From the NCBI GenBank assembly GCA_963850905.1, contig CAWKMU010000003.1, forward strand, positions 3,136,001 to 3,200,000: 64,000 nt of DNA, written 5' to 3'. Below are positions 1 to 64,000 of this stretch, piece by piece (position 1 is the first letter of the stretch; each line of letters begins with the position of its first letter). Both the position numbers and the translations under genes were made by a program. The notes beneath the pieces are model-generated. The model ran no database searches, was not told the origin of the DNA, and worked only from the letters and a program-made list of their open reading frames with translations. The DNA comes from an uncultured Gemmatimonadales bacterium. Its GTDB lineage: Bacteria > Gemmatimonadota > Gemmatimonadetes > Gemmatimonadales > Gemmatimonadaceae.

Positions 1-758
1 ACGACGTGCTCGTGGTGACGACTAGTGGACCAACCGGGCTGGCGGTGATGAACGCCGACGGATCAGGCGTAAGGCCGGTCAACACTGGCGGGCTCGTGGC
101 GCTTCATCCGCAACTCTCGCCTGACCATACGCACATTCTCTTCGACAACCCCCGCGGCGCCTTCGAGGTCAATGTGAATGGGTCGGGACTCACGTCGGTG
201 CCCACGAACATCCCGAGCCCCCAGCACTCCCATCCAATGTGGAGCCCCAATGGTGTGGACTTCCTGGTCGCTTACCTGAACGGGGACTTAACCGCCGTCA
301 TTGCGACGAACGGACCGCTGCCCTTCACAAGTTTCTGTGCTGGGGCCCAGTGGTCCTACTCAGCGGACGGCACGAAACTCGTGTACACCTTCGTGGGGTC
401 ACCGTCGTGCGCGAATCCGGCTCCGTTAGGGGTCTTCGTGCGCGACCTCGATGACACCGTGATAACGCCGTCGGGAACGCCAAGACAGCAGGCAATTTAC
501 GGGACGGAGATCTTGGTAGGCGGAAGCGACCCGTTGTGGTCGCCCGATGGTCAGCATATCGCCGTGACGTACAATGGCCACACGGCGGTGATGGATCCTG
601 ATGGCAACAACGTCAAGATCATCCTCAACAAGAGTTATGGCCGCGTGAGCTGGTCGCCCGACAGTCAGCTGTGGGCGGTCGACAGCGGCTACGTGAACAC
701 CGACGGAACGAATTACGTCGCGGTCAACGGCTGTCCCTGCACGTTTGCTTGGCGCTAA
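1..758 (+). CDS. TolB-like/PD40 (WD40-like) beta-propeller protein, 5'-truncated by the window edge
   Basis: Repeated P-x-W/L-S-P-D-G-type motifs (PQLSPDH, PMWSPNG, PLWSPDG, VSWSPDS) and 'VMNADGSG'. Confidence 0.75.
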   Translation, partial: DVLVVTTSGPTGLAVMNADGSGVRPVNTGGLVALHPQLSPDHTHILFDNPRGAFEVNVNGSGLTSVPTNIPSPQHSHPMWSPNGVDFLVAYLNGDLTAVIATNGPLPFTSFCAGAQWSYSADGTKLVYTFVGSPSCANPAPLGVFVRDLDDTVITPSGTPRQQAIYGTEILVGGSDPLWSPDGQHIAVTYNGHTAVMDPDGNNVKIILNKSYGRVSWSPDSQLWAVDSGYVNTDGTNYVAVNGCPCTFAWR

Positions 759-1330
759 ACTCCAGGCGCCCGATTGCGGCTTTCGCCGCAATAGAGAGTA
801 GCGGAGCAGAAAGTAGAGAGTAGACCACGACAGGTCGCGTAGAGCGGTAGGTGTTGCCTACTTTCTACTTTCTCGTAGGTCTACTTTCTCGGACCCGTCA
901 GGGCCCGCGTGATGGTGAGACCGCGGGTCCCCAGGACGGCCACGTTGTGCCAGTCGACTCCGGGGTGAGGCACCTGCATTGCGAAGTCGAGCCACGCGAT
1001 GGCGCGACGCAGGGTAAAAGCCGCCTCCACGACCGCCGTCGTCACGACACTCGTGTGCCCTCACCAGCGGCTAGCGCCTGCTGAAGGGCAGCAATGGCCT
1101 CGGTGGTCGCTCCGTGATTGGTGGCGAGCCGGGACATGACAAGGGCCGTGTCGCCGCGCGTCCTTGGGCACCGGTTCGGCGAAGACCGTTACCGTGAAAT
1201 GTGATGCTCTTGGATAACGGTTGACACCTGTTCGTATCTCCGTTGAGCGGCGCGCCGATCGCGAGGGGTGCCTGGGCGTTGTTTTCCTATCGGATGTTCC
1301 GAGGCAAGGTGACGTAGGGCAACATCTCGG

Positions 1331-2444
1331 TCACGACGCGAACGGAAAGATACGCTTCCAGTCGTTTTTCATACTGATGACGGTCCAGCCCTTCGCTTTG
1401 GCCTCGTCGTAGAGCGCCTGGCTAAAAGTGCCCACCTGGGTGTTCGGCAGTCCCTGCGCTGGCCCGTACGCATACTCGCGCTGCGCGTCGTCGTGGAGCA
1501 CCAGCATCGCGAGCCGCGCGCCTGTGCCCGCGCTCGAGAACTCCAACATCTGCTGATCATCTGCAGAGGAGTTGCCGAACGCGGCGTATGGGCGGCGACC
1601 GTACATCAACCAGAAGTTCTCGATCTTGCCGGCCCCCAAGTTGTTGAGCAACAGCTTGGGCTGTCGGGTCAGGATGGGCTGCTTCTCGCTGTCGTAGCCG
1701 TACTCGAATGGCTGCTCTGTGCCATTCACCTGCTCCGGAGGGGATGCCATACACGCTCTCCGCGTACTCCCGTACGAAGCTGCCGGTGCCGCCGGTCGCG
1801 ATGAACGTCCTGTAGCCGTTCGCGCGCATGTGGCGCAGGACCTCCAGCATCGGCTGGTACACCAGGTCGGTGTAGGGACGGTTCCACCGGGGATGCTTGG
1901 CTGTTCCGAGCCACTTCGTCACATCGTCCCTGAACGCTTCCACGGTCATCCCGCTCATCGTTGCAATCACAATCTCGAACATGTCCTTCACCGAAAGCTT
2001 CGCAATCGCGTCGCGATTGCCGGACAAAACGGTCGCGAACGGTTCCTTCGTCTTCAGCTCAGGTTTTTCTTTGACGAGGGGACCAACACGAGCGAGGCAG
2101 TAAACGACCTGCGTGTACACGGGATGCTCGACCCAGAGCGTGCCGTCCTGGTCGAACTCGGCAAGCCGGTCAACGAGTGGCACGAAGTGGGGGCTGGCTT
2201 TGTCGGTCGTCTTCTTCACGAAGTCGAGAACGGCCTCTTTGGCGGGTCCGTCGTTCCAGGAGGACAGCGGGTCTCCGGCGGCCGGGGCAGTTTGTGTGGC
2301 GGTGCGCGTTTGAACGTCGCCTCCTGCCGATGCGGTTGTCTTCGTCTGTGGACCACACCCAAGCAATGAACCGAGCCAAGTGCTGCCGAACGCGCTCGCC
2401 AACGCCGCGTTCGCTGACTGCAGGAACATCTGCCGCCGATTCAT
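1331..2444 (-). CDS. HAD-family hydrolase, Tat lipoprotein; frameshift at about 1740-1743
   Basis: MNRRQMFL Tat motif, LLGC lipobox, FDQDGTLW motif I, ATGG motif II. The C-terminal part (AAFGNSSADD, LVLHDDAQREYAYG, ISMKNDWKRIF) continues in ORF 1331..1750; removing one base of the G4 run restores YGIPPEQV. Confidence 0.85.
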
Positions 2445-2515
2445 ACGTCCTCCCGCTGCTGCGCGCGCATCCTGTGTGTTAATCGCGGAAGTCTTAAGTA
2501 ACGCGTCGCCACCAT

Positions 2516-2551
2516 AACAATTGGACATTGGTCAACAATTGGACATTGGTC
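2516..2551. repeat. Perfect 18-bp tandem duplication AACAATTGGACATTGGTC x2 in the divergent HAD/sulfatase intergenic region
   Basis: Read directly: 2516-2533 and 2534-2551. Confidence 0.9.
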
Positions 2552-2943
2552 GTCGATCCAGGTGCCGACTAAACCCCGCGCGCCATTCCCTACCTGACCA
2601 AGGTCGCCTAGTGGGGAGTACCCCGCCCGTCTACGCTGCTAACGATGATGCAGAAGGTGGGCGCGTATCGCGCACGCTCGGTCGGCCGCGCCCGCCTCGC
2701 GAGAAGATGGGGTGAGTGCCACAAACATTTCGATTGGTCACGGTGTTCGCTCCTTGATGGCTCGGCCTCGCTGCTCTAGGGTCGGGCCTTTTTCATCGCT
2801 ACGGCGCTCGCCACTCAGATGAATCTTCTCTCAAAGTGACGGTAGGAGGTGATCCACTCGTGACGCACTACTGATGATGAGTAACAAGGACTCCCGATCG
2901 GATTGAGACGTGGACCCAGGCATTCGCTGAGAAGGAGACAATA

Positions 2944-4572
2944 ATGGCTACAAAACAACCCAACATCCTGTTCATCATGGCCGATGACATCGGCTGGATG
3001 CAGCCGGGCATCTATCACCGGGGGTTGATGGTCGGAGAAACGCCGAACATCGACCGCATTGGGAACGAAGGCGCAATCTTCATGGATTATCTCGGGATGC
3101 AGAGCTGCACGTCCGGACGATGTGCCTTCATCACCGGGATGTTGCCGCTGCGTACCGGGATGATTCCCCCGCAACTCCCGGGAAGTCCATCGTGGCTGCG
3201 AAAGGGCACCCCGCACCTGGCAAGGTTCCTGCGCGATCTGGGCTATAGCACGGGCCAGTTTGGCAAGAATCACCTCGGCGACCACGCCGAGTCTCTACCC
3301 ACGGCGCATGGGTTCGAGGAGTTCTGGGGGTACCTGTACCACCTCGACGCGATGCAGCAGGTGAGCTTCCCCGACATCAACAGCAGTGAGACGGTGCAAG
3401 GCATCGCGCCGGTCTGCAGGAACACGCCGCTCCCCGGCATCGCCGAAGATCCCAACGCGGTAGACCCCGCAACCACAACCTGCCTGACGCCTCCGCGTCC
3501 GGTCCTCTGGTGTCACTCCTCGGACGGCACGCAGAAGAACCAAACGTGCAAGGACGAGGGTCCGATTTCGCTGGAGCGGTCGAAAACGATTGACGAGGAG
3601 ATTTCCGCCAAGGTCATCGACTTCCTTGATCGCAATGACCCGAAGAAGACCAACAAGCCCTTCTTCGTCTGGTATAACCCGGCGCGCATGCACATCACCA
3701 CCATGCTGCCTGACAAGTACATGGACATGGTGGGTACGAAGGGCGGCAAGGACTGGGGCGTCAACGAAGCCGGCATGAAGCAACTGGACGACAACATCGG
3801 ATATGTGCTCCAGAAGCTCGAGGCCATGGGTCAACTGGATAACACCATTGTCGTCTTCACCACGGATAACGGCGCCGAGGCGATCAGTTACCCGGATGGT
3901 GGCGTCACGCCCTTCAAGGGTCAGAAGGGTGAATCATGGGAAGGGGGCTACCGCTGTCCGATGGTCGTCCGCTGGCCGGGTCATATCAAGCCGGGCACGA
4001 TCAAGGACCAGATGTTCGCGGCGCTCGACTGGTTGCCGACGCTGGTAGACATCGCCGGCGGACCCAAGGGCGATGATCTGAAGAAGCAGATCGAGGCCGG
4101 GAAGTATCCCGGCATCGTCAAGACCACGCTCGACGGTTTCAACCAGCGCGCCTATCTCGAAGGCACCTCGAAGAAGTCTGCGCGTGAGACCTTCTTCTAC
4201 TTCTCGGGTGCGACGCCGTCCGCGGTGCGGTACCACAACTGGAAGATGTACTACACCATGTCAGCACCTGGGGCGACTGGCTGGATCATGCCACTCGTTC
4301 CGTTCCACATGACCCTCGTCCAGAACATCAAGCGCGATCCCTTCGAGCAGGCGGTCGGGGAGGATGAAAAGACCGTCAACGGCATTGGAGGCGCGCTTGC
4401 GGGCCCGGTGGGCGCCTATTTCTACGACTGGAACATCCTGCCGATCGGCCAGCAGCTCTGGTACAAGGAGCTCATGTCCTTCAAGGAGTTTCCTCCGATG
4501 CAGGCGCCGGAAACCTGGAACCTGGATGGCATCCTGAAACAAGTGGCAGCGGCTGGCCACCCGAGCGACTAG
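2944..4572 (+). CDS. Arylsulfatase (Cys-type, FGly-dependent)
   Basis: PNILFIMADDIG, SCTSGR sulfatase motif, GKNHLG, FTTDNG, EGGYR; AAGGAG SD upstream. Confidence 0.93.
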   Translation: MATKQPNILFIMADDIGWMQPGIYHRGLMVGETPNIDRIGNEGAIFMDYLGMQSCTSGRCAFITGMLPLRTGMIPPQLPGSPSWLRKGTPHLARFLRDLGYSTGQFGKNHLGDHAESLPTAHGFEEFWGYLYHLDAMQQVSFPDINSSETVQGIAPVCRNTPLPGIAEDPNAVDPATTTCLTPPRPVLWCHSSDGTQKNQTCKDEGPISLERSKTIDEEISAKVIDFLDRNDPKKTNKPFFVWYNPARMHITTMLPDKYMDMVGTKGGKDWGVNEAGMKQLDDNIGYVLQKLEAMGQLDNTIVVFTTDNGAEAISYPDGGVTPFKGQKGESWEGGYRCPMVVRWPGHIKPGTIKDQMFAALDWLPTLVDIAGGPKGDDLKKQIEAGKYPGIVKTTLDGFNQRAYLEGTSKKSARETFFYFSGATPSAVRYHNWKMYYTMSAPGATGWIMPLVPFHMTLVQNIKRDPFEQAVGEDEKTVNGIGGALAGPVGAYFYDWNILPIGQQLWYKELMSFKEFPPMQAPETWNLDGILKQVAAAGHPSD

Positions 4573-4707
4573 GCGAAGAGCGTCAACTCGTAGGGAGCAA
4601 AGTCGAGACTCGAGAGAGTCCGTTCCAACGGACGGCGGAAGCGAGGAAGGGGAGTGCCCTTCCTCGCTTCCTGTCGGGATGCGCCGATTCTCAGAGGCAG
4701 AGGCAAA

Positions 4708-5686
4708 ATGAAATCCCAAATGGCAGAGGGACGTGTCCAACCAACCGATTCGCCGCGCCATCATGATATGACGTGGATACCCGGGGGAACATTCCACATG
4801 GGGTCCGAAGATTTCTATCCCGAAGAGCGGCCAGTGCATGAGGTGAGCGTAGATGGCTTCTGGATGGATTGCCACGAAGTCACCAATGAACAGTTCGCGC
4901 GCTTCGTAGAGGCGACCCGCTATAAGACGCTAGCCGAGCGCCCGCTCAATCCTGCGGACTTCCCTGGCGCCCCTCGCGAGAATCTTGTTCCCGGTTCCAT
5001 GCTCTTTCACAAGACCGACGGGCCGGTCGACACGCGCAACTACGCCAACTGGTGGGCCTGGGTACCGGGAACGAGTTGGCGCCATCCGCTAGGTCCTGCA
5101 TCGTCGCTCGAAACCTTCGCCCAACACCCCGTCGTGCACGTTGCCTATGAAGACGCCGAGGCGTATGCAAACTGGGCCGGCAAAGAATTGCCGACCGAAG
5201 CGGAGTGGGAATTTGCCGCGCGCGGTGGACTTGACGGCAAGACATTCACCTGGGGCGATGAGCCTCTTCGCGATGGCCAGGTGATGGCGAACACTTGGCA
5301 GGGAGAGTTTCCCTGGCAGAACTTCCTCGACGACGGCTATGAAGGGACGTCCCCGGTCGGATCGTTCCCGCCGAACGGATACGGCTTGTACGACATGGCG
5401 GGTAACGTATGGGAATGGACGTGTGATTGGTTCGTGCGGCGCCACGCCGATGAAGTCGGCACGGCGTGCTGTGGCCCTGCAGTCAATCCTCGCATTGTTT
5501 CGCCCGCCAAGAGTTACGATCTCGCGCAGCCCGCAGTTCCGGATTCCGCGCAAAGTCGTCAAAGGCGGCTCGCACTTGTGCGCGCCCAACTACTGCCTCC
5601 GCTATCGTCCCGCGGCTCGGCAGCCACAGATGATCGACTCTGGTATGAGCCACATCGGATTTCGCTGCATTACACGCAAGCGTTGA
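4708..5686 (+). CDS. Formylglycine-generating enzyme (SUMF1/FGE family); frameshift at about 5530
   Basis: F-x-[33 protein letters not shown]-terminal [20 protein letters not shown] and HIGFRC lie in the +1 frame (ORF 5339..5686). Confidence 0.9.
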
Positions 5687-5851
5687 TACGTTGAGACGTG
5701 AAGCCGTCCCATTGGCACACAGCTGGATCAGCCGTCGCGATCACGACCTCGAGCTCGGCACGCCGCAGGCTCGTGTTGACCTTCATCCACGTGGCGCCCC
5801 TCACGAAATGCCCCCCAATCCTCCTGCGAACGCTGTCGACGAGCGTCGTCG

Positions 5852-6928
5852 TCAACGCTCGCGATATTCCTTCCACTCCTTCTCCACGACCTTGGCCATC
5901 GCTTTCGCTGCACCCCGCAACCAGCCGGCGCGCCGCCGACGGACGTCGTCCAGCACACGTTGCCGTTGCCGCGGCGTCCCGAGGTGCACGTTGGCGACAT
6001 CGCTCGCCATGGCACTCAAGAGCACGGTCTCGTCCCGCCGCTTCGGGAGCGACGCGATCTCGATGGGGTTCGCATCGGGTGAGAGGCGGCGAATGAGCCA
6101 CGACCCGATCACACGCTGCACGGGATCCCGTGCGCGCACGGCTGATTGCAACGCCCGGTCGTAGTAGCGCTGGCCATGACGCCGCTCGCCTGCCGCCCAG
6201 GCGCATGCGGACGGCACCACTTCCTTCGCCTCCCGTGCCACACACCCGCCGTCCCACTCAGCGACGGCGACGTACCGCGGCTGACCGAGGCTTCCAGTTC
6301 CAGCCTCTCGCCGGACCACCTTGAACGGCAGGCCGCGAACGGGTAGCGTCGCCGCGAGCGCGCGTCTCGCATCTGCGGGAACGCCATGTCGGGCGCTCGG
6401 CCATCGGTTCACGGTGCTCCAGAAATGGGTCGGCGGCTTGACTACGTCGATACCGAGCTTTTCCAGGTGCTGATGCTCCTCCGCGAGGACGATCGGTCGG
6501 CCGTGCGCACGGAGGGTCGCGGCGTATGCTTCCACGATCGCATCGCACGCGTCGCGCAGCGACAGTCTCAGGTAACCCGCGTCGATGACGATCTTGACGC
6601 TCGTCGCCAACCGCACAAGGTCGTTGGTGTACGGCAACGGATACGCGTCGTCGAAATCGTCCACGCCAAAGCTCAAGCGACCCTCCGCGTCGCGCCACGT
6701 GCCGAAGCTGTCGACATGCAGATCGCCAACGGCAATGACGGTCGGCGCATGACGCAGATCCGCACACTCGGCCGGCCACACCTGCGCCCAGCGATAGAAC
6801 GTGCCCCGCAAAAATACGAAGGTATCATCGCGCATCCGTTCGTGCTTGTCGCGCAGCTGCGACTCCACGACCGGGATTTGCCCGCGCAGCCACGCTTCAT
6901 ACTGCGTGGTCGACTCGCCAATGGTCAT
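5852..6928 (-). CDS. DUF2252 family (kinase-like) protein
   Basis: FVFLRGTFYRW, VGDLHVDSFGTW, GVDDFDDA, AGTGSLG motifs. Confidence 0.8.
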   Translation of the reverse strand: MTIGESTTQYEAWLRGQIPVVESQLRDKHERMRDDTFVFLRGTFYRWAQVWPAECADLRHAPTVIAVGDLHVDSFGTWRDAEGRLSFGVDDFDDAYPLPYTNDLVRLATSVKIVIDAGYLRLSLRDACDAIVEAYAATLRAHGRPIVLAEEHQHLEKLGIDVVKPPTHFWSTVNRWPSARHGVPADARRALAATLPVRGLPFKVVRREAGTGSLGQPRYVAVAEWDGGCVAREAKEVVPSACAWAAGERRHGQRYYDRALQSAVRARDPVQRVIGSWLIRRLSPDANPIEIASLPKRRDETVLLSAMASDVANVHLGTPRQRQRVLDDVRRRRAGWLRGAAKAMAKVVEKEWKEYRER

Positions 6929-7101
6929 GATGCCATGCCGGTGAACCGGCGGAAGTCAGGTAGGATTTCTTTCCTGTCCCTGTCGTGCTGCCATACACGC
7001 TCGCTCTGAGACCACACACCTGCGTAGCGCGAATTCCAGGCCATCGGGGAAAGTGTGCGCACTGGCCATCGGCCCACGTCGTCCGATTGCCATCGTTTGC
7101 T

Positions 7102-7125
7102 CCCTGACCCCTGACCCCTGACCCC
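7102..7125. repeat. Heptamer tandem repeat (CCCTGAC)x3
   Basis: Read directly; minus strand is GGGGTCAGGGGTCAGGGGTCAGGG. Confidence 0.85.
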
Positions 7126-7235
7126 GCCGTTCGCGTTGCTGTGCACCTAAGCCCACTAGTGGCCTGGTTCGCGCCATCCTAGTTCTGCAGTTTGACCTAC
7201 AAGGGCGCGGGGCCCCGGACGCGGGATCGGCGATC

Positions 7236-8532
7236 GTGATGCCAGGGCAGGGTGACGTGACCAAAGGCCTGGCGTCGGTGACCGCGAGGTCTGCGTGCAT
7301 CGCACTCGCCGTATTGCAGTGCCTGGCCGAAGGCATAGCCACAGCACAGCAACCACGGCCAGCGGACACGTCATCGGTCACCGCCAAGGACACATCCGGC
7401 CCGAAGGCGGTGCCGCAGCGCGACATTTGGGATGTCGCCGCGTCCATCCTCCACATTCACAAACCGCTCACGCCACCGGAGAATCCGGATTCCGTGCAGT
7501 CGGCCGTTCTGATTCTGCCGGTGTTCGGGATCACTCCGTCGGCCGGCCTGAGTCTCGGCGCCGGTGTGTCGTACATCGGACGCTTTGGGCCGCCCGGAAC
7601 CACGCGCCTCTCGCAGGCAAATGTGAGTGCGTCTTACAGTACCAAGGGACAACTCAACGTCTCGCTCACTCCGACTCTGTACCTGTCCGCCAATCGATTC
7701 TCAATCGAGGGCGACGTCCGATACTTGAGCTTGACCCAAACGACGTATGGCCTGGGCCCTCTGCACCCGGACAGCGACGCGGACGACATGGGGTTCAACC
7801 AGTTCCGGACCTACGTGACCGGATACGTGAGCGTGGCTAAGGGTCTCTACCTCGGACTCGGCTACCGGCTCGATTACTACTTCAACATCGTCGATCACAA
7901 CGCGATTGCCGGCGAGGCGAGTCCGTACCTCGAGTACAACAACGGCGTGACTATCGCGAGCGCCACCGCCTCTGGCCCCGCCTTGTCAATCGTCTACGAG
8001 ACGCGAGACAACCCGATCAATGCCTCGCGCGGCTACTACGCGCGGCTCGATGTCGTGCAGTACCCCACGTGGATGGGCAATCCCACCACATGGACACTGT
8101 TGCGTTACGATTTCCGGCACTACCTCAGCCTGAATCGCGCCGGCCACACCATTCTTGGCGTTTTGGACGTTCGGCTGGCTCACGACCGCACACCCACCCT
8201 ACCTGAGCCTTCCAGCGATCGGTTGGGACCGCGACGATAACAGTGGTCGAGGCTACGTGCAGGGACAGATCCGCGGCCCGAGCATGCTGTACGGAGAAAC
8301 GGAGCTGCGACAGCAGCTCAGCGCCGACGGCCTGATCGGTGCCGTCGTGTTCGCAAGTCTCACCGCCGCCAACTACCCGACGACGCGATCATTTGGTCCC
8401 GCCAATCCTGCGTACGGCGTCGGAATGCGAATCAAACTCAACAAGAAGTCGGATCAGAACGTGCGCTTCGATCTCGGGTTTACTCCTGCGGGTCCCGCGC
8501 GGTTCTTCCTGGGCGCAAGTGAAGCGTTCTGA
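7236..8532 (+). CDS. BamA/TamA-like (surface antigen D15) outer-membrane beta-barrel; frameshift at about 8155
   Basis: Signal peptide, YETRDNPINASRG, GRGYVQGQIRG, C-terminal FLGASEAF; split between ORFs 7236..8240 and 8155..8532. Start codon uncertain. Confidence 0.78.
8437..8466 (+). repeat. 30-bp direct repeat copy 1 (CTCAACAAGAAGTCGGATCAGAACGTGCGC)
   Basis: Identical to 14090-14119. Confidence 0.92.
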
Positions 8533-8726
8533 CCCAGGCCCGACACGGCGCGCCAGCTTCATGGCGCACGCGCTCCTTCCCGACACGACGAAGCCAAAAA
8601 GCAAGAACGCGTAGCGAGGGCTCACCCCGCCGACGTGAGAGGTGAGACTTCCACGGGGTTCGCGTGGTGTAACCCCTGTGGATGGCTCAGGCGCGCCAGT
8701 GCGCCAGCCGCCGGTGAGGAAACGGG

Positions 8727-10829
8727 ATGCGCTGCCACGCATGTGGACATGAGAACGCTGCGGACGCACGGTTCTGCGGCGAGTGCGGTAGGCCCTTATC
8801 GGGCGGTCCGGTCTCCACCCCTGATCGGGCCGCGCCCTCGTCATGGCGTCGCGTGGCCATCGCCGGCGTCTGCCTGGCAGTGGTAGCAGCCGCCTTTGTT
8901 CTCGTGCGCCGTGCGGCCGCTTCCGCTCGCGGCGGCTCTCCGCCGGCAAACGTGGCCCCGACGGCAGAATCTGATCAGTCGGCCGGGCCGGCCTCACCAT
9001 CGGGGTCCGGCGCGTCATCAAGCGCCGCCGGGACACCCGCGGCGGCACCGGACATGTCGCGTGTGACCGTATCCACGGTTGTCCCCGCTGGCGCAAACAT
9101 TGCCGCGTTGGCAGCAGGCGGCGAGATCGAGAGCATCAACGATGCGTACGGGCCGGGCCACACCGGCCGCCTGCTTCTGGACGGATCGCCGACGACAGTG
9201 TGGACGCCCGACGGCGACAACGTTTATCCCCACGACATTGTGTTTTCGTTCTACAAGCGCGACACCGCACTCGTGTCGAGCCTTGTCCTCAATCCCGCGC
9301 CCGACGGGTGGGGACCTAAGCGGGTCGAGGTCTTCACGACGTCCGACAGCGCGAACGGTGCATTCACGGAAGTGGCGGCAGCTGACGTTACTGATTCGGT
9401 CCCGGTTCAGGCGATCACGTTCCCACCGGTGCTGGCGCGCTACGTCAAACTGCGAGTCGTCGCGGGCCCGGACGCCGCGCTCAAGATCGGCGAGGTGCAG
9501 ATCATCGAGGGGAACCGACCTGGGTATAGCACGCTGCTCGCTCGACATCCCGAGATCGCGAAGTGGAAGTCGAGCGTGCGGTACGCAGCTCAGGCAGGGA
9601 TCGATTGGCTGGAACCTGCCTCAATGGAATGGCAAACGAACTCGCGGTGTTTCGGGTGTCACGTCCAGGCGCAGACCCTCATGGGACTGTCGGTCGCGCA
9701 GAGCAACAACTACGTCGTCAACGCGCGTACGGCACACGACTTGGTCGAGTTCACCCGATCAAAGCAAGACACCGATGGACACGAGGTGGACGCAGGGTCC
9801 GATACGCACTTCACGCCAACGCAATTTGCGGCGATGGGCGTCGCGTACTACGACGAGGCCACCGGCACGAGGGCGGACACAGTGCTGCGCCGGTACGTGC
9901 AATGGCTCACGGGACACGTCAAGCCGACCGGCGAGCTCCAACAGGATATGGAGGAGCCGCCGATCGCACAGGGTTCGTTGATGGGAACAGCCAATGTGGT
10001 CGTCGCCCTGATGGAGGCGTTCGCCCAGACGGGCGATTCTGAATACAAGTCGGCGGCCGATCGCAGCCTGTCGTTTATTGCCGCGACGAAGCCCGTGACG
10101 ACGCAGGACAAGGTCTTCAAGGTCATCGCGCTGTCACGATACGGAACGGCCGAGCAGCGGGATGCCGCATCACACGTGATTCAACAGCTGCAGGCTGAAC
10201 AAATGGCCGATGGCGGGTGGCGTGAGAATCCGTCCCTGCGCGCCTCAAATGCGTTTGCTACGGGTCAGGTCTTGTACGCGTTCAAAGAAGGCGGCGTCAG
10301 TATAGAGGCCCCGACCTTCAGTAACGGGGTCCGGTACCTGATCGCCACCCAGCAGCCGTCCGGGTCCTGGCCACCCGGCGCGACGCAAACGAAGCGGCCG
10401 TCGGAGTTCGCGCCCACCATGTGGGCCGTGATCGGGCTCGCCGGGGCGATCGAGCCGCCGACGGCCGAGTCGATGAAGCTCGACCTCGACAAATACGGCC
10501 GCGTGAGGCTCTACATCAACTTTGACTTCAACAAGGCGACGTTGCGGCCCGACGCAAAGCCGATCATCGGCGAGGTCGCGAAACTCATGAGGCAGAACCC
10601 GGGGCTCGCGCTCGAGATCAATGGCCATACCGACAACGTCGGCACGCACGACTACAACGTCGATCTTTCGCGACGTCGCGCTGCTGCGGTCGTCGACGCG
10701 CTCGTGGCCGCGCGCATCGCACGCGACCAGCTGACGGCCGGCGGGTTCGGCCCCGACCAGCCAATCGCCGACAACGATACGGAAAAAGGCCGCGCCCTCA
10801 ACCGGCGCGTCGAGCTTGTCAAACCCTGA
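8727..10829 (+). CDS. Multidomain membrane protein: double zinc ribbon, TM, discoidin/galactose-binding-like domain, prenyltransferase/squalene-cyclase-like alpha/alpha barrel, OmpA-like peptidoglycan-binding domain
   Basis: CHAC...CGEC; hydrophobic helix; ARYVKLRV; CFGCH and QW-like repeats (QMADGGW, QQPSGSW); INFDFNKATL, GHTDNVG, NVDLSRRRA, NRRVE. Confidence 0.75.
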   Translation: MRCHACGHENAADARFCGECGRPLSGGPVSTPDRAAPSSWRRVAIAGVCLAVVAAAFVLVRRAAASARGGSPPANVAPTAESDQSAGPASPSGSGASSSAAGTPAAAPDMSRVTVSTVVPAGANIAALAAGGEIESINDAYGPGHTGRLLLDGSPTTVWTPDGDNVYPHDIVFSFYKRDTALVSSLVLNPAPDGWGPKRVEVFTTSDSANGAFTEVAAADVTDSVPVQAITFPPVLARYVKLRVVAGPDAALKIGEVQIIEGNRPGYSTLLARHPEIAKWKSSVRYAAQAGIDWLEPASMEWQTNSRCFGCHVQAQTLMGLSVAQSNNYVVNARTAHDLVEFTRSKQDTDGHEVDAGSDTHFTPTQFAAMGVAYYDEATGTRADTVLRRYVQWLTGHVKPTGELQQDMEEPPIAQGSLMGTANVVVALMEAFAQTGDSEYKSAADRSLSFIAATKPVTTQDKVFKVIALSRYGTAEQRDAASHVIQQLQAEQMADGGWRENPSLRASNAFATGQVLYAFKEGGVSIEAPTFSNGVRYLIATQQPSGSWPPGATQTKRPSEFAPTMWAVIGLAGAIEPPTAESMKLDLDKYGRVRLYINFDFNKATLRPDAKPIIGEVAKLMRQNPGLALEINGHTDNVGTHDYNVDLSRRRAAAVVDALVAARIARDQLTAGGFGPDQPIADNDTEKGRALNRRVELVKP

Positions 10830-10877
10830 CCCGGCGGCCGTTCGGTCGTCGGCCCGTTCAATCGACGGGGGTGACTA

Positions 10878-13409
10878 GTGCGCTGTCCATCCTGTGGTCG
10901 TGAAGCAGTTCCAGGTGAACGCTTCTGTGAAGGGTGCGGGCGGGCACTGTTGCCACGGGGTGGCCGAGTGCTCGCAGGCGACGCCCAGGGATCCGCCGGA
11001 TCCACGACGAGCAACCAGGCTACACATGTGCCCGCGCGCCGCTCATCGCGTCGGGCGATAGTGGGCGTGATCGCCATCGTGGTCGGACTCGCCACGGTCG
11101 GCGTGGTGGGGTTGGCTCGTCATCGTCTCGCAGGCACCTCGGCGGACGGGCTGGACTCTGGAGTACAGGGAGCAGGAGCGTCGCTGGTCCGGATTGCGAC
11201 CGTGGCCGCCCCCTGCCCGGAGCAGGATGACATGCTTGCGCTCGAAGGGTATGCGCCGGGTGCTGGCGGGGCCGAACACATCGGACAAAAAGGCATCGGA
11301 CAGCTCGGTGGAATCGCTGATGGCATTGCCGGGGCGCCGCCTGCGCCGTCCGCCGCGCCGCCGTCGAAGTGCCGGGCCCTTACGCAGGACTTGGAAGAGG
11401 CGTTCCACGCGATCGATACTGCCGCGCGAGCCCTGCCAAACGATGGGTACGACGAAGGGGCACGCGCCGCAGAACTGAATGACCCAAGCGCAATCTTTGC
11501 CTTCGTGCGCGACAAGATCCAGACCGAGGCGTACGTGGGTGCGATGCGTGGTGGAGTAGGCACTCTGATGAGTCGGTCTGGCAGTCCGGCCGACAAGGCC
11601 ATTCTGCTGGCCGAGCTACTGGCCGTTCGCGGCATCACCGTGCGATTCCTCCACACAACCCTCTCCAACACCGACGTCGCAGGAGCGATCACTAACGCGG
11701 TAGGCGCACGAGGACCCTCTGCGGCAAGCGTGTCGTCGCAGCAGGCAACCGCCGCACTCGAGACTTTTACCGAGGGCGCAACCTCCGCGCAGCCCATTGC
11801 AGACGGGATCGTGGCCTCCCTCACCGGCGCCGGTGCGACCTTGTCCAACAGCGACAGTGGCCTGCGCGCGCGGTGGGCGACCAATCTGCGAGATCATTGG
11901 TGGGTGCAGGCGCAGGAGGGCGGCGCATGGGTCGATCTTGATCCGACGCTCCCGACCATCTCTGTCGGCTCGCATCTCGGACCGGCCGCAGCCGCCCCGC
12001 CGTCCGACCAGCTTCCCGACACCATCTACACGACCGTCACGTTTCGGATCACAGGCGACTTCGCTGACAAGACTGGGGTGACGACACACTCGATGGTCGA
12101 GAAGCAGGTGCGCGCGGCGGACGCATTCGCCCAGCCGATCGTCGTTCGAGTCGGCGACCCTGACGCGACCGTGGCCGGCCTTGGGAAGTCGAACACGTTC
12201 ACCGCCTCGGTCGTCGTGGGCGGGGGCACCTCGAGCAGTGATCCGTTTCAACCCGACCCCGAGACCGGCCCGCGCTTGCTCCGCCTGCATTTCGAGATCG
12301 AAACCGACAGACCCGGATGTCGGCCGCTCCTCGCGCGGCGGACGATCGTAGATCGAAGCAACACTGGCGGGACGAGCGTCGCGGCGACATGGGATGCTCG
12401 CCGGACAGCGTATGCCCTGACGACGTCCTACGATGGCCTCGCCCTGGCGGGCGCACTCGATCCCGCGTTCGCCGCGGCTCGCGAGGTAGAGGGAACCCAC
12501 GCGCTCCATGGGCTGCTCGAGTACGCCATCAATCGGCAGTTGGATGCCCTTCCGCCTGATGCGAACGAGATCTACCCACTTGAGGTCATGCGCTACCTGG
12601 AGCTCGACGGCATGGTCCGCCACGAAACTGAGGCCCGCTCGGCGAACCATACCCGGTTCTACTTCGATCGGCCGGTAATCGCATTCGTCCATCACGCGAT
12701 GGTCTTCAACGGCTCGGCGGTCGTTGCGCAAAACGACTTCGACGTCGTCGAGGACGCGATGGACGCGACCGGCGCCAATGTTACGACCGCAGTACGAGAC
12801 AACATCACTCGGGGCGTGACCGATAATGCGATCGAGAGGCACGTCGTGCTCCCCAGGGGATTGGTGACGACGCGTGCGCTGTTTGCAGCGGCCGCACGCA
12901 TGGGTGTTCCGACAGTTGCCATTCTTACATCGGGCAGCCAGTCGCGGCTCCCCCCTGCGGCGCTGGTCGCTGCCACCGCCTCATTGCAGCGCGGAGCGAT
13001 CATTGCCACGGCACGCCCCGTTTCCCTTGGCGGCGAGGATCACGTCGGGTGGTGGGAAGTCAATCCGGCGACCGGCTCCACCGTTGGGCGGCTGGAGTCA
13101 GGTGCCGGCCAAGCTCTGGCTGAGTATCTCCCGACGACTGGCGTCGCGCTGAAAGCCAATACGATCGCCGACGTCGTGGGGGGATTCGATGCCTGCATGT
13201 TTGCGGACGTCAACAAAGCGCTGGCCACGTCGAACGGCGACGGGATCGAGATGGTCAGTAAGTGCGGACAGGAGGTGGCGTGCGAATTCGCCGAAGGGCA
13301 GGCCGTCGGCCTGTTCGCGGACTTCTTGTATGGTGGCGACAATGCAGCCAATCAGGCAGCGGATTTGACTAACACCATCTTCGCGCTCGCCAAGAAAGTG
13401 TGCGGCTAG
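10878..13409 (+). CDS. Zinc-ribbon, TM-anchored transglutaminase-like-domain protein
   Basis: CPSC...CEGC, TM helix, IFAFVRDKI..YVGAMRG..GTL..SGSPADKAILL, DHWWVQA..WVDLDP. Confidence 0.65.
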   Translation: MRCPSCGREAVPGERFCEGCGRALLPRGGRVLAGDAQGSAGSTTSNQATHVPARRSSRRAIVGVIAIVVGLATVGVVGLARHRLAGTSADGLDSGVQGAGASLVRIATVAAPCPEQDDMLALEGYAPGAGGAEHIGQKGIGQLGGIADGIAGAPPAPSAAPPSKCRALTQDLEEAFHAIDTAARALPNDGYDEGARAAELNDPSAIFAFVRDKIQTEAYVGAMRGGVGTLMSRSGSPADKAILLAELLAVRGITVRFLHTTLSNTDVAGAITNAVGARGPSAASVSSQQATAALETFTEGATSAQPIADGIVASLTGAGATLSNSDSGLRARWATNLRDHWWVQAQEGGAWVDLDPTLPTISVGSHLGPAAAAPPSDQLPDTIYTTVTFRITGDFADKTGVTTHSMVEKQVRAADAFAQPIVVRVGDPDATVAGLGKSNTFTASVVVGGGTSSSDPFQPDPETGPRLLRLHFEIETDRPGCRPLLARRTIVDRSNTGGTSVAATWDARRTAYALTTSYDGLALAGALDPAFAAAREVEGTHALHGLLEYAINRQLDALPPDANEIYPLEVMRYLELDGMVRHETEARSANHTRFYFDRPVIAFVHHAMVFNGSAVVAQNDFDVVEDAMDATGANVTTAVRDNITRGVTDNAIERHVVLPRGLVTTRALFAAAARMGVPTVAILTSGSQSRLPPAALVAATASLQRGAIIATARPVSLGGEDHVGWWEVNPATGSTVGRLESGAGQALAEYLPTTGVALKANTIADVVGGFDACMFADVNKALATSNGDGIEMVSKCGQEVACEFAEGQAVGLFADFLYGGDNAANQAADLTNTIFALAKKVCG

Positions 13410-13564
13410 GTGGCTCGTGCGGCCCGACACTCCATAGGGGCACATAGTTGCCGCCTATCGAGGCATTCAGCACAAAGTATTGGAATCATTGCGACCGTCT
13501 CGCCATTCTCCGGCACCGCTCCGAGGGCAACCCTGACCGCAGCTTTTCCGTGGAAGGAGAAACA

Positions 13565-14017
13565 GTGACCACTTCACGCATCGGTCGACAGATCGGGCGT
13601 ACGGCAGCGCTCGGCGTTGTTGCGCTCGCCTGGCCAGTCATTGTCGCTGCCCAATTGCCAGGGGTTCGCTGCGCAGACGGTGTCACGGCCGCAACGACCG
13701 CCATTTGCATCGCGTCCCATGACGGTGTCGCGAAAGTTGCTGCCCAAATGGCTTGGCCGGCTGCGGGCGCGAGCGCCAACTCGAGCAACACCGACACAAG
13801 TTCAAAAAATCACAACGGGACCATTGAGCTCAATAGCACCCAGTTTGGAGTGAGCAGATCCAACCCTCCCGCGGGGAACGGCACGGCTCCGGGCAAGGCC
13901 GACCTGTCTGATATCACTGCCGGCCAGGGAAAGCCGCCGCTCGCAGCGAGCAACATCACAGTGACGATCCCGCTGCCCGACACCCCGGCCAAGAAACCGC
14001 AGAGCAAGAAGCCATAG
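13565..14017 (+). CDS. Small secreted hypothetical protein with an Hcp-like segment
   Basis: AAGGAGA SD before GTG at 13565, signal-peptide-like N-terminus, HNGTIELNSTQFGVSRS...GKADLSDIT. Confidence 0.5.
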   Translation: MTTSRIGRQIGRTAALGVVALAWPVIVAAQLPGVRCADGVTAATTAICIASHDGVAKVAAQMAWPAAGASANSSNTDTSSKNHNGTIELNSTQFGVSRSNPPAGNGTAPGKADLSDITAGQGKPPLAASNITVTIPLPDTPAKKPQSKKP

Positions 14018-14089
14018 GCAGCCGCGTTGGCTGCGGCGCAGTGCGGCGCCGCCTCGATCCTCCAGCCCGAGCACACCTCGCCGGCCGAG

Positions 14090-14119
14090 CTCAACAAGAA
14101 GTCGGATCAGAACGTGCGC
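14090..14119 (+). repeat. 30-bp direct repeat copy 2
   Basis: Identical to 8437-8466. Confidence 0.92.
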
Positions 14120-14369
14120 GTTCGAGCTTCCTGACGCGACAATGAGAAGACGCGTGAACCCGTAGCGAGCGCATCGAGAGAAGAACTCCCCGCGCACCGC
14201 TCGAGAACGTTGTGGTGCTCTACGGCCATGCCCCACTGGGTCACGCGTCAACCCTCGACCGCAGCGCTGCGTGGACCTTGGTGCACTACCCGCGCTCAGC
14301 GGTCCCGACCAACTACCATGGCCGCGATCGAACACCACTCACCGTCATGGAAAGGCGGAGGAACCGCGC

Positions 14370-15920
14370 ATGCCCCCACAAGGCTCACAGAAGCCCAACA
14401 TCCTGTTCATCATGGGCGACGACATCGGCTGGTTCAACCTCAGTGCGTACCACCAGGGCATTATGGCGTCACGAACGCCCAATCTCGACCGCATGGCTTC
14501 GGAGGGCACGCGGTTCACGGACTACTACGCCGAGGCCAGCTGCACCGCGGGCCGCGCCAATTTCATTACGGGACAGCTGCCGATTCGCACGGGTCTCACC
14601 ACCGTCGGCCAGGCCGGTTCGACCGTCGGTATGCCCAAGGAAGCACCGACGATCGCCACGGCGCTCCGATCGATGGGGTATGCCACTGGGCAGTTCGGCA
14701 AGAACCACTTGGGCGATCTGAACAAATTCCTGCCGACCGTGCACGGGTTCGACGAATTTTTCGGCTACCTCTATCACCTGGACGCGATGGAGGATCCGTT
14801 CCATCGGAACTACCCGCCCGCCCTCAAAGAGAAGGTGGGCCCCCGCAACATGCTGCACACGTGGGCCACGGATAAGGACGACGCGACGGTGGACCCGCGC
14901 TGGGGCAAGGTTGGCAAACAGAAGATTGTCGACGAGGGCCCGCTGCCCCCGCACCCGACCAACGGAGCCAAGTACGACATGGAGACGGTGGACGACGCCA
15001 TCCGCGATCACGCGTTCGACTTCATCGACAAGGCGAAGAGTGCCGGGAAGCCCTTCTTTGTCTGGCTCAATCCGACACGCATGCACGTCGTCACGCACTT
15101 GTCGGAGAAGTACGAAAAGTTGCGCACGCCAGAGAACGGTTGGAGCGTACAGGAAGCCGGGCTGGCACAACTCGACGACATCGTGGGCGCGGTTCTGAAG
15201 AAGCTGAAGGACACGGGTCTTGATGACAACACGATCGTCGTGTTCAGCACCGACAACGGCGCGGAGTGTATGACCTGGCCGGACGGTGGCCAGACGCCAT
15301 TTGCAGGCGAAAAAGGAGCAGTGCTCGAAGGGGGCTTCCGGGCGCCCTGCATCATTCGGTGGCCAGGCAAGGTACCAGCTGGCAAGGTCGAGAACGGGAT
15401 CATCTCCGGCCTCGATTGGTTTCCGACGTTCGTTGCCGCCGCCGGCAACCCCAACATCGCTGACGAGCTGGTAGATGGTAAGCAGTTGGGCGACCAAACC
15501 TACAAGGTCCATCTCGATGGCTACAACCAGCTCGACCTCATCACCGGGAAAGGTCCATCGAAGCGGCAGGAGATCTTCTATTTCGCTGAGGGCACCTTAG
15601 GGGCGGTCCGCGTCAACGACTACAAGTATCGGTTCATCGACCAGCCCGGCGGATGGCTGGGCGGCACGGTCAAACCCGACTGGCCCATCCTCTGCAACCT
15701 CCGCCTCGATCCGTTCGAGCGCACCGGACTGGATCGGTCGCTGAACTTCTACAGTTGGTTCGCGTACGAGTTCTGGCGCTTTGTGTTCGTCCAACAAGTG
15801 GTGGAAAAGTTTGCGGAGACGTTCGTCGCATTCCCGCCGATGCAGCCGCCTGCCACGTTCAACCTCGCGGCGATCAAGGAGCAGCTGGCGAAGAAGGTCG
15901 CGACACATTCAGGCGTCTAG
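14370..15920 (+). CDS. Arylsulfatase paralog 2
   Basis: [37 protein letters not shown] before ATG 14370. Confidence 0.93.
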
Positions 15921-16171
15921 GGCAGGGTGAGCGAGCGGCGCCCCGCCCCTGGGGCGCCCGCTCTCCCGAGCGGCCACCAGGCGGTAACGCACACCCCCGA
16001 CCGCGCGCTGGCGAGCCTGGCTACACGTGCCGCACCTACCAGTATAAGATCAAGGACGCGGTCGCCTCGCTCCGATCGACCACTCGACGCGACCGCGGGA
16101 CTGCGCCACATTGGCCCAGTCTCGTGACCGACCGCCGTGTTTCGCCGACCTCAACCCCCAAACCTCTTCGC

Positions 16172-16738
16172 ATGTTGACGCTCTCGCCTTCTCACCGCAC
16201 CGTGCGTCCCTGTCTGACATGGCTCTACGGAGCGCTGCTCATTACCGCGTGCCAATCCGAACACGGCAGCGCCACTGCCCAGGCGGGCCGGTCCCCATCG
16301 GACACAGGCGCGGCACCAGCTGCTGCTCCCGCCGCTGCGCCCGCTGCATCGCCCGGCGCACCGATCACCTTCGCCCCCGCGCTCGGCGTCGACATGGCGA
16401 CAATGACAAAGACGCCGTCCGGGCTGGCGTATCACGATGTGAAGGTGGGCACGGGCGCCACCGCAGTGGCAGGCAAGACGGTATCCGTGCACTACACCGG
16501 GTGGTTGCCCGATGGAACCAAATTCGACAGCAGCCGCGATCGCAATCAACCATTTCAGTTCGCGCTGGGCGCGGGGCAGGTGATCAAGGGGTGGGACGAG
16601 GGGGTCGCCGGTATGAAGGTCGGCGGCCGTCGAACGCTGGTCATTCCTCCCGACCTCGCCTACGGTCCAAACGGCTCGGACCCCATCCCGCCCAACGCAA
16701 CGCTTGTATTCGACGTCGAGCTCCTCGGCGTGCACTGA
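16172..16738 (+). CDS. FKBP-type peptidyl-prolyl isomerase, probable lipoprotein
   Basis: [39 protein letters not shown]; lipobox-like ITAC. Confidence 0.92.
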
Positions 16739-16896
16739 TTGAGGCTTCGCCTCAATAGAAAGGCGAAGGAGAGAGGAGAAAGGAGACGAACGCTGTCAGG
16801 CGGTGCTACCGGCGGTAGGCGCGGTACGCGCGTCGTTGACGGTAGTCCAGACGCAGGTCGGGCGTAGGCCGTGTCGCCAACGCCAGCCCAGGACCG

Positions 16897-16921
16897 GTAG
16901 GGGCGACGCATTGCGTCGCCC
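16897..16921 (+). repeat. GTAG-type REP palindrome (GTAG-GGGCGACGC-n-GCGTCGCCC)
   Basis: Same unit at 40958, 52691, 52768 and 59716 (minus). Confidence 0.85.
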
Positions 16922-17007
16922 GCGGTGACAGCTGGTATCCGTCGCCAGATGCGGCGTTATCGTCGCGTCACCAGAGGAGCGGGATCAGGCGATATCGCAC
17001 GTGCCGG

Positions 17008-17205
17008 CACATGGTGTCCGCGCTCGCTCTGAATCCGCACGAGCGGCGATAGATAGGGATTGTCGGTGAACGACCGCAGGAGAAAGAATCCGGCGACGAG
17101 CAAGAGCAGCGCCCCGATGAGCTGAAGCCACGCGGGGACAGGCGGCGTCCAGTGAAAGCGGCGTCCGTCCAGCGGCATGACGACAATCCACACAACGAAG
17201 CCGGC
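17008..17205 (-). pseudogene. Internal fragment of an isoprenylcysteine carboxyl methyltransferase-like membrane protein
   Basis: MPLDGRRFHW...RSFTDNPYLSPLVRIQSERGHHV; lacks the N-terminus and the expected downstream GPY..RHPMY motif. Confidence 0.6.
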
Positions 17206-17293
17206 CCTGGACGAACGCCGGCAGCGGGTCCTTTGGCCGCAACGGCATGATCTGATCGTGGGTCCTACCGATTGGCATATCCTGATAGTCACG

Positions 17294-17324
17294 TCTTGAC
17301 AGTCAAGAGGACGTGCCGTAACCT
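17294..17324 (+). promoter_or_regulatory. Sigma70 promoter (TTGACA-17-TAACCT) overlapped by palindrome TCTTGAC-A-GTCAAGA, a likely PadR operator
   Basis: -35 at 17296-17301, -10 at 17319-17324, perfect 7-1-7 inverted repeat 17294-17308. Confidence 0.7.
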
Positions 17325-17353
17325 GCAAGGCACCGGCCGAATAGAGGGGACTC

Positions 17354-17689
17354 GTGGACCAGCCAACGACTGATGTCATCCAGGGCACGCTCGACATGCT
17401 GATCCTCAAGACGCTGAGCTTGGCGCCGCTGCACGGGTTCGGCATCGCGCGGCGCATCGAGCAGATCTCGCGCGGCGTGTTCAAGGTGAATCCGGGCTCG
17501 CTCCTCGTCGCCCTGCAGCGGCTGGAGCGCGCGGGCTGGCTGGAGGCTGAGTGGCGGGAGACGCCCAACTCCCGGCGGGCCAAGTTCTATAGCCTGACAC
17601 GGGCGGGCCGAAAGCAGCTGGACGTGGAAACAGAGGACTGGAGCCGCCGAGTCGGGGCAGTCGCGCGGTTACTCAAGGCGGAGGGTTGA
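17354..17689 (+). CDS. PadR family transcriptional regulator
   Basis: QGTLDMLILKTL, HGFGIARRIEQ, RRAKFYSLT. Confidence 0.92.
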   Translation: MDQPTTDVIQGTLDMLILKTLSLAPLHGFGIARRIEQISRGVFKVNPGSLLVALQRLERAGWLEAEWRETPNSRRAKFYSLTRAGRKQLDVETEDWSRRVGAVARLLKAEG

Positions 17690-17692
17690 CGC

Positions 17693-20344
17693 GTGTCCAT
17701 CTGGAGCCAGATCTCGCACGGTCTCCACGTGCTCGTCCATCGACGCGATGCGGACCAGGACCTCTCAGACGAATTGCAACATTACTTCAACGAGGCTGTC
17801 GCTGAAGCGCTGGCCCGCGGGCTGTCACCGGAAGCCGCACGCCATGCCGCGCGCGCGGAATGCGGCAGTCTCGCAGGCCGGCGAGAGGAAGTCCGCGCCG
17901 CCGGTTGGGAACACGTCGTCGACACGACCCTCGCGGACATTCGTTACGCGGCACGGCGACTGCGCACCAGCCCTGGCTTCACGACCGTGAGCGTCATCAC
18001 ACTCGCGATCGGCATTGGCGCCACGACGGCCATCTTCAGCGCGGTCAACGCCATTCTATTCGAGCCGCTGCCATACCCCCATGCGGACCGCATCCTCATG
18101 ATTTCGGATGTAGGAGTGGGGAATGCGTTGAGCGAACCGACCTTCGGGACGTATGAAGAGCTGGCACAGCGTAGCCATGCCTTTGAGGCGCTGGCCGCGA
18201 CCAATGCGTGGACGCCGGCGCTGACCGGGACCGGCGCTCCGGACCGCGTCGCGGCGGAGCAGGTGAGTGCACCATTCTTCCGCGTGTGGGGGATCCCACC
18301 CACGAAGGGACGCGACTTCGTCAGCAGCGAGGATGTGCTCAACGGTCCCCACGTTGCCATCCTCAGCTCCCGGTTGGCGACACGCCGCTTCGGCACCGAG
18401 CAGGACGCCGTGGGCAAGCCGGTGACGTTGGATGGCGATCCCTACACCGTCGTAGGCGTCCTGCCGGCGGGCTTCCACAACGACCTGGCCCCGTCCGCTG
18501 ACATCTGGGTGCCGCTGCAGTACAGACCGCACGCTCCGCCACTCACCCGGGAGTGGGGCCACCACATCCACATCGTCGGCCGGCTGCGCGCCGGCGTGAC
18601 CGCCGACCAGGCCCGGAGGGGCCTCGAAGCGATCGCGCGGACGCCCGTTGCCGACTTTCCGAGGCCTACCTGGGCCGATCTCGCGGACGGCCTTATCGTG
18701 CACCCCCTCCAGCAAGACGTCACCAGCGACGCACGACCGGCACTGCTCGCCATCTTGGGCGCGGTATTTCTCGTCCTTGCGATCGCCGGGGTCAATGTCA
18801 CCAACCTGCTACTCGCTCGCGGCGTGCAACGCCGAGGCGAGTTCGCCATGCGCATCGCGCTCGGCGCCGGCCGGAGGCGACTCCTGCGACAACTACTGAC
18901 CGAGAGTGTCCTCCTGGCGTTGCTGGGTGGAGCGCTGGCGCTTGGCCTCGCGCTCGCCGGTGTGCGAGCGATTGTAGCGCTTAGTCCGCCCGGGCTCCCG
19001 CGCGTCGACGCGATCCGCCTCGATTCCGCTGCTTTCGTGTTCGCGCTCGCCATCACGAGCATGGTGGGGATCGTTGTGGGGCTCGCCCCAGCGCTCAGCG
19101 CCGCACGGGACGACCCGCTGGTCGCACTGCACGAGGGATCGCAGCGCACGGCTGGAAGTCACCACGCGACGCGGCGCAGCCTCGTCGTCGCCGAAGTCGG
19201 CCTGGCGCTCGTGCTGTTGGTGAGTGCGGGACTCCTCGTGCGGAGCCTCAAGCGCCTGGTGTCGGTCGCGACGGGGTTCGATGCGTCACACATGGTCACG
19301 ATGCAAGTATTGGCGGCCGGCCACCAGTATGACTCCGACGACGCGCGATCCCGCTTCTTCACCAACGCACTTGACGCCGTGCGAGCCGTGCCGGGGGTCG
19401 CAGCGGCCGCCTTCACGAGCCAGCTGCCGCTCAGTGGAGATCATGATGGCTATGGCGTGACCTTTCAGTCGCACCCGACCGACAGCGTCGCCGCGACCCG
19501 GTATGTCGTGACGCCCGGCTACCTCGAGGCGATGCGGACGCCACTGCTCCGGGGCCGATTGTTCGACAGACACGATGTCCACGGTTCGCCTGAGGTGCTC
19601 CTCATCAGCCAGTCGTTTGCCAATCGGGTATTTCCGGGCGAAGACCCGATCGGCCAGCATATGAAAGCGGGTCCGGATTTCGCCGATCCGACACGGCCAT
19701 GGGGGACCGTGGTCGGCGTGGTCGCGGACGTGAAGCAGGACTCGCTGGCGATTGGCAACGGGGACGCGTTTTACATGCCCATGGGCCAGTGGAATTGGGT
19801 CGACGCCACGCAGTCGTTGATCGTGCGCGCGTCCAGCGACCCGTCCACCCTCGTTCCAGCGCTCGAGCACGCCATCTGGTCCATCGACAAGGACCAGCCG
19901 ATCACACGCGTCGTGACAATGGACGCGTTGATTGCAGGGTCTGCCGCCAACCGGCGGTTTGCCCTCACGCTGTTCGAGGCATTCGGTGGTGTCGCGCTGC
20001 TGCTAGCCGCGGTGGGGATCTACGGCGTGTTGTCTGGTTCTGTCAGTGAGCGCACCCGAGAGATCGGCGTGCGTTCGGCGCTGGGCGCGTCTCAGGGTGC
20101 GATCCTGAGTCTGATCGGCCGAGACGGGATGCGGCTCACCGCGTTCGGCGTGGTCTTCGGACTCGCTGGAGCATTCGTCGCGAGTCGTGCCATCTCCACA
20201 CTCCTCTTCGGCATCACCCCTCTCGATCCGATCACCTACCTCGCAACGGCCGGATTGCTCGGCGCCGTGTCCGCCATCGCATGCTGGCTGCCCGCCTGGC
20301 GGGCGACGCGTGTAGACCCCGCCGACACGCTGCGATTGGAATAG
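17693..20344 (+). CDS. ADOP-type ABC transporter permease (MacB_PCD/FtsX duplicated)
   Basis: DIRYAARRLRTSPGF, GIGATTAIFS, RIALGAGR, RTREIGVRSALGA. Confidence 0.9.
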   Translation: MSIWSQISHGLHVLVHRRDADQDLSDELQHYFNEAVAEALARGLSPEAARHAARAECGSLAGRREEVRAAGWEHVVDTTLADIRYAARRLRTSPGFTTVSVITLAIGIGATTAIFSAVNAILFEPLPYPHADRILMISDVGVGNALSEPTFGTYEELAQRSHAFEALAATNAWTPALTGTGAPDRVAAEQVSAPFFRVWGIPPTKGRDFVSSEDVLNGPHVAILSSRLATRRFGTEQDAVGKPVTLDGDPYTVVGVLPAGFHNDLAPSADIWVPLQYRPHAPPLTREWGHHIHIVGRLRAGVTADQARRGLEAIARTPVADFPRPTWADLADGLIVHPLQQDVTSDARPALLAILGAVFLVLAIAGVNVTNLLLARGVQRRGEFAMRIALGAGRRRLLRQLLTESVLLALLGGALALGLALAGVRAIVALSPPGLPRVDAIRLDSAAFVFALAITSMVGIVVGLAPALSAARDDPLVALHEGSQRTAGSHHATRRSLVVAEVGLALVLLVSAGLLVRSLKRLVSVATGFDASHMVTMQVLAAGHQYDSDDARSRFFTNALDAVRAVPGVAAAAFTSQLPLSGDHDGYGVTFQSHPTDSVAATRYVVTPGYLEAMRTPLLRGRLFDRHDVHGSPEVLLISQSFANRVFPGEDPIGQHMKAGPDFADPTRPWGTVVGVVADVKQDSLAIGNGDAFYMPMGQWNWVDATQSLIVRASSDPSTLVPALEHAIWSIDKDQPITRVVTMDALIAGSAANRRFALTLFEAFGGVALLLAAVGIYGVLSGSVSERTREIGVRSALGASQGAILSLIGRDGMRLTAFGVVFGLAGAFVASRAISTLLFGITPLDPITYLATAGLLGAVSAIACWLPAWRATRVDPADTLRLE

Positions 20345-20346
20345 GC

Positions 20347-21213
20347 TTAAGCCCTCGCGTCCGGAGTAACTCGTTCAGGGTGTGTGTAGACATTCGCGGT
20401 CGTCCCACGCAGGAGCGCCACCAAAGTGAGGCTCGCAGCTTCCGCCATGCGAATGGCGAGTCCGGTCGGCCGCGACACCGCGGCGAGGAGAGGGATGCCC
20501 GCAGTCGCGGCCCGCTGTACGAGCTCGTAGCTGGCGCGGCTCGTCATGAGCACGAATCCGCCCGACGGGTCGCGGCCGACGCGAGCGAGCGCGCCAATCA
20601 CCTTGTCCAACGCGTTATGCCGACCCACGTCCTCGCGCACGACCTGCAGGGCTCCGTCGGCCCTCGCCCACGCCGCTGCGTGTACGGCGCCCGTCGCTCG
20701 ATTGAGCGGTTGGCAGCCGACGAGCGACGCCTCAGCCCTCCATAGGGCGGCCGGCTCGACCGACCACCCGGCCGCGACCGGCGGCGTCGGACGCAGCACC
20801 TCGGCAATGGTCTCGACCCCGCACAACCCGCACCCAGTCCGACCAACCAATTGCCGGCCGCGCACGGCGAGCGCATCGGCTGCCGGCTCAGGGAGGGTGA
20901 TGCGTATCTCGATCCCCTGGCTGTACCGCTCCACGCGCACGTCGGTCATCTCGCCCACCAATGACACGATCGCCTCCGACAGCGTGAACCCGACGGCGAA
21001 GTCTTCCAGGTCGGCGGGCGTCGCCATCATCACGACATGGGGCCGTCCGTTGTAGACGAATGCGACTGGTACTTCCTCCGCTACGGCGGCGGCGCCGGTG
21101 GACCGCGTATCGCCATCGAGGCGAACGTACGAACGCTCCTTCTGTACCTCCGCGTACCCCAAGCCGAGCAGCGGATGCCCCGGGGTCAGCGTGTCAGGGA
21201 CTGGACGAGTCAC
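20347..21213 (-). CDS. fdhD: Formate dehydrogenase accessory sulfurtransferase FdhD
   Basis: MMATPADLEDFAVGF, GCGLCG, EDVGRHNALDK, SRASYEL. Confidence 0.93.
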   Translation of the reverse strand: MTRPVPDTLTPGHPLLGLGYAEVQKERSYVRLDGDTRSTGAAAVAEEVPVAFVYNGRPHVVMMATPADLEDFAVGFTLSEAIVSLVGEMTDVRVERYSQGIEIRITLPEPAADALAVRGRQLVGRTGCGLCGVETIAEVLRPTPPVAAGWSVEPAALWRAEASLVGCQPLNRATGAVHAAAWARADGALQVVREDVGRHNALDKVIGALARVGRDPSGGFVLMTSRASYELVQRAATAGIPLLAAVSRPTGLAIRMAEAASLTLVALLRGTTANVYTHPERVTPDARA

Positions 21214-22250
21214 GGAGACCGAGAATCGCGACCCGATCCGTTGGGGCCGCCATCGCCCCCCCCACCGGGCGACCCAGCGCCGTCGCCGCTGGCCCCGTTG
21301 CCGAGCGCGGTCGACGTCGAACCGTTGGGGCGTTCCTGCACGTACCGCCAGCCGAATCGGCCCTTCACACAGAGGTTCCCCCGCGTGATCGAGGCATCAT
21401 ACGGCGACGTCACCTTCACGATCTCGTTGTCCTGAACGTGGAGCGTCAACGTGCAGCCCACCCCGCAATACGGACAGATCGTGTCGACCGCTTGTTGCCG
21501 CGCTTCATCCCATGTCCCAGCTTCGCGACGCGCATGCTCCGAGCTGAACATCAGGGCGCCCGTCGGACACACGGCGATGCAGTTGCCGCAGTAGACACAC
21601 GCCGACTTCGGCAATGACACGGCGAACTCGGTCGAGATGCGCGCTTCGAATCCCCGGCCGGCGACCGTGATCGCGAACGTGTTCTGATAGTCCACGCCGC
21701 ATGCCTCGACGCACTTGTAGCACAGGATGCACTTGCTGTAGTCCCGCACGTATAGCTCATTGTCGACCTTGATCGGCTGCGCCACCGTCGCCGCGTAGGC
21801 GGGGTCCGGCGGCTCATGGTGGCCCGGCGGTGCCATGTCGCGAACGCCCGCCGCCGTCTGCGGCGCGGGTGGTCCGTACCGCGCCGGACGACAGCCGTAC
21901 TCATCGAGCCACGCCCCGACTTCCGGCGTCGTCGACAGGTCGACCGAAGACGCCAGAAACTCCAGCACCATCTTGCGGCTGTGGCGCACACGCTCGCTAT
22001 CCGTGCGAACGACCATCCCGCGCTCCACCGCGCGCGCGCACGAGGGGACCAGGACCCGCGACCCTTCGACCTCCACGACACACACTCGGCAGACGTTCAC
22101 AGGATGGAGCGTCTCGAGGTAGCACAGCGTCGGGATCTCGACGCCGACCCGCTTGCACGCATCGAGAATCGTCGTCCCTTCTGGAACCCCGACGGTCTGC
22201 CCGTCGATGGTGAGCTCGACTTTTCGTTTCGGCGTCACCAGGGTCGTCAT
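21210..22250 (-). CDS. Fe-S subunit of NAD-linked formate dehydrogenase (2Fe-2S, 2x4Fe-4S and Mo-bisPGD Fe4S4 domain)
   Basis: IPTLC..CRVCVVEV, CILCYKCVEAC, CVYCGNCIAVCP, CPYCGVGC...LCVKGRFG; ATGA overlap with the upstream gene. Confidence 0.88.
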   Translation of the reverse strand: MTTLVTPKRKVELTIDGQTVGVPEGTTILDACKRVGVEIPTLCYLETLHPVNVCRVCVVEVEGSRVLVPSCARAVERGMVVRTDSERVRHSRKMVLEFLASSVDLSTTPEVGAWLDEYGCRPARYGPPAPQTAAGVRDMAPPGHHEPPDPAYAATVAQPIKVDNELYVRDYSKCILCYKCVEACGVDYQNTFAITVAGRGFEARISTEFAVSLPKSACVYCGNCIAVCPTGALMFSSEHARREAGTWDEARQQAVDTICPYCGVGCTLTLHVQDNEIVKVTSPYDASITRGNLCVKGRFGWRYVQERPNGSTSTALGNGASGDGAGSPGGGGDGGPNGSGRDSRSP

Positions 22251-24133
22251 CGAGCCCCGCCATCGAAGAGGTGTAATCGCTCGACGGCCGATTCGACCGC
22301 GCTGTACGCCGTCTGCCCGAGGCCGCAAATCGACGCGTCCTTCATCGCCAGGCCGATCTCCGCCAGCAGGGCGACTTCGTCGGCGACGTTGCCGCGAGGC
22401 CGCCGAGCCGCCAGTCGGCACAGCGCTTCCTCCTGCCGCACGGTGCCGACCCGACACGGCACGCATTGCCCGCACGACTCGTCACGGAAGAACGCGGCGA
22501 TGCGACGCAACGCATCCGGAAGATCCGCCGCGTCGTCGAAAACCATGATGACCCCGGAACCAAGCGTGGCACGCGCCTCGCGCACCCCCTCGAAGGTGAG
22601 CCGGATGTCCAGCTCGTCGGGTCGAACGAACACGCCCGCCGCGCCGCCCACCAGAATGGCCTGGATCGACCGTGCGCTGGGGGTGCCGCCCGCGAGCGCG
22701 AGCAGATCTCCGAGCGTCGCGCCAAACGTCACTTCGTACACCCCGGGTCGCTGAACCGCACCGGAAAGGCAGAACAGCTTCGTCCCCGTCGATTGCGCCG
22801 TGCCGACCGCCGCGAACGCCGGCCCCCCACCAAGCACGATGTCGGGGACGTTCGCCAGGGTCTCGACGTTGTTGACGACCGTTGGGCGACGGAACAGACC
22901 GGACTGCGTGGGGAAGGGCGGCTTGTTTCTGGGCTCTCCGCGGTACCCCTCGATCGAGTTGAAGATCGCGGTCTCTTCACCGCAGATGTACGCGCCAGCT
23001 CCTTTGCGAATCTCGAGATCGAAGCGGACGCCCTGTCCCATGATATCGGCACCCAACAGTCCGCGACCTCTCGCCTGATCGATAGCGTGTTGCATGCGCT
23101 CGATGGCAAGCGGATACTCGCCACGCAGGTACACATATCCCTGTTCGGCGCCAACGGTGAAGCCCGCGATGGTCATCGCCTCGACAATGGCGAACGGATC
23201 TTCCTCGAGCAGCACGCGATCCTTGAAGGTGCCGGGCTCGGATTCGTCCGCATTGCAAATCACGTATCGGGGTCGGGCTGGCTGGCGGGCGACCGCGTCC
23301 CACTTCCGGCCCATCGGGAACGCCGCGCCCCCGCGACCCAGCAGCTTGGAGTCGATCACCTCTCGTAAGACCGCGTCCGCCCCCATGGCGAACGCGCGCC
23401 GCAGCGCATCGTACCCTCCCGAGGCACGATACTCGTCGAGGCTGGTCGGGTCCACCACGCCCACCCGTTTCAATAGTCGCAGCGACGGGTCGCCCTGCTG
23501 CGGCAGCGGGAGCCGCTTGACCACGGCGGCCGAGAGGTCACCCCGCAAGACACGGCGCGCACGGTCGGCCGTCAGCTCGCCGAAGGAGCGTTCGATGGGA
23601 TCGGTGCCGGCCGCCGTCACCATCGCCGCCGGGGCCTGATCGCAGAGGCCGAGACAGGGGCTCCGCAGCCAGGTCGACGCATCGGCGCCCACGTGCACAT
23701 GCCCGTTGCCGGCCGGCGCGTGGTATGCCGAGCCGACGGTGCGCTCGAGCTCCGCGATGATCGGCTCGGCTCCTCGCATGCGACAGGCGATATCATCGCA
23801 GACGTGCAGCACGCGACGAGGCCGCGGCGTCGTGGAGAGCAACGCGTAGAACGTCGCAACGCCCCACGCGTCGGCCGGCGGGACGGTCAACCGCTCACAG
23901 ATGTAGTTGAGCGCACCCTCGCTGATCCAGCCAATGCCCGACTGCACCGCGTGCAGTGTCGGGAGGAGGAGGTGTCGTCGCTCGCGGGCCACGTGACCGC
24001 CGTGCGCCACATGCGCGTCCCGTGCCGGATTCCGCTCACCTCCCTCCCATTGCGAGGCCGGAGGGCCAAGCAGGGTGTCGACTGCGTGACGCTCGGCGTC
24101 AGTCGGCTCCGCGTCGAGGAGGTGCAGATCCAT
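22247..24133 (-). CDS. NuoE-NuoF-like fusion (diaphorase subunit of formate dehydrogenase)
   Basis: VATFY, CDDIAC, CLGLCD; GRGGAAFP, NADESEPGTFKDR, GAYICGEET, ESCGQCVPCR, ICGLG. Confidence 0.9.
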   Translation of the reverse strand: MDLHLLDAEPTDAERHAVDTLLGPPASQWEGGERNPARDAHVAHGGHVARERRHLLLPTLHAVQSGIGWISEGALNYICERLTVPPADAWGVATFYALLSTTPRPRRVLHVCDDIACRMRGAEPIIAELERTVGSAYHAPAGNGHVHVGADASTWLRSPCLGLCDQAPAAMVTAAGTDPIERSFGELTADRARRVLRGDLSAAVVKRLPLPQQGDPSLRLLKRVGVVDPTSLDEYRASGGYDALRRAFAMGADAVLREVIDSKLLGRGGAAFPMGRKWDAVARQPARPRYVICNADESEPGTFKDRVLLEEDPFAIVEAMTIAGFTVGAEQGYVYLRGEYPLAIERMQHAIDQARGRGLLGADIMGQGVRFDLEIRKGAGAYICGEETAIFNSIEGYRGEPRNKPPFPTQSGLFRRPTVVNNVETLANVPDIVLGGGPAFAAVGTAQSTGTKLFCLSGAVQRPGVYEVTFGATLGDLLALAGGTPSARSIQAILVGGAAGVFVRPDELDIRLTFEGVREARATLGSGVIMVFDDAADLPDALRRIAAFFRDESCGQCVPCRVGTVRQEEALCRLAARRPRGNVADEVALLAEIGLAMKDASICGLGQTAYSAVESAVERLHLFDGGAR

Positions 24134-24178
24134 CGCTCAGACTCCCATCAGCAGGCGCAACACGCGCCGGCTCGTCGC

Positions 24179-26146
24179 TCAATCATCGGCCGCCACAGCC
24201 GAACTGGTGTGAGCCCCGCGCGCATGAGACTTGGCCTGCGCCACCGGTTCCACACTCACCGCGCACGCCTTGAACTCGGCGGTACCCGACTTGGGGTCGA
24301 ACTCATCGATCGTCAGCACGTTCACCGCGACGCCGTCCCGGTTGTGCGGCGTCATGAAAACAAGACCCGCGCGAAGCGATTCATCGATGTGTGCCGGCGC
24401 AACCAAGCTCCCGCGCCGCGAGGCGACGCGGACCGGTGTCCCCTCGACAATCCCCAGCGACCGCGCATCCTCCGGACTCAGATCCAGACTTTCCGCACGC
24501 CGCAGCGGAGACACGTACCCGGCGGTCTGCACCCCGGTGTTGAACGCATCGAGCCGACGCCCGGTGGTGAGGACGAACGGATACTCCGCGTCGGGCTGCT
24601 CGACGGGAAGCTCGTGCTCCACGACGGAAAATGGGGCGGTCTCGCCAATGCCGGGCGAGCCTGCGGGGTCGTTCCACAGTCGGCCGTGCAGGAACTGCGA
24701 GCCCGGATGTGATTCGTCGGGGCAGGGCCACTGAATGCCGCCCAACGCCTCGAGACGCGCGTAGGTCATCCCGCCAAACATGGCCGGCGCCACGGCCCGA
24801 CACTCGTCCCACGTTTCTTCCGCGGTCGGCGTCCCCCAATCGTGTCCAAGCCGCTTGGCGATCTGCGCGATGATCCACAGCTCATCCCGCGCGTCACCGG
24901 GCGGCGTCAACGCCTTGCGCACGCGCTGAATGCGGCGTTCGCTGTTCGTCACGGTGCCTTCGCCCTCACACCAGCTCGACGCGGCCGGCAGCACGACATC
25001 AGCCAGCTGCGCCGTTGCCGTCAGGAAGATCTCCTGCACGACGAGGTGTTCGAGCCCCTCCATGAGCTCGACCGCGTGATGCTGGTCCGCCTCCGATTGC
25101 GCCGGATTCTCGCCGATCACAAAGAGCCCACGGAGCGTCCCATGCTCCATCGCGCGAAACATCTGCGAGAGGTTGAGCCCGTGCTCGGGCCGCAACGTCA
25201 CACCCCACGCCAGCTCGAAGCGTGCGCGTACCTCGGGAACCAGGACGTCCTGGAAACCCGGCAGCTTGTTGGGGATAGCCCCCATGTCGCCGCCGCCCTG
25301 CACGTTGTTCTGGCCGCGCAGCGGATTGAGCCCGCTGCCGAAGCGCCCCACGTGCCCGGTCAGCAGGGCAAGATTGATGAGCGCCAGGACGTTATCGACC
25401 GCGTTGTGATGCTCCGTAATCCCCAGTGTCCAGCAAATGATCGCCCGGTCCGCTCGCGCATAGCTGTGCGCCGCCTCGCGAATGACGTCGGCAGGTATCC
25501 CCGTCTCGCGTGAGGCATACTCGAGGGTGTACGGCTCGACGCAGGCGCGATACGCGTCGAAGCCGGTCGTCGCCCGGCGAATGAACGACTCGTTGGCCAG
25601 CCCGGCATGCAGGATCTCGCGGGCCATGGCATTGGCCAGCGCGATGTCGGTACCGACGTGCAGCCCAAGCCACACGTCGGCCCACTGGGCCGACGACGTA
25701 CGCCGCGGATCGACCGCATACATCCGGGCGCCGTTGTGGATGCCCTTCAGCACGTGGTGGAAGAAGATCGGGTGATTCTCGCGGGCGTTGGCACCCCACA
25801 GGAAAATCACGTCCGTCTCCTCCGCTTCCGCATAGGAGCTCGTCCCGCCACCTGCTCCAAAGACTGTCGCCAGACCGACGACGCTAGGAGCGTGTCACGT
25901 CCGATTGCAGCTATCGATGTTGTGCGTGCCGAATGCCACACGGGCAAGCTTTTGCGCCAGGTAGTTCATCTCGTTGGTCGATTTCGAGCACGAGAAGATC
26001 CCCAGTGCGTCACCGCCATGCCGCGTGATGATATCGTGGAATCCCAATGCGGCCCGATCCAGGGCCTCATCCCACGACGCCGGCCGCAACACACCGCCCT
26101 CACGGACGAGTGGCTCAGTCAGACGAACAAACGATCCCTTAGGCAT
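24179..26146 (-). CDS. fdhF: Selenocysteine-containing formate dehydrogenase catalytic subunit (Sec = TGA 25895-25897)
   Basis: ORFs 25895..26146 and 24179..25810 are in the same frame: NIDSCNRT-U-HAPS, matching FdhF CARV-U-HGPS; PLRGQNNVQG, EGTVTNSERR. Confidence 0.92.
25854..25891 (-). promoter_or_regulatory. Bacterial SECIS element
   Basis: UGA-CAC-GCUCC...GUCGUC-GGUCU-GGCGAC...GGAGC; the GGUCU loop matches the E. coli fdhF SECIS. Confidence 0.85.
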
Positions 26147-26399
26147 AAGATGCTGACCTCATTGAACTTCCGTTCGCGGGCCCCCACCTCACGTCCCCCT
26201 GTTTTGGGGCTCCATGCCCCTCAACCATAAATCAACGCGCGGGGACCAGCATCCGTCAAATTGCTGGCGGCGAATCTATGGTATACCAAACAATGGTCGA
26301 ATCGGCCGAGCGGATCAACCGATACGGTCGGGCTTGATCCTGTTACATCGACCCCCGCGATTCTGCCGCGCCTTAATCCGGGCGCGGGCGACAGGCCGG

Positions 26400-27164
26400 C
26401 TACTGCAAGAGAGCCTGCAGTCGCTCGCTGTGGCTGCGGCTCAATGTCACGCGGGCTCCGTCGCGAAGCGTGATCACGTACTCACCGTGCCCGTGGGGCT
26501 CGAGCCGCTGGATGTGGTCGATATTCACGATGATCGAGCGGTGGACGCGGATGAATCGATCCGGCGGCAGCTTACACTCGAACGTCTTCATCGTGTCACG
26601 CACGAAGTGCGCACGACCACCAACGTGCAGACGAACGTAGTTGCCCTGCGCGTCCACCCACTCGACGTCCTGCGCCCGGACGAAGTAGAGATGCGTCGGC
26701 CCACGTACCAGGAACCGTTCAGGATAGGCACGGTCGACGCGTAGGCCATCGAGGATCGCCCGAATCGCCGGATCGAGCACCGGCGCTTGTGACTGCCCCA
26801 GGCGCGCGTCGACCCGCTCCATCGCGCGGCTGAAGCGCTCCGCGTTGAACGGCTTGAGGAGGTAATCGGCCGCGTTCAAGTCGAAGGCCTGGAGGGCATG
26901 TCCCTCGAACGCCGTCACGAACACGACCGCGGGTGGGCTCTTCATCTCGTCCAATGCCGTCACGACCTCGAGCCCATCGAGTCCTGGCATCTTGATGTCG
27001 AGAAACACGAGCTGTGGCTCGTGTTTGAGTATTGCATCCACCGTCGCCGGCCCGTCGCCGCACTCGGCGACCACCTCGTACGCCCCATAGGGCAAGAGCA
27101 TCATCCGCACACGCTCTCGCGCCAGCATTTCGTCGTCGGCAATGACGACACGGCGCTCAGGCAT
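26400..27164 (-). CDS. LytTR family response regulator
   Basis: ADDE, FLDIKMPG, DYLLKPF; FIRVHRSIIVN, LSRS. Confidence 0.93.
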   Translation of the reverse strand: MPERRVVIADDEMLARERVRMMLLPYGAYEVVAECGDGPATVDAILKHEPQLVFLDIKMPGLDGLEVVTALDEMKSPPAVVFVTAFEGHALQAFDLNAADYLLKPFNAERFSRAMERVDARLGQSQAPVLDPAIRAILDGLRVDRAYPERFLVRGPTHLYFVRAQDVEWVDAQGNYVRLHVGGRAHFVRDTMKTFECKLPPDRFIRVHRSIIVNIDHIQRLEPHGHGEYVITLRDGARVTLSRSHSERLQALLQ

Positions 27165-27170
27165 GGGCCC

Positions 27171-28304
27171 TCAGTCGGCCGCGGTCGCAACAGGTATCGG
27201 GCACCGACGGAAGGGCAGCGTGACGGCCGCCACCGCACCTCCGTTGGGCGATGCGGGCGCGAGCGTCACTCGGTCGCCAGCGCCATACAGCTCGGCCAGT
27301 CTGTTGCGCATGTTGGTGAGTCCAACGCCGTGGCCATTCGAGGGGGCGCCGTTCAGGCCCAAACCGTCATCGCGAACGCTGATATGCAGCTCGGTGCCCG
27401 CTCGGCGGGCGGAAATCTCCACACGGCCGGGGCCGGGCCGGCTTGCGATGCCGTGCTCGAGGGCATTCTCCACGAGTGGCTGCAAGAGGAACTGCGGCAC
27501 CAACGCGTCACGTACGTCGGGCGGCACCGTGTACTCCACGGTCAGACGATCGGCAAAACGCCCGCGGATGATCCCCACGTAGCGATCGAGGAGATCGAGC
27601 TCCGCGGCGAGCGGTATCTCTTGCGAGCCAGAATGTTCCAGCGTCGCCCGCAGGAGATCGGCCAGATCCGTCACCATCCGGTCGGCTGCGTGCGCGTCGC
27701 GATGAACAAGGGTCGCAATGCTGTTGAGCGTGTTGAACAGGAAGTGCGGGTGCAGCTGCGCCCGCAACACCTCGAGCTGCGCCTGTGACAGTCGCGTGCG
27801 CAGGTCGGCGGCGACCAGCTCGCGAGCCTGCACCGCTCGATAGAACTCGACGGCGTGAGCCACGCCAATCACCGTCCAGAAGTCGAAGAGTACGGAGAAC
27901 GCGTTGTCGATGAGGGTGTCGGAAAGTGATGGCGTTGTCGCCGGCGAAATCAGGAGCTCGATGGGCCGCAGGGTGAAGGCATACTTGATGAAGACAAACG
28001 CCAGCGAGAGCAGCAGCAGAACGGGGAGGTTGCGTCGCCAGCGTTGCCGGTCGAGGGGCCACCGGCGCACGGCAAGAAACAGTGGCGCGAAGAAGAGAGC
28101 ACACGTGTATTCCTCTAGCGCTCGATCCTGGATCAGGCCGCCCCAATGAATCGGTTGGTGGTGCGACGCCAGCCACGCCGCTTGCGAAGCGGTCTTGAGG
28201 ATCAGAAGGACGGTGTAGACGGCAAAGCCCCAACCCGCCAGTCGCACCCATTCACGGGGTCCGCACAACTCTGCTGACGTCGAGTGGGAGTGCTCAGCAC
28301 CCAT
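27171..28304 (-). CDS. LytS-type sensor histidine kinase
   Basis: N-terminal TM helices, LRAQLHPHFLFNTLNSI, LQPLVENA, DDGLG, GVGLTN. Confidence 0.92.
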   Translation of the reverse strand: MGAEHSHSTSAELCGPREWVRLAGWGFAVYTVLLILKTASQAAWLASHHQPIHWGGLIQDRALEEYTCALFFAPLFLAVRRWPLDRQRWRRNLPVLLLLSLAFVFIKYAFTLRPIELLISPATTPSLSDTLIDNAFSVLFDFWTVIGVAHAVEFYRAVQARELVAADLRTRLSQAQLEVLRAQLHPHFLFNTLNSIATLVHRDAHAADRMVTDLADLLRATLEHSGSQEIPLAAELDLLDRYVGIIRGRFADRLTVEYTVPPDVRDALVPQFLLQPLVENALEHGIASRPGPGRVEISARRAGTELHISVRDDGLGLNGAPSNGHGVGLTNMRNRLAELYGAGDRVTLAPASPNGGAVAAVTLPFRRCPIPVATAAD

Positions 28305-28477
28305 GGTTGGATAACATAGGGCGGGGCTGGCCCCCGTGCCGTCGGGTCGTCCCTCCGGCAGTCCAGATCATCACCTGGACGCTGCGCGACCGGTTCCGGC
28401 GGGCGACTATGAGCCAGGCCAAGCACTGCGAGAGCACATCGCGAAGTGCGGGTCGCCGACTTCAGCGCGCCATACCA

Positions 28478-30838
28478 ATGACCAGCGACTCCATCGATCG
28501 TCGCACGTTCCTCCGAGATACCGCCGCCGGAGGGTTGCTCCTCGTCGTCACCGCATCCGGCTGTCGGCGTCTCGGCAATGCCATGCGCGGCATGGCCGGT
28601 GGCGCGACTGACGCCAGTCCCGGGGATGCCTTCAGCCCCGTGGCGTACCTGCGCATCGCGCGAAATGGCGATGTGACGATCATCGCCCACCGATCCGAGA
28701 TGGGACAGGGCACGCGCACGAGCCTCGCCATGGTGCTGGCCGACGAGCTCGAGGCCGACTGGGAGCGCGTGCACATCGAGCAGGCGCCCGGCGACGAGAA
28801 GACGTATGGCGATCAAGACACCGATGGATCGTCCAGCATCCGCCGGTTCTATCAGCGCATACGAGAAGCCGGTGCCACCGGCCGGACACTTCTCGAGGCC
28901 GCCGCCGCCCAGCACTGGAGCGTGCCCGTCGAATCGGTGAGAGCCGAGCATCACCGGGTCATCCACGAAGCCACAGGTCGCACGCTCGCGTACGGTGAGC
29001 TGACCGCGGCGGCGCGGACGCTGCCGGTGCCTCCCACCGATCGACTGCGCCTGAAACAGCCCTCCCAGTTTCGCTACATCGGGCGGGGCGTTCCGATGGT
29101 CGACCTGCTCGACATGACGACGGGACGGGCCAAGTATGGCATCGACCAGCAACCCAGGGATGCCCTAGTAGCCGTCATCGCCCGACCCCCGGTCTACGGC
29201 GCGACGGTCGCCGCGGTCGACTCCACTGCCGCGGAACAGGTCCGCGGGGTCGTGCGTATCGTGCATGTCGACCACACGCCCCCACCCTCCGGGATGGCCC
29301 CAATGGGTGGCGTGGCCGCCGTCGCGACGAACACCTGGGCGGCGATCCAGGGTCGCAACGCGCTCGAGATCCGGTGGAACGCGGGTCCGCACGCGACCTA
29401 CGATTCGCGGACGTACAAGGCGGCGCTGCAGGCGACCGCGCGCCGCCCCGGGAAGTCGGTTCGCCGCCAGGGCGAGAGTTCCGCGGCTCTGGCACTGGCC
29501 AGCCAGCATTTCGAGGCCGACTACTACGTGCCGCAACTGAGCCACACGCCCATGGAGCCGCCAGTCGCACTGGCCGCCGTACGCGAGGGCCGCTGTGAGG
29601 TCTGGGCGCCGACGCAGGATCCGCAAGGGGCGCGCAACGCCGTGTCCAAGGCGCTGGAGCTGCCGGTCGAATCCGTCCGCGTCAATGTCACGTTGCTCGG
29701 AGGCGCCTTCGGACGAAAGTCGTTTCACGACTTCATCGTCGAGGCGGCGCTGCTGTCGCGCGCCGTCGGCAGGCCCGTCAAGGTGCAATGGACCCGTGAG
29801 GACGACGTCCAGCACGACTACTATCACCCGCCCGCGGTCGAGCATCTCGAGGCGGGACTCGATCGCACCGGACGCATCGTCGCGTGGCTCCACCGATCGG
29901 TCATCCCGTCGCTGGATTCGATGACCGACGCGAACGCGCGATCTCAGACCAACTGGGAAGTCGCGATGGGATTGGTGGATTTCCCTTACCAGATCCCGAA
30001 TCTCACAATCGAGGTTGGCGAAGCGCTCCCACACACACGACTCGGCTGGTATCGCTCGGTCCTCAACATCCCGCATCAATTCGCGATATCGTCATTTCTG
30101 GATGAGCTGGCGCATGCCGCTGGGAAGGATCCGAGGGCGTTCATTGTGGAGAACCTCGGACCCGACCGCGTCATCGACATGGATGCGGTCGGTCTCCCCG
30201 GGAAAGCGACCGATTACGGTGCCTTCGACAGGTATCCGGTCGACACGGGCCGCTTCCGCCGCGTGCTGGAGCTCGCGGCGACGCATGGCAACTGGGGTGC
30301 ACCCCTGCCGCGCGGTGAGGGCCGCGGACTCGCCGTGGTGCGCGCATCGGCGAGCTACCTCGCATCCGTCGTGCATGCGGCCGTCGACGCCGACGGGACG
30401 GTGCACATCCCGCGAGTCGATATCGCAATCGATGCCGGGACTGTGGTGCACCCCGATCGGGTGCGCGCACAAATGGAGGGCGGCACGATCATGGGTCTCG
30501 GCAACGCGCTCCTCGGACAGATCACTTTCGCCAACGGCCGGGCGGAGCAATCGAACTTCACGGACTACCAGGTGCTACGGATGGACGCGGCTCCGCGGGA
30601 CATTCGCGTGCACATCGTACCGAGCGCCGCGATCCCCGGCGGCGTCGGGGAGCCCGCAGTGGCGCCGACGATCCCCGCGGTGTGCAATGCGATCTTCGCG
30701 GCTACCGGCCGCCGGATTCGCTCGCTCCCGGTTGCGAATCAAGCTGCCCGTGCCGTCGATCATCCGCTTACCGCCGGTCGCAACGCCTCGCGCCTGGCTC
30801 AGTCACCGGCAAGCTCAGTCATCTCCAGCGCATCGTAG
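28478..30838 (+). CDS. Xanthine dehydrogenase family molybdopterin-binding subunit (IorB-like), Tat-exported
   Basis: DRRTFL, SEMGQG, LGGAFGRK, AQMEGG, GGVGEP. Confidence 0.9.
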   Translation: MTSDSIDRRTFLRDTAAGGLLLVVTASGCRRLGNAMRGMAGGATDASPGDAFSPVAYLRIARNGDVTIIAHRSEMGQGTRTSLAMVLADELEADWERVHIEQAPGDEKTYGDQDTDGSSSIRRFYQRIREAGATGRTLLEAAAAQHWSVPVESVRAEHHRVIHEATGRTLAYGELTAAARTLPVPPTDRLRLKQPSQFRYIGRGVPMVDLLDMTTGRAKYGIDQQPRDALVAVIARPPVYGATVAAVDSTAAEQVRGVVRIVHVDHTPPPSGMAPMGGVAAVATNTWAAIQGRNALEIRWNAGPHATYDSRTYKAALQATARRPGKSVRRQGESSAALALASQHFEADYYVPQLSHTPMEPPVALAAVREGRCEVWAPTQDPQGARNAVSKALELPVESVRVNVTLLGGAFGRKSFHDFIVEAALLSRAVGRPVKVQWTREDDVQHDYYHPPAVEHLEAGLDRTGRIVAWLHRSVIPSLDSMTDANARSQTNWEVAMGLVDFPYQIPNLTIEVGEALPHTRLGWYRSVLNIPHQFAISSFLDELAHAAGKDPRAFIVENLGPDRVIDMDAVGLPGKATDYGAFDRYPVDTGRFRRVLELAATHGNWGAPLPRGEGRGLAVVRASASYLASVVHAAVDADGTVHIPRVDIAIDAGTVVHPDRVRAQMEGGTIMGLGNALLGQITFANGRAEQSNFTDYQVLRMDAAPRDIRVHIVPSAAIPGGVGEPAVAPTIPAVCNAIFAATGRRIRSLPVANQAARAVDHPLTAGRNASRLAQSPASSVISSAS

Positions 30839-31890
30839 CCCTTCGCAAAGTACAGAGCGACCGAGATGAGCAGGCTCGCGACGAACACGCCGATAATGAG
30901 CGCGCCGACAATGCCGAAATTGTGCGAGAACATGGCGACGCTCTCCCAGAACGCACCCTGAAACCGAAAGTGCTCCTGCACCAGTCCAAGCACTTCGACC
31001 GCGCCGACCAAGAGCGCGACAAGAACCGAGATGAACGTGATCGTCATGTTGTAGTAGAGTTTCCGCACCGGCTTGGCGAACGCCCACCCGTACGCCCCGA
31101 GCATCAGCACTCCATCCGCCGTGTCCACCAGTGACATACCGGCCGTGAACAACGCGGGGAAAATGAGGATTGACCAGATCCCCATGCCTTTCGAGGCCGC
31201 GGCCGCCGAAATGCCGAGCAGTCCGACCTCGGTCGCCGTATCGAAGCCTAGTCCGAAGAGAAAGCCGAGCGGATACATGTGCCAGCTGCAATGAATGAGC
31301 CCGAACACGGGGCGGAGAATGCGCGAGAGCAGGCCACCCCCCGCGAGCAGCGCGTTCAGGTCGGTCGCGACATAGGTACCCTTCCGCTGCGCCTGCTGGA
31401 ACGTCCGGTAGACGGACAGCAGCACGAAGCCATTGATCAGGGCGATGACGAGCAGAAACAAGGCCGACACGGACGTGCCGATGATGCCGCCGACGTTGCG
31501 CATCGGGGCGAATCGCTCCCTGAGTCCGTTCGTCGTGACCGCAATGGCAACGGATGCCAAGATGACGACCGTCGAGTGACCGAGCGAGAAGAACAGACCC
31601 ACCCCGACGGGACGTTCTCCCTGTTGCATCAACTTCCGCGTGACGTTGTCGATCGCCGCAATGTGATCCGCGTCGATCGCGTGGCGGAGGCCGAGCGTGT
31701 ATGCGAGGACCGCGGTTCCCATCGCGACCGGAAAGTGCCGGAACGTCGCCAGCGCCCAGATCCACGCGCACACATTCGCGCTAATCAGGAAGGCGAACGC
31801 TCCGGTGACTTTCGAGCGAAGGGTTGGCGGACGCAGGCCAACAGGGCCCGGTGCGGACGGCGTTGGGCGAGCTCGTACGGGCTGGGACAC
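30799..31890 (-). CDS. NiCoT (HoxN/HupN/NixA) nickel/cobalt permease
   Basis: GLRHAIDADHIAAID, FFSLGHSTVV, LFGLGFDTATEV. Confidence 0.93.
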   Translation of the reverse strand: MSQPVRARPTPSAPGPVGLRPPTLRSKVTGAFAFLISANVCAWIWALATFRHFPVAMGTAVLAYTLGLRHAIDADHIAAIDNVTRKLMQQGERPVGVGLFFSLGHSTVVILASVAIAVTTNGLRERFAPMRNVGGIIGTSVSALFLLVIALINGFVLLSVYRTFQQAQRKGTYVATDLNALLAGGGLLSRILRPVFGLIHCSWHMYPLGFLFGLGFDTATEVGLLGISAAAASKGMGIWSILIFPALFTAGMSLVDTADGVLMLGAYGWAFAKPVRKLYYNMTITFISVLVALLVGAVEVLGLVQEHFRFQGAFWESVAMFSHNFGIVGALIIGVFVASLLISVALYFAKGYDALEMTELAGD

Positions 31891-32080
31891 CAGGGCGACT
31901 CCAACTCACGGTCTTTTTTGACGTCGGCAGCCAGCGCGCCGTGCCAATGGGTCGCCCTAATCTAGTTGGGACCGGCCCGGATCCTCAGGTCGACCCAGCG
32001 CCCACGAGCTCGACGGGTGCCGGCGTCGCCCTGAATGGCGACGCGCCAAACTCCTGGCCCCAGCGCGTTCCAAGCCTGGG

Positions 32081-33244
32081 TTACTCTGCGACCGCGGCGG
32101 CGGAGGCCAGCGCAGCGTCAGTGGTCTGCACGCCCGGTGGCGGCTCGGCGGGGAGCTCCAGCTCAAACATGCTGCCGCCGCCCATCCGCGGGCGGTAGCG
32201 GACAGTCCCACCCTGTGCGGCAGCGAGTTGGCGCGCGATCGCGAGCCCGAGCCCGGCCCCGCCAGCGTCAGGCGGCGTTCCAGCCGGGCGGTAGAATGCC
32301 TCGAAGATGCGTTCGCGTTCCGCAGCCGCGACTCCGCTGCCGAGATCGCCGACGCCCAGCACGAGCCACCGCTCCTCGCGACGCACCTCGATCGCAATCG
32401 GACTGCCAGGCGGCGAATACTTGGCGGCGTTGGCGAGCAGGTTCGAAAGCGCACGGAGCGAGTGCGTAAAATCGAAATAGCCAGTCAGCGCTGGCGTCTC
32501 CCAATCAATGTTGTGCTCGATGGGATGACCGCTCAGCACACCCTGAGCGTGGCGAATGGCCGCACCCACCAGATCCTCTGCTGTATTGAGCTCGGCGTTG
32601 ACTGGCAAGACGCCGCCACGAATGCGCGAGAGATCGAGGAGGTTGTCGACCAGGTGCATGAGGCGATCGGCCTGCTCGACGATCATGGCTGCCACTGGTC
32701 CGACCAATGCAGGGCCGTCGGGGCCCGACGGGTGCGCGAGCTCCTCGGCCAAAGCTTTCACCGTCGTGAGCGGCGTCCGAAAGTCGTGAGAGACGGACGC
32801 CAGCAAGCTGTCCTTGAACCGGGCAGATTCGCGCAACGCCGCGGCGTGCTCCACCTCGCGGGCCAGTCGGGCAACTTCCGCCGCCCGGGCGCGGGCTTCG
32901 GCCGCCCGCGCGCGCGCCCGCACCAGCAGCTGCGTTGTCACGACAGCCGTCAAGAGAAACGCAATCAGCACCAGCCAGTCGAGTGGCTTGGCAACCGCAA
33001 TTTCGTTGTAGGGAAGCTGAAACCAGTAATCGATGGCCCCGAACGCGAGCGCCGCGAGGGTGAAGCCGAGCGGCCGGCCCCCGGTCACGCTGGCACCCAG
33101 CACAATCAGCAAGTACACCAGCACCACGTGTACCTGCTCGATCTGTGTTCTCGCGCGAATCATGAAGAACGTCGCGACCGAGAGAATGACGAGCCAGCTA
33201 ACCCACAGCGCGAGCCGTCCCCTCGATCGCGAGTCGCCGATCAC
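32081..33244 (-). CDS. KdpD-like sensor kinase (DUF4118 TM + HisKA + HATPase only)
   Basis: Four TM helices, SVSHDFRTPLT, NLLANAAKYS, GAGLGLAI. Confidence 0.85.
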   Translation of the reverse strand: MIGDSRSRGRLALWVSWLVILSVATFFMIRARTQIEQVHVVLVYLLIVLGASVTGGRPLGFTLAALAFGAIDYWFQLPYNEIAVAKPLDWLVLIAFLLTAVVTTQLLVRARARAAEARARAAEVARLAREVEHAAALRESARFKDSLLASVSHDFRTPLTTVKALAEELAHPSGPDGPALVGPVAAMIVEQADRLMHLVDNLLDLSRIRGGVLPVNAELNTAEDLVGAAIRHAQGVLSGHPIEHNIDWETPALTGYFDFTHSLRALSNLLANAAKYSPPGSPIAIEVRREERWLVLGVGDLGSGVAAAERERIFEAFYRPAGTPPDAGGAGLGLAIARQLAAAQGGTVRYRPRMGGGSMFELELPAEPPPGVQTTDAALASAAAVAE

Positions 33245-33948
33245 GGCTCACTTTCCCCCACGAGCCGGTATCCGACGCCCGACTCCGTGAGGATCAGCTC
33301 CGGCGACGCAGGATTGCTCTCGATCTTTCGGCGCAGGTTGGTGATGTGGACGCGGAGATACAGACGGGCGTCCCCATAGCTCCGCTTCCACACGGCGTCG
33401 AAGAGTTGCTGGTGCGTGAGGGTGCGCCCGCGATTCGCGAGGAAGGTGCGGAGCAGATCCCACTCGATGGGCGTGAGGCGCACGACCGTACCATTGCGCA
33501 TGACCGTTCGAGCCGACAGATCGACATGCAGGGTCCCCAGCACGACGAGGCGCTCCGAGGCCGGCGTGAGCTCGCTTTGGGCACGACGCAGTTGTGCGCG
33601 CACCCTCGCCGCCAGCTCCGCCATGCCGAACGGCTTCGTCACATAGTCGTCGGCCCCCGCATTCAGCAACGCGACCTTCTCCGCCTCCGCCTCCCGCGCC
33701 GACAGCACGAGCACCGGCGCTCGCGACCAGCGTCGGATCTCCTGGCACACGGCGAGCCCTGTCATGTCTGGGAGGCCCAGGTCCAGGATGATCGCGTCAG
33801 GTCGCGCGGCCGCAGCGACGTCCACGCCGATCGCACCGGTCGCGGCTTCCAGTGTTTCCGCCGGCAGTGCGGCGAGCGCGTGTCGGACCGCGCGTCGGAT
33901 TTGCGGCTCGTCGTCGATAACGAGCACAGTCACAGGAGAACTTGTCAC
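33241..33948 (-). CDS. KdpE-like OmpR-family response regulator
   Basis: DDEPQIRR, LDLGLPD, GADDYVTKPF, LRVHITNLRRKIE, GVGYR. Confidence 0.9.
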   Translation of the reverse strand: MTSSPVTVLVIDDEPQIRRAVRHALAALPAETLEAATGAIGVDVAAAARPDAIILDLGLPDMTGLAVCQEIRRWSRAPVLVLSAREAEAEKVALLNAGADDYVTKPFGMAELAARVRAQLRRAQSELTPASERLVVLGTLHVDLSARTVMRNGTVVRLTPIEWDLLRTFLANRGRTLTHQQLFDAVWKRSYGDARLYLRVHITNLRRKIESNPASPELILTESGVGYRLVGESEP

Positions 33949-34094
33949 CGGTATGCGAGGCTCGAGGGAGCATTCACCATCCCGCTCTGACAGTGGCGAG
34001 GACCGCGCTCCACCGCACCGTCCTTTGTGAAATCTTAGCGACGTGTTGGTGCTTCTTAACTGCTGCTTAGCCGCGGATTGCCGATCGTTCTTGT

Positions 34095-35324
34095 GTGCTC
34101 AGCAAACGTGCGGTGTGGCTCACCCGGTTGGCCGTTGCGACGGCCGTTGGTCTCGTGCTCGTTGGCAACGTAGCCGTGCTCGCAAGACATACCAGCCGAC
34201 ACGCGCCCACGGTCAATACCGCAGCCGCCTCCCTGGAAGCCCAACCCCAATCCGAGGTATCGTCGGCGCCCACCGTGGAGCTGGCGTCCACCCAACTGGC
34301 GACGTTCAAGGTCGAGCCGGTAGGAACCTACCTCTTCCCGGTCGACAAGCACGCGGTGGGTAGCATCGACTTCGATGAGGACCTCGCGGTACAGGTCTTC
34401 CCGCCCTACCAGGGTAAGATCATCAATGCATTCGCCCAAGTTGGCAACCGTGTGGAGCGGGGCCAGCCCCTGTATACCATCGACAGCCCCGACCTCATCC
34501 AGGCGGAATCCAACCTGATCGGCTCCGCGGCAACCCTCATGACCGCGAGCAAGGAGTTGGCCCGGGCCAGAGACCTCTACGGGCACGACAGCGGCGGCGT
34601 CTCGGAGCGCGAGTACGACCAGGCCGTCTCGGAAGACCAGACAGCCGAGGGAAATCTCAAAGCCGCGCGGAGCGCGGTACGGGTCTTCGGGCAGTCCGAC
34701 GCGGACATCGACCGCATCATCGCGACTCGAAAAATCGATCCGGCGCTCATCGTGAAGAGCCCGTTGAACGGGCAGGTGACCGCCCGCAACGCGCAGCCCG
34801 GCCTGTTGGTCGAGCCGGGCGCCGCACCACCGCCCTTCGCCGTTGCCCCAGTCACGACCAAGTGGATGGTGGCCAACGTCCTCGAGAGCGACAGCCCAAT
34901 GTATCACGCCGGCCAACCGGTCGAAGTGACGGTCATGGCCTTTCCCGGCCGCACCTTTCGGGGGACGATATCGACGATCTATCCCGCCGTCGATCCGAAT
35001 ACCCATCGCGTCACCATTCGCTCCGAGATCGCCGATCCGAGCAACGAGCTGCGATCGGGCATGCTCGCGGATTTCGTAATTCAGGTGCGCGCGCCAGTGC
35101 GCTCCCCGGCGGTCCCGACCACCACGGTCGTCCGCGAAGGCGATGGGACGATGACGGCATGGGTAACGACGGACCGACGTCGCATGACCCAGCGCGTGGT
35201 AGCGATCGGGCTCGAGCGAGATGGACGGTACCAGATCCTGAGCGGGCTGCAGCCGGGTGAGCTGGTCGTCACGCAAGGCGGCGTATTCCTCAGCAACATG
35301 CTGCAAACTCCTCCGACGGACTGA
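34095..35324 (+). CDS. RND efflux periplasmic adaptor (CzcB-like)
   Basis: TM anchor, biotinyl-lipoyl-like and hairpin segments, VDPNTHR, GLQPGELVV. Confidence 0.88.
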   Translation: MLSKRAVWLTRLAVATAVGLVLVGNVAVLARHTSRHAPTVNTAAASLEAQPQSEVSSAPTVELASTQLATFKVEPVGTYLFPVDKHAVGSIDFDEDLAVQVFPPYQGKIINAFAQVGNRVERGQPLYTIDSPDLIQAESNLIGSAATLMTASKELARARDLYGHDSGGVSEREYDQAVSEDQTAEGNLKAARSAVRVFGQSDADIDRIIATRKIDPALIVKSPLNGQVTARNAQPGLLVEPGAAPPPFAVAPVTTKWMVANVLESDSPMYHAGQPVEVTVMAFPGRTFRGTISTIYPAVDPNTHRVTIRSEIADPSNELRSGMLADFVIQVRAPVRSPAVPTTTVVREGDGTMTAWVTTDRRRMTQRVVAIGLERDGRYQILSGLQPGELVVTQGGVFLSNMLQTPPTD

Positions 35325-35340
35325 CAGACACAGTCCGCCG

Positions 35341-38300
35341 GTGTTCAAATCGGTCATTGCGTTCTGCCTGAGTCGCCGCCCGATCGTGTTGATCGGTCTG
35401 GCGATGTTCGCCGCCGCCGGGCTGATCGCCTTTCGCTCACTCAACATCGAGGCCTATCCAAACCCGTCGCCGGTCATCCTCGAGATCACGGCGCAGGCCC
35501 CCGGCCTCTCCGCCGAAGACATGGAGCGGTACTACACCCGGCCGATCGAGATCGGACTCTACACGACGCCAGGCATCAATGTGATTCGCTCGACGTCGTT
35601 CTACGGCCTCTCGTTTGTGCGCGTCGTGTTCAAGTACGGGGTTGACTACCACTATGCATACGCGCAAGCCGCGGTCGCGCTCCAACAGAACGTCAACTTG
35701 CCCGGCAATCTGGTGCCGACCATCCAGCAGAATAGCGGGACGGGCGAGATCCTCCGCTATCAGGTTGTCGGACCAAATCACTTCGGGGTGACGAATCTCC
35801 GCACGGTGCAAGACTGGATTGCTGTGCGACGCCTGCTGGCCATCCCCGGTATCGTCGCTGTCAATAGTTGGGGAGGTCCGACCAAGGAATTCGAGGTGCA
35901 GCTGGACCCCCGCAAGCTCGAGGCGTACCGCATCACCGTCCCGCAGGTGCTCACGGCGCTGAGCAACGCCAACATCAACGTGGGCGGCCGAGAGATCCGC
36001 ATCGGGCAGCAATCCGTGAACATCCGGGGCGTGGGCTTGATCGACGACGGAGGCGCCGACGACCTCACGAAAGGCTACAAGGTCGACGACATCGATAATG
36101 TCGTCCTGACGGAGTCGAACGGCGTCCCCATTCTGGTCCGCAATGTCGCCACGGTCATCGTCGGCAACAGGCCGCGACTCGGGATCCTGGGTCGCGACTC
36201 CGACGACGACGTGGTCGGATCCATCGTCGTCATGAATCGCGACGAGAAAACCGCAGACATGATCCCCAAGGTCAAGGCGGAGATCGACCGAATGAACAGG
36301 GACGGGTCTCTGCCCGCCGGTGTCAAGCTCGTGCCGTACTACGACCGGTCGTCCCTGATCGGCGTGACCACGCACACGGTGCTGCACAATCTGATCCTCG
36401 GGTGTCTGCTCGTCTTTCTGGTCCAGTGGGTCTTCCTGGGCGATCTGCGGAGCGCGATTCTCGTCGGCGTCAATATCCCGTTTGCCCTGTTGTTCGCCGT
36501 CATCCTGCTCGTGTGGCGCGGCGAGAGCGCGAACCTGCTCTCGGTTGGCGCGGTCGATTTCGGCATCATCGTCGACTCGGCCGTCATCCTCGTCGAGAAT
36601 GTCTTCAGAGTCTTCCAGAGCCCGCCGGCTGACATCCAGCGGCTGTTGCGCGGGCTGTCCCAAGGTGCGTTTGGATCCGATCCGACGACCGGCGACGCCT
36701 CGACCCGCACCGGACAATGGACGGATCGGCTCCGGCTGCTGCTCATCAGTGCAACGCAAGTGGACCGCGCGGTCTTTTTCTCGACGCTCATCACCGTCGC
36801 TGGGTTCGTCCCCCTGTTCACAATGCAAGGGGTTGAGGGACAGATCTTTGGGCCGATGGCGCGCACCTACGGGTACGCGCTGGCCGGCGCGCTGATCGCC
36901 ACCTTCACGGTCACGCCAGTGCTGGCGTCGTTCCTTCTCCCGGAGCGAGTGCAGGAAGCCGAAACCCTGGTCGTGCGCGCGCTGCACCGCGTATACACGC
37001 CAGCGCTCCGCTACGCGCTCGCCAACCGTCGCGTCGTCGTCCTCTCCGGCGTCGCCTTCGTCGCGATCGCCGCGCTGCTCTTGCCGCGGCTCGGCAGCGA
37101 GTTCCTGCCGCAGCTCGAGGAAGGGAACTACTGGATCCGAGCCTCCATGCCGACCACCCTCTCGCTCGAGGATGGCGAGGCCGCCACCCGGCGCATGCGG
37201 CTCATTTTGATGCGTCACCCGGAGATCGTCACTGTGGTGTCGCAACACGGCCGGCCAGATGACGGGAGCGACGCCGCTCCGTTCTCGAATGTCGAGCTGT
37301 TTGCGCCCCTCAAGCCCGCCGATGAATGGCCGCGGGGGGAGACCAAAGAGAAGCTCACCGCAGAGATCCAGTCGGAGCTGGAGCGGGAGCTGCCCGGCGT
37401 GAGCTTCAACTTCTCCCAGTACATCGAGGACAACATCGAGGAGGCGATGTCCGGGGTCAAAGGTGTCAATTCAGTCAAGATCGTCGGCCCGAACCTCCAG
37501 ACCCTGACCGAGCTCGCCACACGAATTCGCGATCAGCTCGCGCAGGTGCAGGGCATCACGGACCTCGGGATCTTCCCGGTGCTTGGCCAGCCAAACCTGA
37601 ACATCACGGTCGACCGCGCCAGCGCTGCGCGCTACGGTCTCAACGCCGGTGACGTCAACGCGCTGGTGCAGACGGCACTCGGTGGCACCGTCGCCACCAC
37701 GGTGCTCGAGGGTGAGCGACAGTTCGAGCTGGTCGTGCGATTCAGCCCGCAGTTCCGCGACGACGTCGACAAGATCCGCAACATCAAGGTGGGCGTGCAG
37801 ACAAACGGCGTCATCGCCTATATCCCGCTCAGCGACCTGGCAACGATCACGCTCGACAATGGCGCGTCGTGGATCTACCACGAAAGCACTGAGCGGTTCA
37901 TCCCGGTCAAGTTCAGCGTGCGAGGCCGCGATCTGGGCGGCGCCGTGGCGGAAGCCGAGCGGCGCATCGCGACGAAAGTGATCCTCCCGAGCGGGTATCG
38001 TCTCGTCTGGGCCGGCGAGTTTGGCGAGCTCCAAGCCGCCAAAGCGCGTCTGGCCGTGGTCGTGCCGATCAGCCTGCTGCTGATCTTCGGGCTTCTGTAC
38101 GCCCTGTTCAACTCGCTCCGCGACAGCCTGCTCGCCCTCGTCGGCATTCCATTCGCGGCGGCCGGCGGCATCCTCGCACTCTATGTATCCGGCCTCAATT
38201 TCAGTATTTCCGCCGGCATCGGTTTCATCTCGCTCTTTGGTGTGTCGGTGATGCACGGCGTGTTGGTGATCACGTATTACGAGGCGGAGCGGAAGCTCGG

Positions 38301-38556
38301 TGCCCCGCCAGCCGACGCCATGTTTCGCGCGGCGTCGACCCGCATGCGTCCACTTCTCATGACCGCGCTGTCCGCCTGCATCGGGCTTTTCCCCGCTGCG
38401 ATCTCGACGCAGATCGGCAGTCAGGTGCAGCGCCCGCTGGCGACGGTGATCGTGGGCGGGATGTTGCTCGGCCCACTCGTGCTGCTGCTCGTCGTCCCGG
38501 CGTTACAGATCGTTTTCCTCGGCAAAGACGCTGCACCCTCGCCGGCGGCCTCGTGA
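35341..38556 (+). CDS. CusA/CzcA family heavy-metal RND permease
   Basis: IEAYP, GAVDFGIIVD, GVEGQIFGPMA, RMRPLLMT, SQVQRPLATVIVGG. Confidence 0.92.
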   Translation: MFKSVIAFCLSRRPIVLIGLAMFAAAGLIAFRSLNIEAYPNPSPVILEITAQAPGLSAEDMERYYTRPIEIGLYTTPGINVIRSTSFYGLSFVRVVFKYGVDYHYAYAQAAVALQQNVNLPGNLVPTIQQNSGTGEILRYQVVGPNHFGVTNLRTVQDWIAVRRLLAIPGIVAVNSWGGPTKEFEVQLDPRKLEAYRITVPQVLTALSNANINVGGREIRIGQQSVNIRGVGLIDDGGADDLTKGYKVDDIDNVVLTESNGVPILVRNVATVIVGNRPRLGILGRDSDDDVVGSIVVMNRDEKTADMIPKVKAEIDRMNRDGSLPAGVKLVPYYDRSSLIGVTTHTVLHNLILGCLLVFLVQWVFLGDLRSAILVGVNIPFALLFAVILLVWRGESANLLSVGAVDFGIIVDSAVILVENVFRVFQSPPADIQRLLRGLSQGAFGSDPTTGDASTRTGQWTDRLRLLLISATQVDRAVFFSTLITVAGFVPLFTMQGVEGQIFGPMARTYGYALAGALIATFTVTPVLASFLLPERVQEAETLVVRALHRVYTPALRYALANRRVVVLSGVAFVAIAALLLPRLGSEFLPQLEEGNYWIRASMPTTLSLEDGEAATRRMRLILMRHPEIVTVVSQHGRPDDGSDAAPFSNVELFAPLKPADEWPRGETKEKLTAEIQSELERELPGVSFNFSQYIEDNIEEAMSGVKGVNSVKIVGPNLQTLTELATRIRDQLAQVQGITDLGIFPVLGQPNLNITVDRASAARYGLNAGDVNALVQTALGGTVATTVLEGERQFELVVRFSPQFRDDVDKIRNIKVGVQTNGVIAYIPLSDLATITLDNGASWIYHESTERFIPVKFSVRGRDLGGAVAEAERRIATKVILPSGYRLVWAGEFGELQAAKARLAVVVPISLLLIFGLLYALFNSLRDSLLALVGIPFAAAGGILALYVSGLNFSISAGIGFISLFGVSVMHGVLVITYYEAERKLGAPPADAMFRAASTRMRPLLMTALSACIGLFPAAISTQIGSQVQRPLATVIVGGMLLGPLVLLLVVPALQIVFLGKDAAPSPAAS

Positions 38557-40064
38557 TGCGTCCGCTGCGCCCGGACCCCCGCATGTCACGATCGCGTCAG
38601 GCAATCGGGACGCTGAGCGCCGCGATGCTCACGTTGCTCGCTGGCTGTGCGGTGGGCCCGAACTACCACCGGCCTGCGCTCACGCCGGCCGCAGGGTATA
38701 CGCCGCAGCCGCTCAGCAGTACCACCGGCGATACATCGGCAGCCGCCCGCGTCCAGCGGTTCGGGTACGGCGTCGACATTGCCGGCGAGTGGTGGAAGGT
38801 GTTCCACTCGCAGGCGCTCAATGCGCTCGTCGAACGCGCACTCGCCGCCAACCCCAGCATCAAAGCGGCACAGGCGGCCCTCACGATGGCCCGCGAAAAC
38901 ATGTTGGCGAAGCGCGGCGCGTACTTCCCAAGCGTGGATGCCGGCGTCGGCGCCAGCCGGCAGAAGACCGCGGCCACACTGTCGCCCTCCACCAGTTCGG
39001 GCGCGCTGTATTTCAGCTTGTACACACCGCAGGTCACCGTGTCGTACGTGCCCGATGTGTTCGGCTTAAACCGACGCACGGTCGAATCGCTGGCAGCCCA
39101 GGAGCAGGCGGCTCGCTTTCAACTGATCGCCACCCACATCACCCTTAGCTCCAACGTCGTCGCCGCGGCAATCCAGGAAGCGTCTCTGCGCGCACAGGTA
39201 GATGCCACACATCAGTTGGTGAGCGCCAGCACGCACATGGTGGAGATCCTGCGCGCACAGTTCGTGAGGGGCTACGCCAGCCGGCTCGACCTTGCAGCAC
39301 AGGAGTCACAGCTCGCGCAAGAGGCGGCCACGCTCCCTCCGCTCCTCAAGCAATTGGCGCAACAGCGAGATCTCCTGATCGCCCTCGCGGGCGGGTACCC
39401 GAGCCAAGCGCTTCCCGACACGTTTGCTCTGTCGAGCTTCGAGTTGCCGGAAGACCTCCCGGTGTCGCTGCCGTCGCAGCTCGTCGAGCAACGCCCCGAT
39501 GTCCGTCAGGCCGAGGCCAACCTGCACGCCGCCAGCGCCCAGGTCGGAATCGCCGTCGCAAACCGGCTTCCCAACATCACCTTGGCCGCAACGGCTGGTT
39601 CCTCCGCGTTGACTCCCGGCACGATCTTCTCAGCGGCGACGGGATTCTGGTCGCTGGCGGCAGGCTTGACGCAGCCGATCTTCCAGGGTGGAACGCTGCT
39701 GCACCAACAGCGCGCCGCGGAGGCAGCCTACAACGAGGCGGCGGCGCAGTACCAGAGCGCGGTCATTACGGCGTTCCAGAACGTCGCGGATGTGTTGAAC
39801 GCGCTCGTCCAGGACGGAGACGCGGTCAAAGCCGCTACGGCCGCGGCCAATGCGGCCAAGGTGACGCTCGACCTGGCCCAGGAACAGGTCCGCGTTGGCT
39901 ACTCGAGCACGTTGGCCCTGCTCAACGCCGAGCAGGCGTATCAGCAAGCGACCATCACGCTGGCGCAGGCGCGCGCGAATCGCCTCGGCGACACGGCGGC
40001 GTTGTTTCAAGCCTTGGGCGGCGGCTGGTCCCATCGCGCCGACCTGCCGCTCGATCAGCCCTGA
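38556..40064 (+). CDS. RND outer-membrane lipoprotein (NodT/TolC family)
   Basis: LLAGCAVGPNY lipobox, QRPDVRQAE, LFQALGGGW; TGATG coupling to the permease. Confidence 0.9.
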   Translation: MRPLRPDPRMSRSRQAIGTLSAAMLTLLAGCAVGPNYHRPALTPAAGYTPQPLSSTTGDTSAAARVQRFGYGVDIAGEWWKVFHSQALNALVERALAANPSIKAAQAALTMARENMLAKRGAYFPSVDAGVGASRQKTAATLSPSTSSGALYFSLYTPQVTVSYVPDVFGLNRRTVESLAAQEQAARFQLIATHITLSSNVVAAAIQEASLRAQVDATHQLVSASTHMVEILRAQFVRGYASRLDLAAQESQLAQEAATLPPLLKQLAQQRDLLIALAGGYPSQALPDTFALSSFELPEDLPVSLPSQLVEQRPDVRQAEANLHAASAQVGIAVANRLPNITLAATAGSSALTPGTIFSAATGFWSLAAGLTQPIFQGGTLLHQQRAAEAAYNEAAAQYQSAVITAFQNVADVLNALVQDGDAVKAATAAANAAKVTLDLAQEQVRVGYSSTLALLNAEQAYQQATITLAQARANRLGDTAALFQALGGGWSHRADLPLDQP

Positions 40065-40185
40065 TCCCGCGCGATCGTAGGATGTGCCTCGCTGGCGCGT
40101 ATTCTCTAGCGTTCAGCGTCTACGTCCAGCGTCGAGTGTTTTGCGTCCACTCTCCTTTCTCACTGGCGCTCCGTAACTTTCGTCC

Positions 40186-40932
40186 ATGCGAACGCTCGTT
40201 CTGCTCCGGCACGGCCAGAGCACGTGGAATGAAGAGAACCGGTTTACGGGCTGGACCGACGTCGATCTGTCCGACCGCGGACTCGTCGAGGCCGGGCAGG
40301 CCGGCGATCTGTTGCGGGACGCGGGGTATACCTTTGATATCGCGTTCACATCCGTCTTGAAGCGGGCGATCCGGACGTTGTGGATTGCCCTCGATCGGAT
40401 GGATCTCATGTGGATCCCGACGACGAAGCACTGGCGCCTCAACGAACGGCACTACGGCGACCTGCAGGGCCTCAACAAGGCGGAAATGGCCGCGCGTTAC
40501 GGAGAAGCCCAGGTGCTCCAGTGGCGTCGCAGTTACGACATTCGGCCGCCCGCGATGAAGCCGACCGACGAACGCGTTCCCGCCCGCGATCCGCGCTATC
40601 GCGATCTCCGTCCTGAGGAGCTCCCGTTGACGGAGTGCTTGGCCGACACGGTCGCACGCGTGGTCCCATATTGGCGTGAGGTCATCGGCCCGGCCGTCAA
40701 GCGCGGGGAACGGGTGATCGTCGCTGCGCACGGCAATTCACTGCGCGCCCTCGTCAAGCATCTCGATGGCATCGGCGACCAGGAGATCGTCGCGCTCAAC
40801 ATTCCAACGGGTATCCCGCTCGTCTACGAGTTGACCGACGACTTGCGCCCAATTCGGCACCAATACCTTGGCGATCCCGAAGCGGTTGCCGCTGCGACCG
40901 CCGCAGTGGCCTCGCAAGGTAAAGCCCGATAG
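40186..40932 (+). CDS. gpmA: 2,3-bisphosphoglycerate-dependent phosphoglycerate mutase
   Basis: [33 protein letters not shown]. Confidence 0.96.
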
Positions 40933-40957
40933 GACGCAGCGTGCCCGCCGTGGACCG

Positions 40958-40982
40958 GTAGGGGCGACGCATCGCGTCGCCC
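40958..40982 (+). repeat. GTAG-type REP palindrome
   Basis: GTAGGGGCGACGCATCGCGTCGCCC. Confidence 0.85.
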
Positions 40983-41109
40983 GCCAAGGCGGTGGCGACC
41001 GCGGAAACGCGGATACCGCGTCGGAGCGACACCTGCGTCCCGTGGCCCTGCTGGGTGGACCGATCTACATTTCCTCGGTCACGCCCGACCGCGCGGTGGT
41101 CGAGGAGAT

Positions 41110-41183
41110 GCGCCAGTAGCTCAGCTGGATAGAGCAACAGCCTTCGGAGCTGTGGGTCGGGGGTTCGAATCCCTCCTGGCGCG
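41110..41183 (+). tRNA. tRNA-Arg (anticodon TCG)
   Basis: GCGCCAG/CTGGCGC acceptor, ACAGC-CTTCGGA-GCTGT anticodon arm, GTTCGAATC T arm, A20; no encoded CCA. Confidence 0.92.
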
Positions 41184-41342
41184 CTGGTGGCTTCACCGCA
41201 CCAAGAGCGGAGCGGCCCAGCCAAAGAACAAGGAGAGGAGCGGCGCCGCCGTGGCGCCGTTCGTCTTTTTCCCCCGCAGCGAGCGCGCGTCTTGCTACGT
41301 ATCGCGCTTCGATGAGGTGAGGCCAGACATTCGGCAAGAGAG

Positions 41343-41642
41343 TTGATCACCCGGCGAGACTCGACACCCCCTGCCTCTGTATTCGTGCGGACACTGATTC
41401 ACGAGCACAGGACCCGAGTGCACGATCGACAAGGCACCCCGTACGTCGGCCGCACCTACGCGGAAGAGCGCGCCGACGGCACCTGGTATGCGTGGCTCGA
41501 GTTCGACCCCCTCGTGCCACACCGGCTCCGGATGCACACGGAGCAAGAGACGTCCCAACCGAGTCGTGCCGCCGTCGAGTACTGGGCAACTGGGTTGGAG
41601 CCGGTGTACCTCGAGGGCGCACTCGCACGCAGCCACCCATAG
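41343..41642 (+). CDS. Hypothetical protein
   Basis: Protein-like ORF (ERADGTWYAWLEF..YWATGLEPVYLEGALARS); start uncertain. Confidence 0.6.
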   Translation: MITRRDSTPPASVFVRTLIHEHRTRVHDRQGTPYVGRTYAEERADGTWYAWLEFDPLVPHRLRMHTEQETSQPSRAAVEYWATGLEPVYLEGALARSHP

Positions 41643-41727
41643 CTCCCGCTTGTGACGGCACCGCACCGGCGGGCAGTATTGTCAGCGCCATGCGGGTTGT
41701 GTCATCTCCTTCATCACGGTGCGAGTC

Positions 41728-43243
41728 ATGATGCCGGGCCGTCGACTGGAACGCGTATCCCCGCGCCGCGCGCGAATCCTCTTGCTGGCGGCTGCGCCCT
41801 TTGGGTCCGCGGCTGGACTGTTCGCTCAGAGCCCGATGCCGTCCGGGGGGTCGCTGGACGCTCAGCAGATCCAGGCCCTCGATGCCTTTGTGACCAACGA
41901 AATGACTCGCCAGAGGATTCCGGGCCTGGCCGTCGGGGTGTACCGCCGCGGACAGATCCTGCTGGCCAAGGGCTACGGTCAAGCCAATGTCGAATTAGGG
42001 GTCCCGGTCAAGCCAGAGACGATCTTTCAGTCTGGTTCCGTGGGGAAGCAGTTCGTCTCCGCCGCGATCATGATGCTCGTTGAAGAAGGCAAGATCTCGC
42101 TTGACGAAAGCGTAACGAAGTATTTCCCCGACGCTCCCGCGAGCTGGAAACCCATCCGCATCAAAAACCTGCTGTCGCATACCTCGGGACTCGCCGAATA
42201 CGAGACTCCCGAGCGCACCGGACCCAAAGGGCCGTTCTACTTGCGGCTCGATTTCACCGAAGACCAGATCGTCAAGAAAATCGAAGCGCTCCCCGTCGAG
42301 TGGGCACCGGGAGATAAATGGGGCTACCGCAATACGAACTACGTTCTCCTCGGCGTCATCATACACACGATCACCGGCGAGCCGTACTACGAGTTTCTGG
42401 GTGAGCGCATTTTCAAGCCGCTCGGCATGGCATCCACACGGCTCATCAGCGACCGCGACGTCATCCCGAATCGGTCGGCCGGATACGAGATCGACAAGGG
42501 CGAGCTGAAAAACCAGGATTGGGTCTCGCCCACGTTCAACTCCACCGCTGACGGCGCCCTGTACTTCAACGTCCTCGACCTGGCCAGATGGGACGGAGCG
42601 CTGTCCGGCACACAACTGCTGAAGCAGTCGAGCCTGGACCGCATTTGGACGGTCTATCCTCTGAATAATGGAAAGCCGAATCCGGCCGGCTACGGGTTTG
42701 CCTGGTTCATCGGCGCGCAGAACGGCCACACACGCATCGAACATAGCGGTGCATGGCAGGGCTTCACGTGCAATATCTCCCGATACCCGGATGACAGCCT
42801 CACGGTCGTCGTGCTCACCAACCTGGACGAGGAACACTCGAATCCGGATCTGATTGCGCATGTCACTGCGGGTCTCATCGACGCCCCACTCCTTCCGGCG
42901 AAACTCACGCCGATCGCCGACACCCAGCCCGCAATTGCGGCTTCCTTGACGAAGCTTCTGGATCAGGTGGTGGCGGGCGTGGACATTCGTCCGCGCACCA
43001 CGGCGGCACTCGCCGCGGCGCTGACACCCGAAGCAAACAAGAGCGCGCAGCAGCGTCTCTCCAAGCTCTGGCCGGGCGGGACGCTGACACTCGTCAAGCG
43101 GACATCAATCGCCAGCGACGCTGGCGAGACGTCGAATGTTTCGCCTGAGCAAGGGCGCTCAAGCTGTCTTGATCTCCTTCGGCCTCGACTCCAGCGGCAA
43201 GGTGTCCACGCTGGGCCTTTCACCTGACCGCGATTACGAATGA
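41728..43243 (+). CDS. Serine hydrolase, beta-lactamase/AmpC-like; probable frameshift at about 43135
   Basis: SVGK (SxxK), LLSHTSG, YRN, HSG; a plausible C-terminus (MFRLSKG...LSPDRDYE*) continues in the +1 frame. Confidence 0.85.
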
Positions 43244-43478
43244 TCGAGGCTGCGCTCGCGCGGCATAGCCCCCGCGAGCAGCAGCACGGCACCGCCAAAC
43301 AACAGCGTATCCACTCGCTGAGAGGCGCGCCTGAATCGCCACCAGTCCACTTTCTCCCATTTCGAGCGGGCCATTTGTCGCGGACGCGCCGCACCGGCAC
43401 GCCGTGTTGACGCGCCACCGCCGCGCGATATAGTCAACGCATGCGCATGCTGGCACACCCTTCATCCGTCGGCGCCGC

Positions 43479-44768
43479 ATGACACGCAACAGCGCTGTCG
43501 CCCGAGCATCCGAGCCGGTGCCCGTTAGCCCGGCGGCCATCGAGCGACCGTTGCAGCTCGTTGCAGCCGAGAGCCCAAGCGCGGCGCTGGCGACTCGACG
43601 ACCTCGCGTACAGGCGGTCGACGCGCTGCGCGGGCTGATCATGATCATCATGGCGCTCGACCACGACCGCGATTTCATCCACGCGGGCGCACAGTCGTTC
43701 TCGCCAGAGGATCTCAGCAAGACCAGCGCGATCCTGTTCTTCACCCGCTGGGTCACGCACATCTGTGCGCCGGTGTTCATGTTCACCGCAGGCATCGGGG
43801 CGTACCTGTGGCTCCAGCGAGGCCGCACGAAGCGTCAGCTGGCCACCTATTTGATCAGTCGCGGCATCTGGCTGCTCCTGCTCGAGGTCACCGTCGTACA
43901 CCTCGCGATGACCTTCAACTTCAGCATGGATGTGCTGGTCCTCGAGGTCATCTGGGCGCTCGGCTGGTGCATGATCCTGCTCGCCGGACTCGCCTACCTC
44001 CCGACGGCGGCCCTGGCGGGGCTCAGCATCGCCCTCATCCTGCTGCACAACCTGGCCAATGGCGTCGACCCCTCCTCGTTCGGGCGACTGTCGTGGCTCT
44101 GGATGTGGCTGCATCAACCGGGACCGCTCGTCACCGGTCCGCACACCGTGATCCTGGCGTACCCGATCATTCCGTGGATCGCCGTCATGTCTGCCGGCTT
44201 CTGTTTCGGCCGGGTGCTGCAGCTCGATCAGCCGATGCGGCGGAAGCTGATGATCCGACTGGGCATTGGGCTGTCGCTCGGCTTCGTCGCGATTCGATTG
44301 CTGAACGTCTACGGTGATCCGTTCGCCTGGACCGTGCAGCGGACACGCCTGTTCACAGTGCTGTCGTTCCTCCGGGCAACGAAATATCCGCCCTCGCTCG
44401 CGTTTCTGCTCATGACGATGGGCCCGGCGTTGCTCCTGCTGGCGTGGTTCGACGGTCGACGGTTCACGCGGGGCAGTCCGCTCGTCGTCTTTGGACGGGT
44501 GCCGCTCTTCTTCTTCATCGTGCACTTGTACCTGCTGCACGCCGTGAGCGTGGTGCTGATGTACGCGCGGTATGGTGACGCCTCATTTCTGTTCGCGACG
44601 CTGCCGGCGCTCGGTGGCCCTCGGGCGGATTTCCCGCAAGACCTCGGCGTGTCGCTGCCGATCGTCTACCTTGTCTGGGTGGGCGCACTGCTGCTGCTGT
44701 ATCCGTTGTGCCGGTGGTTTGGATCGCTCAAGCAGCGTCGCGACGATTGGTGGCTCAGCTATCTCTGA
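43479..44768 (+). CDS. DUF1624 / HGSNAT-like membrane acyltransferase
   Basis: VDALRGLIMIIMALDH, RWVTHICAP, TKYPPSL, FGRVPLFF, WWLSYL. Confidence 0.85.
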   Translation: MTRNSAVARASEPVPVSPAAIERPLQLVAAESPSAALATRRPRVQAVDALRGLIMIIMALDHDRDFIHAGAQSFSPEDLSKTSAILFFTRWVTHICAPVFMFTAGIGAYLWLQRGRTKRQLATYLISRGIWLLLLEVTVVHLAMTFNFSMDVLVLEVIWALGWCMILLAGLAYLPTAALAGLSIALILLHNLANGVDPSSFGRLSWLWMWLHQPGPLVTGPHTVILAYPIIPWIAVMSAGFCFGRVLQLDQPMRRKLMIRLGIGLSLGFVAIRLLNVYGDPFAWTVQRTRLFTVLSFLRATKYPPSLAFLLMTMGPALLLLAWFDGRRFTRGSPLVVFGRVPLFFFIVHLYLLHAVSVVLMYARYGDASFLFATLPALGGPRADFPQDLGVSLPIVYLVWVGALLLLYPLCRWFGSLKQRRDDWWLSYL

Positions 44769-44812
44769 GCACACCCACGGGGCCGACACTCGACGAAAGC
44801 GGGGTGCGTACA

Positions 44813-45325
44813 ATGAAAGTCACCGAGCTCCTCTCTGCCGAACTCGACCGCGAAGGCGTCAGGATCCGCAAGACGCTCGAGCGGGTGCCGGAAGGCAAGA
44901 ACGACTGGAAGCCGCACGAGAAGTCGATGCCACTCGGCTATCTGGCCACGGTCGTCGCCACCATACCTTCGTGGCTCGACCTGGTCGTGAACATGGACGA
45001 ATTGGACATCAATCCACCGGCTGGGCCGCGGTCCAGGCCGCCGGAGTGGAAGTCGCGCAAGGATCTTCTCGCCCAGTTCGACAGCAGTCTCGAAAAGGGA
45101 AAGAAAGTGCTGCGAGAGACGACAGATGAGCGGCTCCTCACGACCAAGTGGCGGATGTTGAACGGCGGCAAGGTCGTGAGTGAACAGACGCGCTACGAAG
45201 CCATCCGCGACGGCGTCTTGAACCACATGGCCCACCACCGCGGACAGCTCACCGTCTACCTGCGGCTCAACGAAGCCAAGGTGCCGGCGATCTACGGTCC
45301 CTCAGCGGATGAAGGTCACGGGTGA
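44813..45325 (+). CDS. DinB family protein
   Basis: WKPHEKSMPLG, NHMAHHRGQLTVYLR, PAIYGPSAD. Confidence 0.9.
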   Translation: MKVTELLSAELDREGVRIRKTLERVPEGKNDWKPHEKSMPLGYLATVVATIPSWLDLVVNMDELDINPPAGPRSRPPEWKSRKDLLAQFDSSLEKGKKVLRETTDERLLTTKWRMLNGGKVVSEQTRYEAIRDGVLNHMAHHRGQLTVYLRLNEAKVPAIYGPSADEGHG

Positions 45326-45350
45326 TTGATAGACGTCTAGGGTCGAGCGT

Positions 45351-48047
45351 CTATTCCGTTCGTATTGCCTTTAACGGATCCACGCGCATGGCGCGCGTCG
45401 CAGGGATGAACGCGGCGAGCGCCGCGCTCAAGCCCAACACGACCGTCGCGAGCCCGATCGATGGGGGATCGAAAAGGCCGATATGAAACAGCTCGGCGCG
45501 CGCAAGGCGAGCCGACATCAGGGCCGCCGGTAGTCCGACGGCCATGCCGGCAGTGGTCATCAGCACGGCCTCGCGCACGACCATTCGACCGACGGTTCCG
45601 GGCGCGGCACCCAGTGCCATCCTGAGTCCGAACTCCGCAGTTCGGCGCACCGTCGTATAGGCCATCACACCATACAAACCGAGTGCCGCGAGCACGAGCG
45701 CGAGCAGTCCGAAGAACGACACCATCGTCGCGACGAGTCGGTCGCCACTGATTGAATCGCGGATGAGATCGTTCAACGGGTCCACACTCAGGATCGCGAG
45801 TGACGGGTTGGCGCTTGCCACCGCCTGGCGGAGCGGAACGACGAGCCGCGCGGGATCACCCGATGCCCGGACTTCAAACCGGATATAGCTCTCCGGCGCC
45901 GTGTCCTGGAGGCTCGGGCGGTATAGTCGCCTGACGGGCGGCGAGCGAACGCTTCTCTCCTCGATGTCACCGACGACGCCGATGACCTCCCAGGTCGCGC
46001 TATCGGCGACCACGAGGTGTCCAACAGCTTCTCCGCGTGGGAAAAAGAAGTTGGCGAAGGACGCGTTCACGACCACGACCTTGGGACTCGTCTCGTTGTC
46101 ACGCGCCTCGAAGTCCCGTCCGCGAAGGAGGTGCGCTCCGACTGCATGAAAGTACGCCGGGCCGACGGCATCTTCGGTGACGAGTGAGTCAGTGTCCGCC
46201 CGAGCGGTAAACCCTTCGACCTGCACAGTGGTCATCGACTCCGTGCCGCTGAAGATCCCATTGGCCGACGCACTCACGGCGTCCACTCCTGGCACGCGTT
46301 GGATACGCGCAATGATGTCGCGTTCGAGTGCGATGAGACGCGCGCCGGAAAAACCGGTACGCTGCGCGTCGACGTCCACAATCGCGAGCTTGTCCCGCGC
46401 AACGCCCACATCAGCGCGGGTCAGGCGAAGCGTGCTTCGACCCAACATGCCCGCACCCACGACGAGTAGCATGGACAGGGCGACCTGTGCGACGACGAGA
46501 TAGCGGCCCAACGAAAGCGATCGCGGCCCGCCACCTCGCCCCTGTCTCAGGGCAGTAGCGACCGGGAAATGGGTGGCCCGGTACGCAGGCAGGACGCCGA
46601 ATAGCACGGCCGTGGCACAGGAAAGCCCCACGGCAAAGCCCAGGATCCGGCCATCCAGATGCAGAGCGAGGCTGACGCCGCCGACGAGATGCAGCAAGAC
46701 CTTGCTGGCGAAGTATGCCGCGATGAGGCCGAAGGTGGTGCCGAGCATCGCGAGCACTATGCTTTCGGTGAGGAACTGCTGGATGAGACGCAGTCGCCCG
46801 GCACCAATGGCGATCCGGACGCCGATCTCTCTGGAGCGCGCGACGGCGCGCGAGAGGAGGAGATTCGCGACGTTGGCGCAGACGACGAGCAGCACGAGCG
46901 CCACCGCAACCATGAGCGTCACGAGCTTGCTCGCGTATTGAGAACGGTAATACGAAAAGCCCAATGCGCCCGAGGTGACCTCCACCGGCTTCTCATGCAG
47001 CGCGCGCTCGACGGAGCCATGGTCAGCGGCGGTGGTATGTGCCAGCAACGACCGCGTCGCGATGGTCGTCAACTCGGCCCGCGCGTTGGCGAGTGTTACG
47101 CCGGGCGCAAGACGGCCCATCAACAGCAGCCAGGCCACGCCGCGGTCCGTCAGCCACGTGGTCTGCGGCATGAGCACGGGCTGCATCATGATCGGGATCC
47201 AGAGGTCAGTCGCTTGGCCGACCACGTCGCCCGTGAAGTCCGGAGTGGCGACGCCGATGATCGTCAGGGGAACCCCGTTGATCGAGATGGTGCGTCCGAT
47301 CGCCGCGCGATCGCCGGCGAACGTGCGCTGCCAGTACCCGTAACTGAGGACGACAACTGGATCGCTGCCGGGAGACCGATCTTCGTCGACTGCAAACGTG
47401 CGCCCCGCGACTGCGCGTACGCCGAGTACGGTGAAGAAGTTGGCGGACACGTATCGGCCGTGTGGGTGGGTCGCTTCGTCGCCGCGCTGAACGACCACAT
47501 CGAGCCGGTTCGTTCGACCATTCGCGTAGAGGCCTGAGAGCGCGTGCGACTGATCGCGGAGGTCGACGTACAACGGATACGATGCGATCCGGGTCTGGGC
47601 CGGGCCGACGGAGAGGCCACCCGTTCGGCTGGGGTCACCGAAGGCGACCAGCTGCTCGGGATGCGCCACTGGCAACGGTCGAAGCATCAGCGCATCGATC
47701 AGTGTGAAGATCGCGGTATTGGCGCCGATCCCGACGGTCAATATCAGGAGGACGATGAAGGCGAAACCCGGTTGACGCCGCAGCGTGCGCAGCGCGTAGA
47801 TCGCATCCTGTCGCAGATTGCCGAGGAACCCCGCCCAGCGCTGTGCGCGGTCGCGGTCCCGGTCGATGGCCAGACATTCCGAGCGCACGCTCGAGAGGTC
47901 ACCGAATCGCTGGAGTGCCTGTGCGCGAGCAAGGTTCGGATCCTGGCCTGCGGAGACCAACGCGCGCTCACGTTCCGCCAGGTGGAACGCGATCTCGTCA
48001 TCGAGGTCGTGCGTAGGCTGCCCGAGGCGGAAAGGACGGCGAGTCAC
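45351..48047 (-). CDS. ADOP-type ABC transporter permease
   Basis: DAIYALRTLRRQPGF, GIGANTAIF, CANVANLLL, EFGLRMALGA. Confidence 0.9.
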   Translation of the reverse strand: MTRRPFRLGQPTHDLDDEIAFHLAERERALVSAGQDPNLARAQALQRFGDLSSVRSECLAIDRDRDRAQRWAGFLGNLRQDAIYALRTLRRQPGFAFIVLLILTVGIGANTAIFTLIDALMLRPLPVAHPEQLVAFGDPSRTGGLSVGPAQTRIASYPLYVDLRDQSHALSGLYANGRTNRLDVVVQRGDEATHPHGRYVSANFFTVLGVRAVAGRTFAVDEDRSPGSDPVVVLSYGYWQRTFAGDRAAIGRTISINGVPLTIIGVATPDFTGDVVGQATDLWIPIMMQPVLMPQTTWLTDRGVAWLLLMGRLAPGVTLANARAELTTIATRSLLAHTTAADHGSVERALHEKPVEVTSGALGFSYYRSQYASKLVTLMVAVALVLLVVCANVANLLLSRAVARSREIGVRIAIGAGRLRLIQQFLTESIVLAMLGTTFGLIAAYFASKVLLHLVGGVSLALHLDGRILGFAVGLSCATAVLFGVLPAYRATHFPVATALRQGRGGGPRSLSLGRYLVVAQVALSMLLVVGAGMLGRSTLRLTRADVGVARDKLAIVDVDAQRTGFSGARLIALERDIIARIQRVPGVDAVSASANGIFSGTESMTTVQVEGFTARADTDSLVTEDAVGPAYFHAVGAHLLRGRDFEARDNETSPKVVVVNASFANFFFPRGEAVGHLVVADSATWEVIGVVGDIEERSVRSPPVRRLYRPSLQDTAPESYIRFEVRASGDPARLVVPLRQAVASANPSLAILSVDPLNDLIRDSISGDRLVATMVSFFGLLALVLAALGLYGVMAYTTVRRTAEFGLRMALGAAPGTVGRMVVREAVLMTTAGMAVGLPAALMSARLARAELFHIGLFDPPSIGLATVVLGLSAALAAFIPATRAMRVDPLKAIRTE

Positions 48048-48049
48048 GT

Positions 48050-48397
48050 TTAGACGGGTAGCGGGGCGGTTGCCCGTAACGCGCGGCCGGTCGCTTCAAC
48101 GAAGCGCTGCCACGATGACGTCCCGGACGTGAGGCGCTGACGCCCAGCGGAGCTCAGCCGATAGAACTTCGCGTGCCGATTCGAGTCGGAGAGGCCCCAC
48201 TCGGCTGCGATCAGCCGCTGTCCCTCCAGGCGGTGCAGGGCAGGGTACAGCGTGCCCTCGCCGATCAAGAGTGTCTCCCCGGTAGCGCGCTCGATCCATT
48301 CGGCCACGCTGTAGCCGTGTCGCGGCCCCCAGGAGAGCGCCTTGAGAATAAGCAAGTCCAGCGTCCCGCGCGTGAGATTGACCGTGAGTTCATCCAT
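48050..48397 (-). CDS. PadR family transcriptional regulator
   Basis: RGTLDLLILKAL, HGYSVAEWI, GTLYPALHRLE, AKFYRL. Confidence 0.92.
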   Translation of the reverse strand: MDELTVNLTRGTLDLLILKALSWGPRHGYSVAEWIERATGETLLIGEGTLYPALHRLEGQRLIAAEWGLSDSNRHAKFYRLSSAGRQRLTSGTSSWQRFVEATGRALRATAPLPV

Positions 48398-48584
48398 GCC
48401 GCATGCTATGACCCGTACCCATCGCCACGCAAGGGGTGTCGGGTGTGAGATTCGTGCTAGCTTGGCTCGGCTCAATCCGATCGGTGGGCATTGGTAGGGT
48501 CGGCATTGGCGCCTCTCGCGCTTGCGAGCATGGCCCGCCACGCGTCTCCTCTCTACCTTCTGTAAGTGTCCCGTATCGTTCTCG

Positions 48585-48658
48585 GCGCCCGTAGCTCAGG
48601 TGGATAGAGCAGCAGCCTTCTAAGCTGTTGGTCGGAGGTTCGAGTCCTCCCGGGCGCG
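48585..48658 (+). tRNA. tRNA-Arg (anticodon TCT)
   Basis: GCGCCCG/CGGGCGC acceptor, GCAGC-CTTCTAA-GCTGT anticodon arm, GTTCGAGTC T arm. Confidence 0.93.
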
Positions 48659-48749
48659 CTACAGCGGCTGACGCCGCCGACACAAAGCACGAGCCACCGC
48701 CCACAAGGGGTTGTGCTTTGTGGCTTGAGGATGGAGGCCGTCAGCGGTC

Positions 48750-49598
48750 ATGAGAACTGTGATCGGGTTGGTGGGATTGTATCTCGCGATCCTGCTCGCC
48801 ACCTACGCACTGACCAACAAGCTGATTCTTCCCGGGCGTCGCGGCGATCCGCCGACGACGCCAGCCGCAGCGGGGCTCGCGTTCGAGGATCTCAGGATCC
48901 CGGTCGATGGCGCCATGTACATGCACGCCTGGTGGGTGCCTGCCGCGCAGCCCTCGCGTAGGGTGATTCTCTTCTTCCACGGGAACTACGAGTCGCTGGA
49001 AACCGAGGCGACGGCCGAGGTCCCGCTCTTGCACGCGACCAACGCCAACGTGCTGGTGGTGGACTATCGGGGTTACGGTTCCAGCAGCCCGCTCCAGGCG
49101 AGCGGCCCGACGACCGAGGCGGACGCCCGGGCCGCGCTTCGTTACCTGACCGAGCAGCGACACGTGGCACTGTCGGACATCGTGCTCGCGGGTCGATCAA
49201 TCGGGGCTGGAGTGGCGACGCAACTCGCGGTCGAGTCTCCGGGGATCGCCAGTCTCATTCTCATGACGCCAGTCACTAGCATCGCCAATGTCGCGAACCA
49301 GGCATGGATATTCCGCTACCTCCTGCGGCCTGTCGAGTGGTTTACACGGGCGAGCAACTTCGACACCGAAGCCAGGATCACCGCGGTGCACGCCCCGCTC
49401 TTGATCGTGGCCGGTACACGCGATGCGCTGGCCCGGCCGTGGATGGCCGAGCGGATCCACAGGCGGGCCAACGCGCCCAAGTCGCTGCACATGGTCGAGG
49501 GTGCGGACCATAACGACATCGTGGAACGCATGGACACCGGTGTGCGGCGCGCGCTTCGTACGTTCGTGACGCGTGACTCCGTCGCCTCTGGGGCGTAG
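48750..49598 (+). CDS. Alpha/beta hydrolase (ABHD12/13-like)
   Basis: FFHGN, DYRGYG, GRSIG nucleophile elbow, GADHND. Confidence 0.85.
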   Translation: MRTVIGLVGLYLAILLATYALTNKLILPGRRGDPPTTPAAAGLAFEDLRIPVDGAMYMHAWWVPAAQPSRRVILFFHGNYESLETEATAEVPLLHATNANVLVVDYRGYGSSSPLQASGPTTEADARAALRYLTEQRHVALSDIVLAGRSIGAGVATQLAVESPGIASLILMTPVTSIANVANQAWIFRYLLRPVEWFTRASNFDTEARITAVHAPLLIVAGTRDALARPWMAERIHRRANAPKSLHMVEGADHNDIVERMDTGVRRALRTFVTRDSVASGA

Positions 49599-49664
49599 AA
49601 CCGCGGCACGGTGCGGCCTTTGCGTCGAAGGGTTGCACCACCCAACGAGCGCGGGGAGACGGCC

Positions 49665-49898
49665 ATGCGCCAAGTCTATCTGATCATCATCGTTCTGTTG
49701 GCAGTTGCCACCTTCACCTTCAGCGCGCAAAACCTCGAGATCGTCACGCTGTCATTCCTGGGGTTCGGTATCCGCGCACCGCTCGCCGTGATTACTGCGA
49801 TTATCTACGTCTTGGGTGCAGTGACTGGCGCCGGCCTGCTGGCGTTCGTGCGCAAGTCGGTCGAGGCCTCGAAGGGAACTGCCGCGCAGGTGCCGTAG
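49665..49898 (+). CDS. LapA/DUF1049-like small membrane protein
   Basis: FSAQNLEIVTLSFLG and two TM helices; GGAG SD. Confidence 0.65.
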   Translation: MRQVYLIIIVLLAVATFTFSAQNLEIVTLSFLGFGIRAPLAVITAIIYVLGAVTGAGLLAFVRKSVEASKGTAAQVP

Positions 49899-50223
49899 CC
49901 AAGAATTCGGCTGGGGCCGTCGGGGGCGCGCTGCGGGCGAGACGGGGACCCCCCAAGGTCCAATTGGGAATCCCGCGAGGTACGCACAATCTTCTACACT
50001 CCACGCGCATGCCCTCACACCGGCACGCGGTGACGACATGACCGTGGTGGTGGAGTGCGAGCGTCGTCCTGTGATGATACTCGCGTCTGCCCCAGCGGCG
50101 TCGGCACCTGCGCGGCGGCCGTCGGCCGCTCGCGCACGAAGCGCAACTGATTCGAACAAGTGCCTCTTCGGCCAGCGCCGGCACCCGTAACGCGAGGACC
50201 CACTCAACGGAGGGGACGGCAAT

Positions 50224-51765
50224 ATGGCTGCACCGCAAACGAAGAAGCCCAACATCGTCGCGATCATGGCTGACGACATCGGCATCTGGAACATCGGGGC
50301 CTATCACCGGGGAATGATGGCCGGCCGGACGCCGAACCTCGACAAGCTCGCTAGCGAGGGCATGCTATTCACCGATTACTACGGGGAGGCGAGCTGCACC
50401 GCGGGGCGTGCCGCGTTCATCACCGGCCAGCTACCCATACGGACGGGTCTGACCACCGTCGGTCAAGCTGGCGCGGATGTCGGGATGCCGGCGGCAGCGC
50501 CTACGATTGCCACCGTCCTCAAGGACATGGGCTACGCGACCGGGCAGTTCGGGAAGAACCACTTGGGCGATTTGAACAAGTACCTTCCGACGCTCCACGG
50601 ATTCGATGAGTTCTTCGGCTATCTCTACCACCTCGACGCCATGGAGGACCCGTCGCACCCGGAATACCCGAAGGAGTTGTTGAACACGGTCGGCCCACGG
50701 AACATGGTCCATTCGTGGGCAACCGATAAGGACGATGCGACCGTGACGCCGCGGTGGGGCGCGATCGGGAAGCAGAAGGTCGAGGACGCCGGCACGCTTT
50801 ATCCCGAGCGGATGGAGACAGTGGACGAGGAGATTCTCGCCGCCACCATCAAGTTCGTCGACAAGGCCAAGGCGGACGGCACGCCGTTCTTCGTCTGGTA
50901 CAACCCGACCCGCATGCACGTCATCACGCATTTATCGCCGAAGTACCAGGCGCTCCGCAACTCGAAGAACGGCTGGTCCATTCACGAAGCCGGGATGGCG
51001 CAGCTCGACGACTGCGTCGGCTCGCTCATGCAGCACCTGAAAACCACTGGGCTGGACGAGAACACCATCGTCATGTTCACCACCGACAACGGCACCGAGA
51101 CCTTCACCTGGCCGGATGGCGGACAGACGCCATTCTACGGCAGCAAAGGGACCGGCTATGAAGGCGGGTTCCGTTGTCCCGCGATGATTCGCTGGCCCGG
51201 TAAAGTTCCCGCCGGCAAGGTGGAGAATGGCATCATTTCCGGCCAGGACTGGTTGCCGACGTTCGTGGCAGCCGCTGGGAACCCGAACATCGTCGAGGAG
51301 CTCAAGCAGGGCAAGCAACTCGGCGGAAAGACGTACAAGGTGCACTTGGATGGCTACAACCAATTGGACCTGATCACCGGCAAGGGGCCGTCCGCTCGCC
51401 ACGAGGTCTTCTACTTCTCGGAAGCCAACCTGGCGGCGGTGCGCATTGACGACTACAAGTATCGCTTCATCGATCAGCCGGGTGGCTGGCTTGGTGACAA
51501 GAATCACCCGGACGTGCCCATCATCGCGAACCTTCGTCTAGATCCGTTCGAGAAGGCCGGGATGCCAGGGCCAAACGGAAACGTCGGGTCTCTCATGTAC
51601 ATGAACTGGTTCATGTACGAGTTCTGGCGATTCGTCTTCGTGCAGCGCGAAGTGACCAGGCTGGCCATGACGGCTCTCGAGTTCCCGCCGATGCAGAAGG
51701 CGGCGAGCTTCAACCTCGATGCCGTGAAAGAGAAGATCGAGGCAGCCATGGCACACCAACACTAG
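50224..51765 (+). CDS. Arylsulfatase paralog 3
   Basis: PNIVAIMADDIG, SCTAGR, GKNHLG, FTTDNG. Confidence 0.93.
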   Translation: MAAPQTKKPNIVAIMADDIGIWNIGAYHRGMMAGRTPNLDKLASEGMLFTDYYGEASCTAGRAAFITGQLPIRTGLTTVGQAGADVGMPAAAPTIATVLKDMGYATGQFGKNHLGDLNKYLPTLHGFDEFFGYLYHLDAMEDPSHPEYPKELLNTVGPRNMVHSWATDKDDATVTPRWGAIGKQKVEDAGTLYPERMETVDEEILAATIKFVDKAKADGTPFFVWYNPTRMHVITHLSPKYQALRNSKNGWSIHEAGMAQLDDCVGSLMQHLKTTGLDENTIVMFTTDNGTETFTWPDGGQTPFYGSKGTGYEGGFRCPAMIRWPGKVPAGKVENGIISGQDWLPTFVAAAGNPNIVEELKQGKQLGGKTYKVHLDGYNQLDLITGKGPSARHEVFYFSEANLAAVRIDDYKYRFIDQPGGWLGDKNHPDVPIIANLRLDPFEKAGMPGPNGNVGSLMYMNWFMYEFWRFVFVQREVTRLAMTALEFPPMQKAASFNLDAVKEKIEAAMAHQH

Positions 51766-51789
51766 CCGGACCCTCGTCATTCGATGGGA

Positions 51790-51828
51790 CGTTGCGGCGG
51801 GACTTCTGGTTGAAGTCCCGCCGCAACG
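51790..51828. terminator. Perfect 17-bp hairpin after sulfatase 3
   Basis: CGTTGCGGCGGGACTTC-TGGTT-GAAGTCCCGCCGCAACG. Confidence 0.7.
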
Positions 51829-52274
51829 CGTTTAGGGGGGCCGTGTCCGAATCGATGCAGTGTCCTTCTCCGCCTCACGACTGCCGAGTGACCGGGGTCG
51901 CCTTGCGGGTGACCAAAGCGTTCGGATCTGGACTAAGCGCCTCCGTATGACCCGTTGCTCGCGCGTCGCGCGCGGCCGGGTCGAGGGCCATGTTACGCCG
52001 AGGACGCGCGCGCGCTATACTGCCCGCGGGGCTTTGAGTTGCTCGAGCCTGGTAGGTGGAGTCCGTCTTGAGGGCGGCCGGCGGAATGGCGCGCATTGCG
52101 GCGCAATGAAGCCGAGCGGTCGATGCAGGCGGTCGTGCCGCTGTGCCCGGAGTGCGAGCTGTGGGGTGGGAATAGCTCGACCGGTCACCTGAACAAGCGT
52201 CCGTATCTCGGTCGTCGGCCCGGCAAGTGTGCCGGTCGACGATCTCGTTTCACACATCTCGGTGGGATCGACCG

Positions 52275-52694
52275 ATGCAGCTGGATGACAACAGTCCGAT
52301 CATGCGCGCGATGCACCATTGTGCGGACCTGCTCTTTGCCACGCCGAGGCGTTCAGCGAGCGCCGAGGATCTGGTAGCGCTTGCGTTCGAGCGCTACCCC
52401 GAGCGCTGTGCCATCATCTCGATAGACGAGCTGCTTCGGGCGGCGACCCAGGCGCTCGATGCACTCGCTGACCCGGCAGCGTGGATCGCGAACCAGGCAG
52501 CGGTAAGGGAGATGCTCGAGCGGCTCAAACCGTATGCGCACGGGCACCCGCAGTTAACGATCGGCGAGCTCGTTGAGTTGTTGAGGCGCGACGACGCGGA
52601 GGCGGCGGCGGCCATCGACCGGCTGCACGCGCAGTTGCCGATCATTGGGCCAATGCCGTGGGGCGGTGCGATTGCGCCGGACGGTTTGCGGTAG
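52275..52694 (+). CDS. Hypothetical helical protein
   Basis: Protein-like ORF whose TAG stop is the GTAG of a REP. Confidence 0.45.
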   Translation: MQLDDNSPIMRAMHHCADLLFATPRRSASAEDLVALAFERYPERCAIISIDELLRAATQALDALADPAAWIANQAAVREMLERLKPYAHGHPQLTIGELVELLRRDDAEAAAAIDRLHAQLPIIGPMPWGGAIAPDGLR

Positions 52695-52791
52695 GGGCGA
52701 CGCCATGCGTCGCCCGTCCGTGTGCGGTCACGACGGGCGCGGACAACCACGAACCGTCATCCACCGGGTAGGGGCGACGCATGCGTCGCCC
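52691..52791 (+). repeat. Two GTAG-type REP palindromes (52691-52715, 52768-52791)
   Basis: GTAGGGGCGACGC(C)ATGCGTCGCCC. Confidence 0.85.
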
Positions 52792-52921
52792 TCCTGACCG
52801 CATCACGATCGTTGCGGACGAACGGGGCCTGTGTGTTATGCGTATTTCGGTGCCGCAGTTTCCCTTTCGCCTTTTACCTTTCTACCTTACTCGTCTCGTT
52901 CGCCGCGTGAGCGGCGGCATC

Positions 52922-52994
52922 GCGCCCGTAGCTCAATTGGTAGAGCAAGGTCCTCTTAAGTCCGAGGTTGACGGTTCGAGTCCGTCCGGGCGCA
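52922..52994 (+). tRNA. tRNA-Lys (anticodon CTT) with imperfect anticodon stem
   Basis: Perfect acceptor, D and T arms; loop CTCTTAA; stem AGGTC/GTCCG has two mismatches. Confidence 0.75.
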
Positions 52995-53116
52995 TAACTG
53001 CGGGGTGTGGGGTTTGGGATCTAAGGACTTACCGAAAGGCCGGCGGCGGTAAACGCGCAGCCGGCCTCGAGTGTTAGCTCCCCAGACCCCAGAGCCCTAA
53101 CCCCTCGTAGTTCAGC

Positions 53117-53145
53117 TTGCGTCGCTCAATCGACCCCGCTACACT
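53117..53145 (+). promoter_or_regulatory. rRNA promoter P1 (TTGCGT-17-TACACT)
   Basis: Sigma70-like hexamers at 17-bp spacing upstream of 16S. Confidence 0.55.
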
Positions 53146-53287
53146 ACGGGTCCTTCGGCGCCGTCCTTGGGGCGGTGCTTCGAGCGGGAGGCGGGTCTGC
53201 GGCCCTTCGGGGCCGTTGTCGTCTCCGCGATGCTCGGTGGCGGCGGAGGTCAAGCCGCAGGAGTTGGATGTTTCGGGATCAGGCAGG

Positions 53288-53316
53288 TTGACTTGCTCGC
53301 AATCCCGAACTACATT
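53288..53316 (+). promoter_or_regulatory. rRNA promoter P2 (TTGACT-17-TACATT); boxA-like TGCTATTTGACAAC follows at about 53359
   Basis: Near-consensus hexamers; a similar boxA occurs in the ITS (GCTGTTTGACAAC, about 55187). Confidence 0.7.
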
Positions 53317-53536
53317 GGAAGGCTGCCGCGGAATGCGGCTCCGATTGATAACGTTGAGTGCTATTTGACAACTGAGGTTGAGATCGCAGACGTGCGGGCG
53401 GACTCATTGATCCAGCATCCCTGTCGGGGTGTTGGGGAGAGTTTGACCGACAATCAACTGTGATTCTAGACGCACCGTCGAGCTTGCTTCGGCAGACTTG
53501 GCGGAACGCGTTCTGAAGAGCTATTTCGAACTTTTC

Positions 53537-55071
<1,535 letters not shown>

Positions 55072-57338
55072 CCGGAGTGACGAGTAAGCCATGCGCGAGC
55101 TTCGGCTCAAGCGTGGCGGAAAGTCCTCGGAAGTCGCCCGCACGCACGTCTGGATCTCAATCTCGGTTGGCAAATGGCGCACACGCGCTGTTTGACAACG
55201 GATAGCAGTAGTGATCGTGGGATAACGAATCGACACGAGAAATGGCAATGGAGCCGGCTGGCGTTGAGGCGCTCGCAAGAGCAACTCGGCGACGGCAGCT
55301 GCACGAGCCGTTTCACTTGTTATGTGCACATGTATGGGCAACCATGCATGTGTGCTGTAGATCGCGCGTGCTCTGCTTGACACATTGCCAATTTGTGGTC
55401 AAGCGAGCGAAAGCATGTGGGGGATGCCTGGGCACACGAAGGCGATGAAGGCCGTGGCAAGCTGCGATAAGCCAAGGGGAGCGGCACACACGCTATGATC
55501 CTTGGATGGCCGAATGGGGAAACCCGGCGGTGCGCAAGCACCGTCATCTCGTCGCAAGACGAGAAGCGAACCTGGGGAACTGAAACATCTCAGTACCTAG
55601 AGGAAGAGAAATCAACCGAGATTCCCGAAGTAGCGGCGAGCGAACCGGGAACAGCCCAAACCGTGGAGCCTTCGGGCGCCGCGGGGTTGTAGGACCCACG
55701 GACGCGATGAGCGGAGGTAGCTGAAGTCGCCTGGAAAGGCGCGCCAGAGACGGTGAGAGCCCGGTACGCGAAACCAGTCGCTTGTCGTAGTGGAGTTCCT
55801 GAGTAACGCCCGACACGAGAAACCGGGCGTGAAGCTGGGGGGACCACCCTCCAAGGCTAAAGACTCTCGTGTGACCGATAGTGAACGAGTACCGTGAGGG
55901 ACAGGTGAAAAGCACCCCTGGGCGGGGAGTGAAATAGTTCCTGAAACCACATGCTTACAAGCGGTAGGAGGGTGACGCGCGTCTTCGGATGCGTGGGCGC
56001 CTAACTGCGTGCCTTTTGCATTATGATCCGGCGAGTTACTGCTCGGGAGCAAGGCTAAGCCGCTCGGCGGCGGAGCCATAGCGAAAGCGAGTCCTGTAAC
56101 GAGGGCGACTGAAGTTCCCGGGCGTAGACCCGAAGCCAGGGCGATCTACCCATGAGCAGGGTGAAGCTCGGGTAACACCGAGTGGAGGCCCGAACCGTTG
56201 TGGGTTGAAAACCGCTCGGATGACTTGTGGGTAGGGGTGAAAGGCCAATCAAGCCTGGAGATAGCTGGTTCTCCCCGAAATCTATTGAGGTAGAGCCTCG
56301 AGGCGTGTTCACAGGAGGTAGAGCGACTGGATGGGCGCAGGCTGCAGAGCGCAGTACTAACCCCAACCAAACTCCGAATGCCTGTTGAATGGACCTCGGG
56401 AGGCAGTCGACGAGCGATAATGTCCGTCGGCGAGAGGGAAAGAACCCAGAACCACAGCTAAGGTCCCGAAGTGGCCGCTGAGTATAGCGAAGGATGTGTA
56501 CGTGCCGCGACAACTGGGAGGTTGGCTTAGAAGCAGCCATCCTTTAAAGAGTGCGTAATAGCTCACCAGTCCAGCGTGTATGCGCCGAGAATGGTCGGGA
56601 TTAAGCGGCCCGCCGAAGCTTGGTCTTGTTGCTTTTGCAACAGGGGTAGGGGAGCGTTCCCCGTGCTGTGAAGCCCCGGTGGAAACCATGGGGTGGAGCG
56701 AGGGGAAGTGAGGATGCCGGAATGAGTACGCGCAAACGCGGGTGAAAACCCCGCGCACCGTAAGCCCAAGGATTCCTGCGCCATGGCAATCAGCGCAGGG
56801 TGAGGCGGACCCTAAGGCGAGGCCCCAGAGGCGTAGCCGATGGACAGCCGGTTAAAATTCCGGCCCCGCCGTCCGGGCGTTATCACCCATCAGGGGACAC
56901 GGGAACGAAGCGGCAGCGGCCACGTGGAGGGCCGTCTAACCCAGTAGGCGCAAGCCGAGAGGGGAATGCGAGGGGAGGGGGCAACTCCGAACCGAGTGCC
57001 GTAGAGTCGACCGGCAAGAAAAGCCTGACTGGGGAGTCCGTACGACGTCCGTACCGTAAACCGACACAGGTGGGCGAGGCGAGCAGCCTCAGGTGAACGA
57101 GTGAAACGTGGTCAAGGAACTCGGCATAATGATCCCGTAACTTCGGAAGAAGGGATGCCGCTCTTGGTTGCAGGGTTTTCCCCTGTCGCTAGGATCGGCC
57201 GCAGCGAATCGGCCCAAGCGACTGTTTAGCAAAAACACAGGTGTGTGCCAAGCCGCACAAGGCGCCGTATACACACTGACGCCTGCCCGGTGCCGGAAGG
57301 TTAAGGGGAGAGGTTAGCCGCAAGGCGAAGCTTTGAGC

Positions 57339-57375
<37 letters not shown>

Positions 57376-58067
57376 TAACCCCGCGTGCTACCGCGGATGG
57401 CCGTTACAAAATCTGGCTATATGCTGGAACAGCTGTTGGATGTCACGGTACCGAGGTTTCCAACGTACTCGGTGATAATCCGATGACTGCAGCCAATCAG
57501 CAGGAAAGACTGTCGATCACAGACCAGGAAAAGTGGTTCCTCGCTGGCTTCATCGAAGGTGAGGGCTCGGTCTGCGTCTCCATGAAGAGCTTACCAACAC
57601 ATCGATTCGGCTTCTACGTACACCCCGAGTTTTTTCTGTATCAGTACCGGGGGTATCCGCAGATGCTCGAGTTGGCCCGCGCAATGTTTGGCTCGGGTAG
57701 CATTTTTCCGAAACCAGGAAATGAGCGAGTGTTGGTCTACGCGATCCGAAGCCGAAGAGTCATCGCCGAAAAGGTGATTCCCTTCGTTCGGGAGTACATG
57801 GTCTTCGCGCCACGCAGAGCTGTCTACGAGCGGTTTTGCGAGATCGTCGAAGCAATGGAACGCAACGAACACCACTCGAGAGATGGAATGGTGCGTATCG
57901 TCGAAATGGCGTACACGCTCAATCCGACCTCGAAAGGCAAGGAGCGGAAACGAACCTTGCGGGAAGTGATTGACAGAATCCTCAGAGACTACACGCCAGA
58001 CTCCGGTGCGAGTCATCCGGAGATGATATAGTCCGTTCTGCATGGCGACATGCAGCTAACACACAAG
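57376..58067 (+). mobile_element. Group I intron at 23S position L1923 (692 nt)
   Basis: Exon ends in U, intron ends in G; IGS GCCGTTA (57400-57406) pairs TAACGGT with a U-G pair; P ATATGCTGGAA, Q AATCAGCAGG, R TCAGAGACTAC, S GATATAGTCC; P3 TCTGGC/GCCAGA. Confidence 0.95.
57483..58031 (+). CDS. Single-motif LAGLIDADG homing endonuclease, I-CeuI-like
   Basis: KWFLAGFIEGEGS..FGFYVHPEF..EKVIPF resembles recalled I-CeuI KLFLAGFLEGEAS..FGLVVDPEF..EKVIPF; intron lies in the I-CeuI target. Confidence 0.92.
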   Translation: MTAANQQERLSITDQEKWFLAGFIEGEGSVCVSMKSLPTHRFGFYVHPEFFLYQYRGYPQMLELARAMFGSGSIFPKPGNERVLVYAIRSRRVIAEKVIPFVREYMVFAPRRAVYERFCEIVEAMERNEHHSRDGMVRIVEMAYTLNPTSKGKERKRTLREVIDRILRDYTPDSGASHPEMI

Positions 58068-58122
<55 letters not shown>

Positions 58123-58375
58123 CGACTTGGGCACTGTCTCGACCACGTGCTCGGCGAAATTGCAGTCTCGGTGAGGATTCCGAGTCCCCGCAGCAGGACA
58201 AAAAGACCCCATGCACCTTTACTGTATCCTGTCATTGAGCATTGCCCCGAACTGTGTAGCATAGGTGGGAGCCGTTGAGGCCCAGGCGCTAGCTTGGGCG
58301 GAGGCAACAGTGAAATACCACCCTGTTCGTGTGATGCTCTCACGAAGGCGAGGCAAACCCTCCCTCGGACCGTGG

Positions 58376-58408
<33 letters not shown>

Positions 58409-58659
58409 GAAAGTGTAACGGAGGCGCGCGCATGGTTCCCTCAGCGCGGTCGGTACTCGCGCCTATAGAGTGTAACGGCAGAAGGGAGCCTGACGGTGAG
58501 AGCGACAGCTCGAACCGGGTCGAAAGACGGCCGTAGTGATCCGGTAGCCCGGTGTGGATCGGCTATCGCGCAACGGATAAAAGGTACGCTGGGGATAACA
58601 GGCTTATCGCGCCCGAGAGTTCACATCGACGGCGCGGTTTGGCACCTCGATGTCGGCTT

Positions 58660-58693
<34 letters not shown>

Positions 58694-58740
58694 CCGGCTG
58701 TTCGCCGGTTAAAGTGGTACATGAGCTGGGTTCAGAACGT

Positions 58741-59052
58741 AGACAACACTGCGTTGCCAGGAAGTAATTCCTGGAATAACTCAACTGGCTCATATCGGTG
58801 AAGCCCTCCTGGAGCGTCGAACGGCTCCAAAGGGTAATACCGAGGGAAGGCTGGTAATTGTGGACCCTACGATCCTTGCAGAAGCGATCGTAGAGTCAGG
58901 CGAAATACGCACAACATTACCTTGCCCCCGTAGAGACTGATCTGATACGGAGAGAGTCGTCGGTGATGCCGACGGCTAATACGCCAGTCTCCTTCGTTGC
59001 AAGCGAAGGATGAAGGTATAGTCCATGCCACCAGAAATGGTGGAAGAACATG
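58741..59052 (+). mobile_element. ORF-less group I intron at 23S position L2593 (312 nt, IA-type)
   Basis: AGAACGT|...G|CGTGAGAC; IGS GCGTT at 58751; P ATATCGGTGAA, Q AATACCGAG, R GTAGAGACTG, S AAGGTATAGTCC; P3 ACTGGC/GCCAGT; extra hairpins between P7 and P3'. Confidence 0.93.
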
Positions 59053-59480
59053 CGTGAGACAGTTCGGTCTGTATCCGCTGTGGGCGTTGGAAGATTGCGG
59101 GGCGTGGACCCTAGTACGAGAGGACCGGGTCGAACTGCCCGCTCGTGTCCCGGCTGTGGCGCCAGCTGCAACGCCGGGTAGCGATGGCAGGCGGAGATAA
59201 CCGCTGAATGCATCTAAGTGGGAAGCTCCCCCCAAGATGAATCTTCCCTGGAGCCTTGAGCTCCCTGAAGGGCCGTGAGAGACTATCACGTCGATAGGCC
59301 GCATGTGGAACGTCCGCAAGGACCTCCGAGCAAAGCGGTCCTAATCGCCCGTGAGGCTTGACTACTTCCGTAGGGATGACGCGTGCGTTGTCCCTGTAAT
59401 TGAATCCAAGCAGAGCACTGCGATCTACAAAAGATTCCGCATCACACGATCACTGCTGTTGCCCGAATGTCTCCATATAT

Positions 59481-59598
59481 CGCTGGCGACTAGAGCGTAG
59501 GGGCCACACTCGTTCCCATTCCGAACACGATCGTTAAGCCCTACAGCGCCAATGGTACTCCGCTCGAGAGAGCGCGGGAGAGTAGGCCGTCGCCGGCA
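59481..59598 (+). rRNA. rrf: 5S rRNA
   Basis: GCTGGCGAC/GTCGCCGGC terminal helix, CCCATTCCGAAC, GGGAGAGTAGG. Confidence 0.96.
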
Positions 59599-59605
59599 CT
59601 CCTTT

Positions 59606-59655
59606 GACAACACCCCTGTGGGCCTCGCCCACAGGGGTGTTGTCGTTTCCCCTTT
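59606..59655 (+). terminator. rRNA operon terminator hairpin; member of the ACACCCC...GGGGTGT repeat family
   Basis: GACAACACCCCTGTGGGC-CTC-GCCCACAGGGGTGTTGTC followed by a pyrimidine tract. Confidence 0.75.
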
Positions 59656-59715
59656 CTCCTTTCTGCTCCGCTCCTCTCTCGGCGCGCAGCGCCCGCGGGG
59701 TGTTGTCGTTTTCGC

Positions 59716-59739
59716 GGGCGACGCATGCGTCCACCCTAC
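59716..59739 (-). repeat. Degenerate GTAG-type REP
   Basis: Minus strand GTAGGGTGGACGCATGCGTCGCCC. Confidence 0.7.
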
Positions 59740-59825
59740 CCGCCGCAGGGTATGTTTGTCGTCGTCTCCCGTCTCCTTTCTGCAGGTCTCCTTTCCCGGG
59801 CGCGCAGCGCCTGCGGGAGTCCAGT

Positions 59826-61253
59826 ATGACAACTCGGCATATCGAGGTTGATCGCCACACCAGCAACGCTCGGCGAGCCCAAAACCGTACAGCCCGCCCC
59901 CTCTGGATCTGCGCGCTCAACCTGTCGATGTGCGCAACACTGGCAACGCTCGTGCAGGCCCAAGCCGCCACCGCGAGCCGCGATGCTCGCGCAACACCCA
60001 ACCGGAGCAGCACCATGCCAGAGTTGCAGACCAGCGATGCGCCGCTCAAAACCCCCGCGGCACGCACCGCACCGGAAGACACCTCCATCCGGCCGTTCAC
60101 CTATCACGCGACCGATGAGGCCCTCGCGGACCTGCGCCGCCGGATCGCCGCGACAAGGTGGCCGTCGCCGGAACTGGTGAAGGATGCCTCGCAAGGCGTC
60201 CAACTCGCGACAATGCAAGAGCTCGCGCGCTACTGGGAATCAGAGTACGACTGGCGCAAGGTCGAAGCGCGGCTGGCCGCACTGCCCCAATTCGTGACGA
60301 CGATCGACGGAGTGGACATTCATTTCATCCACGTTCGTTCGAAGCTTCCCAATGCGCTGCCGGTCATTATCACGCACGGGTGGCCCGGCTCGATCATCGA
60401 GCAGCTAAAAGTCATCGATCCATTGACCAACCCAACGGCCCATGGCGGGAAGGCAACGGACGCGTTCGACGTCGTCATCCCGTCGCTGCCGGGCCACGGG
60501 TTCTCAGGGAAACCCACCGCTCTCGGCTGGGATCCGATCCGGATCGCACGCGCCTGGATCGTGCTCATGCAGCGCCTCGGCTACACGCGATACGTGGCCC
60601 AAGGCGGCGACTGGGGGAACGCGGTCACGGAGCAGCTGGCCCTGCTCAAACCGCCGGGACTGATCGGCATTCACACCAACATGCCCGCGACGATCCCCGC
60701 CAACATCGCCACGGCGCTCGCGGCCGGCGGCCCGCCACCGTCCGGCCTCTCGGCCGACGAGAAGTCTGCCTACGATCAACTCGACTTTTTCTACAAGCAC
60801 GGCGTCGGCTACGCCGGCGAGATGGGGAACCGTCCCCAGACGCTGTACGCCCTCGAGGATTCACCGATCGGTCTCGCCGCCTGGATGCTCGACCACGATG
60901 CGCGCAGTTACGCGCTCATCGCACGCGTCTTTGCCGGAGGGACCGAGGGCCTCACGCGAGACGACATCCTCGACAACATCACGCTCTACTGGCTGACCAA
61001 AACGGGGGTTTCGTCGGCGCGTCTCTACTGGGAGAGCAAGCTGCCGTTTTTCGCCCCGAAAGGCGTCGCCATACCCGTCGCCGTGAGCGCGTATCCCGAC
61101 GAGATCTACACGGCCCCAAAGAGTTGGACGGAAAAAGCCTACCCCAAGCTCATTTATTACAACCGACTCCCCAAGGGCGGTCACTTCGCGGCGTGGGAGC
61201 AGCCGCAAGAGTTCTCGGAAGAACTGCGCGCGAGCTTCCAGTCGCTGCGCTGA
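59826..61253 (+). CDS. Epoxide hydrolase (EHN domain + alpha/beta hydrolase)
   Basis: IRPF..LADLRRRIAATRWP, HGWPGS, QGGDWG, GGHFAAWEQP; start uncertain. Confidence 0.9.
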   Translation: MTTRHIEVDRHTSNARRAQNRTARPLWICALNLSMCATLATLVQAQAATASRDARATPNRSSTMPELQTSDAPLKTPAARTAPEDTSIRPFTYHATDEALADLRRRIAATRWPSPELVKDASQGVQLATMQELARYWESEYDWRKVEARLAALPQFVTTIDGVDIHFIHVRSKLPNALPVIITHGWPGSIIEQLKVIDPLTNPTAHGGKATDAFDVVIPSLPGHGFSGKPTALGWDPIRIARAWIVLMQRLGYTRYVAQGGDWGNAVTEQLALLKPPGLIGIHTNMPATIPANIATALAAGGPPPSGLSADEKSAYDQLDFFYKHGVGYAGEMGNRPQTLYALEDSPIGLAAWMLDHDARSYALIARVFAGGTEGLTRDDILDNITLYWLTKTGVSSARLYWESKLPFFAPKGVAIPVAVSAYPDEIYTAPKSWTEKAYPKLIYYNRLPKGGHFAAWEQPQEFSEELRASFQSLR

Positions 61254-61333
61254 CGCCGAAGCGGCGCGTACAACGCGCCAGCTGGGCGCCGCCCGTCACT
61301 CCGTCGTGCGTGACAGGCGCCGCCGGCAAACGG

Positions 61334-61370
61334 AACACCCCTGTAGGCCGAGCCAGGCCCGCAGGGGTGT
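61334..61370. repeat. Hairpin repeat AACACCCCTGTAGGCC...GGCCCGCAGGGGTGT
   Basis: Related to 59606-59644 and 63961-63998. Confidence 0.8.
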
Positions 61371-61495
61371 CGTCGTTTGTTGCCCAGCACAACCCGTCAC
61401 CCGCGCAGATATCGCAGCACGCGTGCCAACCGCCGGTCGTGCGCGCGAGAAATCGCGTAGGCCGTCGCCGGCACCAGTCTCCCTGCCCCCTCTCA

Positions 61496-63901
61496 TCACG
61501 GTAGCCCAATCTTTCGCGCCAGCACCGCAAAACGGGGATCGGAATGCAAAGAGTCGAGTTGGTAATCGGTTTTGAGCCCGACCATGAGCCAGAACCTCGC
61601 CTTATACGCACTGTCGAGCCACCGGAATGCCTCGTCCCGTTCCCCGAGCTCCGCGGCCGTGATCGCGACGAAGTAGGGCGGCGTCAGACCCTGTCGCCCC
61701 CGTTCCCGCTGAAGTGTGAGCGCGGTCCTGAGCGCCGCCCGCTCGCCCCCAATCCGATACGCGCGCTGCATCGCCACGCCGTCGGTGAGCCCGCCCCGCC
61801 CAGTCAGGGTGAGACTGTCCAACTTCACGTACTCTGCGATCGCCTCTGGGTACATGCGCTTCGCCCAGTACGCCTCCGCCAGAAACGCGCGCGCGATGGC
61901 GAACCCAGGATATTCGGCCAGGATCGTCCGCAGCCGTGCCACACTCTCGTCGAGTCGGCGCGCTCGGATCAGGATGTCTGCGCCCGATGCGCTGATGATC
62001 GGTGACAGCGGGTCCAGCGATCGCGCACGCTCATTTTCGGCGATCGCCTCCGCCTCTCGACCACCCAGCAACGCCAGACACTCGGCGTACCACTGATGTG
62101 CGGTCGCGTCGCTCTCGTCCAAGGCAAACGCGCGCTTGAACTCCGCCTCCCCAGCGGCGAAATCCCAGTGAGACTCCATCTCGTTGACGCCGAGCACGGC
62201 GTGAGGGTGCGCGAGCGCCGGGTCCAGCTCGAGCGCCTTCCTGGCCGCCGCATCGGCCTTGGGAATATCGTCGCTCGATGTGTCGAAGTATTGCGGCAAG
62301 ACCACGTACGCATCCGCCAGCCCCGAGTACGCCTCTGCATACCCCGGGTCCCTGCCAATGGCCTGCTCGAAGTAGGCGATCGCCGAACGAATGTCGGGGA
62401 GCGTGCGCTTGTTCCACGCGTACCGCCCACGCAGGTACAGCTCGTACGCCTCAGGATCGTGTGTACCCTGTCGCGTCACCTGTTGCTTCGCTGAATCGGT
62501 CAACGACCCGCGGAGCGCAGCAGCAAGGTCGCCGGCGATCCGCTGCTCGATCGTGATAATGTCGGCACTCTTGCCGCCGTATCGCTGCCCCCAAAGCTCG
62601 GTGTTGTCCCGTACCTCGACCAACTCGGCACTCACCTCGACGCTATCGCCCCGTGGCACGACGCGCCCGGTCACCAGCGCCGGCACCCCGAGCGCGGTAC
62701 CGGCCGTCTCGACGTCGACGTCTTTTCCCTTGTAGTGAAACACCGAGCTCCGCGACTTCACGCGGAGCCCGGGCACGTGCGTCAGACTTGCGATCAACGA
62801 CTCCGTGATGCCGTCGCTCAAGTACTCCGTGTTGGCATCGCCATCGCCATTCGCAAACGGCATCACCGCGAGGGACGCCACCTTCGCCCCGGGTGTTCCG
62901 TTCCGCGCACGCCAGGCAAAAAGCGCCCCGATCCCCAGAAGAAAACCAAGCCCAAGAAACGCGACGCCGGGCCGCATTCGCCTCGATCCACTCGGCGACC
63001 GGCCTGAGGGCGCCACCAATGCAACCCCCTTGCTCACCCCAGTCCCGGCACGCACGCTCGCCTCCAGCGCGTTCGCCAGTTGCGTCGCGCTGGCGAAGCG
63101 ATCCGCGGGCACTGGCGCGAGTGCCCGCCGAATTCCGACATCGACGCCTTCAGGCACCGCGGGCCGGCTCCGTCGCACCGACGGCGTCTCACCCGACAAC
63201 ACTTTCGCCAGGATCACTTGCGCCGTCGGACCGGTGAAGGGGGGCTCCCCGACCAGCATCTCGTAGCACACCGCGCCCAACGAGTAGATGTCGGAGCGTG
63301 CGTCGACCGTTCGATCTCCGGCCGCCTGCTCAGGACTCATATACGCCGGCGTCCCCACGGACATCCCCGTCGCCGTCAAGGTCTCGCGGCCCGACGGCGA
63401 GGCAAGCGTCCGCGCAATGCCAAAATCGGCAACCAGCGCCTGCCGGTCGCGCGTCAGCAGAATGTTCTCCGGCTTGATGTCCCGGTGAACCACGCCGTTC
63501 CCGTGCGCGTAGTCGAGCGCCAACGCCACTTCGCGGGTGATGCCGACGGCATCCTCCACAGGCAACTGGCGCTCGCGCTCGAGTCTCGCGCGCAAGCTCT
63601 CCCCGTCCACATACGGCATCGTGAACCAGAGAAGTCCGTCTGACGTCTCCCCAGAGTCGAGCACCGTCAGGATGTGCGGGTGCTGCAGCTTCGCAGAGGT
63701 CGCGATCTCCCGACGAAATCGCTCGGCGCCCAGGGACTCGGCGAGCTCGGCGCTCAGCACCTTGAGCGCAACAGCCCGTCCGTGTTTGAGGTCCTCCGCC
63801 AGAAAGACCGTGGCCATCCCGCCACGACCGATCTCGCGGCGAATCTCGTATTGTGATCCCAGCGTCTGCCGCAGCCGGTCCGCGATCTCAGCCGACGTCA
63901 C
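61496..63901 (-). CDS. Ser/Thr protein kinase with TM, TolB-N-like domain and TPR repeats
   Basis: IGRGGMATV, VALK, HRDIKPEN, DFG, GTPAYMSPE; SLAVMPF, YELYLRGR, TPRs. Confidence 0.93.
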   Translation of the reverse strand: MTSAEIADRLRQTLGSQYEIRREIGRGGMATVFLAEDLKHGRAVALKVLSAELAESLGAERFRREIATSAKLQHPHILTVLDSGETSDGLLWFTMPYVDGESLRARLERERQLPVEDAVGITREVALALDYAHGNGVVHRDIKPENILLTRDRQALVADFGIARTLASPSGRETLTATGMSVGTPAYMSPEQAAGDRTVDARSDIYSLGAVCYEMLVGEPPFTGPTAQVILAKVLSGETPSVRRSRPAVPEGVDVGIRRALAPVPADRFASATQLANALEASVRAGTGVSKGVALVAPSGRSPSGSRRMRPGVAFLGLGFLLGIGALFAWRARNGTPGAKVASLAVMPFANGDGDANTEYLSDGITESLIASLTHVPGLRVKSRSSVFHYKGKDVDVETAGTALGVPALVTGRVVPRGDSVEVSAELVEVRDNTELWGQRYGGKSADIITIEQRIAGDLAAALRGSLTDSAKQQVTRQGTHDPEAYELYLRGRYAWNKRTLPDIRSAIAYFEQAIGRDPGYAEAYSGLADAYVVLPQYFDTSSDDIPKADAAARKALELDPALAHPHAVLGVNEMESHWDFAAGEAEFKRAFALDESDATAHQWYAECLALLGGREAEAIAENERARSLDPLSPIISASGADILIRARRLDESVARLRTILAEYPGFAIARAFLAEAYWAKRMYPEAIAEYVKLDSLTLTGRGGLTDGVAMQRAYRIGGERAALRTALTLQRERGRQGLTPPYFVAITAAELGERDEAFRWLDSAYKARFWLMVGLKTDYQLDSLHSDPRFAVLARKIGLP

Positions 63902-63960
63902 TCATGCTCTGGCGTTGTAGTCAGGGTGCAAGTTACAGGATGACGGCCACACCGTCGCGG

Positions 63961-63998
63961 AAACACCCCCGTAGGCCGAGGCCGGCCCGCGGGGGTGT
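63961..63998. repeat. Hairpin repeat AACACCCCCGTAGGCC...GGCCCGCGGGGGTGT
   Basis: Related to 61334 and 59606 copies. Confidence 0.8.
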
Positions 63999-64000
63999 AG

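Follow-up and report, generated by a model that had tools for sequence, protein, structure and literature searches.

A mobile group I intron with an intact, I-CeuI-like homing endonuclease gene probably interrupts the 23S rRNA gene of an uncultured Gemmatimonadales bacterium at position L1923. We infer its splicing and homing, and the dimerisation and cleavage activity of its enzyme, and place the probability of this reading at roughly 0.8. Selfish elements of this type are already known, and they turn out to be common in uncultured bacteria. The window (the whole 64,000-nt stretch of DNA analysed here) begins at base 3,136,001 of contig C3 in a metagenome-assembled genome of an uncultured soil bacterium (82% complete, 4.49 Mb, 6 contigs). 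The rRNA operon lies inside a multi-megabase contig and contains the following features.

55397..59365, plus strand: 23S rRNA host gene (Rfam LSU_rRNA_bacteria, 2480.8 bits, model positions 1-2925)
57376..58067, plus strand: group I intron at 23S L1923, 692 nt, P2-less, an exact split of conserved 23S sequence
58741..59052, plus strand: second group I intron, ORF-less, 312 nt, at L2593 after GAACGU (Intron_gpI, 27.8 bits, E 2.8e-5)

At the L1923 junctions, TAACTATAACGGT ends at 57375, the 692-nt insert occupies 57376-58067 and CCTAAGGTAGCGAA begins at 58068. Position 57375 is joined directly to 58068 in relatives without the intron. The insert lies directly 3' of U57375, which matches E. coli U1923 under what we take to be the helix 69 numbering of E. 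coli. This numbering fits the neighbouring intron 8 nt downstream, which falls at the L1931 position. It also agrees with the name of the I-CeuI target, the 'n.1923 LSU target site', in the section of the I-CeuI literature cited here (PMC3315327). L1923 is the 3' base of helix 69, and the region is part of the subunit interface. Without both introns the 23S is 2965 nt long. The gene is single-copy: across the whole assembly, the intron with its flanks and exon 2 each have one match. The L2593 intron has a minimum free energy z-score of -7.35 and contains no endonuclease-size ORF. It is absent from all relatives that cover its site.

The ribozyme core of the L1923 intron is made up of the following elements.

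57369..57375, plus strand: P1 5' strand, UAACGGU, the last 7 nt of the 5' exon; pairs with 57400-57406 over 7 bp
57381..57396, plus strand: P1-loop hairpin, CCGCG/CGCGG, predicted from sequence
57400..57406, plus strand: internal guide sequence, GCCGUUA, the P1 3' strand (helix 1 of the tested structure)
57412..57417, plus strand: P3 5' strand; pairs with 57995-58000
57422..57502, plus strand: P4-P5 domain, with P4 57422-27/57497-502, P5 57432-35/57490-93, P5a 57438-41/57478-81 and P5b 57450-55/57468-73
57503..57516, plus strand: 5' strands of P6 (57503-04) and P6a (57510-16); pair with 57980-81 and 57970-76
57985..57991, plus strand: P7 5' strand, R element, with bulged A57986; pairs with 58029-58034
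58001..58022, plus strand: P8 hairpin
58038..58055, plus strand: P9 hairpin with a GCGA tetraloop
58067, plus strand: terminal G (omega-G), 3' splice site

The P, Q, R and S elements lie at about 57420-29, 57495-504, 57979-92 and 58023-34. The structure was tested as 61 pairs in 11 helices across 15 aligned related introns, which gives 907 pair cells. Standard pairs are found in 93.1% of these cells. When the partners are slid by 1-3 columns, pairing falls to 33-43%; this control favours the structure, which was modelled on the window sequence itself. None of 500 shuffles reaches the observed pairing or covariation, and 26 of the 61 pairs have compensatory changes on both sides. The fold exceeds chance.

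All core helices (P1 and P3-P9) are present, including the P3/P7 pseudoknot and the P4-P6 domain, with P3, P4, P5, P6, P6a, P7, P8 and P9 each 94-100% paired. P1 is paired in 98.1% of cells, and all 15 sequences retain its splice-site U·G pair (U57375 with G57400). P4 is invariant. P5 is 98.3% paired with two compensatory pairs, P6 and P6a are 100% and 94.2% paired with four, and P7 is 98.9% paired with two. Both-side changes occur in three of the six pairs of P3 (100% paired), in all six of P8 (94.4%) and in six of the seven of P9 (100%). P5a (71.7%) and P5b (63.1%) are lineage-specific. The relatives have differing hairpins in the P1 loop; this region aligns poorly, so its pairs are left out of the pair count. 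The terminal base is G in 14 of the 15 introns, the exception being an A in the Caldiserica locus (L019). P10 is weak: the 3' exon can form about one pair with the guide region.

At gathering thresholds, the Rfam matches in the window are all rRNAs or tRNAs, and the L1923 intron is seen at E-value thresholds alone. The initial annotation, made from the sequence of this DNA without database searches, had proposed an Infernal scan with group I models. That scan recovers the 3' core of the intron (RF00028, Intron_gpI, E 9.8e-7), but its 33.6 bits fall below the gathering score of 50. The 5' half is misaligned by cmscan because about 460 nt of ORF lie in L6. In genome G004, the copy of the intron at L1923 is ORF-less; it scores 63.4 bits and exceeds the gathering score. 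The two halves of its core are identical to those of the window intron at 106 of 116 and 80 of 89 positions (about 90%). The proposal of a group I intron is thus borne out by covariation and by this copy, and the claimed 692-nt split, U-G splice pair, terminal G and P/Q/R/S core are exact. Assignment to subgroup IB4 is suggestive and a matter of likeness, namely the absence of P2 and a site common to archaeal IB4 introns.

The endonuclease gene overlaps much of this core.

57471..57476, plus strand: putative Shine-Dalgarno-like GGUGAU, 6 nt upstream of the AUG and partly in the P5b stem
57483..58031, plus strand: homing endonuclease gene, 182 aa, uninterrupted (Pfam LAGLIDADG_1, fold, selection)
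57540..57569, plus strand: LAGLIDADG motif LAGFIEGEGS, residues 20-29, the single motif

The ORF begins in the 3' side of P5 and crosses P4', P6, the L6 loop, P6', P7, P3' and P8. Most of it lies in the loop between the P6 and P6a strands, and its UAG stop falls within the S element, the 3' strand of P7. In most relatives, the position of GGUGAU is occupied by GAGGAGGUGA. The protein scores 46.4 bits with Pfam PF00961 (LAGLIDADG_1; cut-off 23.1), with residues 20-122 aligned to profile positions 1-102 of 102. An alignment of 52 homologues shows no variation at residues L20, A21, G22, E25, G26, E27 and G28, and by analogy with the family E27 is the presumed catalytic acid. The AlphaFold model (pLDDT 85.1) has an alpha-beta-beta-alpha-beta-beta-alpha core, with helices at 12-27, 60-69 and 91-105 and strands at 28-36, 44-55, 73-77 and 80-88. 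The top Foldseek match to this model is I-CeuI (E 6.2e-13, TM 0.78, 30% identity), with I-Vdi141I and I-TnaI close behind (8.0e-12). There are 128 PDB matches at E<=0.001, and among the matches listed all are LAGLIDADG enzymes. In a profile search, I-CeuI scores 111.8 bits as a single domain and the next best single domains score 87.0-87.2. I-CeuI is the best solved match by both fold and per-domain profile and shares the insertion site, in line with the I-CeuI-like label of the initial annotation.

Selection on the gene was measured in central codons, clear of the overlap with the ribozyme core. There, dN/dS is about 0.12 against the copy in genome G008 and 0.11-0.30 against six further copies with unsaturated dS. 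The endonuclease gene is under purifying selection. With the open frame and the Pfam match, this upholds the description of the ORF as intact. The suggestion of a new rare-cutting specificity fares less well: since the enzyme would recognise the same universal sequence, its specificity probably differs little from that of I-CeuI. The activity that the initial annotation ascribed to the homing element is likewise putative.

Within the genus, the L1923 site varies. In G000 and G008 the intron there bears the gene; in G004, whose exons are 99.3% identical, it is ORF-less, with the deletion lying exactly between the P6a strands. The 23S genes of genomes with filled, ORF-less and empty alleles are 94-99% identical. 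G005 (locus L003) has an L1923 insert with a frameshifted endonuclease gene and a foreign 5' end: its first approximately 110 nt are of the L1931 type and the remainder is of the L1923 type. Either some copies are decaying or the G005 assembly is chimeric. This is the only truly frameshifted endonuclease gene; at loci L004, L015 and L017 the frames are open and continue beyond the 3' splice site. The L1923 intron is present in further genomes of the genus (G004, G005 and G008), and the site is empty in G001, G002 and G006. G001 was considered as an ORF-less L1923 carrier and rejected, as its sequence places the intron at L1931. The presence of filled and empty sites within one genus supports the claimed mobility, and a same-genus Gemmatimonadales genome supports the Gemmatimonadota host.

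The endonuclease has 499 metagenomic relatives. At 12 of the 12 genome loci found, in at least seven other lineages, the intron is likewise at L1923. The view that 23S introns are confined to a handful of bacterial lineages no longer holds, given these relatives and lineages and the insertions described in the cited part of PMC11270868.

In the core, the L1931 introns of the genus share about 80% identity with the L1923 intron, and the L1931 enzyme of G004 is 39% identical to the L1923 endonuclease. It is conceivable, if doubtful, that the L1923 and L1931 ribozymes of the genus exchange modules, the guide and endonuclease gene moving while the approximately 80% identical core stays, with G005 as a natural recombinant.

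For the window intron, the proposed pathway is as follows. Folding of the precursor rRNA would form the group I core, with the guide at 57400-06 paired to the end of the 5' exon. An external guanosine would attack after U57375, and the freed exon would then attack after G58067. Joining of the exons would restore helix 69. The intron RNA would be translated from the AUG at 57483 into the 182-aa single-motif LAGLIDADG protein, which would act as a homodimer and cut the universal L1923 sequence in intron-less copies. Repair from the intron-bearing allele would copy the intron in.

An intron that splices and a protein that no longer homes, with vertical inheritance only, is an unlikely alternative to this pathway; the protein would then be a maturase, or inactive and undecayed. 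The cited part of PMC3984707 reports maturase-like activity for a LAGLIDADG protein encoded by a 23S intron of Thermotoga. Since most of the ribozyme core is also coding sequence, RNA constraint could explain part of the conservation of the ORF, but the dN/dS values come only from codons outside that overlap. The frameshifted copy of G005 and the ORF-less copy of G004 are also consistent with loss of homing. Against it, the acidic residues of the LAGLIDADG motif are invariant in the 52 homologues. The filled and empty sites in close genomes, and the occurrence of the intron-gene pair at L1923 in at least seven other lineages, are hard to explain without homing.

Soil RNA was compared with the whole 23S by mapping Logan contigs from four metatranscriptomes (X9, X10, X11 and X13) at 97% likeness or higher. 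Joints from 57375 to 58068 are found in three of the four (11, 13 and 9 contigs); the shorter side never exceeds 28 nt. The flanking sequence is universally conserved and numerous joint variants differ in their letters, so that these joints are indistinguishable from rRNA of intron-less organisms. RNA contigs do not cover the intron body, and the two core ends are covered at a trace depth of 1.6-8.6.

Retention of the insert in the mature 23S, or its excision without ligation to leave fragmented rRNA like that of intervening sequences, is improbable. A precedent for the former comes from Simkania, whose 23S rRNA reportedly contains a group I intron that is not spliced (Everett et al. 1999). 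The catalytic core helices, the P1 U·G pair and the terminal G of the L1923 intron are, however, kept by compensatory change across phyla, which a retained or RNase III-cut spacer would not need. The insert also interrupts the helix 69 region at the subunit interface in the sole 23S gene, so the ribosome would depend on its removal. Least credible is an assembly artefact in which the intron of another strain or organism was stitched into the operon: the genome is metagenome-assembled, rRNA operons are prone to chimeras and the G005 copy looks chimeric, but the operon lies within a multi-megabase contig, G008 carries the same intron at the same place, and DNA runs X1-X4 hold 81-89% of sampled words of the intron plus flanks, although these runs are possibly the source sample itself and so do not count as independent support.

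A mobile intron with a homing enzyme at L1923 extends the range of this pair. Its hosts so far are a green-algal chloroplast and archaea, to which Gemmatimonadota and bacteria generally are now added. The pair is widespread yet unannotated in metagenome-assembled genomes. PCR, I-CeuI mapping and rRNA gene callers may be misled in such lineages. The family represents hundreds of natural variants of an enzyme aimed at one universal 23S site. The genus is a compact natural case of the cycle of gain, decay and loss of a homing element. Module exchange, if true, would show a route by which an rRNA intron reaches a new site 8 nt away, and on that reading the 499-member bacterial family would also be an extensive natural pool of enzyme variants able to cut at the I-CeuI site. 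The general understanding of homing elements is unchanged by these findings.

In the open-access literature searched, no match was found for an L1923 group I intron by that name. No group I intron in gemmatimonads was found there either, and the nearest match, in the part consulted, concerns inteins. The window enzyme and I-CeuI are both single-motif LAGLIDADG proteins, and the former presumably also acts as a homodimer. In both, we take the final acidic residue of the motif to be a glutamate and not an aspartate. The likeness is one of site, fold and profile; identity is only 30%, the protein has 182 aa here versus 207 in the crystallised I-CeuI chain, and the host is a bacterial chromosome here versus a chloroplast for I-CeuI. 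The chloroplast LSU intron of Chlamydomonas eugametos that encodes I-CeuI has the same insertion site, between the universal TAACTATAACGGT and CCTAAGGTAGCGA, according to the cited section of PMC3315327.

The remaining systems are compared as far as the cited sections describe them. Bacterial 23S introns with single-motif LAGLIDADG genes are found at L1917, L1931, L1951 and L2593 in Thermotoga, Simkania, Coxiella and Synechococcus (Haugen et al. 2007, PMC1995217). As in the window intron, the ribozyme lacks P2 and the ORF extends from a peripheral loop into P7, P3 and P8; several introns can be present in one 23S gene. L1923 is missing from the four bacterial sites in the table of that paper, and the guide sequence and endonuclease lineage differ from those of the window intron.

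The 23S insertions of CPR (Patescibacteria) encode LAGLIDADG_1 proteins (Tsurumaki et al. 2024, PMC11270868). These are also group I intron-like with a single-domain LAGLIDADG gene, and ORF-bearing and ORF-less forms occur at one site, as at L1923 here. Cleavage of its own insertion site and dimerisation are demonstrated for the CPR enzyme I-ShaI (PMC11270868). The CPR sites in the cited section are 1917, 1931, 1952, 2593, 2604 and 2657, positions that the authors give as approximate and among which 1923 is not named. The host of the window intron is not a member of the CPR.

Archaeal IB4 introns at LSU/1923 and LSU/1931, many of which carry LAGLIDADG genes, resemble the window intron in both gene and site (Nawrocki, Jones & Eddy 2018, PMC6125680). 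Their hosts are archaea, unlike the bacterial host here. They co-occur with IA3 introns at LSU/2593 (PMC6125680), the same combination of sites as in the window gene.

Rfam identifies a sole rRNA operon in the window, made up of three genes:
53537-55071, 16S rRNA
55397-59365, 23S rRNA
59482-59598, 5S rRNA

The 16S-23S spacer (55072-55396, ~325 nt) contains no tRNA gene in the Rfam scan. The 23S match covers 3969 nt of the window against a model of 2925 positions, so the gene carries ~1 kb of extra sequence. In a reading of 57200-58250, the 5' exon TAACTATAACGGT ends at 57375 and the 3' exon CCTAAGGTAGCGAA begins at 58068, with 692 nt between them. The split of the 23S gene by 692 nt, claimed in the initial annotation, is confirmed to the base. 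By E. coli helix 69 numbering, the last base of the 5' exon is presumably U1923 (site L1923). This numbering agrees with the neighbouring intron of relatives, 8 nt downstream at the L1931 position, and with an excerpt of PMC3315327, which assigns I-CeuI to an "n.1923 LSU target site". The intron with its flanks, the endonuclease gene and 23S exon 2 are each present in single copy in a search of the 6-contig assembly (4.49 Mb, 82% complete). Because this is the sole 23S gene and the site lies at the subunit interface, removal of the insert is presumably required for a working ribosome.

At gathering thresholds, Rfam gives no match inside the L1923 insert. With E-value thresholds instead, 57812-58055 is hit by Intron_gpI at 33.6 bits (E 9.8e-7), under the gathering score of 50. 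In this alignment R, P3', P8, S and P9 are good, and the 5' part is mis-placed within the ORF. The structure was therefore drawn by hand:
57369-75 / 57400-06, P1, with a U57375·G57400 pair
57412-17 / 57995-58000, P3
57422-27 / 57497-502, P4
57503-16 / 57970-81, P6 and P6a
57985-91 / 58029-34, P7, with a bulged A
58001-22, P8
58038-55, P9, with a GCGA loop
58067, terminal G at the intron 3' end

P5, P5a and P5b are also present, the P1 loop contains a hairpin, and P2 is absent. The fold was tested on 15 introns from the same site (the window, three same-genus and eleven other-lineage copies); locus L012 was excluded, as it coincides with L004. Standard pairs occupy 93.1% of 907 pair cells, both sides change in 26 of 61 pairs, and none of 500 shuffles attains the observed pairing or covariation score. 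When partners are slid by 1-3 columns, pairing drops to 33-43%, a control that favours the structure because it was drawn on the window sequence. Covariation is strongest in P8 (6/6 pairs) and P9 (6/7 pairs). P5a (72% paired) and P5b (63%) are lineage-specific. The same-genus genome G004 has an ORF-less, 253-nt copy at L1923, whose core halves are identical to the window intron at 106/116 and 80/89 positions. This copy scores 63.4 bits with Intron_gpI, over the gathering score, and Rfam places its P1, P3, P4, P6, P8 and P9 as in the hand-drawn structure. It is independent support for the group I fold. The covarying core and the score of the G004 copy thus support the assignment as a group I intron made in the initial annotation.

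The ORF at 57483-58031 (182 aa) is a full-profile match to Pfam LAGLIDADG_1 (46.4 bits, cut-off 23.1), and residues 20-29 form its single LAGLIDADG motif, LAGFIEGEGS. Translation starts within the 3' strand of P5, and NQQERL is encoded by the Q element together with P6. The frame occupies the L6 loop, re-enters the core through P6', R/P7, P3' and P8, and stops at a UAG within the S element. This resembles the overlap of ORF and ribozyme described for other bacterial 23S introns in an excerpt of Haugen et al. 2007 (PMC1995217). In L004 (the 23S locus of the same-genus genome G008), L015 and L017, the S element lacks an in-frame stop, and the open frame continues beyond the 3' splice site into exon sequence.

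The AlphaFold model (52 homologues, pLDDT 85.1) has the expected alpha-beta-beta-alpha-beta-beta-alpha core, and the acidic motif residues are invariant across the 52 aligned sequences. The best Foldseek match is I-CeuI (2ex5; E 6.2e-13, TM 0.78, 30% identity), with I-Vdi141I and I-TnaI close behind. In the overall ranking of the sequence searches, two-domain fungal enzymes stand above I-CeuI. Per domain, I-CeuI is best with both a single-protein query (73.6 vs 56.3 bits) and a family-profile query (111.8 vs 87.0 bits). Because I-CeuI ranks first by Foldseek and per domain, "I-CeuI-like" is a fair description at this level of identity, and the uninterrupted, I-CeuI-like frame claimed earlier stands. 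Over the central 139-141 codons, outside the overlap with the RNA core, dN/dS is 0.12 against the G008 copy (dS 1.06) and 0.11-0.30 against six other copies with unsaturated dS.

Within the genus, intron content varies.

Introns in the 23S genes of the window's genome and same-genus genomes (exon identity is to the window)
G000 (window): L1923 with gene; L2593 without ORF
G008, exons 94.5-98.3%: L1923 with open gene, 691 nt, 81% amino acid identity; ~300-nt L1951 insert
G005, exons 96.3-98.6%: 684-nt insert at the L1923 place; ~300-nt L1951 insert
G004, exons 99.3-99.7%: L1923 without ORF, 253 nt; L1931 with a different LAGLIDADG gene; L1951 insert
G001, exons 97.0-99.2%: L1923 empty; inserts at L1931 and L1951
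G002, exons 96.9%: no introns
G006, fragmentary 23S matches: L1923 and L2593 empty
G003, G007, G009: 23S not found in these assemblies

The L1931 enzyme of G004 is 39% identical to that of the window. The G004 introns lie on the reverse strand of their locus, L005 (~3481-4760 of the reverse-complemented locus); the L1931 intron is preceded by an 8-nt micro-exon, and the L1951 insert is ~278 nt. The L1931 introns of G004 and of L020 end in UCA directly before AGCGAAAUU, and restoring the exon therefore needs a non-G last base. The L1923 intron of Caldiserica (L019 3582) ends in A. A non-G last intron base is said to have a precedent in Coxiella, from work of Raghavan et al. 2007. The G005 insert (L003 3480-4163) starts after CUAAGGU and has the guide CCUUAGG, both L1931-type, followed by L1923-type sequence after the first ~110 nt. 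Around codon 10, 2 nt are missing from its endonuclease gene. Either the two related introns (L1931 and L1923) recombined to give this insert, or it is an assembly chimera.

The rest of the extra length in the window 23S is a second group I intron, a 312-nt insert at 58741-59052, which follows GAACGU at L2593, the position of the I-CreI intron. It matches Intron_gpI with 27.8 bits (E 2.8e-5), and its minimum-energy fold recovers P1, P2, P3, P8 and P9 (z -7.35). There is no endonuclease-size ORF inside it. The intron is absent from every relative covering the site, and a stretch of ~66 nt in it resembles (78%) the L1951 inserts found in this genus.

Among the 13 more distant relatives whose 23S covers L1923, 12, counting one from the genus itself, read straight across it (G011, G015, G016, G020, G024, G025, G026, G032, G034, G037, G039 and the same-genus G006). 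Of 401 genomes sampled evenly across the phylum, 11, G000 included, contain a LAGLIDADG match at E<=1e-10, with identity above 40% in G000 alone; these counts are lower bounds because many assemblies may lack rRNA. All ten other matches (L025-L034) lie within 23S genes, around positions 1917-1951. One of them, in G281 (L025, ~1287-1978), is an insert of ~692 nt exactly at L1923 with a 36% identical enzyme. G016 and G086, the latter among these ten, are flagged as unpublished.

A wider search finds 499 relatives of the endonuclease at E<=1e-3 from 533 candidates. The 120 that are listed are 60-100% identical, mostly from short metagenome contigs, and two carry names (WOR-3 and Acetithermum). 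When each species is represented by a single genome, 12 loci with the endonuclease gene are found, hosted by one Gemmatimonadales, one unclassified "bacterium", one Anaerolineae, two Fraserbacteria, one Melainabacteria, one Deltaproteobacteria, one Caldiserica and four Actinomycetota or Solirubrobacterales. Each of these 12 genes lies within a 668-723-nt insert exactly at the L1923 junction. With 499 relatives and 12/12 loci at this site, the earlier claim of rarity in bacteria is not borne out. Several of these 23S genes have additional inserts at L1931, L1951 or L2593 (loci with further inserts: L013, L017, L018 and L020). The Melainabacteria locus has 404 nt at L2593, the Deltaproteobacteria locus 707 nt at L1951, and the Solirubrobacterales locus an L1931 intron beside the L1923 intron. 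L013 has a ~960-nt insert that follows position 2319, numbered on the window 23S after splicing.

Structure, gene and population pattern are observed here, and the biochemical steps are proposed from the family. GTP-initiated self-splicing would restore the 23S rRNA, and the intron would be translated into a homodimeric LAGLIDADG enzyme. This enzyme would cut empty L1923 alleles, and repair from a filled allele would follow. The mobile-intron interpretation, apart from its rarity and activity claims, is supported; splicing and cleavage are predicted.

A search of open-access literature for group I introns with L1923 or with Gemmatimonadota found nothing relevant. In an excerpt of a 2007 compilation, bacterial endonuclease-bearing rRNA introns occur only at L1917, L1931, L1951 and L2593 (PMC1995217). 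A 2024 survey of CPR bacteria, also in excerpt, gives approximate positions 1917, 1931, 1952, 2593, 2604 and 2657 (PMC11270868). L1923 is not named in these portions of the two compilations. Given this search and these compilations, the L1923 element has probably not been described before in this phylum. It belongs, as an ordinary example, to a class that is well understood, and public data contain it in abundance. Its site is shared with the green-algal chloroplast I-CeuI intron (excerpt of PMC3315327) and with archaeal IB4 introns, which have L1923 among their sites, and archaeal IA3 introns occur at 2593 (excerpt of PMC6125680).
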